Assembly: GCA_951406725.2 (NCBI GenBank)
Contig: OX597837.1
Location: 12,090,001-12,154,000 of the forward strand
Direction: 5' to 3'
Source of the DNA: Octopus vulgaris
Lineage: Eukaryota
Length of the DNA stretch: 64,000 bases
The position numbers and the translations under genes were made by a program. Positions 1 through 64,000 of the stretch are shown piece after piece. The number at the start of each line of letters is the position of its first letter. Position 1 is the first letter of the stretch. Below the pieces are notes generated by a model. That model ran no database searches and had not been told where the DNA came from. It saw only the letters and a list, made by a program, of their open reading frames with translations.

Positions 1-16
1 TGTGTGTGCGTGTGTG

Positions 17-68
<52 letters not shown>

Positions 69-410
69 TGTGCCCATGTGATTTTGTTTACATAACATCT
101 CTGCGCGCGCATGTTTGTGTGTGTGTATGCGTGTGTGTGTGTGTGTAACAGTGTGTGTGAGTGTGTGTGTATGTAACAGTGCGTGTGCGTGTGTGTATGT
201 ATGCGTGTGTGTGTGTGTGGGTGTGTGTGTATGCGTGTGTATGAGTGTGTGTGTGTGTGAAAGTGTGCCCATGTGATTTTGTTTACATAACATCTCTGCG
301 TGCGCGCGCATGGTTGTGTGCAGGTGTGTGTGTGTGTGTATGCGTGTGCGCGTGTGTGTAACAGTGTGTGTCACTGTGTGTGTCACTGTGTGTGTGTGTG
401 TGTGTTTATT
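1..410. repeat. (TG)n microsatellite containing a duplicated ~46-bp unique unit
   Basis: gaaagtgtgcccatgtgattttgtttacataacatctctgcg occurs at ~64 and ~259 within TG runs. Confidence 0.9.
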
Positions 411-747
411 TTATGTTTATATATTCGTCACGAACCGACCACCGAGGATGCCGTAGCTGTGTGTTAGTGTGTGTGTGTGTGTGTGTGCGTCATGTGCACG
501 CGCATGCGTACAGGCATGTGCACGTGTTGCTAATATTATTGTTACAATTTGCAACAGTTGCAGGTGTTGGCACAAAGTCACACACACACAAACACATACA
601 TACACACACACGCACACACACACATACACACACACTCTCACACACACACCAGCATTTATGTATGCGTATAAATGTAACAGATCTGATAGGTACATGGAAC
701 GTGTATATGTATAAAGCTTTCTTCGTATACATTCTTTCAAACAGAGC

Positions 748-829
<82 letters not shown>

Positions 830-833
<4 letters not shown>

Positions 834-1040
834 TTGTGTGTCCGTGTTTGTCTCCCTAACATCACTTGACAATCGATGCTATTGTGTTTACGTCCCCGTA
901 ACTTAGCGGTTCGGCAAAAGCGACCGATAGAATAAGTACTGGGCTTACAAAGAATAAGTCCTGGGGTTGATTTGCTCGACTAAAAAGCAGTGCTCCAGCA
1001 TGGCCGCAGTCAAATGACTGAAACAAATAAAAGAATATAA
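830..1040 (+). mobile_element. SINE family A, 3' half
   Basis: Matches the 3' half of the full copy at 24309-24672 (…cgtccccgtaacttagcggttcggc…ccagcatggccgcagtcaaatgactgaaacaa). Confidence 0.9.
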
Positions 1041-1310
1041 GAATATATATATAACAAGACAATGCGTATATGAGTGATCTATTTAGCAAAATATATTTAT
1101 TATATATCTTGTTTTTAACATAATGGTCACGTATGAAAATACGTGTGTGTATGCATCGGATCGTACAAGAATACACACACACACGTGTGTGTGAGTGTGT
1201 GTGTCGTGTGTGTGTGTGTCTGTGTGTGTGTGTATGTGCATTCTCTTGTAAATATTTATCTCTGTAGCCTTGTATTCGCTTCTGAGTGTGTGTATATGTA
1301 TATATAGGAA

Positions 1311-1381
<71 letters not shown>

Positions 1382-1574
1382 GTATCACGTTCTTGTCAAT
1401 GAGTATGTGTGTACGTGTGTGAGTATTTATTTATGTGTGTGTGTGTGTCTGTGTTTGAATTTGTGTTTGTGTGTGTGCGTGTGTGTGTGTTATTGAATAT
1501 TTATGTTTACCGTTTCAATGCTTAGAGGTGTATGTTTGTGTGCAATGTTTTATAATAGTGAATATTCATGACCG

Positions 1575-2475
1575 TACGTGTGGTGGTGGTGGTGGTGGTG
1601 GTAGTGGTGGTGGTTGTGGTGGTGATGGTAGTGGTGGTGGTGGTTATAGTGGTTGTGGTGGTGATGGTGGTAAAGACTGCGCAGGAGTAGTAGTAGTGGT
1701 AGGAGGTGAGAGAGAGAGAGAGAGAGAGAGGCTCTCTGATGGTCTGTAAAAATACTAATAGTGGTGCCGATGGCGATGATCGTGGAGAGGAAGGTGGGAC
1801 CAATGGTAGTGGTGGTGGTGGTGGTGGCAATGATATTTGTTGCTATTGGTGTCGGTGATTCTACTTGCAAGGTTTTCTTTATTGGGGGGAAGGTCATCGT
1901 TGGAGGCCGTTGACGATTGAAGTTCGTAGCTGTGCTATGGTAGGTTTTTTTTTCCATAAACAGTAGAAACAGCAGCGGAGAGAGATGTGATCCTTGCAGT
2001 GACAACGCTGTGATGTTGATGTCGATGTAAGACATAACGGTGATGTAAATGCTAATGGTGATGCTGATGTTGTTGTTGGTGTTGTTGGTGGCGGTGTTGG
2101 TGGTGTTGGTGTTGGTGTTCATGATGGCCTTGGTGGTGTTACGGTTGTTGTTGGTGTTGCTGTTGGTGGTCACGGCGTTTGAGATGGTGGCGCTGTTGTT
2201 TAGAAGATGGCGGTGTTGGCTTTTTTGTTTTTGTTTGTTTGTTGGTGTTGTTTGGGAGTCGTGGTCGTTGTAGTGGTGGGGGTGCCAGTTGTGGGGAAAG
2301 CAGTAGTAGTGGTAGTGGTGGTGGTAGTGTTGATGTGGTGGTGGTGGTGATGGTGGTAGTGTTCGGGAAATAAAAGCATCATTTACTGGGAACGGGGGGG
2401 GGGGGACGTTATTGGTGGTCGTACTCACTTGTTTACATCTTTGCCGCCGCTGCCACCAGCACCACCAGCACCACC

Positions 2476-2518
<43 letters not shown>

Positions 2519-2544
2519 TTAGCACCACGACCACCACCAACGCC

Positions 2545-2576
<32 letters not shown>

Positions 2577-2704
2577 CATTTCTACTACTACTATTAGCAC
2601 CACGACCACCACCACGACCACCACCATCGCCGTCACCACCATCACCACTACTGCTACTACTACTACCACCACCACCACGACTACAATTTCTACTACTACT
2701 ACTG

Positions 2705-2766
<62 letters not shown>

Positions 2767-2775
2767 GCTACTGCT
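1575..2775. repeat. Mixed trinucleotide low-complexity block (GGT/GTT/CTA/CCA)
   Basis: Direct inspection; explains the poly-G/T/L/S/V ORFs. Confidence 0.9.
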
Positions 2776-3036
2776 CAACGACAGGAACAGCAACGACAGC
2801 GATACCAAAGCAGAGGAACCAGACCATTCACTGTTGGCACTGATTATTGGCGAACGCTTCGTTCATTCGCTGGAAACGAAGCCAGTGCAACGAGTGCGGA
2901 TGTACTTCAACGCGGAGATGCACGAATAATAAACACACATGGACATGCATGTGCGCGCGCTGCAATCGGGGAACGATGGTGTTTGTGTGACAACAGCGGC
3001 GGCGGAAATACTGCGTCGTACGTCATATATATATAA

Positions 3037-3208
<172 letters not shown>

Positions 3209-3232
3209 TATATATATATATCATACATATAC

Positions 3233-3286
<54 letters not shown>

Positions 3287-3289
3287 TGT

Positions 3290-3437
3290 AAATAATGTAT
3301 ACCCAAAAAAAGGCATGGAGTAGAAACAAAAAATGTATTAGACTCAGTATAAAATAAAAAAGTCTTTTACATTTTTAATGCATTCATACATGCATGATAC
3401 ACAGAAAAGATACATACAAAAAAATTCCGTGTAGGAG

Positions 3438-3441
<4 letters not shown>
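3290..3441 (-). mobile_element. Decayed (TA)n-embedded pLTR-like element (relative of 25666-25866)
   Basis: Shares aatgtattag, aaaaagtcttttac, gatacacagaaaa and cgtgtaggagctaa in the same order; flanked by (TA)n. Confidence 0.65.
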
Positions 3442-3502
<61 letters not shown>

Positions 3503-3513
3503 ATTATATATAT

Positions 3514-3598
<85 letters not shown>

Positions 3599-4182
3599 GC
3601 ATTCATGCACATACATACAAACATACATACATACGCCATCACATACATACGTACATATGTATGTATGTATGTACGTATGTATGTATGTATGTATGTATGT
3701 ATGTGTGTGTGTATGTGTGTGTCTGTGTCTGTGTCTATGTGTATGTATGTGTTGCGTATGTCGTTAAACTGCGTCCGGGGGGAAAGACTCCAGATTGGGA
3801 GTTGTGGAGTTCTGGCGAGCATGGGGGTCACGCCATAATTACCCTCGATTCCAAGACTCTTCTGACTCAGGGTTCCACCTACTGGTTAAATAGATTTCCC
3901 AACGATAGAGAAGGCTTCAGTTATTTGTGACTAAAACCACGAGGGAGGCAGCTTTTCTAGGAGGAAAGATACTCTGACACAGAAATCAAAATCCCTCAAA
4001 CAACCATTGCTGTGAAAAACGTACCAGGAATCTTGCAATGCTTGCCACCGGAGTTCACCACGGCATCCGAAAGGCTGGCAAAAGTGTTGTACAAGATTTT
4101 GTTGCTGAAATCCATTAATATCCTCATGTTTCTTTGTCATTTCATTTCTTGATTCGTTTCGTATTTTATAAATTCTTATTTT

Positions 4183-4457
4183 TCTTTTACTTGTTTCAGT
4201 CATTTGACTGCGGCCATGCTGGAGCACCGCCTTTAGTCGAGCAAATCGACCCTAGGACTTATTCTTTTGTAAGCCCAGTACTTATTCTATCGGTCTCTTT
4301 TGCAGAACCGCTAAGTGACGGGGACGTAAACACACCAGCAACGGTTGTCAAGCAATGCTAGGGGGACAAACACACACACATAAACACACACATACATACA
4401 TATATATATACTATATCCATCTGCCTGTCTGTTTCTTTCAGTTTCAGTATATCAACA

Positions 4458-4499
<42 letters not shown>

Positions 4500-4550
4500 A
4501 ACTATGTAGTTGGTTAGCAAGCTACTTACCACACAGCCACTCCTGCACCT
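4183..4550 (-). mobile_element. SINE family A, internally deleted
   Basis: 3' half near-identical to 33864-34070; head remnant gctacttaccacacagccactcctgc at ~4521-4546. Confidence 0.9.
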
Positions 4551-4748
4551 ATCGTGAAGAATTTATCCATGCTCATGTAAGGATGAAAGCAAATCAGGAC
4601 AATCAGACAGAACGTGAGACGGTTGTCCACTGACAAGTTGAGACAATCATCATATATTTATATATGTACCAGCCGACCCCGTGCCGTCAAAAATGAGGGC
4701 TAATTGTAGTATTTTATGTATAAAAAGGGCAGCGAGCTGACAGGAAGG

Positions 4749-4975
4749 GGCGGCGAGCTGGCAGAATCGTTAGCACGCCGGGCGAAATGCTTTGTGGTAT
4801 TTCGTCCGCCGAGTTCAAATTCCGCCGCGGTCGACTTTGCCTTTCATCCTTTCGGGGTCGATAAATTAAGTACCAGTTACGCACTGGGGTCGATGTAATT
4901 GACTTAATCCCTTTGTCTGTCCTTGTTTGTCCCCTCTATGTTTATAGCCCCTTGTGGGCAATAAAGAAATAAGAA
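4749..4975 (+). mobile_element. SINE family B (Meta-domain-like core), near full length
   Basis: Head ggcggcgagctggcagaa, B-box-like gagttcaaattcc, core gcctttcatcctttcggggtcgataaattaagtaccag; many copies in the window. The Meta-domain label is from memory. Confidence 0.85.
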
Positions 4976-5413
4976 TCGTTGGCCGCAGTCTAATGACTGA
5001 AAGAAGAAAAGAACAAAAGATTAAAGGACGCATGCGCACACATCCGCATACATAATTATTTGTCTCAAGAGCAGAAGTCTTTAAAATGCACATAAACACA
5101 CTTTTGCATATCGACGAAGACAAACAGACAAGCATTTATTTATTTACATTCTACCAGTTGGAGACACGGCCAGGTTTTATAATCCAGACAACACCTGTGT
5201 TTTATTCAGGTGTTTCAATGAATTTATCAATATTCTTCGTACACATAAACGTCTGGATGTGTCTGTTTAGCCAACTATTTCTTTGGTTTTTACCTACTTT
5301 AATCAGTTTTTTTTTTTTAGTTTCCTCATTTATATACATTTCTCTGTTTTGTTCGTCTGTCTCTGGTTTTCTTTCCCCACCCCATCTATCTATCTATCTA
5401 TCTATCTATCTAC

Positions 5414-5482
<69 letters not shown>

Positions 5483-5490
5483 TCTCTCTC

Positions 5491-5521
<31 letters not shown>

Positions 5522-5545
5522 GCTTGCATGCCTGTTTGTCTGTTT

Positions 5546-5583
<38 letters not shown>

Positions 5584-5734
5584 ATATATATATATATATA
5601 TATATCTTTTATTTTTTATCTTGTTTCAGTCATTAGATTGCGGTCATGCTGGAGCATCGCCTTGAAGGGTTCAGTCGAATGAATCGACCCCTGTACATTT
5701 TTCTTAAAGCCTGGTACTTATTTCTATGGAATGG

Positions 5735-6230
5735 TCGGTGCTTGAAATATCTACGTTCAATACACTCGATGAGAAAGCAAGTCATAGACTTTCTAAAGCC
5801 TGTGATACATTTAGAAAGCTTGAATCGACGGCGTCCTGGTCGCAATCGGACACAAAAGCAGCAACGATGGTTGTCGTCTGCCAGGCGCGTGTCCTAACAG
5901 CGCTGTTGAATGGTCGCGAGACATGGACAACTGCTGCAGCCATATTTAACATCTAGAGCGATTCCACCAGCAATATTTGCGTAGTGTCCTAAGGATCTTA
6001 CGGCAACCTCGTGTACCTAATATGAAAGAACTGCAGCTGACCAAAACCAAAATGACGAGTGTCCAGTCTCTGATTTATGACACGTAAACGTCGATGGTCG
6101 CTATGTCCATTTTGAGGACATTCGCACGGCAAAACAAGTGTTGTATAGTAAGCTCTGGAACGAGGAAAAAGAAAATGTCCTCAGTGTTAAGCTACGCAAG
6201 CGTTTCAAAGACAATCTTATACATACACTT
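5735..6230 (+). pseudogene. Decayed RTE-clade LINE, region C-terminal to RT
   Basis: TLDEKASHRLSKACDTFRKLE…VCQARVLTALLNGRETWT, then (frameshift) LERFHQQYLRSVL; resembles RTE/BovB …RIAKAS.AFGRL…LLYG.ETWT…LERFHQRCLR.IL. Confidence 0.8.
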
Positions 6231-6245
6231 TATATATATATATAG

Positions 6246-6449
6246 TAAGTCCCCAAAAAAGAAGAACAAATGTAAAAAGCACAACAACACGAGGACATGG
6301 TACATGTACGGTATTAGCAGACGCTCTGGGAAGGAAAGAAAGATGGTTTAACGTTTCGACAGACGGTCTTCTTCGGAGAGGAAAGTCCAATAGAAGGGAA
6401 GACGGAGGAAGAAAATCGCCAAAGATTCAGATGCGGTTACACTTTGAAA

Positions 6450-6503
<54 letters not shown>

Positions 6504-6716
6504 CTATTTCAAAGTGTAACCACATCTGAATTTCACTTTTTTTCCTCTGTCTTCCATTCTATTGGACGTTGCGTCTTCCGCAACCTTTCAAGACTGTCTG
6601 TCGAAACGTTAAACCATCTTTCTTTCCTTCCCAGAGAAAATAAAAATACCGTACAGTGTACCATTTCCCGGTGAGTGTGTTACATTATAAGGCATTTGTT
6701 CTTCTCTTTGAACAAC

Positions 6717-6720
<4 letters not shown>
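6246..6720. mobile_element. Inverted pair of pLTR-like fragments around a (TA)n spacer; left arm has a minus-strand minimal HHR motif at ~6346-6380
   Basis: Arms ~6250-6455 and ~6500-6710 are reverse complements (gttacactttgaaatagaaa / tttctatttcaaagtgtaac); related to 19011-19245. Confidence 0.8.
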
Positions 6721-6783
<63 letters not shown>

Positions 6784-6859
6784 GTGTATGTATAAGATTG
6801 AATTATGCTTGTTACACTGAGGACATTATTCTTTCCTCGTTAACTTACTATACCTTGTT

Positions 6860-7195
6860 TTGCCGTGCAAAATCACAAAGAAAAATCACGTTTAGGTCAT
6901 ACGACCATGGGGTCTCAAACACCGTGTCTTAGTGGGAAATTTGTGAAGTTTTATATATTTAGTGAGGGAAGAAATGGAGCTGACGAACGAAGATTTTACA
7001 AAATTCCTTTATATTATTTTTCTTATTTTCTACATATGTAGAAAATAATAAAAAGAATTTTGTAAAATCTTCGTTCTTGCTCCTTTTCAAGACTGTGCAA
7101 GACGCAACGAAAATTTTAGGAAAATAAAATAAATATGGAAAATTTACCGGTAGTGTGTTATATAAGGCCCAAAAGAAAATGACTCTCTCAGACAC
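6860..7195. mobile_element. (TA)n-flanked repeat with fold-back palindrome at 6976-7083
   Basis: gaacgaagattttacaaaattc … gaattttgtaaaatcttcgttc; homologous to 17473-17720 in the opposite orientation. Confidence 0.7.
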
Positions 7196-7199
7196 AATA

Positions 7200-7259
<60 letters not shown>

Positions 7260-7842
7260 GTAGACTTCGACTATCACTCTGGGAAATTCCGTTCCTAAAA
7301 ATATACCACTTAATGAAACAGTGCTACGCGATGCCTTTATAATATAGCATGAATAGAGAGAGATAAGAACTCGTTACTTTATTTCTAACATAGGTGCGAA
7401 GAATATGAACGTTTGGGAAAATCCAGAAACCTCTAGTCGCACCCTTCTAGCGCTTAACCTTAAGTAACCTTACGTAACGGGATGTTACACATTGTTATCT
7501 GACGTTATGACGAAATTAGAAGACAACTTTAGATAATTATCATTATAATAGTCATTAAACAGGATAAATTATCCAGTTTTAATGATCTTACTGTGACCGC
7601 CCCCTCATTAAGTCGGTTGAAAAAGACAGCGGTGATATATTTTTGATGAAGTTCCAGTTTGCATTTTTTCCACACGCGTCAGAGTGATTTCCAATGAGTG
7701 TGTATAACTGTCGTCTGCTTTTTGTTAGCCTTTTCTCACGAAGTAGTTCACGGCAGCCAAATATTATATCGTCTAAAACACCCCACTTTGCCTTGCGACT
7801 GCACTCCCTGTCAAAGTCATTCTCACTAAAATGATACATAAT

Positions 7843-8520
7843 CCTTTCTATTATAGGCACGAGGCCTGAAGTTTTGGGAGAGGGGATTAGTTGATTACAT
7901 CGACCCCAGAATTTCACTGGTACTTACTTCATCAAAGCAAAGTCGACCTCAGCGGAATTTGAACTCAGAACGTAGCAACGGACGAAATACCTATTTCTTT
8001 ATAACCCACAAGGGGCTAAACACAGAGAGGACAAACAGGAGCAGACAAACGGATTAAGTCGATTATATCGACCCCAGTAACTGGTACTTATTTAATCGAC
8101 CCCGAAAAGAAGGAAAGGCAAAGTCGTCCTCAGCGGAATTTGAACTCAGAACGTAGCGGCAGACGAAGTTCAAATTCCGCCGAGGTCGACTTTGCCTTTC
8201 ATAATTTCGGGGTCGATTAAATTAAGCACCAGTTACGCACTGGGGTCGATATAATCGACTTAATCCGTTTGTCTGTCCTTCTTTGTCCTCTCTGTGTTTA
8301 ACCCCTTGTGGGTAGTAAAGAAATAGGTATTTTGTCTGCTGTTACGTTCTGAGTTCGAATTCCGCCGAGGTCGACTTTGCTTTTCATTCTTTCTGGGTCG
8401 ATTAAATGAGTACCAGGTACGCACTGGGGTCGATATAATCGAATCGACTTAAACCCTTTGTCTGTCTTTGTTTGTCCCCTATATGTTTAGCCCTCTCCCT
8501 TTGGGCCTTAAAGAAATAAA
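7843..8520. mobile_element. SINE family B cluster: minus-strand dimer back-to-back with plus-strand dimer
   Basis: Four copies of the core; orientation switches at ~8166. Confidence 0.9.
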
Positions 8521-9027
8521 TAATGAAATCAGGGTGGCAGAATCTTTTTATTTTCTCCGCATATTTCACAATCGTTATAATCATGAAATCTCGCTGAATT
8601 CTAAGAATTACGCACACCTGGCGTTCGCCAACCTCAAATTGTACCAACACCTGAAACTTTTAACATTCATACACAGGTGTGCCACGCCCTGTCGTTAATT
8701 TCTAATATCTTCCAGGAAAATGTGTTTTTAATGAAAATTTTAGGTGTGGCTGCGTGGGAGGAAGTTTGCTTCGCAATTACATGGTTACCTTGGGCAAGTA
8801 TTTTCTGCTAGATTTCTAAAGCATTGTGAGTGGATTTGCTAAACGGAAACTGAAAGAAGCCCGCCGCATATGTATACTTATCGGTTGTTTGAGTATCTAT
8901 GTCTGTATGTGTGCATGTGTATGTATGTATGTATGTATGTATGTATGTATGTATGTATGTATGTATGTATGTATGTATGTATGTATGTATGCATGTATGT
9001 ATACATTCTGGTATATATATATGTGTG

Positions 9028-9092
<65 letters not shown>

Positions 9093-9095
9093 GTA

Positions 9096-9358
9096 AAAAA
9101 ATACAAACTGGGACAAGAACGCAAAACATTTAGAAGACGATACAAAAAACACGGACATTCGAAGCCTTCAATCTTCAGTCAAGAACCGGATCATCCTCGC
9201 AATTTCGGCTGATTAATCTTGAGATTGCTCCGATCTGGCCAGCCCCAAAGGAAAATCTAAGCCAAGCGCATTAGATTCCTTGGAAGAAAGCCTCGAATAT
9301 ATACAAAACAAGGACGGGAAAACGGACGATGTTACACGACTAAGAATACGAAAATACG

Positions 9359-9360
<2 letters not shown>
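9096..9360 (-). mobile_element. (TA)n-inserted non-coding element, family P1 (permuted HHR)
   Basis: Homologous to 20420-20698, 17926-18054 and 35140-35229; (TA)n on both sides. Confidence 0.85.
9163..9228 (-). ncRNA. Non-circularly permuted hammerhead ribozyme motif
   Basis: Minus strand: gcaa-UC-tcaaga ttaatc agcc-GAAA-ttgc gaggatgatccggt tcttga-CTGAAGA-ttgaa-ggct; all three stems pair perfectly. Confidence 0.7.
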
Positions 9361-9432
<72 letters not shown>

Positions 9433-9465
9433 ATATATATGTATGTATAAATATGTATATATGTA

Positions 9466-9525
<60 letters not shown>

Positions 9526-10207
9526 CACACATATGTTTGTGTGTGTGTCTGCGTTTGTCCCCACAACGCTTGTTGATGTGTTTACGCCTTTGTAACTTTA
9601 GCGGTTCGCTAAAAGCAACCGATAGAATAAGTACCAGGTTTTTCCCAAAAAAATAAAAACTACTGGTTTCTATTCATTGGACTAAAATTCTTCTAGGCAG
9701 TGGTGCCCCAGCGTGGCCGCAGTCTTCTAATGACTGAAGCAAGTAAAAAATACAAGATTAAAAACAACAACAACAACAACAAACACGAAATCAGGTGTGT
9801 GCATTTGCACGCAGAACACTGATGTGAGTATATCAAATTTTTAATTAAGCAAGATGCTTTCCTCCGGTATGTTAGCTAAACTTCCACCATTTGGAGTTGT
9901 TGGCTGTTTTCTTGCACGGGATTATTTAAAAATAGCGTAAAAGTATTTAGCTTTTGTAGGAGTGCTCATAATTACGAAGTTTCTTTCTTAACACCATTTG
10001 TCATTCCTTTTTCTAGGAAAAATCCATTTTAATTTTTCTAGGAAAATTGTTTTACCTTTTGTTACGAGAAAAGAAAAATAACATTTACTTTACTTTCACT
10101 TTTAGCATTAAAGCTTAACGCTGTAACTCCCAAATTTTTTTCTGGCTGCCACCCCCTTGGCAACCGCGCGACATTCCTAGCGCTCCCTCACCTTCCCCAC
10201 CACAAAT

Positions 10208-10900
10208 ATACTTTTCTATTCTAGGCACAAGGCCTGAAATTTTGGGGGCGGGGACCAGTCGATTAGATCGACCCAGGTACGCAACTGGTACATAATTTAT
10301 CGACCCCATCTACAAATGAGTGAACTGGTGCAACGTGAATTCCACCGAGATTGATTTTGCCTTTCATCATTTCGGGGTCGATAAATTAAGTACAAGTTGC
10401 GTACTGGGGTCGATCTAATCGACTGGCCCCTTCCCCCCCAAATTTCGGGCCTTGTGCCTAGAGTAGAAAAGAATATTTTAAGCTATAAGAAATCTTTGGA
10501 TAGAAAAAAAAAAATTGCGAACGATATAATGGTTTCAAATTTTCGCCGAAGGCCAGCAATTTCGTGGGATGAGATAAGTCGATTGCAACGGCTCTAGTGC
10601 TCAACTGGTACTTAGTTTTATCAACTACAAAAGAACGAAAGGTAAACTCGGCCTCCATGGGATTTGAACTCCGAACGTAAAGACGGAAAAATGCTGCTAA
10701 TCATTGTTCAGTATGCATGCCATTCTGTCAGCTGGACGTCTTATAATATAATATAGGATATGATATGATGGTTGCACATTTTGGCACAAGGCCAGCAATT
10801 TTAGGGGAGGAGGTAAGTCGATTATATCGACCCCAGTGTTTAACTGGGACTTATATTATCGATCCGAAAGGACGAAAAGCAATGTCGACCTCGGCGGAAT
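10208..10900. mobile_element. SINE family B cluster (four fragments, both orientations)
   Basis: Repeated core (ggggtcgat…aagtaccag) and alternative tail aaatttc(a/g)ggccttgtgcctaga. Confidence 0.85.
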
Positions 10901-11379
10901 AATATAATATAATGCAATATAATACAATATAATATATATACATACGTATACATATAAACATACACACACATATCCTTTACACACGCTCACACATACACAT
11001 CTTCCCCCCTCTCTAAACACACACACACGCGCACACACAAACACACACGCATATGTGTAGGAGACACATGTATATGAATAGGACATTCGTGAACTCCTGA
11101 CGGAGTCCTTCATTGCCGTCGTGACTAGCGGCTTGTTTGGGGCAATTCTGAAACTTGGTGGAGCCCATCTCATTCTAAGCCTGTACAGAATCGATTTCTT
11201 CCAGTAGGAGGAAGTTAGAGTGGAAGAGTAGGGAGAAAGAGAAGAATCGATCACCCCTGTGCTGAACTGGTGTGATTAGCCTCAATGGGGTTTGAGAGCA
11301 GAAGGCAGAGCATCACTACGAACGGTACAAGAAGCCATTCGATCTCACTCTCCAATGACTGCCAAATGAACAAGGAATA

Positions 11380-11655
11380 AATACCCCAAGAGAGGTACTT
11401 TCTTGAATACCCCAAGAGAGGTACTTTCTTGAATACCCCAAGAGAGTACCTCAATAGAGTAACTTAAGTATCTAAAAAATACGGTCGTTTGAAATCCCCG
11501 CTTGCAACAGGTACATCACCCACAGCCCCTTTTCTGTGTCTGTCCTTACTACCACATTTAGCCTTCAACACTGGTCACTGCAAGAACTCACCAAGATAGA
11601 CATACGAACTCGCAAACTGCTTGGTGTTAGTGGAAACTTCAACATCAAAAGAATT
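11380..11655 (+). pseudogene. Decayed R4/Dong-type LINE fragment (post-RT thumb), preceded by a 26-bp tandem repeat x2.6
   Basis: VLTTTFSLQHWSLQELTKIDIRTRKLLGVSGNF resembles R4-clade W…EL..ID..TRKLL…G; unit aataccccaagagaggtactttcttg. Confidence 0.65.
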
Positions 11656-11854
11656 AAGACCAGCCTAACCAAGATGGTGGCTGTAGTCTTAGATCGCCAT
11701 CGATGTCGAGTCATAATATTTTTGGATGCCCTTTGCGGTTCTGTCAATTCATTGTGAAGGCCCTTGCCTTAGTGGTTCGAGTATTCAGCTCACGATCTTA
11801 GGGTCGTTCCTGGTTTTGGGTAGAAGAAAATACAGGAGGATCAGTTAATTATGA

Positions 11855-12006
11855 TTTTATTCAACATATTCCCCTCCCAGGTTCACATACTTGTTGTAGC
11901 GGTCCTTCAGTTTTTCTAAGCCCTGTAAAAGAACTGGGAATTTTGGGCCTCCAGGCAGGCCTTTTGTGAAACCCTTAAAGCCAGAAACTTTACGGCACCC
12001 ATCGTA
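11855..12006 (-). mobile_element. Mariner-derived MITE end
   Basis: TA + TIR-like cgatgggtgccgtaaagtttctggc next to a mariner C-terminus QGLEKLKDRYNKYVNLGGEYVE*. Confidence 0.7.
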
Positions 12007-12049
12007 TATAGGTGTATATCCACACACACACACACACACACATGTATGC

Positions 12050-12117
<68 letters not shown>

Positions 12118-12213
12118 TTAAATATAAGAGAGTTACCGGTAAGTGGTTAACTCTAGTGCTAAAAATAGCTCCTCTTTCTGGTATAGCCACCAAAAGTTGG
12201 CTCATTTATGAAA

Positions 12214-12309
<96 letters not shown>

Positions 12310-12338
12310 GCATGTATATGTATGTGTGTGTGTGTGCG

Positions 12339-12376
<38 letters not shown>

Positions 12377-12519
12377 TGTAATTGGTTGGCTGTATAAGAG
12401 TTTATTTCTTCCTACTTATGTTCGTGTGAGGTTGATGTGACTCAGCGATGGTTGTCGGTGGATCTGAAATTATCAATTTGCGTACACACATAACATTTGT
12501 TATTCGTTTTCATATCTAT

Positions 12520-12629
12520 TAATACGTATGCGTATATGCAAATGTGCATGTATGTATGTTTATATCTATTCTACATATATGTATACATGTATGGTTATGT
12601 ATATATGCACATACATCTATGTATGTCTG

Positions 12630-12714
<85 letters not shown>

Positions 12715-12886
12715 TTATAATACCTATATACCTACTTACCAACTTATCTACCTCTCCCACATGTACATACATACACGCATACATGCATGCATATATGAAT
12801 GCATACACATACATATATACATTCATATATACATACATACACACACATGCACATACATACATACATACATTACATACATACATACA

Positions 12887-12917
<31 letters not shown>

Positions 12918-12987
12918 GATACGTACATACATACATACATACATACATACATACATACATACATACATACATACATACATACATACA

Positions 12988-13021
<34 letters not shown>

Positions 13022-13380
13022 CATACATACATTCATACATACACACACATGCACATACATACATACATGCATACATACATACATACATACATGCATACAT
13101 ACATACATACATACATGCATACATACATACATACATACACACATACATACATACATACTTACATACATACATATATACATACATATATACATACATACAT
13201 ACATACATACATACATACATACACACACATGCACATACATACATACATACATACATACATACTTACATACATACATACATACATGCATACATACATACAT
13301 ACATACATGCATACATACATACATACATACATATATGCATACATACATGCATACATACATGCATACATACACACATACAT
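12520..13380. repeat. (TATC)n and long (TACA)n microsatellites
   Basis: Direct inspection. Confidence 0.95.
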
Positions 13381-13559
13381 AAAAAACGCAGTGTTTACAA
13401 ACAATGCAGTGCTGTTTTTCAGTGGTTTGTGTGTATTTCTGTTCTTTCGCGGTCTCGGCCATCGACGCCATTTTCTCGCCAAACATGAAACGATTAAATT
13501 GTAATATTTGTGAGGCTAAAAATAACGACGCCATTGAGGCTCCGCCCCAGAACACTTCG

Positions 13560-13582
13560 ACAACCACCACAACCACCACCTT

Positions 13583-13633
<51 letters not shown>

Positions 13634-14025
13634 CATCATCACCACCATCACCACCACCACCACCACCACCACCACCACCACAAAAACAACCACCGCCATA
13701 ACCATCACCACCACCACCATAATCACTATCATCGCTACCACCATAATCACCACCACCACCACATCACCACCTCCACCTACACTACCACCACCTCCACCAC
13801 CACAACCCCTCACCAATTCCACTATCACCATCATCACCATCACCATCTACACCACCAGCATCTCGAACACCACAATCACTGCCCCCACTACCACCACCGC
13901 CGCCTCCACCACGACCACCACAACCACTACAACCACCACAACCACCACCATCACTGCTACTACCACGGCCACCACCAAAACACCACCAACAACAACAACA
14001 AGAACAACAGCAACAAAAACAACAG
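13560..14025. repeat. (CCA/CTA/CAA)n trinucleotide block
   Basis: Direct inspection. Confidence 0.9.
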
Positions 14026-14457
14026 CGTTAACTTCCCCTCCCCTCCACTCCTGCTGCTATTTCCCGATCCGATCCGATCCGGCTGTTTTCTTGGCCAGAA
14101 GACCATTATCAAAGCATAATAACATTCTTGTCTTATTAATACGAATGCATCGTATCATAATACATGGTTTTATAATAAACATTACGTAAATACAAAACGC
14201 CGCTGCTATCACAATGCGCACTTGCCTTCTTGTGTGTGCCCGTGTGTGCCCGTGTGTGTGTGTGTGTGTGTGTGTGTGGGCGTGCAAGTGTGTGAAATGT
14301 GTGTTTGGGGCGCGAATAGAAATGAGCTTGTAACACTCCCCACACGTACACATATACAGGATGTTAAAGGCTAAATTGGAGAGTTTGCATAACAGGAAAA
14401 GAAAACGCGATAAAACATCCAAAATGAAAGAATTTAAGAAATATCAAAGTATAATTA

Positions 14458-14764
14458 GTGGAGGCACATGGCCTAGTGGTTAGAGCAGCGGACTCGTGGT
14501 CGAGGGATCGCGGGTTCGAATCTCAGACCGGGCGATGTGTGTGTTTATGAGCGAAAACACCTAAGCTCCACGCAACTCCGGCAGAAGGTAATGGCGAACT
14601 TCTGCTGACTCTTTCGCCACAACTTTCTCACACTCTTTCCTCCTGCATCTTGCAGCTCACCTGCGACGGACCGGCGTCCCGTCCAGGTGGGGATCCTATA
14701 CGCCAAGAAACCGGGAAACCGGCCCCTAATGAGCCAAGCATGGTTCGAGAAGGAACAAACAAAA
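14458..14764 (+). mobile_element. SINE family C, tRNA-derived, full length with 13-bp TSD
   Basis: A box tggcctagtgg, B box ggttcgaatc; V-domain-like ctgcgacggaccggcgtcccgtccag; TSD caaagtataatta (14445-14457) / caaagtatattta (14765-14777). Confidence 0.9.
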
Positions 14765-14789
14765 CAAAGTATATTTACTCGATTGTGGT

Positions 14790-15215
14790 TGGGAGATAAC
14801 AGTTGACGTAAAGTGGATGCCCTCAGCTTCCACTACGGCATTAAGACGCTTCTAGAATCCGACGCATACGATCCTCACTGTGTCCCTGTGAAGATCTTTG
14901 TACGCTTCCCTAATCTTGGTCACCAGATCGGTCTTGTATCGCAGGTAGATCGGTTGGTATCTTTTTCAACCACGCTCCATACATAGTAAGCCATAGGTTT
15001 ACAATCGGGGGTATTACGAGGCCAGCAATAGGGGCTGGAGAAATCATAGAAATTCTCCAACAACCACCTCTGACCCTTTCCGGGGATATGGCAAGGGGAC
15101 GAATCCTGCTGCCACAACTATGGCCTTCAAGCAGCAACCAGCGCCGTTCAAGAATTTGGACCTGGAGATCTCCATTTCCAGCGACTTTGAGGGTCACCTC
15201 CCAGTGGTGTCGGGC
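14790..15215 (-). pseudogene. Tc1/mariner (DD37D/maT-like) transposase fragment
   Basis: WQQDSSPCH…WPRNTPDCKPMAYYVWSVVEKDTN matches the QQD.AP.H…WPPNSPD.NP.DYYVW pattern. Confidence 0.8.
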
Positions 15216-15338
15216 GTCAACGAAGAGCCATCGATTACAACAAGGCGACCACAGTTTTTTTTTTGGTCCTAAGGTCTGGGGTCTCCTGCCCCTAAGCCCT
15301 AGACCATCACCTAATCACCCTTACCCGTCTTGTTGCTT

Positions 15339-15402
<64 letters not shown>

Positions 15403-15435
15403 GCAGCAGCAACAGCAACAACAACAGCAACAACA

Positions 15436-15492
<57 letters not shown>

Positions 15493-16181
15493 GCAGCAGC
15501 AGCAGCAACAGCAGCAACCAGCTCCTCTTCCTCCTTGTAGTTTTTAAATAACTCACGTCTGGGGAGAAAGAGACAGTTTTTAGCCTCGAACCAAAGTCTT
15601 CCCTTGGAATTTATACATCGACAGAGTCTGTATGTCTTCTGTCTCCCTTTTTGATTTAGAGTAAATTTGACCGAGGACAGTAAGATGAGAGAGAGAGAGA
15701 AATAACCGGAAGAGGAGAGGGAGAGAGAGAGAGAGAAAGAAAGAAAAAAGAGGGAGAGAAATAAGAGACATAGTAATCCAAAGGTTTATAGAGCGAAAGA
15801 GAGAGAGAGAGAGAGAGAGAGAAGTATGCATTCCATTCTATTATAAATGCAGATTATTATCATGGCGAGATGTAACGAGAGATGAAAATATTGAACAATT
15901 CCATTAAATGATGTTAGGATTTAAACAAAACATAGCGGCAGAAAAACAAAGAATTCTTTCTGATATATACGAAGACACGGTCAACGATCTGTCACGTTGA
16001 CATACTGCCCTCCCCACCCCTTTTCCCACCGCCCCTCTCCTGATTAATAAGGTGCACACACACTCATCTACACAGGCATATATGGATGAAAACACTTTAA
16101 TTTGTTTTAAAATTAAAAAAATCTCTACTAGCCTCACAATCTCTCTCTCTCATTTCCTGCCTCTCACTGTGCTTTTCACTT

Positions 16182-16217
16182 TCTGCTGATGAAGGACAAA
16201 TGTCCGAAACGTTAAGA
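16182..16217 (+). ncRNA. Minimal type I hammerhead motif with canonical core, in a pLTR-like remnant
   Basis: tctg-CTGATGA-a-ggac(aaat)gtcc-GAAAC-GTT-aaga; downstream ttcgtcttttgtttcccgtaaatttgaacta is similar to the 3' end of 54865-55042. Confidence 0.7.
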
Positions 16218-16392
16218 CACTACGTTTACAGTTTTCAAGCATTGAACAAGTATCACACTTATAGTTTTCTATTCTTTCCGTTTCCTTTTTTTTACTTCGT
16301 CTTTTGTTTCCCGTAAATTTGAACTATATTTACACATCCTCTTTGCTCTTGTGCCCACACCATGGATGTTATAACCCTTCAAGAGAAGTAAA

Positions 16393-16570
16393 TTTTTACT
16401 ACCCACAAGGGGCTACACACAGAGGGGACAAAGAAGGACAGACAAACGGATTAAGTCAATTATATCGACCCTAGTGCGTAACTGGTACTTATTTAATCGT
16501 TCCCCGAAAGGATGAAAGGCAAAGTCGACCTCAGCGGAATTTGAACTCAGAACGTAGCGACAGACGAAAA
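16393..16570 (-). mobile_element. SINE family B, 5'-truncated
   Basis: Core and tail match 4749-4975. Confidence 0.9.
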
Positions 16571-17354
16571 TAAACCTTCAAAAGAAGCTTAGTGCATATA
16601 CCATCAAGGCGATCACGAAACCCTTTTCTTTCATAGTTCAGGTTTCAACTTCAAAGAGAAGAACGTTCTCTACACATAACCTGAATTAGGACAGACTCGT
16701 TGATTTTCAATTACTTCATTATCAGCCATTTTGAATTACTCCAAGCGGTTCCCTTGCGAGTATGGAAGTCTTTCTAACGATATCGTGAGTAATGTCGGGA
16801 AAAACGTGCTTGGAGTCATTGACCGCCTTCAGTTGTGTGTGTCGTGGTTGGAACGAATTGGCGAGGGATTTTCATCTTCATTGGCTATGCTGAAGATCTC
16901 CTCAGCAGCTCATCAATTATGTGATGTGAAAGAATTGTTAGCGACCCTTGGGAATGCGGCACCAAAGTCAATCTCTAACTCGATACAAGCAAAACTGAAT
17001 ACAATATATATGCGAATGGGAATATCTTACACACACACAAGCACACACACACACACACACACAACACACACACACACACACTCATACAAACACGCACACG
17101 TAGCAACACCTCTGTTACGGAAACGTTTAATTCCTGGATATATTACAGTAACGTGGTATTCCGTAACGTGAAACATTTTCTGTTGATTCCTGACTTAGAT
17201 GAAAGTCAACGAACATAGAATGCTAGGAGCAATATGTTCTCGCGTTACAGAATAATTCCACGTCAAATCTAGATTTCCAGGCGCGCCCCATTCCCGTTCC
17301 GAGGACAATACGTCCGTGTTGTCAATGTGTGTGCATGTGTGTCAAAAGCTATCA

Positions 17355-17582
<228 letters not shown>

Positions 17583-17725
17583 TAAATTAAACTTCAAATT
17601 TCCGCACTAAGGCACGGAGTTTATGCCCTATGGTCGTAACTTCAACCGTGTTCTTTCTGTTGTGAGTTTGCTACCCAGGTATCGGTTATCTTTCGAATTA
17701 TCCGTAATAAGGTAATTAACTTATA

Positions 17726-17781
<56 letters not shown>

Positions 17782-17805
17782 ACATATACATACATATATA
17801 CATAT

Positions 17806-17849
<44 letters not shown>

Positions 17850-17852
17850 GTA

Positions 17853-17913
<61 letters not shown>

Positions 17914-17925
17914 AAAAAATATATA

Positions 17926-18054
17926 TAAAAATACAAAATGGGACAAGAACGCAAAACATTCAAATAGACGACACAAAAAACGGACGGGTCATTCGAAGCC
18001 TCTAATCTTCAGTCAAGAACCGGATCATCCTCGCAATTTCGGCTGATTAATCTT
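17926..18054 (-). mobile_element. Family P1 copy, 5'-truncated at the predicted HHR cleavage site
   Basis: Similarity to 9096-9220 stops at …gattaatctt, followed by (AT)n. Confidence 0.85.
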
Positions 18055-18336
18055 ATATATATATATATTTCCCGAGCTATAATGTCATGAGAGCCGGATA
18101 TTCCGGGATTCCATGGCATATATATTCATCTCATCAGGACTGTGGAAGGATTACAAGAAAGCAGGACACACATTGAATATCACCTAAAATGACGAAAGTG
18201 TCACGCATGGATTACGTCACATTTCGTCATAGGTTTCGTCCATGAGGTCTGACCCAGAGCTAAACAGCAACACTGACCGAGTAATATTGATATAAGTTAA
18301 GAGGTTATGTACTGAATGCCTATACATCCCTTCCTC

Positions 18337-18400
<64 letters not shown>

Positions 18401-18505
18401 TTGGGTCATTTAGTGCATCACTCCTTATCTAAATTCTCTCTCTGTCTCTCTCTCTCTTTATGTGTGTGTTTGTGTGTACATGTATATATATATATATAAG
18501 TATGC

Positions 18506-18548
<43 letters not shown>

Positions 18549-18606
18549 GTATAAATGATAAATTTGATAAAGAGTGACGTACTTAATAACCCAACATCTA
18601 TGTCTG

Positions 18607-18649
<43 letters not shown>

Positions 18650-18679
18650 TATATGTATTTTGTATGTATATATATATAT

Positions 18680-18712
<33 letters not shown>

Positions 18713-18773
18713 CATACATACATACATAATACATATATATTGAATTTTTTTCTTTTTGGTTGTATATAGATGC

Positions 18774-18821
<48 letters not shown>

Positions 18822-18843
18822 CTTTTTGGTTATATATAGATGC

Positions 18844-18896
<53 letters not shown>

Positions 18897-18982
18897 AAGG
18901 TAGCTATACGTAATATATAACCAAAAACGAAAAAATCGAAGTTCACTAATTGTGACAGGGGGACCGGGGCGGGGCTAGCATC

Positions 18983-19010
<28 letters not shown>

Positions 19011-19014
<4 letters not shown>

Positions 19015-19245
19015 ATCAAAACAAGAAAACACAAAAAAAAACTGCAACAACACGAGGACGTGGAACAAATATAGTATTATTGGACGCTCAGGAAAGAAGG
19101 AAAGAAGGAAGGTTTAACGTTTCGAGCGGAGCTCTTCGTCGGAAACATAGGAAAAGGAAAGATCCAGAGAAGGGAAGACAGAGGAAAAAAAATCGCCAAC
19201 GGTACACACGAGGTCACATTTTGAAAGACCGGAAGGGAAAGGGTC
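19011..19245 (-). mobile_element. (TA)n-inserted pLTR-like element, family M1; minimal HHR at 19112-19146
   Basis: Near-identical to 47352-47555 and 50835-51040. Confidence 0.85.
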
Positions 19246-19291
<46 letters not shown>

Positions 19292-19865
19292 TATACACAT
19301 ATATATATATACATACATATATATACATATATACATATGCATACATAAATACATATATAGATACAAACGCATGCCCATCACTTGATAGCTATCTATATTT
19401 TTCTCTTTCTCACTCTCTCTCTCTTTCTTTCACTTTCTCTCACTCTCTCTCCTTCTTTCTTTCTCTCTCTCTCTCTGTTTATATGCATATGATAGACAGC
19501 CGCCCTCCTCGAAACGCGATATTCAGAAAATATGCCCGTGTTCTATTCTAATCTTCTCCATCGTTTCCCTTTCTCTTTCCTGTTTTTTCTTTCTTTTCGC
19601 ATTTGCGCATCTTTTCCCTATAACTCTCTCGGAACCACAAAATTCCCAAATTCATTTCCACCAATGTATTCAGACTACTGAAGCCCCATCTTACGGACGG
19701 TGTAGTCGTTCCGGCCTCACCCCTCCTCCCCAGTATCTTACAATGGATAGCCTATATCAGCACCGCCGCCAGAACTCCGTCAATGAAGACTCCATAGCCA
19801 GAACGCGACCGCTACGGCGCTAGAGTTCCATGTTACACACACACACATGCAAGGAGGCCCCATCG

Positions 19866-19932
<67 letters not shown>

Positions 19933-19934
19933 GC

Positions 19935-20132
19935 CATGATAGATCGTTAGCCACTACACACATTTTTTTCTCTCCTTGTTTTTCTTCCTTGTTTTTATCT
20001 GTGTACCTTTCTGTAGAAGAGCGTAGGCTCGAAACATAAAAGACTTTTTCTATTCCTGAGCGTTATACTAATACATCTGTTTGTTTTGTACACCACCTGT
20101 CTTCGTCTTTTGTTATTTTTTTCGTAAACTCT

Positions 20133-20136
<4 letters not shown>
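19935..20136 (+). mobile_element. pLTR-like element, family M2; variant HHR at 20007-20042
   Basis: cttt-CTGTAGA-a-gagc(gtag)gctc-GAAAC-ATA-aaag; homologous to 25666-25866. Confidence 0.75.
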
Positions 20137-20185
<49 letters not shown>

Positions 20186-20192
<7 letters not shown>

Positions 20193-20693
20193 ACGTGACC
20201 AGCTAGCCACTGCCGTGCGGCCTTTTCGCATCCAGCAGTCGTTGTAGCAACACCGTTTTTGTTCGTCTCCCGTGGCCATAAGACACAACTCTACAAGCCA
20301 GCCCCAAACTCAACTCGTCCTGTCGAAAGACCCTTGTCCTACGTCCTGGTTTTGTTTTTATCCTTACCATTATTGTTTTTACGTTTTTGTATTCTTATTC
20401 GTACTTTCCTTATTGTTTTCACGTATTTTTGTATTTTTATTCGTGTACATCGTCCGTTTTCCGTCCTTGTGTTGTATACATTCGAAGCTTTCTTCCTAGG
20501 TATCTAATGCGCTTGGCTTAGATTTCCCTTGGGGGCTGCCCAGGTCGGAGCAATCTCAAGATTAATCAGCCGAAATTGCGAAGATGATCCGGTTCTTGAC
20601 TGATGACTGAGGGCTTCGAATGTCCCGTCCTGTGGTTCTTGTGTCGTCTTCTAGGTGTTTCACGTTCTTGTCCCAGTTTGTATATATTTTTTA

Positions 20694-20698
<5 letters not shown>
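20186..20698 (+). mobile_element. Longest family P1 copy, between two (TA)n tracts
   Basis: 3' ~280 bp homologous to 9096-9360; the 5' extent is assumed from the flanking (TA)n. Confidence 0.75.
20550..20615 (+). ncRNA. Non-circularly permuted hammerhead ribozyme motif
   Basis: gcaa(20550-53)-UC-tcaaga(20556-61); agcc(20568-71)-GAAA-ttgc(20576-79); tcttga(20594-99)-CTGATGA(20600-06)-ctgag-ggct(20612-15). Confidence 0.7.
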
Positions 20699-20731
<33 letters not shown>

Positions 20732-20979
20732 TACGACTGGTTTCTTTCAGTTTGCGTCAACCAAATCCCCTTCACAAAGCTTTAGTCGGCCCCGATACAG
20801 TATTTGAACAGTCTTAGAACTCGCAAGATACTAGCATAACTGGAAGTTCAATTCGATTAAGTTAAATATCCACGTTTGTTTATGCCATTGAGTTAGTCGA
20901 GTTATTTCCCCTTGATTCTCACTTTATTGTTCTTATGCAATTAAATAATATTTCAATACATGTTTGCTGAAACGAAAAT

Positions 20980-21192
20980 ACTGGTTTCCGATTTAGGCAC
21001 AAGGCCAGCAATTTCGGAGGAGGGCCTAAGTCGATTACAACGACTCCAGTACTTGACTAGTACTTACTTTATCGACCCCGAAAAGATGAAAGGTAAAATC
21101 GACCTCGGCGGAATTTGAACTCAAAACGTAAAAATGGATGAAATGCCTCTAAGCATTTGCCCAGCGTGCTAACGATTCTGCCAGCTTGACGC
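20980..21192 (-). mobile_element. SINE family B, diverged full copy (alternative tail)
   Basis: Core plus head ttctgccagct. Confidence 0.85.
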
Positions 21193-22044
21193 CCCGACTG
21201 GAGCCAAAATATTGAAAGACATCAAGTCAGGTGCCTATTCACTAAACCATAACTGATTCAAATATTGTTGTTGATGCTGTTGTTTAGCCCAAGGTCAGGG
21301 TGAGTGAACAAAGCAGATCTATGAGGACCTGACAGCCATTCCAACAGAGGCCATGCCATCTATCTGTAACCAACTCAAACGCAACTCACAATCAAAACAT
21401 CTAAAAGGTACATCACCGAGGTCTCAAGATTTCATTTTAAGGAGATTTAGCTGCTATTTCTAGCATGTTGAACGTTGGGGGCCCTTTCTCTGCCTTACTC
21501 CCATTTTATGGTTCGTCATTAAAACATTTAAATGACGATGCACTTTTACTCAAATAGCTTGGTTCTTGTTGTTGCCCCTTTTGTTTAGGTCAAGGACAGA
21601 CTGAACAGAGCAGAGCAGAGCTAGGATGACACGGCAGATCTTCCAACTGAGACCATCCCGTCTGTTACCAATTTGAAAGGCAACACAAACCATGGTTACG
21701 TCACCGAACATGTTCTTCTTTGAAGCAGTAGTGTTTAACTTGAGGGAGATCGAGCTGCTATTTCTAGCGCGTTGAACGATAACCTCACCCCACCTCCACA
21801 CCACCACCACCACCACCACCACAACCTGTCTGTCTGTCTGTCTGTCTTAGCTCTATATTTTGTTTCATTCTTTAAGTATTTAAATGACTATTCATTTTTG
21901 CCCAGATATTTTTGTGGTCCGGTTGTAGTTGTTGTTGTTGCTGTTGTTGTTCTTGCGAGGAATCGATACTGACTCAGCAAAGACTTTGCATAGCAACCAA
22001 ACGCTTAGCATTTCCACAACCAAGTTCCATTAAAATAGAACATA

Positions 22045-22076
<32 letters not shown>

Positions 22077-22079
22077 CAT

Positions 22080-22112
<33 letters not shown>

Positions 22113-22172
22113 AATATACATATATATACATACATGCACATATATATGCACACATATATATGTATATATGTA

Positions 22173-22305
<133 letters not shown>

Positions 22306-23199
22306 GCATATATACATGTATACATAATGTGTATGTATTATATATGTATGTATATATGTATGTGTGTATGTATGTATGTATATATATATACACATATACA
22401 TACATATACGCATATGTATGATATAGTCTAAGTTTGCATATACATACGCACATACATATATGTGCGTGTGTATATATGCATGCATGCATGCATGTATGTG
22501 TGTGTATGACTGTTTGCGAGTGTGTGTGTGTGTGTGTGTGTGTGTGTACCTGTCTGCACAAGCATCATCTTCATTACAGCAACTCTAGTGGCGGAATTCC
22601 GACTTACGGAAATTATAAAGCATAATCACTAATCGCAGGATACAATGAATCACGTAGACTGCAGCTTTGGACGAACCGAGACATCACGTGATCAACAGAG
22701 CTACCGTCCGGAATATTATGAGACACGTGATGATGGACTTTGAAAACGTGATTTTTATGAAAACACGTTGATGAATATGAAATTGTGGTAAAAGAACCGC
22801 GTGTGATCAATATGTCGTTTAGTAGGGTTGAACTTGGAACCACGACGTTGCGAAAACGAACTTCTTAACCGTATGGCCACATCCGATCGTAAAATGTTTC
22901 GTTGATGGGAGATTCGGCTGTTATGTCGTTACTGGATATCTGTCACTGATGATTCCATAGGAGGGCGAAATCACGCGAACTGGCTCTTTCTCGGCGGCGG
23001 CCGTAGCAGACAGTTCTCGTCTGTCAACGATGTAATTACGAGTGATTTTATTGCACCGCAAGTCCACATGAGATTTCCTTTGAAGGTGCGATATGCATGA
23101 GGAATATTTGAAGGAATTTTGATGGAAAACGAAAAACCTGGCTGATGACAGTCAAGGCTGATCTGGAACCCAACCTAGCGCCCCCCCCCAATCTACGGC

Positions 23200-23443
23200 G
23201 TTCGCCGCTGGAATAAGGAGTGGTTGGAGATGAGGCAATGGATTGTCCATATTGTTTCGAGTGGCACGAGTGTTTCAAAAAGACGATGACCGATCTGGAA
23301 GAGCTGCCACAACCGTTGACCCCGGAGATGTGGTGTGGTGCATCGAGAATTCTTCCTTGAGGGCCAGACCGTCAATTGGGAGTTCTACTCTAATGTTTTC
23401 AGGCGTTTGAAGGAGGCCATTCGGCGAAAGCGACCGGATGTGT
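23200..23443 (+). pseudogene. Internally deleted mariner transposase fragment
   Basis: CFEWH…DDDRSGR (HTH region) joined to GVVHREFFLEGQTVNWEFYSNVFRRLKEAIRRKRPD. Confidence 0.8.
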
Positions 23444-23444
23444 C

Positions 23445-23476
23445 AAGGGGTGGTTGGGGACAAACACAGACACAAA

Positions 23477-23539
<63 letters not shown>

Positions 23540-23760
23540 GTGCGCATATATACGCACGCACACAGACATACACACACACACATTCGCGCGCACAGACACA
23601 TACTCGCGTGTACGCGCACACACACTAAAACACACACACACAACGTACTTCTTTCAGTTTCAATCTACCAAAGCTACTCACAAGACTTTGGTCGGCCCGA
23701 GGCTATAGTAGAAGACACAAATTCCCAAGGTGTCATGCGGTGGGACTGAACCCGGAACTA
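23445..23760 (-). mobile_element. SINE family A, central part with expanded (CA)n
   Basis: Both flanks of the internal microsatellite are present. Confidence 0.85.
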
Positions 23761-24277
23761 CGTTTTGTGTCCGAAGATCACGAAGAAGAGTGGAACGAGT
23801 GGCTACGTAATCCGATCCTCGATGTTGTAAGCCTTTTCTTCCGGCCTGTGATTAATAGATTTAAAGTGAAAGTCAATCCATACAACCCAATCTTACTCTT
23901 TAGGGTTAAAGGTTTGACCACGATGACTCAGAGCGACAAAGAGACTATAGGTCCGTTCAACGGACTCCACTCCTCCATTTGCCGCCGTTTTTTCCCCTTC
24001 GGGAGTGCCAGATCGTGCGATTTAGCCCTCCTCTGGCTCCTCATTGTCAGAAATATTCAGCAGCGACCATAACAGCAGAATACATACATACATACATACA
24101 TACATACATACATACATACATACATACATACAAACATACATACATAATACATGCATACATACATACATACATACATACATACATACATACATACATACAT
24201 ACATACATACATACATACATACATACATACATACATACATACACATCCATCCATCCATCCATCCATCCATCCATACA

Positions 24278-24308
<31 letters not shown>

Positions 24309-24309
<1 letters not shown>

Positions 24310-24672
24310 GGCGCAGGAGTGGCTATGTGGTAAGTAGCTTGCTTACCAACCACATGGTTCCGGGTTCAGTCTCACTGCGTGGCACCTTGGGCAAGTGTTT
24401 TCTACTATAGCCTCGGGCCGTCCAAAGTGGATTTGGTAGACGGAAACTGAAAGAAGCCCGTTGTATATATATATATGTGTGTGTGTTTGTGTATCTGTGT
24501 TTGTCCTCCCAACATCGCTTGACAACCAATGCTGGTGTATTTGCGTCCCCGTAACGTAACGGTTCGAATAAGTACTGGGCTTACAAAGAATAAGTCCTGA
24601 GGTGGATTTGCTCGACTAAAGGCGGTGCTCCAGCATGGTCGCAGTCAAATGACTGAAACAAGTGAAAGAGTA
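24309..24672 (+). mobile_element. SINE family A, full length
   Basis: tRNA-like head (gtggctatgtggtaag…gggttcagtc), internal TA/TG microsatellite, (aagagt)-type tail. Confidence 0.9.
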
Positions 24673-24678
24673 AAAAAA

Positions 24679-24710
<32 letters not shown>

Positions 24711-25149
24711 TAATATACATGGAGGCTGTCCACTTCTGGGCGAATGTGACCATCTTAACCTAGATATTTAATACAATGGCTGCCAGCAATGTCCGTTCTG
24801 AATCTGTAAGTCGATAACAACTTGCAAACACACGGTTAAGACTCTACAAAGCCAAGTAGTCCGGAAAAAAGCAAGAGAAAGATCTCCGGCTTCGCAATGA
24901 GGCGGATATTATCTCGGAATTTCCTTCTCCTGAAGAGATGTCTAAATAAACATACACACACATATATACATATATGTATATATACGACACATACGCACAT
25001 ACATTCATACACGCACACATACGATACATATACACATGCATACGTGTATGTATGTATACACACTCACACATACACACATACACAGACAATTCTAAAGTAA
25101 GTGAACAATGTAATCTTTTGAAAGATTTATTTTTTTCTTTCTTTGAATA

Positions 25150-25490
25150 TTTGCTCTTTAAAGAAGAAGTTACTCTTCTAGCTGCTCCGCCATAGAAGCC
25201 AAATTGATGGAGAACTCTCATGGAAGTACTCCGACTCATTCTGAGTTGATCTGAAGCATCACCAGCCTTAAAACGGCGAATATTTTCAATAAATAATCCA
25301 CTTAACAGGCCAAAAGATCCCTTTCAGGGGCCCCAAATCCACCCGAGCGGGATACTTTCCTTTGCTTTGCTGGTGAATTCTACAATCACTCTGTCGACTG
25401 TGACAAGAAGAATCCCAAGGTTTAGTCCCTTCTTACGCTGGCTAAGTCCACCTTCGCATTGACCAACATCATGCCCTTGTTTTTGAAAAA
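25150..25490 (-). pseudogene. Tc1-like transposase N-terminal fragment
   Basis: MSRSTSMRVLHQFGFYGGAARR resembles Tc1 VS.ST.RR.L…G..GR.ARRKP; upstream frameshifted [11 protein letters not shown]. Confidence 0.65.
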
Positions 25491-25550
25491 CAAACAACTC
25501 TTATATATACATATATTTATATGTCTGTATGTTTATATATATACACATAT

Positions 25551-25616
<66 letters not shown>

Positions 25617-25627
25617 CGCTCTCTCTT

Positions 25628-25665
<38 letters not shown>

Positions 25666-25667
<2 letters not shown>

Positions 25668-25866
25668 AAGGGAAAGTTTACGAAAATAAACAAAAGACGA
25701 AGGCAGGTGGAGCACAAACAAACAAATGTATTAGTATAGCGCTCAGGAATAGAAAAAGTCTTTTACGTTTCGAGCCTACGCTCTTCGACAGAAAGATACA
25801 CAGAAAAAAACAAGGAGAGAAACAAGGAGAGAAAAAGTGCGTGTAGGAGCTAACGATCTATCATGG
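25666..25866 (-). mobile_element. pLTR-like element, family M2; variant HHR at 25760-25795
   Basis: Minus strand: cttt-CTGTCGA-a-gagc(gtag)gctc-GAAAC-GTA-aaag. Confidence 0.8.
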
Positions 25867-40920: not shown

Positions 40921-42912
40921 ACTTGTGTAGAAGCTGTTTATAGGAATGCTTTCAGAAAGCATTTACGAACGTCTTGACAACCAGAATTTTCTGCCAGAAG
41001 AACAGAGATTGCAGGAAGAAGGCTGGAGGAACGCACGATCTTATTATGTCTAGACAAAGCAGGTGTAAATGAAGTAAACGTTAGAAATAGAAATCTAACA
41101 ATAACACGGAGAGAGTACAAAAGAGCCTGTGACATGATCGCACACTCATGGATGATTGAGTGCTTGAGTAGATTCGGTATAGCAGACGACATCAGAGAAT
41201 TAATTAGCTTTAGCATGAAGAAATGGAAAGTAGATGTCTACTCGGGTGACACGGCCTTGGGGAAGGTTAATATCAAGATAGGAATTTTCCAAGGACAATC
41301 GTTAACCCCTTTAATGTTTGTCTTATGTTTGATCCCCTTCAGTTTAGTATTAAGGAAGGAAAAAGCAGGGTACCAGTACAGAAATAGTAAGGGAACAAAT
41401 AACCATTTGCTCTACACAGATGATCTGCAGTAAGAATGAAAAAGAGATAGATTCCTTAATACAGACTGTAAGACTCTTCAGCCAAGATACAGGCATGGAA
41501 TTTGGCAGAGATAAGTGTGCAATATTAGTCATGAGAAGGGGAAAGGTAGTCAACAGCGAAGGCATCCAATTACCAGATGGCCAGACATTAAGATTATTAA
41601 AAGAAGGAGAGAGTTATAAGTATCTAGGTCTATTAGAATCTGACAGAGTACTAACTATAGAAATGGAAATGAAAATTGAGGAGTACATCAGAAGGGTGAG
41701 GAAGCTAATGAAGTCAAAGCTAAATGGTTCGAATCTAGCGGAAGGCTGTAAATACTTGGACAGTATCATTACTTATATTCTTCAGCTTTTGTAGATTGGA
41801 CAAAATCTGAATTAGTAACTCTAGACAGAAGGATTAAGAAGGAATTTAAGATGGCTGGAGGACTCCACCCAATGGTAGGAGTAGCAAAATTTTACCTACA
41901 TAGAAAGGAAGGTGGAAGAGGTTAATATCAGTAGAAGACTGCATGGGGTTAGATAAAGTAGATATAGACTCATAAGTAGGTAATAGTGAAAAATTTTTAT
42001 TAAAAGCTTCTAGAGTCACAGCAAGACATAGGGAAACCAAAAACACCAAACGAACTTAAAAACAGAAAAAACGAACAGAAATGACCTGACTGGTAGGAGA
42101 AGGCGTTGCATGTTAGATTCCTTAAGATAGTTTCAGCAAATAGTAGTAGTGAGACATGGTTATGGTTGCAGAAAGGAAAGCTGAAAAGGGAGACAGAAAG
42201 TTTGTTTGTAGCAGCACAAGATCAAGCATTAAGGACTAATTGGATAAACGCCAAGATAGACAAAAACCAAGTTGTTTCCCAATGTAGATTATGCAAATCA
42301 AAAGAGGAAAAGTGTTATTCATATAGTAAGTGAATGTAGCATGCTGGCACAGAAAGAATACAAGAAAAGACATGACAAGTAAGGGAGAGTAATCCACTGG
42401 GAGCTTTGTAGAAAACTGGGATTTGAACATACTGATGAATGGTATGAACATGAACCTAGTAAAGTACTAGAAAGTAGGAAATACAAGATGTTGTGGGACT
42501 TTAACATTCAGACTGACAAAGTAATAGAAGCTAGAAGGCTTGATTTAGTAGTAGTAGACAAAGAGAATAGAAAGTTCCAGGTAATTGATTTTACTGTCCC
42601 AAATGAAGAATAAATTAATATGAGAGGAATGGAAAAAATGGCAAAGTACCAGGACCAAGCTTACAGAGACTATGGAAAGTGCGGGTAAAATGCATCCCAG
42701 TAGTTATAGGTGCATTGGTAACTATCCCTAAAGATTTGAACAGATTCGATTGCGGAAATAGGCGTAAAACCCAGATTAGTACAGCTGTAGAAAACTGTTA
42801 TTAGGGACAGCTAAGCTGCTTAGGAGGGTTCTTGGCATCTAAGGTTATTTGTTGTAACCCGATATTAGTTTTTTTTTCTTTTCCAGCAATCTAATCTGTT
42901 CTGTGTGTATGA
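40921..42912 (+). mobile_element. Second, older R4/Dong-type LINE (RT + CCHC + RLE), many frameshifts
   Basis: HSWMIECL…GIFQGQSLTPLMFVLCL…HLLYTDDL; LKRETESLFVAAQDQALRTN…CRLC; RHD; PVVIGAL. Confidence 0.95.
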
Positions 42913-43212
42913 ATAACAATAACAACAACAACAACAACGACGATGATGATAATGATGATGATGATGATGATGATAGCAGCGATAACGATGAATGATTGCA
43001 AGAACAGATATGAGAGTTGAAGTGCTGTACTTATCTTTATTTCTTTACCTTGACATAACTGTTTATCAAATTGTTAAGGTTTAAAATAAGGTAACAGCAA
43101 CAACAACAACAACAGCAACATTAACAATAGCAACAACAACAACAATGATGGTAGCAGCATCAACAACAACAACGCCAATAGCAGCAGCAATAGTACTGTA
43201 GTAGCTGTAATA

Positions 43213-43642
43213 ATGATTTCAAATTTTTGCCCCAAAGGCAACTTGGGGGAGGGGATTAAGTCGATTACGTCGACCCCAGTGTGTAACTGGTACTTAATTT
43301 ATCGACCCCGAAAGGATGAAAGGCAAAGTCGACCTCGGCGGAATTTGAACTCAGAACGTAGCGGCAGACGAAATACCGCCAAGCATTTCGCCCGGCGTGC
43401 TAACGTTTCTTATTTCTTTATTACCCACAAGGGACTAAACACAGAGGGGACAAACAAGGACAGACAAAGGAATTAAGTCGATTATATCGACCCCAGTGTG
43501 TAACTGGTACTTAATTTATCGACCCCCGAAAGGATGGAAGGCAAAGTCGACTTCGGCGGAATTTGAACTCAGAATGTAGCGGCAGACGAAATACCACTAA
43601 GTATTTCGCCCGGCGTGCTAACGTTTCTGCCAGCTCGCCGCC
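43213..43642 (-). mobile_element. SINE family B head-to-tail dimer
   Basis: Two cores joined at aaagaaataagaaacgttagcacgccgggcg. Confidence 0.9.
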
Positions 43643-43894
43643 TTATCTTACGTATATTTTATAATAAAATTCTCTCTAAAGCAATTTCTGGTTGCATTGG
43701 AAGATGTATTAAGATTAAGATCGTCTTGAAGCCCCTAAAATTTTGGTAAAGGTTCCAGGGTTTTTGGAATATCGTATAAAGCATTCTGTGATCAAATAAT
43801 TTTGAGAATTATATAATAGTCACACGAAGCAGGAAACTTTTAGATCAGTTTAAATATGTTTGCCGTATATTTGATCTTTGAAAAGGCCATTTTC

Positions 43895-44370
43895 ACTGGT
43901 ATTTGCCATGGAGAAAATTCTTCGTTAAAAACACAGACTCTCGTCTCAGAGCGCCACCTGTGACCCGAGACATGCATTTCAAACTCGTTTGCTATCGTCA
44001 GTACCGGATACCAAGCAGGAAATGTCCGAAATGACCTTGAAACAAAAACATTCCTGATAGCACATCAGTATAAAATATTTACTGACTGAGAGCGACGTGG
44101 GCATGCTTGGACACATTATATAGTAAGAACGTGAAGCAGTGTTGTGAAATAAACACATTTTTAGGTAAGTTCAAATATGTTCGGGATAAATTTGACCCGT
44201 AAAAAGGTCATGTTCACTGTTGCTTGCCACGGAAAAGATTCTCGTTTTTTTTTTGGTAAAACGTATTTAAAAAAAACCAGTCATTTCAGAGCGCCTCATG
44301 TGGACCGATCCTTTCTGGTTCCTTAGCCATCATCAGCACCAGATACCAAGCGGGTCAACTCTGAAATGGA
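43895..44370 (-). repeat. Diverged ~335-bp tandem pair, each unit with a decayed type I HHR
   Basis: cagagcgcc at 43947/44287 and gataccaagc in both units; cores CTGACGA (43995-44001) and CTGATGA (44330-44336) on the minus strand, each followed by GAAA. Confidence 0.6.
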
Positions 44371-44679
44371 TTTTGGAGTTATTGCTTCTTTATATAGAAA
44401 AGCAGTGGAGAAGATCAGCTGATTAATTCTAGTATCTAATTCTCACTTTAGGCAACAGGTGTTAAAATGCCATCGGCACTAAGTTTGCGAACCCCTTCTC
44501 AAGGCCATGATTCCACTCGGGGACAATATAAGCCAAAATCTTCAGATCACATTCTACCGTCGTATTTTTTTTTAAATCACTCATCGTCGAGCTAGGACTA
44601 AACAACAACAGCAACAACAACAACAGACACTGCTCATACGTTAGTGTTACAACAGCGATTTTAGCAAGGCACTGAAACG

Positions 44680-45920
<1,241 letters not shown>

Positions 45921-46109
45921 CGGCAACGAATATCTTTGTTGATCCGCAATAACGATGAGCGTGCAAACAACCAACAAACACACAGCAAAACAAAAACACC
46001 AATCTCAGTCGCCATTGTTATGCTCCCACCGCCGATTGTTTTCCACAAAGACTTTTATTGAATAATGAATTTTAATTCAATTTATTTCTAATTAATATAA
46101 AAGAACACC

Positions 46110-46497
46110 TCTTCTTCCTTCTCTCTCTCTTTCTCTCTCTCTCTCTTTTATCTCTCACTCCTTTTATCTCCCACTCTTTTTCCCTTTTTCTTCCTATTTC
46201 TCCCTCTTTCTCTCTTTTTTCCCTTTCACTCTCCTCTTTTCTTTCTCTTTCTCTCACTCGTTCTGCTGCTCTTTCTCCAATGTTTTCTCACGTTTACTCA
46301 CCGTCTCCTTTTTCTTTCTCTCCTTCTTTTTCTCTCTTTCTCTCACTCTTTTCTTCCAACCATCCACCAACTCTCTCTTTATCTCTCTCTCTTTCTTTCT
46401 CTCTTTTTCTCACGGTGCCAAGTGAGCCACTCTCTTTCTTTCTCTCTTTTTCTCTTTCTTTCTCTCTTTCTTTATCTCTCTTTCTCTCTCTTTCTCG

Positions 46498-46531
<34 letters not shown>

Positions 46532-46642
46532 CTTTTTCCTTCCCTCTCTCAAGTGAGCCACTCTCTTTCTTTCTCTCTTTTTCTCTTTCTTTCTCTCTTT
46601 CTTTATCTCTCTTTCTTTATCTCTCTTTCTCTCTCTTTCTCG

Positions 46643-46676
<34 letters not shown>

Positions 46677-46890
46677 CTTTTTCCTTCCCTCTCTCTGCCC
46701 CCCCTCTCTCTTTCTTCCTCTCTTTCTTTCTCTCTTTTTCTCACGGTACCAAGTGGGCCACTTTTGGTAAGCAGAACTCTCTCTCTCTCTTTCTTCCTTT
46801 CTTTGTTTCTCTCTTTGTTTCTCTCTTTGTTTCTCTTTGTTTCTCTCTTTCTCTTTCTCTCTTTCTCCTCCCCTTTCTCTCTCTTTCATA
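46110..46890. repeat. Polypyrimidine (CT) tract with internal duplications
   Basis: caagtg(a/g)gccact recurs at ~46418, ~46550 and ~46750. Confidence 0.9.
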
Positions 46891-47296
46891 TCAATCAACT
46901 GCTTCACATGCAAAGTCGAACGAAGAAATAGAAATACAGAAAAACAAAAATGCTAAACAGAAACGAAAAACGAAACAAAGGCTGTAAACTTCATTGCAAA
47001 ATTAGAATTTATTCATGAGTAACAAAGCAGTGTTTAGTCTCTGCAAAACAAAGGACTGTTGTAAACAAAAAGAATTCTTTCTGGGAACGGTGTATCTTGA
47101 AGCAAATGAAGCTATAAAAAACAACGTGTAAAATATTGGGTATTACTGGTAACATGTAACCCAGTACAACCTGCTGCATGGTCGGGTCGTCGGCGACTAA
47201 ACCGGCAACCCCCGCCAAGCTTGCTTGGTGAGGGGGGCAATTTGGACAACACCCTGCGGAATGAAAAACAAAAAACCCATCAGAAGGCGGAGGAAC

Positions 47297-47351
<55 letters not shown>

Positions 47352-47355
<4 letters not shown>

Positions 47356-47886
47356 ATCCAAACAAGAAAACACAAAAAAACACAACAACGCGAGGACGTG
47401 GAACAAATATAGTATTATTGGACGCTCAGGAAAGAAGGAAAGAGGGAGGGTTTAACGTTTCGAGCGGAGCTCTTCGTCGGAAACATAGGAGAAGGAAAGA
47501 TCCAGAGAAGGGAAGACGGAGGGAAAAAAAAATCGCCAACGGTGCACACGAGGTCCAAGAGGAAGCCAAGGGGTGTGACGTGATGGCGGAGGCAGAAGAA
47601 GAAAGGTAAAAAAGGGCGAGGAAAAAGTACGAGGAAAAAGTACGATGAAAAAAAAGTGGTAGAGTCACGGACAAATTTTTTTTGATTTCCAATCACGATT
47701 TCAGTGGCGTACTCCGGAAGAATGGTAACAGTAATCCGTAGGTGTAAAAATCCAGGAATTGGTATCCAAGGCACTCAGAGGGCCGGGGTCCGTGTGAGCG
47801 TGCGGTATATAAAGTTAATCCAAACAAGAAAGCACAAAAAAACACAACAACGCGAGGACGTGGAACAAATATAGTATTATTGGACG
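47352..47886 (-). mobile_element. Partial-tandem non-autonomous Penelope-like/retrozyme element (462-bp unit + 73-bp repeat); HHR at 47450-47484
   Basis: gttaatccaaacaagaaa…tattggacg at 47352 and 47814; abuts (TA)n. Confidence 0.75.
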
Positions 47887-48463
47887 GTCTACATATACGC
47901 ACAAACAAGGTGGTGCAATTGCTGGTTATAATTGCACTGGTTATATATTAATAGCCGCTAACACACAATTATTGGTTATATTTGTCCAAGTGGTATATAT
48001 ATAGATATCTAACAAGCAATCCTTGGTTAAATAATTGTACAAGTTATATTTATACATTTAATAGATCGCCCCTGGCTATTATCGTACAGGTCATGCTTGG
48101 CATGTCAAGCAGTCGCTGTCGTTTATAAAAGGCAAATAGTTTCAAGTAATCGAAAAACTGACACAGAACATACTAACACTTCATGACTACAAAAGGTTTT
48201 CTTTTATTCAGTTTTAACTATGGAAACCGAAAGTTCCCAGTCATTTAAAAAAATGTATCAATTGACCCCTTTTATTACAGTTTTATTCTGGTGGATCTCC
48301 ATTCCCATTCCACGTTTAAAAACTAGTTTTATAAAAAACTTCATACAAAATCCGTATTTTGTTATTCACACATTCACTTGTGTAGGTTGAACTGTGTAAA
48401 ACATTAGGGGACGAATCCTAGCTGTTTCTTCCCCAAAAATACCAGTACATCCAAATACATACA

Positions 48464-48557
<94 letters not shown>

Positions 48558-48877
48558 TTCGCCACCACTTCTTGACAACCGGTGTTGGTGTGTTTACGTC
48601 CCCGGCAAAAGAATTCAAGAGTATAAGTACCAGGCTTAAAAAAAAAAAAAAACTATTATTCGACTTAAAATATTCCACAAAGCAGTGCCCCAACATGGCC
48701 GCAGTCCAATGAGTGAAAGTAACAGACGAGAGAAAGATATTTTTGTAATGAAATATTATTAATAGAACAGCTTTCTACCAAATCCACTCACAAGGATTTG
48801 GTCTGCCCAAGGCTATAGTTGAAGACACTTGCCCAAGGTGCCACGCAATGGGACTGAACCCGGAACCATGTGGTTGG

Positions 48878-49179
48878 CGACTATCGCGGGTAGTACGTTC
48901 CGAAACCCTCCGCGACAGGTGAAAATAAGCGAAGTAGAAACAGTACTGTATATATATTTTTATTACTCTTTTACTCTTTTACTTGTTTCAGTCATTTGAC
49001 AGCGGCCATGCTGGAGCACCGCCTTTAATCCAGCAACTCGACCCCGGGACTTATTCTTTTGTAAGCCCAGTACTTATTCTATCGGTCTCTTTTGCCGAAC
49101 CGCTAAGTTACGGGGACATAAACACACCAGCATTGGTTGTCAAGCAATGCTAGGAGGACAAACACAGACACACACACGC

Positions 49180-49238
<59 letters not shown>

Positions 49239-49560
49239 TATATATATATATATGTGTTTCTTTCAGTTTCCGTCTACCAAATCCACTCACAAGGCTTTGG
49301 TCGGCCCGAGGCTATAGTAGAAGACACTTGCCCAAGGTGCCACGCAGTGGGACTGAACCCGGAACCATGTGGTTGGTAAACAAGCTACTTACCACACAGC
49401 CACTCCTTTATATAATTTATATAATTTGTATATATTTATTTTATTATAACTGCAAAACAACACCACGGAGGAATCGACGTTAGCTTAATTAATAAACCGC
49501 GATGGGTGAACCGCGATGGGTGAACCGCGATGGGTGAACCGCGATGGGTGAACCGCGATG
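48878..49560. mobile_element. Tigger/pogo-like MITE remnant interrupted by a SINE; ends in a 14-bp tandem x4.7
   Basis: Left end cgactatcgcgg…ccgcgacaggtgaa; right end (aaccgcgatgggtg)n at 49495-49560. Family assignment is from memory. Confidence 0.5.
48964..49406 (-). mobile_element. SINE family A, full length
   Basis: Colinear with the other copies. Confidence 0.9.
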
Positions 49561-49649
49561 TAAATTGTATAAAATGTTACCTGGACTTCTGAAACAGGTG
49601 GGTGACCCTGAGATTTTTAATCGGATGGCAATCAGTTGGGAAGAGACGG

Positions 49650-50360
49650 GGGTAATGTGGTGTTGCTATTGTTTGTGTTGGTGGTGGTAATTGTGAAGGT
49701 GTTGATGGTGATAAGGGACGTCGGGGTGGTGGTTGTGGTGGTGGTGGTGGTGGTGGTGGTGGATGCAGTGGCGATAATGACGGTGATAATGGTGGCGATA
49801 AAATGGTGGTCTGTGGCGTTGATGGTGATAGTGGTGTTGGTGGCAGTGGTGGTGGTCGTAGTGGTGGTGACAGTGGCAGCGGCGACCGTGGTATTGGTTG
49901 GTGGTGATGGTGATGGTGATGATTGTGGTGGTGGTAGTGGCTATGGTGGTGGTAGTATTGGTGATAGTGGTGTTGTTGTTGGTAGTGGTGGTGGTGGTGG
50001 TGGTGGTGGTAGTGGTGATGGTAGTGGTGGTAGTAGTGGTGGTGGTGGTAGTGGCGATGGTGGAGGTGGTAGTGGTGGTAGTAGTAGTAGTAGTGATGGT
50101 AGTGGTAGTGGTGGTAGTGGCGATGGTGGTGGTAGTATTGGTGATAGTGGTGTTGTTGTTAGTAGTGGTGATAGTGGTGGTGGCGGTAGTAGTGGTGATG
50201 GTAGTGGTGGTAGTAGTGGTGGTGGTGGTAGTAGTGGTGATGGTGGTGGTAGTAGTGGTGGTGGTGGTAGTGGCGATGATGGTGGTGGTAGTAGTGGTGT
50301 TGGTAGTGGTAGTGGTCGCAGTAGTTGTAGTGGTGGTAGTAGTGGTGTTGGTGGTGGAGA
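49650..50360. repeat. (GGT/AGT)n block with an internal ~180-bp duplication
   Basis: ggtagtattggtgatagtggtgttgttgtt at 49951 and 50131. Confidence 0.9.
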
Positions 50361-50834
50361 TGAAAGAAGTCTCTCATAAATTGCTTTCGCTTCAATTTTC
50401 TTCTCCTTACACCTGTCTTTTCTCTCCCCACCCCCTTCCCGTTCCTCTCCCCGCCTTCTCCACCCGTCTTTCTTGTTCTTCCTTCCTTTCATCTCACCTG
50501 TACATTTTTCTCTGTGTGTGTGTGTATGTATACGTACACATATATATGTGTGTGTGTATGTGTGAGTGTGTGAATGTATGTGTGTGTGTGTTTTGTTGTT
50601 ATTTTGTTATCTGACCTTCGTTTTTTTTTTCACTTCTCACAAGGTTGACGTCTCAACGGGTCACTGTGAGAGTGTGTGAGTGTGTGTGTGTGTGTGTGTA
50701 TGTGTGAGATAGAGATAAAAATAGAGGTCGAGGGAAATGTTTATATAAATAGGAGTGGCTGTGTGGTAAGTAGCTTGCTTCCCAACCACATCGTTACGGG
50801 TTCAATCACTTTTGTGTATATATACATATATGTA

Positions 50835-51040
50835 AATACCCTTTTCCTTCCGGTCTTTCAAAATGTGACCTCGTGTGTACCCTTCTCTGGATCTTTCCTT
50901 CTCCTATGTTTCCGACGAAGAGCTCCGCTCGAAACGTTAAACCCTCCTTCTTTCCTTCTTTCCTGAGCGTCCAATAATACTATATTTGTTCCACGTCCTC
51001 TCGTTGTTGTGATTTTTGTGCTTTCTTGTTTGGATTAACT
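50835..51040 (+). mobile_element. Family M1 pLTR-like copy; minimal HHR at 50908-50942
   Basis: gttt-CCGACGA-a-gagc(tcc)gctc-GAAAC-GTT-aaac. Confidence 0.85.
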
Positions 51041-51045
51041 TTATA

Positions 51046-51105
<60 letters not shown>

Positions 51106-51285
51106 TACGACGGACTTCTTTCAGTTTCCGTCTACCAAATCCACTCACAAGGCTTTGGTCGCCAGAGGTTATTGTGGAAGACATTTGCCGAAGTTGCAAC
51201 GCAGTGGGACTGAACCCGGAAGCATGTTGTTGGAAAGCAAGCTTCTTAACACACAGCCACATCTGCGCCTATATATATATATATA

Positions 51286-51574
51286 TAACCGTGACCGACC
51301 AGGCTATCAGATGTTGCTATACATCGCTGGTCACAATGCGCTTCACATTGTTTTTAGCCTTCAAATGACGCCACCCCGCTGGCTAAGCGAGCAGGCCAAC
51401 AGAAGAAAGAGTGAGAGAAAGCTGTGGCGAAAGAGCATAGCAGGGATCGCCACCACCCCCTGCCGGAGCCTCGCGGAGCTTTTAGGTGTTTTTGCTCAAT
51501 AAACACTCACAACACCCGGTCTGGGAATCGACCACGAGTCCGCTGCCCTAACCACTGGGCCATTGCGCCTCCAC
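51286..51574 (-). mobile_element. SINE family C with alternative 3' module
   Basis: Same head as 28448 and 14458, different tail. Confidence 0.85.
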
Positions 51575-51696
51575 TTTATATATATATGCTTCTATGGGTA
51601 CAGGACGTTATCAATAGTAAACAACATGAAATACGGAGACAAATACGTTAAATACGCAAATAAAGAGAGAAAAAAGGCCAAGTAATACAAAGAACG

Positions 51697-51760
51697 ACCC
51701 TTCATCAGTTGTCGGCTGCCTATCTACTCCTTATTTCGAGCATTCAACGACAATATGAGG
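51697..51760 (-). ncRNA. Non-circularly permuted hammerhead motif, second family (P2), within TA-flanked element ~51588-51880
   Basis: Minus strand: cctca-UA-ttgtcg ttgaat gctc-GAAA-taagg agtagataggcagc cgacaa-CTGATGA-a-gggt. Confidence 0.65.
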
Positions 51761-53004
51761 TCTTCGAAGACGGTTGCTGCCATAAAAACCAAACTAAAAT
51801 TTAGGATTTATGGAGGGTCAAAGTTAGGGACAAAAGCAGGATAGTGGAGACATACAAGGAAACCGAACGAAAACAAAACATATATATTGGCTGTGTGATA
51901 AGAAGCTTGCTTCCGTACTGCACGGTTCCGGGTTCAGTCCCACTGCATGGCACCTTGGGCAAGTTATTGTAGTGTGGTGTTGATGGTGGAGGTATTCGGT
52001 GATAACAGTGAGGTGTCGTTGCGGTGACGGTCGTTGTGGTGGTGGTGGTGGTGGTGGTGTCGGTGGTAGTGTTGTTGATGCTGTTGCTGTTATCGTTATT
52101 GTTGTTGTTGTTATCGCTGTGGTTGTTTTTATTCTTGTTGTTGATGTGGTTAAGAAAGACATTGACTTTCTTGTTCCTCGGTCGTTAACCAAATTAACAG
52201 GTGTTACAAAGAAGGAAGATGTGAACCAGTAAGAAAGTGTGCACGTGTGATGGTATGTGTGTGAGTGTGTGTGTTTGTTTTTGTTTGCCTGTGAGTGAGT
52301 GTGTGTATGTGTTTGTGCGCATGTGTGAGTGCGTGTATGTGTGTGTGCGTTTGTGTGAGTGTGTGTATGTGTATGTGTGTGTGAGAGAGTGTGTGTCTGT
52401 ATGTGATTGTGCGCATTAGTATGCGTGACTGAGTATGTGTGTGTATGTGTGAGAGAGAGAGAGAGAAAGAGAAAGTGACAGAGAGAGAGGGGAAGTGATA
52501 GTGAGAGAGTGATAGAGAAAGAGAAAGGAGAGAAAGTGAGAGAAATAAGAGTGAAAGTAAAAGGGAGAGAAAGAGGATAGGAAAAGGAAAGTAACGAAGA
52601 GAAAGAGATACAAAGAAAGAGAGAAAGAGAAGGAGGAGGAGGAGGAGGAGAGTAAAGAAGAGAAAGTGATACAAAGAAAGAGAGAGGATAAGAGAGAGAG
52701 AGAGGGGGAAAAGAGAGTAAGAGAGAAAGAGTTGGGTTCAATTGATGGAACAATCGCACGCACGCACACACACACACACATACATAGACACACGTATGCA
52801 TAGACACAGCCATGCGCGCATACATACACGCATACATACACGCATACATACACGCATACATACACGCATACATACACGCATACATACACGCATACACGTA
52901 CACATATAAACACGTGCATATGACTGTATCCATTTATGTATGTATGGCTGGGTGTATGGATTTATGCAAGCATGCATGTATGTATACATGTATGCATGTA
53001 TGTA

Positions 53005-53381
53005 TTTCTGCCACCCCATCACCCCCTAACATCTGGCCACCTGACTCTCCAGACTGCAACCCCCTTGATTACTATGTGTGGGGCGCAGATGAGCAAAGTG
53101 AGAGACCAACAAAACTCCTTGCAACACCAAAGATGAACTGAAGGCAAGGATTATGGCAGCATTCACCAATTTAAACAAGGAGACGGTCCAGAAAGGTTGC
53201 AGGAGATTCTCAAGTCGTCTGGAGGCCGTGGTTGAAGTTAATGGCGATTTTGTTGAATAATTTTATTCTTTAGTATTTCAAGATATTTTTATGCAATTTT
53301 GGTAAATATATCTGTTAAAATGAGATGTCAGTGTTATTTTCATTTTTGCATAATTTAGGCGACAGTTCATTCACTGCACCC

Positions 53382-53383
<2 letters not shown>
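53005..53383 (+). pseudogene. Tc1/mariner (DD37D-like) transposase 3' part and right end
   Basis: PNIWPPDSPDCNPLDYYVWGA…RLEAVVEVNGDFVE*; ends in cactgcacccta before (TA)n. Confidence 0.85.
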
Positions 53384-53466
<83 letters not shown>

Positions 53467-53688
53467 ACATGTATATATGCATGTATGTATACACATAATT
53501 ATATGTTTATATACATTCATACACACACACACATATGCACAAAAACTAAAGCAAACACACACGTATACATATAGGTGATGAGGACAACAATATATATATA
53601 TATATGAACGCATGCGTGCATATATGTATACAAACACATTGACTTGCATACATACATAACATATATATTATACATATGTATGTATGCA

Positions 53689-53746
<58 letters not shown>

Positions 53747-54229
53747 CATACATACATACATACATACATACATACATACATACATACATACATACAAACG
53801 TGAACATACACATATTCTCAAACCCGCGCGCACACACACACGCACATATGGATGATGACGACAACGATGACAGCCTGAGGTGATTACCAGCTAGACACGC
53901 AGAAATTCCTTGACCACTTACTGACCAGCAGGTCTCAAGGCTATCACTGACGTGTAACGTTAATAGCAGTGTTGAGTACTTGTTAAAGGCACCGATTAAA
54001 GTGGTCAGCGGCCAGTTGTGGTCACTGGACAGAGCTGACGGTAGCAAATCACAGGCTGACATCACCTTTCGGACACACGGACAACCCCACCACCCGCCAC
54101 CTCACGCCGCATGCACTAATAAAAATCCTTTGTGAATGCCTTCACACACACGCGCGCGCGCGCACACACACACACACACACACAATCTCATGCACACACG
54201 CACACATATACACACGTTTAAATATGTGC

Positions 54230-54269
<40 letters not shown>

Positions 54270-54273
54270 GCAA

Positions 54274-54345
<72 letters not shown>

Positions 54346-54435
54346 GCAAACATACATATATATATATATATATATATGCATATATATATATATATATATA
54401 TATATACAAATTGAGATTTCTCCATTTTCTTATTT

Positions 54436-54475
<40 letters not shown>

Positions 54476-54686
54476 TACATACATATATGCATACATACAT
54501 ATGTATATAAATATATATATAGCAATAAGAAATAATATATATATAGCAATAAGGTGGTTCATCAACTTTTAAACTTGTTAACTTATTTATTTATTTACTA
54601 AACTGATAATTACAATAATATACATACATATAAAATATTATGCTTTACATATAAGATATAAAATATATTAATAAATAAGGATACCA

Positions 54687-54809
<123 letters not shown>

Positions 54810-54864
54810 GATAGATATTCACACACGCACAGACATACACACATATATATTATGTTAAATCGTC

Positions 54865-55042
54865 AACCCCCACACATTTTTTTCACTCTCCCCTTTTTCG
54901 TTCTCTCTCCTGCCTCTCTGTCGAAGAGCGTAGGCGCGAAACCTCAACCACCTTTCCATTCTTCCCGACCGTCAAACTAATACACCTACTTGTTATTCTC
55001 TCACCTATCTTCGTTTTTTGTTGCCTGTAAATTTGAACTAAT
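54865..55042 (+). mobile_element. Decayed M2-type pLTR-like copy
   Basis: CTGTCGA-a-gagcgtaggcgc-GAAAC at 54918; 3' end gtaaatttgaacta. Confidence 0.7.
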
Positions 55043-55069
55043 ACACACACACACACACACACACACACC

Positions 55070-55133
<64 letters not shown>

Positions 55134-55171
55134 TACATACATACATACATACATATCTATATATATATATA

Positions 55172-64000: not shown

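Follow-up and report, generated by a model that had tools for sequence, protein, structure and literature searches.

Genomic copies of a non-coding octopus repeat begin preferentially at the predicted cut of a rewired hammerhead ribozyme

The locus studied here raises the question of why a short repeat copy in the genome of Octopus vulgaris begins almost exactly where a hammerhead ribozyme is predicted to cut the repeat's RNA. The copy lies in a window of 64,000 nucleotides (contig OX597837.1, positions 12,090,001 to 12,154,000, forward strand), which is the whole stretch of DNA analysed and belongs to a microsatellite-rich genome of 2.8 Gb. The window holds four copies of this repeat, termed P1, for which three exact 3' anchors gave 980, 3198 and 704 matches genome-wide and an anchor of a sister subfamily gave 121. 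P1 is non-coding, without any open reading frame (ORF), and its 3' end is fixed, running into a microsatellite about 130 nt beyond the cut site; its 5' ends differ from copy to copy, and some loci carry tandems with a unit of 753 nt. The copies in the window are as follows (+1 directly follows the predicted cut):

17926..18054, minus strand: short P1 copy whose first base is +3 relative to the predicted cut, as judged from the sequence and from comparison with read-through copies
18055..18068, no strand: target microsatellite, (AT)n, bordering the 5' end of this short copy
18033-18045, minus strand: GAAA block of this short copy
18006-18012, minus strand: CUGANGA of this short copy
9097..9360, minus strand: read-through copy that retains the complete ribozyme, with the cut predicted at 9223/9222
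20187..20700, plus strand: copy from a different P1 subfamily (CUGAUGA), also reading through, with the cut predicted at 20555/20556
35106..35227, minus strand: short sister-subfamily copy with its start near +9

On the minus strand, the copy at 17926-18054 reads (AT)n and then AAGATTAATC; at the site, read-through copies have GCAATC before the cut and TCAAGATTAATC after it (stem I strand, TCAAGA). Its start at +3 agrees with the original prediction, which placed this end within 2 nt of the site and also had two other copies passing it, both of which (9097-9360, minus; 20187-20700, plus) are real read-through copies. Because 17926-18054 contains the 3' half of the ribozyme alone, it is unable to form the core itself. 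The fourth copy, delimited earlier as 35140-35229 and described as a diverged copy starting at the site, turned out to be neither: it matches a young sister subfamily at 100% identity over 103 nt; the site of that subfamily reads GCAAATC before the cut and TCAGAATTAAACAGCC after it, and a start at +1 requires a deletion of 6 nt, a start near +9 being simpler and matched by two further loci of the same subfamily (L214 and L216). A CACGTGAC motif, found at 20192-20199 of the window and in L008, L099 and L101, recurs a few hundred nucleotides upstream of the ribozyme in unrelated families, and is possibly an internal promoter element.

Where P1 copies begin was mapped in 306 copies picked solely by their 3' end (L031-L210, L241-L270 and L301-L380, with bystanders), of which 300 remained after six duplicates were dropped; left out were L271-L300 and, because their searches favour long matches, L001-L030 and L211-L240. 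Each copy was aligned to 13 real long copies, the leftmost matching base being taken as its 5' end. A microsatellite followed the 3' end in 286 of the 300 copies, 32 continued into a next unit by a rough motif test, and 10 of the 306 had inverted 5' junctions. An inverted piece was also seen at the 5' end of L064/L065, L117, L126 and L248, some of which switch at or beside the predicted cut.

Starts at +1 to +21 were found in 91 of the 300 copies (0.0215 per nt at risk), compared with 10 at -21 to -1 (0.0033 per nt; ratio 6.5, p 2e-12) and 11 at +22 to +42 (0.0021 per nt; ratio 10, p 8e-21); the rate at -43 to -22 was 0.0016 per nt. The histogram that the original prediction proposed thus has a cliff at the predicted site rather than evenly spread truncation points: position +1 alone holds 10 ends (0.0625 per nt at risk) and all of -5 to -1 hold four. 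The maximum-likelihood change point of a two-rate model falls on +1, with -1 lower by 0.65 log units and -2 by 3.4. The boundary expected directly after AUC was found at +1, and the expected single-base peak was not, the cliff being followed by a 20-nt tail; just 11 of the 300 copies start at +1 or +2, and the bulk of the pile lies at +3 to +21. The start of 35140-35229 near +9 is within this pile, so that copy still fits the wider pattern. Half of the copies (150/300) read through the site, which indicates that cleavage is partial or reversed, and 59 begin past +21. The P1 5'-end excess at the cut site is beyond chance, and the claim that reverse transcription used self-cleaved RNA as its template is supported by this histogram, from which we infer cleavage in vivo; assembled contigs gave no usable RNA starts or ends.

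The excess is present in all six reference groups (+1 to +21 against -21 to -1: 51/4, 12/1, 12/2, 7/2, 3/0 and 6/1), exact +1 or +2 starts being confined to three of them, and is unchanged when L031-L060 and inverted junctions are removed (81 vs 7, n=259). An independent genome-wide pattern, with (TA)n no more than 14 nt from the site, listed 35 distinct loci by an eye count, 27 starting at +1 or +2 and eight at -3 to -12; nine and two of these, respectively, overlap the 300-copy sample, and 18 and six are new. Other families, with too few copies for a meaningful comparison, gave roughly eight ends at +1 to +21 and three or four upstream.

Ends of this kind could also arise, with no need for cleavage, if reverse transcription halted within the folded RNA and the enzyme switched to the (TA)n target at A/T-rich spots. 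The 5'-end rate does rise with microhomology at all positions, the peaks inside the pile fall where microhomology is available (+3, +6, +8, +10 and +13), and 15 ends (0.0059 per nt) form a lesser cluster at -63 to -44, on the 5' arm of a hairpin, where there is no ribozyme site. Stalling, however, is expected at the 3' edges of helices (+22 to +60), where ends are in fact rarest (0.002-0.003 per nt), and once copying reaches +13 it has passed the partners of the strands that remain, yet 69 ends lie at +1 to +13. Positions that start with the same ATC differ as well, with one end at -3 against 14 at +10, and two each at -12 and +32. The excess remains in every microhomology class, the ratio being 7.7 after stratification, and among junctions whose flanks do not end in TA or AT, 33 ends lie at +1 to +21 vs six upstream (p 4e-4). 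On these grounds, stalling and jumping seems an unlikely source of the pile. Another possibility is that one or a few master copies, truncated at +1 by chance, spread by themselves. The haplotype TTGCTAC, with three short copies and one long, is of the sort that such spreading would leave, and the tree of 192 copies, being built on about 120 nt, has little resolution. Against it, short and long copies have at least six haplotypes in common, in similar numbers (26/30, 9/9, 4/6, 3/6 and 3/5), and are interleaved on that tree (58 changes, shuffled 59.1 +/- 3.1, with as few changes in 77 of 200 shuffles). We consider a master-copy origin very improbable. The excess occurs in P1 copies both above and below 97% identity, that is, in young and older ones.

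We therefore return to cleavage at the predicted site, for which the ribozyme itself has to be described. Its parts in the read-through copy at 9097-9360 are as follows:

9240..9244, minus strand: displaced stem II 5' strand GGCTG, 22 nt upstream of the site, with its partner CAGCC before GAAA
9232..9238, minus strand: 5' strand of the bridging helix X, partner at 9186-9192, a by-eye pairing that changes between subfamilies
9217..9228, minus strand: site block with the stem III 5' strand, the AUC triplet and the stem I strand TCAAGA
9199..9211, minus strand: GAAA block with the stem II 3' strand, GAAA and the stem III 3' strand
9193..9198, minus strand: three-nucleotide bulge plus GA, opposite GGA at 9229-9231, where a kink-turn is predicted to join stem III and helix X
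9172..9184, minus strand: stem I partner TCTTGA and the CUGANGA core, with no stem II strand after it

The site block comes first, then GAAA and then CUGANGA, an order that cannot be obtained from types I-III by circular permutation. A descriptor of this split order gave 135 strict matches across 1.98 Mb of loci, as against zero when the DNA was reversed or complemented; the matches form 15 clusters, of which some are P1 variants and two are probably chance. The core (CUGANGA, GAAA and an NUH triplet) is invariant across 15 aligned types, with N7 being A, T, G or C and the triplet AUC, GUC, GUU or AUA. Since MAFFT aligned the diverged stems poorly, pairs were counted from core landmarks in 14 diverged repeat types of this genome, in all of which GAAA lies at +15 to +17 and CUGANGA at +35 to +47. 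Paired positions number 67/70 in stem I, 68/70 in stem III and 69/70 in the displaced stem II, against 41-44 with shuffled partners, counts that are partly circular because the descriptor required stems I and III and the displaced strand was the best match in its search interval. Most stem columns show several pair types, i.e. covariation. Fairer controls are the zero matches on reversed DNA and the finding that a five-of-five upstream partner of stem II exists in 12 of the 15 clusters but in one of 15 control intervals. The distance from this upstream partner to the site is 22-28 nt (e.g. GGCTG:CAGCC, GAAGG:CCTTC, GAGCA:TGCTT, GGGGC:GCCCC and GCGCC:GGTGT), which means that the chain has its opening between A9 and G10.1. 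The alternative in which the strand following CUGANGA makes stem II was rejected, as that strand pairs at 31/70 positions, equal to the shuffled mean of 31.0, with the first pair in 3/14 types.

The putative helix X was read by eye (CCGGATC:GATCCGG, CCAGATT:AATCTGG and CCAAGAT:ATTTTGG; 5/7 pairs in the sister subfamily). Between it and stem III, the bulge is GAG, GAA, AAA, CAT or TAT depending on the family, with GA kept; this bulge-plus-GA pattern is present in the P1 subfamilies, L099, L061 and the motif of the Naiad elements treated below, and other families have another loop. In the kink-turn consensus, tandem G-A and A-G pairs follow a bulge of three nucleotides; in P1 the bulge and tandem GA are predicted to supply the bend as a kink-turn. 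Several of the additional split-core types have an AGUA/GAA loop in that place, presumably loop E-like, or a plain bulge. Drawn as nested helices, P1 RNA would form one long hairpin; its apical loop would have to dock with an internal loop, and this docking may take place within one molecule or between two. A dimer formed through the palindrome GATTAATC was dropped, as the palindrome is absent from sister subfamilies. Among the 150 Rfam matches listed of 435 for the window there is no ribozyme, all being microsatellite look-alikes; a canonical-order hammerhead pattern gave eight matches in the window, none in P1, and the opposite strand of P1 has no hammerhead core. Minimum-energy folds of both strands (z 0.5 and -0.6) are uninformative because the RNA is pseudoknotted.

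Conservation of the core and stems also bears on whether a genuine RNA 5' end at +1 could come from transcription initiation or a protein nuclease. The chemistry of RNA ends is invisible in genomic ends, and a hammerhead of an Anolis Penelope-like element (PLE) cleaved only in the presence of protein (PMC11167929). Nevertheless, the boundary is the exact nucleotide predicted from the hammerhead core alone, and the core and three stems are kept in 14 repeat types whose stem sequences are unrelated, so a non-ribozyme origin of the end is improbable. That P1 copies start at the cut of the rewired hammerhead, likely since self-cleaved RNA templated reverse transcription, is in our view quite probable.

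The closest architecture is that of type-SGC hammerheads, which, according to Eckert et al. 2023 (PMC10085705), were validated in vitro and found in metatranscriptomes only, not in genomes of known organisms; the P1-type ribozyme has thousands of copies in an animal genome. Type SGC resembles P1 in the order site, GAAA, CUGANGA and in being non-circularly permuted, in the linker between stems I and II (typically 3 nt, 3-5 nt in P1) and perhaps in an extra helix joining the other strands of these stems, whose putative P1 counterpart is helix X. However, the stem II strand directly follows CUGANGA in type SGC and lies 22-28 nt upstream of the site in P1, and both strands of the putative P1 extra helix, unlike in type SGC, join stem III via the predicted kink-turn or another bend. 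The same authors assume that the block of CUGANGA and the stem II strand is uninterruptible; the predicted P1 ribozyme breaks this stated rule of hammerhead architecture.

Which enzyme moves a non-coding repeat of this kind could be approached through the Naiads, which Craig et al. 2021 (PMC8557442) report as lacking canonical hammerheads, the octopus Naiad being flagged HHR_half_core and having (TA)n targets. A split core would be missed by standard descriptors, which may be why that paper describes Naiads as being without hammerheads. In the displayed parts of 16 Naiad consensus 3' ends, inspected by eye, four have the full split fold, one probably has it, three have a canonical-order core and eight have no hammerhead core. 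Named by file order, the four are Naiad_Obim and Naiad_Ovul (both octopus), Naiad_Amil (Acropora millepora) and Naiad_Dcar (a bdelloid), and the probable one is Naiad_Esco (a squid). In the displayed sequence of the published octopus Naiad, the fold lies by eye about 125 nt from the 3' end. Its motif has 243 exact matches in this genome, and five of six such loci pass the site, one starting near +7. P1 and Naiads (PMC8557442) are alike in (TA)n targets, heavy 5' truncation, partial tandems and inverted 5' copies. P1 shows the PLE traits of 5' truncation, partial tandems, inverted 5' copies and microsatellite targets. It differs from Naiad in having no ORF, the likeness consisting of fold, spacing and target without a demonstrated sequence match; since these three are alike, P1 is most likely mobilised by a Naiad. 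About 2 Mb of loci contained no coding element contiguous with P1.

Other elements of this genome carry hammerhead-like sequences too. A Neptune-like PLE (L271-L300) is very abundant, with 17,980 first-look candidates; the sense-strand P1 ribozyme is absent among its 3' UTRs listed, which have a CTGAAGA..GAAA stretch in antisense. A second abundant repeat, downstream of Neptune-like ORFs, has a type I-like minimal hammerhead variant (CUGUNGA-A, hairpin GAGC/GCUC, GAAA and a palindromic stem III) at 19927-20114 (plus), 25689-25874 (minus) and 54913-55022 (plus) of the window and in L109 and L132. About ten more non-coding split-core types occur (L122, L130, L101, L234, L248, L264, L107, L355, L018, L099, L312 and L061). 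A reverse transcriptase element of 1175 aa, with RVT_1 and a C-terminal restriction-like endonuclease motif, exists in many near-identical copies (L381:1305-4832, L382-L384 and L253:1890-2260); we take it to be of the RLE type and HERO-like. It has the same split-core hammerhead in its 3' UTR (L381 near 4900), about 110 nt before the 3' end, and partial tandems with a period of 3737 nt read through the ribozyme in 4/4 copies, which were chosen for long ORFs and, in two cases, also for tandem spacing. These tandems suggest that an element outside the PLEs is copied from circular or tandem RNA.

The following scheme would account for the P1 pattern. P1 transcripts would be cut at AUC, and a Penelope-like enzyme, likely of the Naiad clade, would nick a (TA)n target. 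PLE copying starts internally (PMC11167929), and in P1 it could start at the element's own internal (UA)n, about 130 nt downstream of the cut. On cut RNA, copying would run off at +1, and the cDNA end would be joined to the target after losing 0-20 nt, with A/T microhomology preferred, so that starts at +3 to +21 would represent trimmed ends. Uncut or re-ligated, possibly circular, RNA would be read through and give the long and tandem copies, a ligated circle being identical in sequence to uncut tandem RNA, and copies starting at the cut, lacking the upstream half of the ribozyme, are likely dead ends. The genomic ends indicate that P1 RNA likely cleaves itself in living cells before it is copied into the genome; for the Anolis PLE, cleavage was dispensable in vitro and zero RNA reads ended at the site (PMC11167929).

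Non-LTR retrozymes, as described in the available parts of Cervera and de la Pena 2020 (PMC7229834) and Li et al. 2026 (10.64898/2026.07.22.740005), are like P1 non-coding tandem units; they have one hammerhead per unit and are proposed to move via cut monomers and circles, using PLE enzymes. Their units are about 300 nt with type I hammerheads, whereas P1 has 753 nt, a rewired ribozyme and mostly dispersed and truncated copies, and thus is not a retrozyme in the sense of short tandem units with a type I hammerhead. Genomic 5' ends mapped to the cut were not found in these portions of the retrozyme literature. In R2 (HDV-like ribozyme) and Perere-3 (twister variant), as PMC8501958 describes, self-cleavage sets the 5' end of inserted copies, as it probably does in P1, so the principle of ribozyme-defined insertion ends is not new. 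There, full elements begin with the ribozyme, and cleavage produces the working template. The P1 ribozyme is instead located about 130 nt before the 3' end, so that what is inserted from cut RNA would be a short, dead copy. Literature searches, with most subscription papers outside their coverage, returned no such fold in animals and no such PLE footprint; what is new here is this footprint in a PLE-like family and a hammerhead wiring not found in those searches.

On balance, we favour the view that this is a seventh hammerhead wiring in animals, in which the core is open between A9 and G10.1 and a kink-turn or bulge folds it back, and that it is the missing ribozyme of Naiads from coral to octopus, shared with an unrelated RLE-type retrotransposon, its germ-line cutting being recorded in about one third of P1 copies. 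The 5'-end histogram could be applied to any element family, and the genome provides a nucleotide-resolved record that fits cleavage in vivo. If this view is true, the partial tandems of Naiads and of the RLE-type element would both be accounted for by cutting followed by re-ligation into circles.
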